A stretch of 7,008 bases of DNA from an archaeon (GTDB lineage: Archaea > Asgardarchaeota > Thorarchaeia > Thorarchaeales > Thorarchaeaceae), in assembly GCA_024275415.1 (NCBI GenBank), contig JAJRZD010000083.1, positions 1-7,008 of the forward strand, in the 5' to 3' direction. The notes below the pieces were generated by a model, which did not search any database, was not told where the DNA came from, and saw only the letters and a list, made by a program, of their open reading frames with translations. Below are positions 1 through 7,008 of this stretch, one piece after another (position 1 is the stretch's first letter; each line of letters starts with the position of its first letter). The translations under genes were made by a program, and so were the position numbers.

Positions 1-5447: not shown

Positions 5448-6338
5448 TTGACGGGTCGACTGCAGATTCAAGAGTTCATGGTAATCAAGGCTGGTGGGAT
5501 ACCCATCTATCACTATTCAGTAGGTAACAGGCGAAAGCTGGACGAGCTGCTATCGGGCTTTCTTTCGGCAATAACAAGCTTTGCATCCGAGTTTGGAGAA
5601 CGATACGTCCAAAGCCTTTCCTTCGAGGGCTCGGAGATCATGTATGAGCAAGGAGAAGATGGAATCCTCTTCATCGTACTTGTCGATAGTACTGCTCCTC
5701 GAAAAGTCCTCCGAATGGTATTGCGTGAACTCAGTCGCAAGTTCCAACTACAATATTCTAAGGAGATCCGTCTTGAGATCTCACTGAGTGACGCATTTGA
5801 TGGGTTCACCCAAGAAGTCGAAAGAGCGTTCTCCTATTATGAGAACATCCTGCGAGTGACCTCGAACTTGAGCCCCTTTATTGTCCCCAAGATAAAAAGA
5901 CGGACGCTTGACATTGCCATTCAGTCTAACAGTCTTCTTGATGATTTCCACAGGGACTTTGGAACCGCTGGCACTCGAATTCTTGAGGCAATTGACGGGA
6001 AAAGGCCAGTTATCAGACTTAGCAGCGAGTTGGGTCTGGAGTTAGAAGAAACGAACGAGATAATCGAGTATCTGGTGATATGGGGTGTCGTTTCAATATA
6101 CAGGCTTTGTCCAAAGCTGCAAGAGAATGATTCACGCTTTGATGCATACCTCGATATCATCGGACTTCCAACAAAGGACTATCAGCTACTGAACCGAGCG
6201 AAGGCGTTATGCAATGGCCGGCGTTCCATCGTGGAAATCAGTGAACGCTTGAATGTGACCAATGAGACCTTGTACGACCTGTTGCTCAAACTTGGTGATC
6301 AGGTCGAGTGGTTGTATGTCCCGATTGAGGAGCTATAA
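5448..6338 (+). CDS. Longin-domain protein with two C-terminal HTH repeats, NPRL2/Npr2-like architecture (296 aa)
   Basis: Residues ~6-130 have the longin pattern: 'FMVIKAGGIPIYHYS' beta-hairpin, 'DELLSGFLSAITSFASE' helix, three strands, two helices. Two repeats (~146-217 and ~221-288) share P-K...(D/N)G(K/R)R-x-h-x-x-h-S-x-x-L. TTG start with AGGAG RBS; alignment to the downstream paralog begins at residue 7, supporting this start. Confidence 0.8.
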   Translation: MTGRLQIQEFMVIKAGGIPIYHYSVGNRRKLDELLSGFLSAITSFASEFGERYVQSLSFEGSEIMYEQGEDGILFIVLVDSTAPRKVLRMVLRELSRKFQLQYSKEIRLEISLSDAFDGFTQEVERAFSYYENILRVTSNLSPFIVPKIKRRTLDIAIQSNSLLDDFHRDFGTAGTRILEAIDGKRPVIRLSSELGLELEETNEIIEYLVIWGVVSIYRLCPKLQENDSRFDAYLDIIGLPTKDYQLLNRAKALCNGRRSIVEISERLNVTNETLYDLLLKLGDQVEWLYVPIEEL

Positions 6339-6355
6339 GGCAATCTATCACATCT

Positions 6356-6411
6356 GCGAAGGTATAAGTGTCTTTGTTTGCATTGAGGAAAATCGAAAGT
6401 AATAGGTGGAG
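6356..6411 (+). promoter_or_regulatory. Putative promoter and RBS for the second longin gene
   Basis: GCGAAGG followed by TATAAG (6363-6368) in a 78-nt intergenic gap, and SD-like AGGTGGAG at 6404-6411 just upstream of GTG 6417. Confidence 0.45.
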
Positions 6412-6416
6412 CTGGT

Positions 6417-7008
6417 GTGGTAAAAGAGATCATCATCCTACGAGAAACCGGTATTCCCTTGTTCCATTATAGCGTAAGCGGGGAACGGAAGCTGGACGAC
6501 TTGGTGGCAGGGTTTCTATCAGCACTAGGTTCCTTTGTAGAGCAGATCAGCGCCCAACAGCTCAAGGTCATGTCATTTGAAACAAACAAGTTCGTGTGGG
6601 AGAAGAAAGGCGACCTTTTCTTCATTGCCCTCATTGCAAGAGATGATAGTGCAGAGATATACCGCGCTATCCTTCAAACCCTTTCGGATCAATTCGTGAG
6701 CAGGTTCTACGATATCCTGAGGAATGATTTGACCCACCCGCGTGAGTTCATGGAGTTCACTGATATTGTTGAGATGGTTCTGCAGAAGTTTGATGGCATC
6801 CCTGGACTCGCAAGAAGGTACAAGACCGGATTGCTTCCGTTACATACCCTTCGCTCTCTAAAGATGGCTCTTGCTGAAGTAGAGTCACGAGATGAGATCC
6901 TGCGAGGTGCACTGGTCACCTTTGATGGTCATATATTGACTTCTAATCTGCGAGCTTATGAAATCGAAGCGCTCCTCGACCATCTAGAACATTCTGATTT
7001 TCCTGAAG
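6417..7008 (+). CDS. Longin-domain protein followed by a probable Roadblock/LC7-type domain; 3'-truncated by the window edge; not in the supplied ORF track
   Basis: Hand translation from GTG 6417 is open for 197 codons to the window end: MVKEIIILRETGIPLFHYSVSGERKLDDLVAGFLSALGSFVEQISAQQLKVMSFETNKFVWEKKGDLFFIALIARDDSAEIYRAILQTLSDQFVSRFYDILRNDLTHPREFMEFTDIVEMVLQKFDGIPGLARRYKTGLLPLHTLRSLKMALAEVESRDEILRGALVTFDGHILTSNLRAYEIEALLDHLEHSDFPE. An in-frame upstream stop (TGA 6384-6386) makes this the first start. 'ILRGALVTFDGHILTSN' fits the Roadblock beta1-beta2 motif (h-x-h-h-x-x-D-G-x-h-h-x-S). Confidence 0.85.
   Translation, partial: MVKEIIILRETGIPLFHYSVSGERKLDDLVAGFLSALGSFVEQISAQQLKVMSFETNKFVWEKKGDLFFIALIARDDSAEIYRAILQTLSDQFVSRFYDILRNDLTHPREFMEFTDIVEMVLQKFDGIPGLARRYKTGLLPLHTLRSLKMALAEVESRDEILRGALVTFDGHILTSNLRAYEIEALLDHLEHSDFPE

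Follow-up and report, generated by a model that had tools for sequence, protein, structure and literature searches.

Positions 5448 to 6338 of a Thorarchaeal contig encode a protein that, in its predicted structure, is a structural homolog of NPRL2/NPRL3, the core of GATOR1/SEACIT. Gene order and phyletic pattern both link its gene, and that of a longer paralog, tightly to a gene for a MinD-type ATPase. The resemblance to NPRL2/3 sits in the winged-helix C-terminal module and in the overall architecture, and not in a GAP-competent longin site. In GATOR1, which senses amino acids and acts as a brake on mTORC1, NPRL2 and NPRL3 make up the catalytic core.

The window, i.e., the whole stretch of DNA that was analysed, is a complete 7,008-bp contig (C64) of a 3.5-Mb assembly of Thorarchaeota type that is 92.9% complete. 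The gene under study (hereafter, the short gene) lies on the forward strand and is an ORF of 296 codons with a TTG start and a stop codon at 6336-6338. A TATA-like ACCTTAAAT (5402-5410) and an AGGAG (5434-5438) are located on the same strand ~40 nt and 9 nt, respectively, 5′ of the TTG, and the region 5402-5438 was read from the sequence as a putative promoter and ribosome-binding region. In an alignment, ACCTTAAA was also present in L003 and L039. The TTG start is credible, since the homologs start at the same codon, with either ATG or TTG, and both the AGGAG and the TATA-like box precede it. The database holds 246 homologs of the short protein with 54-76% identity, nearly all of them "hypothetical proteins" of Candidatus Thorarchaeota, and a 30-sequence alignment of the family (A1) has a mean column identity of 61%. 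The reverse strand carries, in divergent orientation to the short gene, the gene of a polytopic membrane protein that ends in a helix-hairpin-helix (HhH) domain (3733-5445; HHH_5, E 1.2e-9). Its first-ATG ORF (570 aa) leaves only 2 nt between the start codons of both genes; its homologs, however, are annotated with 531 aa, and translation probably begins ~35 codons downstream of that ATG.

The AF2 model of the short protein, built from alignment A1 (pLDDT 84.4, pTM 0.79), consists of an N-terminal longin domain (residues 1-139, positions 5448-5864), with strands at residues 7-13, 19-24, 55-59, 62-68 and 74-80 and helices at 30-49, 85-102 and 120-139, which is followed by a linker with a strand (145-149) and two helices (151-181) and a first winged helix (188-224; linker and winged helix together, 5865-6119), and then by linker helices that carry the conserved 'RFDAYLDIIGLP' (229-251) and by a second winged helix (255-292; together, 6120-6335). 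A sequence-only reading of this DNA had proposed an NPRL2/Npr2-like protein with a longin domain and repeated helix-turn-helix units; the ORF list and the model bear out the longin domain, the two winged helices and all the motifs quoted in it. In the structural search that it suggested, the top 13 Foldseek matches of the whole model were GATOR1/SEACIT NPRL2/3 chains, which supports the proposed identity. With the C-terminal half alone, the best structural matches were again NPRL2/NPRL3 chains, above all the DNA-binding winged helix-turn-helix (wHTH) proteins. The longin domain alone was structurally closer to SNARE-type longins than to NPRL2. The short protein combines an N-terminal longin domain with a following C-terminal domain of NPRL2/3-type winged helices.

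At the sequence level the relationship was much fainter. No match of the short protein to PF06218 (NPR2) was found at E <= 1 in a single-sequence Pfam scan, and the single-sequence Pfam and NCBIfam scans gave neither NPR2 nor NPR3, but only sub-threshold longin and generic wHTH matches. PF06218 was also missing from the 25 most frequent Pfam families listed for 30 short-family homologs, and a six-frame search of the genome with this profile had its best matches (E 0.22 and 0.345) at unrelated loci and nothing at 5448-6338. Below threshold, PF24064 (HTH_NPRL3, the NPRL3 C-terminal helix-turn-helix) matched 5 of the 30 family members, with a best E of 3.4e-4. A phmmer search of the PDB sequences aligned residues 154-220 of the short protein with residues 172-238 of NPRL2 (6ces_N) at E 0.92, a match that the short-family profile improved to E 0.063; the first winged helix and NPRL2 168-238 share 24-33% identity. 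The proposed comparison with PF06218 thus failed at threshold, and what remained is a sub-threshold NPRL2 signal (E 0.063; 9.5e-4 by hhalign, see below).

An NPRL2 alignment (A5) was then seeded with the NPRL2 fragment of the profile match, and it retrieved real NPRL2 sequences, which matched the segments of human NPRL2 that the sequence-only reading had quoted. The resulting profile contains vertebrate sequences only (Neff 1.4), and this limits the sensitivity of hhalign. With it, residues 171-219 of the short family (A1) aligned with NPRL2 189-237 (33% identity, E 9.5e-4, probability 22%), and the winged helix, linker and second winged helix of the long-paralog family (A4) aligned with NPRL2 284-365 (E 1.2e-3), so that 'KLFPIMGERDSRF...KYCTGGFSIREISEKS' was paired with 'KYPVRVSREERS' of NPRL2. 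The matches of both paralog families are co-linear with the structural alignments, and they are weak because both profiles are shallow (Neff 1.4-2.6). Of the earlier claim that two segments of the protein align with NPRL2, co-linearity has stood, one segment directly in the short family and the other one via the long family, but the alignments are far from strong. When the longin domains alone were compared with that of NPRL2, hhalign gave no signal (E 0.5-0.6).

A profile search of 1.84 billion representatives returned 632 matches, and 20 of them, taken from the top 150, were scanned by Pfam; no eukaryotic NPR2 was present among these 20, all of which were archaeal longin-winged-helix or multi-winged-helix proteins. 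Many archaeal proteins of 370-920 aa (P0270, P0276, P0294, P0303, P0323 and P0365) carry 3-5 tandem winged helices of the 'ILEAIDG' type, a sequence pattern suggestive of a repeat family, large and so far without a name, with kinship to the winged helix of NPRL2/3, and PF24064 was found below threshold in another multi-winged-helix representative (P0278). In addition, the genome of the window encodes on contig C127 two proteins with the same C-terminal winged-helix module (69827-70807, reverse strand, 326 aa; 72649-73551, reverse strand, 300 aa), which match the short-family profile with E 1.6e-7 and 4e-11 and have no N-terminal longin domain by Pfam. From their sequences, these two may form a further pair within this superfamily.

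The catalytic residue of NPRL2, Arg78, is on a loop of the longin domain (PMC8534245), and in alignment A5 it lies within 'KKYSRN', between two strands. Since hhalign gave no signal with the longin domains alone, a residue-level mapping by sequence was impossible, and Arg78 was assigned to the beta4-beta5 loop by longin topology, not by residue-level superposition. In this loop (residues 67-73, 'EQGEDG') no Arg was present in any of the 30 short-family sequences, and the loop is acidic and variable, in agreement with the earlier remark that the arginine finger has no obvious counterpart there. The long family carries in the same loop a basic pair, W-E-[R/K]-K-G-D, with R in 14 and K in 11 sequences at position 63, and K in 27 and R in 2 at position 64. 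With its acidic and variable loop, as against the basic pair kept by the long paralog, the short protein most likely has the non-catalytic, structural (NPRL3-like) role of the two. A second feature of GAP-type longins is a GP motif before beta2, which is present in NPRL2 and absent in NPRL3 (PMC12290439). In the short family G17 and P19 are invariant, but they are one residue apart (GG[VI]P), versus LGPK in NPRL2.

The long paralog starts downstream of the short gene on the same strand (6417-7007), where the first 197 codons of a protein of ~431 aa, which begins with a longin domain, run off the contig; this portion is 79% identical to the N-terminus of P0121. The last 141 nt of the window (6868-7008) recur without a mismatch as the first 141 nt of contig C14, which belongs to the same assembly, and hence both contigs join and the long gene is complete in the genome. 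On C14 the frame goes on into an insert and then into the same two winged helices as in the short protein, the first of them of the 'ILRAIDG' type, joined by an 'RDxRFxAYLEVIGIPK' linker. For a close relative (L003), BLASTP aligned the 430-aa long neighbour with the short protein over the longin domain (31% identity, E 4e-22) and the C-terminal half (35%, E 2e-21), and the long protein has an insert of ~150 aa relative to the short one. The insert had no Pfam match in 18 members and no match among the PDB sequences, and the sole outcome of an Atlas feature search was a lead (0.76) to a Robl_LC7 cluster; from its sequence pattern, the insert may be roadblock-like. The short and long genes have consecutive locus tags in seven MAGs and are two tags apart in an eighth.

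The complex of a short and a long protein of the same genome was predicted with the author's own alignments, and it scored 0.48, the best of three controls being 0.02, which was graded as "weak support". Of 80 solved complexes 58 attained the mark for this grade, as did 2 of 110 mismatched pairs; with scores <= 0.60, only 7 of the 80 solved complexes attained it, and so did both passing mismatches. At least 68% of the contacts agreed between runs, and the partner pLDDT was at least 76. Since the NPRL2-NPRL3 complex is already solved, the pass may reflect likeness to it.

The third gene is on C14 (817-1587), where a 256-aa MinD/ParA-like protein is encoded immediately after the long gene, its start overlapping the stop of the latter, and is followed by a 148-aa ORF. 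Its best PDB match is MinD-1 (1hyq, E 5.9e-14), and by sequence it is a genuine MinD-family protein, with a deviant Walker A motif, 'HSFRGGTGKSN', in which Arg replaces the signature Lys in 21 of 21 MinD orthologs. The MinD-class ATPase, and not a Rag GTPase, is the sole conserved NTPase partner in the gene neighbourhood: no small-GTPase-like ORF was found in 22 loci with a single Gtr1/RagA-like query, which is a weak test.

The gene order was analysed in 20 neighbourhoods across genera plus two further loci, one of which was a duplicate, so that 21 distinct loci were compared, 17 of them from the family of the window (f1). The order short-long-MinD was observed in 13 of these 17 loci; in two loci, both of one genus (g13), the short gene is next to MinD without the long gene, and in another two, of genus g6, the long-MinD unit is displaced from the short gene. 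All four loci of family f2 and of f12, which by NCBI names is Hermodarchaeota, have long-MinD without a short gene. The divergent HhH membrane protein gene is beside the short gene in 17/17 distinct f1 loci, and the protein was also weakly matched (E 1e-13 to 1e-15) beside the long gene in three Hermodarchaeota loci. All 17 distinct f1 loci also keep, near the module and mostly separated from it by mtd, the gene of a 310-aa protein (1886-2818 of the window, forward strand) with a TackOD1 zinc-ribbon output domain (E 3.1e-15). The N-terminus of this protein, 'MFAIWWDDALGPLVGRVW', resembles a longin/roadblock-type domain of small size in which the 'GP' turn is a true one, and the protein may be of the class that the accessible text of Liu et al. 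describes as NPRL2-like longin fused to signalling domains. The forward strand of the window also encodes a papain-like, peptidase C39-like protein (120-647, E 4.6e-12) and, right after it, a 313-aa protein (664-1605) that had no match among the Pfam and NCBIfam families.

When co-occurrence was analysed in a sample of 300 genomes of the phylum (NPRL-like genes at E <= 1e-20, MinD ortholog at E <= 1e-55), NPRL-like genes were found in 62/76 genomes of f1, 1/1 of f2 and 18/19 of f12, and in none of 27 other families, and the MinD ortholog in 63/76, 1/1 and 17/19 genomes, respectively, and in the single genome of f28; 12 genomes of f1 had neither. The phyletic patterns of NPRL-like and MinD genes nearly coincide, although these counts are descriptive and are not a statistic, since kin are not independent. 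The f28 genome (G240), which is outside the Thor and Hermod lineages, has an ortholog-level match to the Arg-variant MinD (contig C77, 4511-5221; E 8.3e-72) and no NPRL-like match at E <= 1e-20. In genus g13 either gene was present in only 7-8 of 14 genomes. A complete 2.58-Mb genome of this genus (L005/L037) has MinD directly after the short gene and no long paralog at E <= 1e-20, and there the MinD match covers only residues 2-165, in a frame of 208 aa, perhaps a sign that the module is decaying. As g13 has short and MinD genes without a long paralog at this threshold, the short-long heterodimer is not obligatory everywhere.

A rooted tree of both families was built with other archaeal longin-winged-helix proteins as the outgroup; two of the intended outgroups fell inside the long family. 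The short and long families are each other's closest relatives among the archaeal longin-winged-helix families (100/97), and they therefore probably duplicated independently of the NPRL2/NPRL3 split. The short clade is monophyletic on a long stem (100/100), and Thor-long, Hermod-long and short form an open fork, in which the support for joining short to the one long protein of f2 is only 93/74. Because the short family was found only in f1 and is nested in the range of the long one, we infer a lineage-specific duplication, which is parallel and not orthologous to that of NPRL2 and NPRL3.

The explanation that we favour, at about even confidence, is that the short protein is the non-catalytic partner of the long one in an NPRL2/3-like heterodimer that serves the Arg-variant MinD ATPase. 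The two proteins would pair longin-to-longin and winged-helix-to-winged-helix, like NPRL2 and NPRL3, and the dimer would act as a regulator or adaptor of the ATPase (an activator, a nucleotide-state sensor or a membrane/cargo adaptor), possibly together with the divergently encoded HhH membrane protein, and not as a stand-alone Rag GAP. Gene linkage among short, long and MinD is not interaction. We know of no solved longin or roadblock protein that regulates a SIMIBI/MinD-class ATPase, and the literature searches likewise gave none. A bolder extension, possible but held only tentatively, is that the original role of the NPRL2/NPRL3 architecture was not that of a GAP for small GTPases: a Thor/Hermod longin/winged-helix homodimer, and later the short/long heterodimer, would have been the dedicated partner of the Arg-variant MinD-class (SIMIBI) ATPase, perhaps with a basic "finger" from the W-E-[R/K]-K-G-D loop of the long protein and with the ATPase tethered to the HhH membrane protein. 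It would then be the first SIMIBI ATPase under longin regulation, and the core fold of GATOR1 would have had a pre-eukaryotic function.

The main competitor, which we consider unlikely, is a proto-GATOR1: by itself or together with its paralog, the short protein would serve small GTPases of the Rag/Gtr or Arf kind, encoded elsewhere, as their GAP or as a platform, MinD being unrelated or only loosely coupled. The NPRL2/3-type fold and architecture of the short protein would fit this role, as would the basic pair of the long paralog in the Arg78-equivalent loop, and it is established that dimers of longin proteins act on small GTPases as GAPs and GEFs (PMC8534245; PMC12290439); moreover, the genome of the window has Gtr1/RagA-like GTPases of its own, e.g., two in tandem on contig C100 (E 3.7e-10 and 2e-9). 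However, the short protein has no Arg in the equivalent loop, the one query used detected no small-GTPase-like ORF in the 22 loci, and NPRL-like genes are confined to two or three families, whereas Rag-like GTPases are widespread in Asgard according to the accessible text of Liu et al. Their pattern instead tracks that of the MinD ortholog almost genome for genome.

A role in transcription, with a longin/roadblock-type sensor and DNA-binding winged helix-turn-helix domains controlling the neighbouring genes, is improbable. Against DNA binding stands the acidity of the short protein (pI 5.04 overall, 4.5 for the second winged helix), and, by composition only, its would-be recognition helices are acidic or hydrophobic and a basic DNA-binding helix or wing is lacking. 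Besides, its Pfam matches are mostly below the cut-offs, in structure the NPRL2/3 C-terminal domains, which mediate protein contacts (PMC8534245), outrank all the DNA-binding wHTH proteins, and a tandem paralog with linkage to MinD is atypical of a simple regulator. Least probable of all is a peptide-binding scaffold of the RRE/PqqD-like kind, with winged helices that would bind a peptide or the tail of a protein. If, as we favour, the pair regulates the MinD ATPase, the reach of longin-dimer regulators would go beyond TRAFAC small GTPases and take in SIMIBI ATPases, and the three proteins would form an expressible system for asking what that core did before eukaryotes.

The family itself is not new, since Asgard members are already published. 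The accessible text of Liu et al. (bioRxiv 10.1101/2020.10.19.343400, later Nature 2021) reports an "NPRL2-like" family, with a longin domain plus a small C-terminal domain of NPRL2 type, in most Thor MAGs, in line with the mention of Asgard genome surveys in the sequence-only reading, and both the architecture of the short protein and the 62/76 genomes of the window's family with NPRL-like genes agree with that description. "NPRL2-like longin domain" is also an asCOG category (PMC9834061). The same text of Liu et al. is without the tandem pair, the MinD operon, the Arg-for-Lys Walker A motif and the missing arginine finger, and in full-text literature searches no paper connected longin proteins of Asgard with MinD, nor, beyond Liu et al., did any deal with Thorarchaeota and GATOR1. 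What is added here is the winged-helix-based likeness, the short/long pair that parallels NPRL2/NPRL3, and the Arg-variant MinD-class partner.

Among the known systems, the closest one is NPRL2-NPRL3 (Npr2-Npr3 in yeast), the core of GATOR1/SEACIT and a GAP for RagA/Gtr1 (PMC8534245). The short protein shares with it the order N-terminal longin, linker and winged-helix C-terminal domain, and the Thorarchaeal paralogs, like NPRL2 and NPRL3, comprise a short member and one with a large middle insert. Unlike NPRL2, which has three units, the short protein has two winged helices, in keeping with the extra unit that had been noted for NPRL2; it also lacks a Pfam NPR2 match and an equivalent of Arg78, its turn is G-x-P and not G-P, and the operon partner of the pair is a MinD-type ATPase and not a Rag GTPase. 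FLCN-FNIP2, C9orf72-SMCR8 and the Heimdallarchaeial FLCN/SMCR8-type longins (PMC12290439) are likewise dimeric longin platforms on P-loop NTPases, and they share with the short protein a conserved glycine/proline turn before beta2. They have, however, DENN domains, a true GP motif and an arginine finger, where the short protein has winged helices, G-x-P and no arginine finger. In the MinD-MinE and ParA-ParB systems, as here, the gene of a MinD-family ATPase is beside those of small partners, which include helix-turn-helix-type domains, and by analogy this arrangement suggests an ATPase switch regulated by its partners. The activators that we know of, MinE and ParB, are not longin proteins. The ATPase of the Thorarchaeal module differs from MinD and ParA by its Arg for the signature Lys, and the winged helices of the short protein, unlike the DNA-binding ParB or SegB, are acidic.
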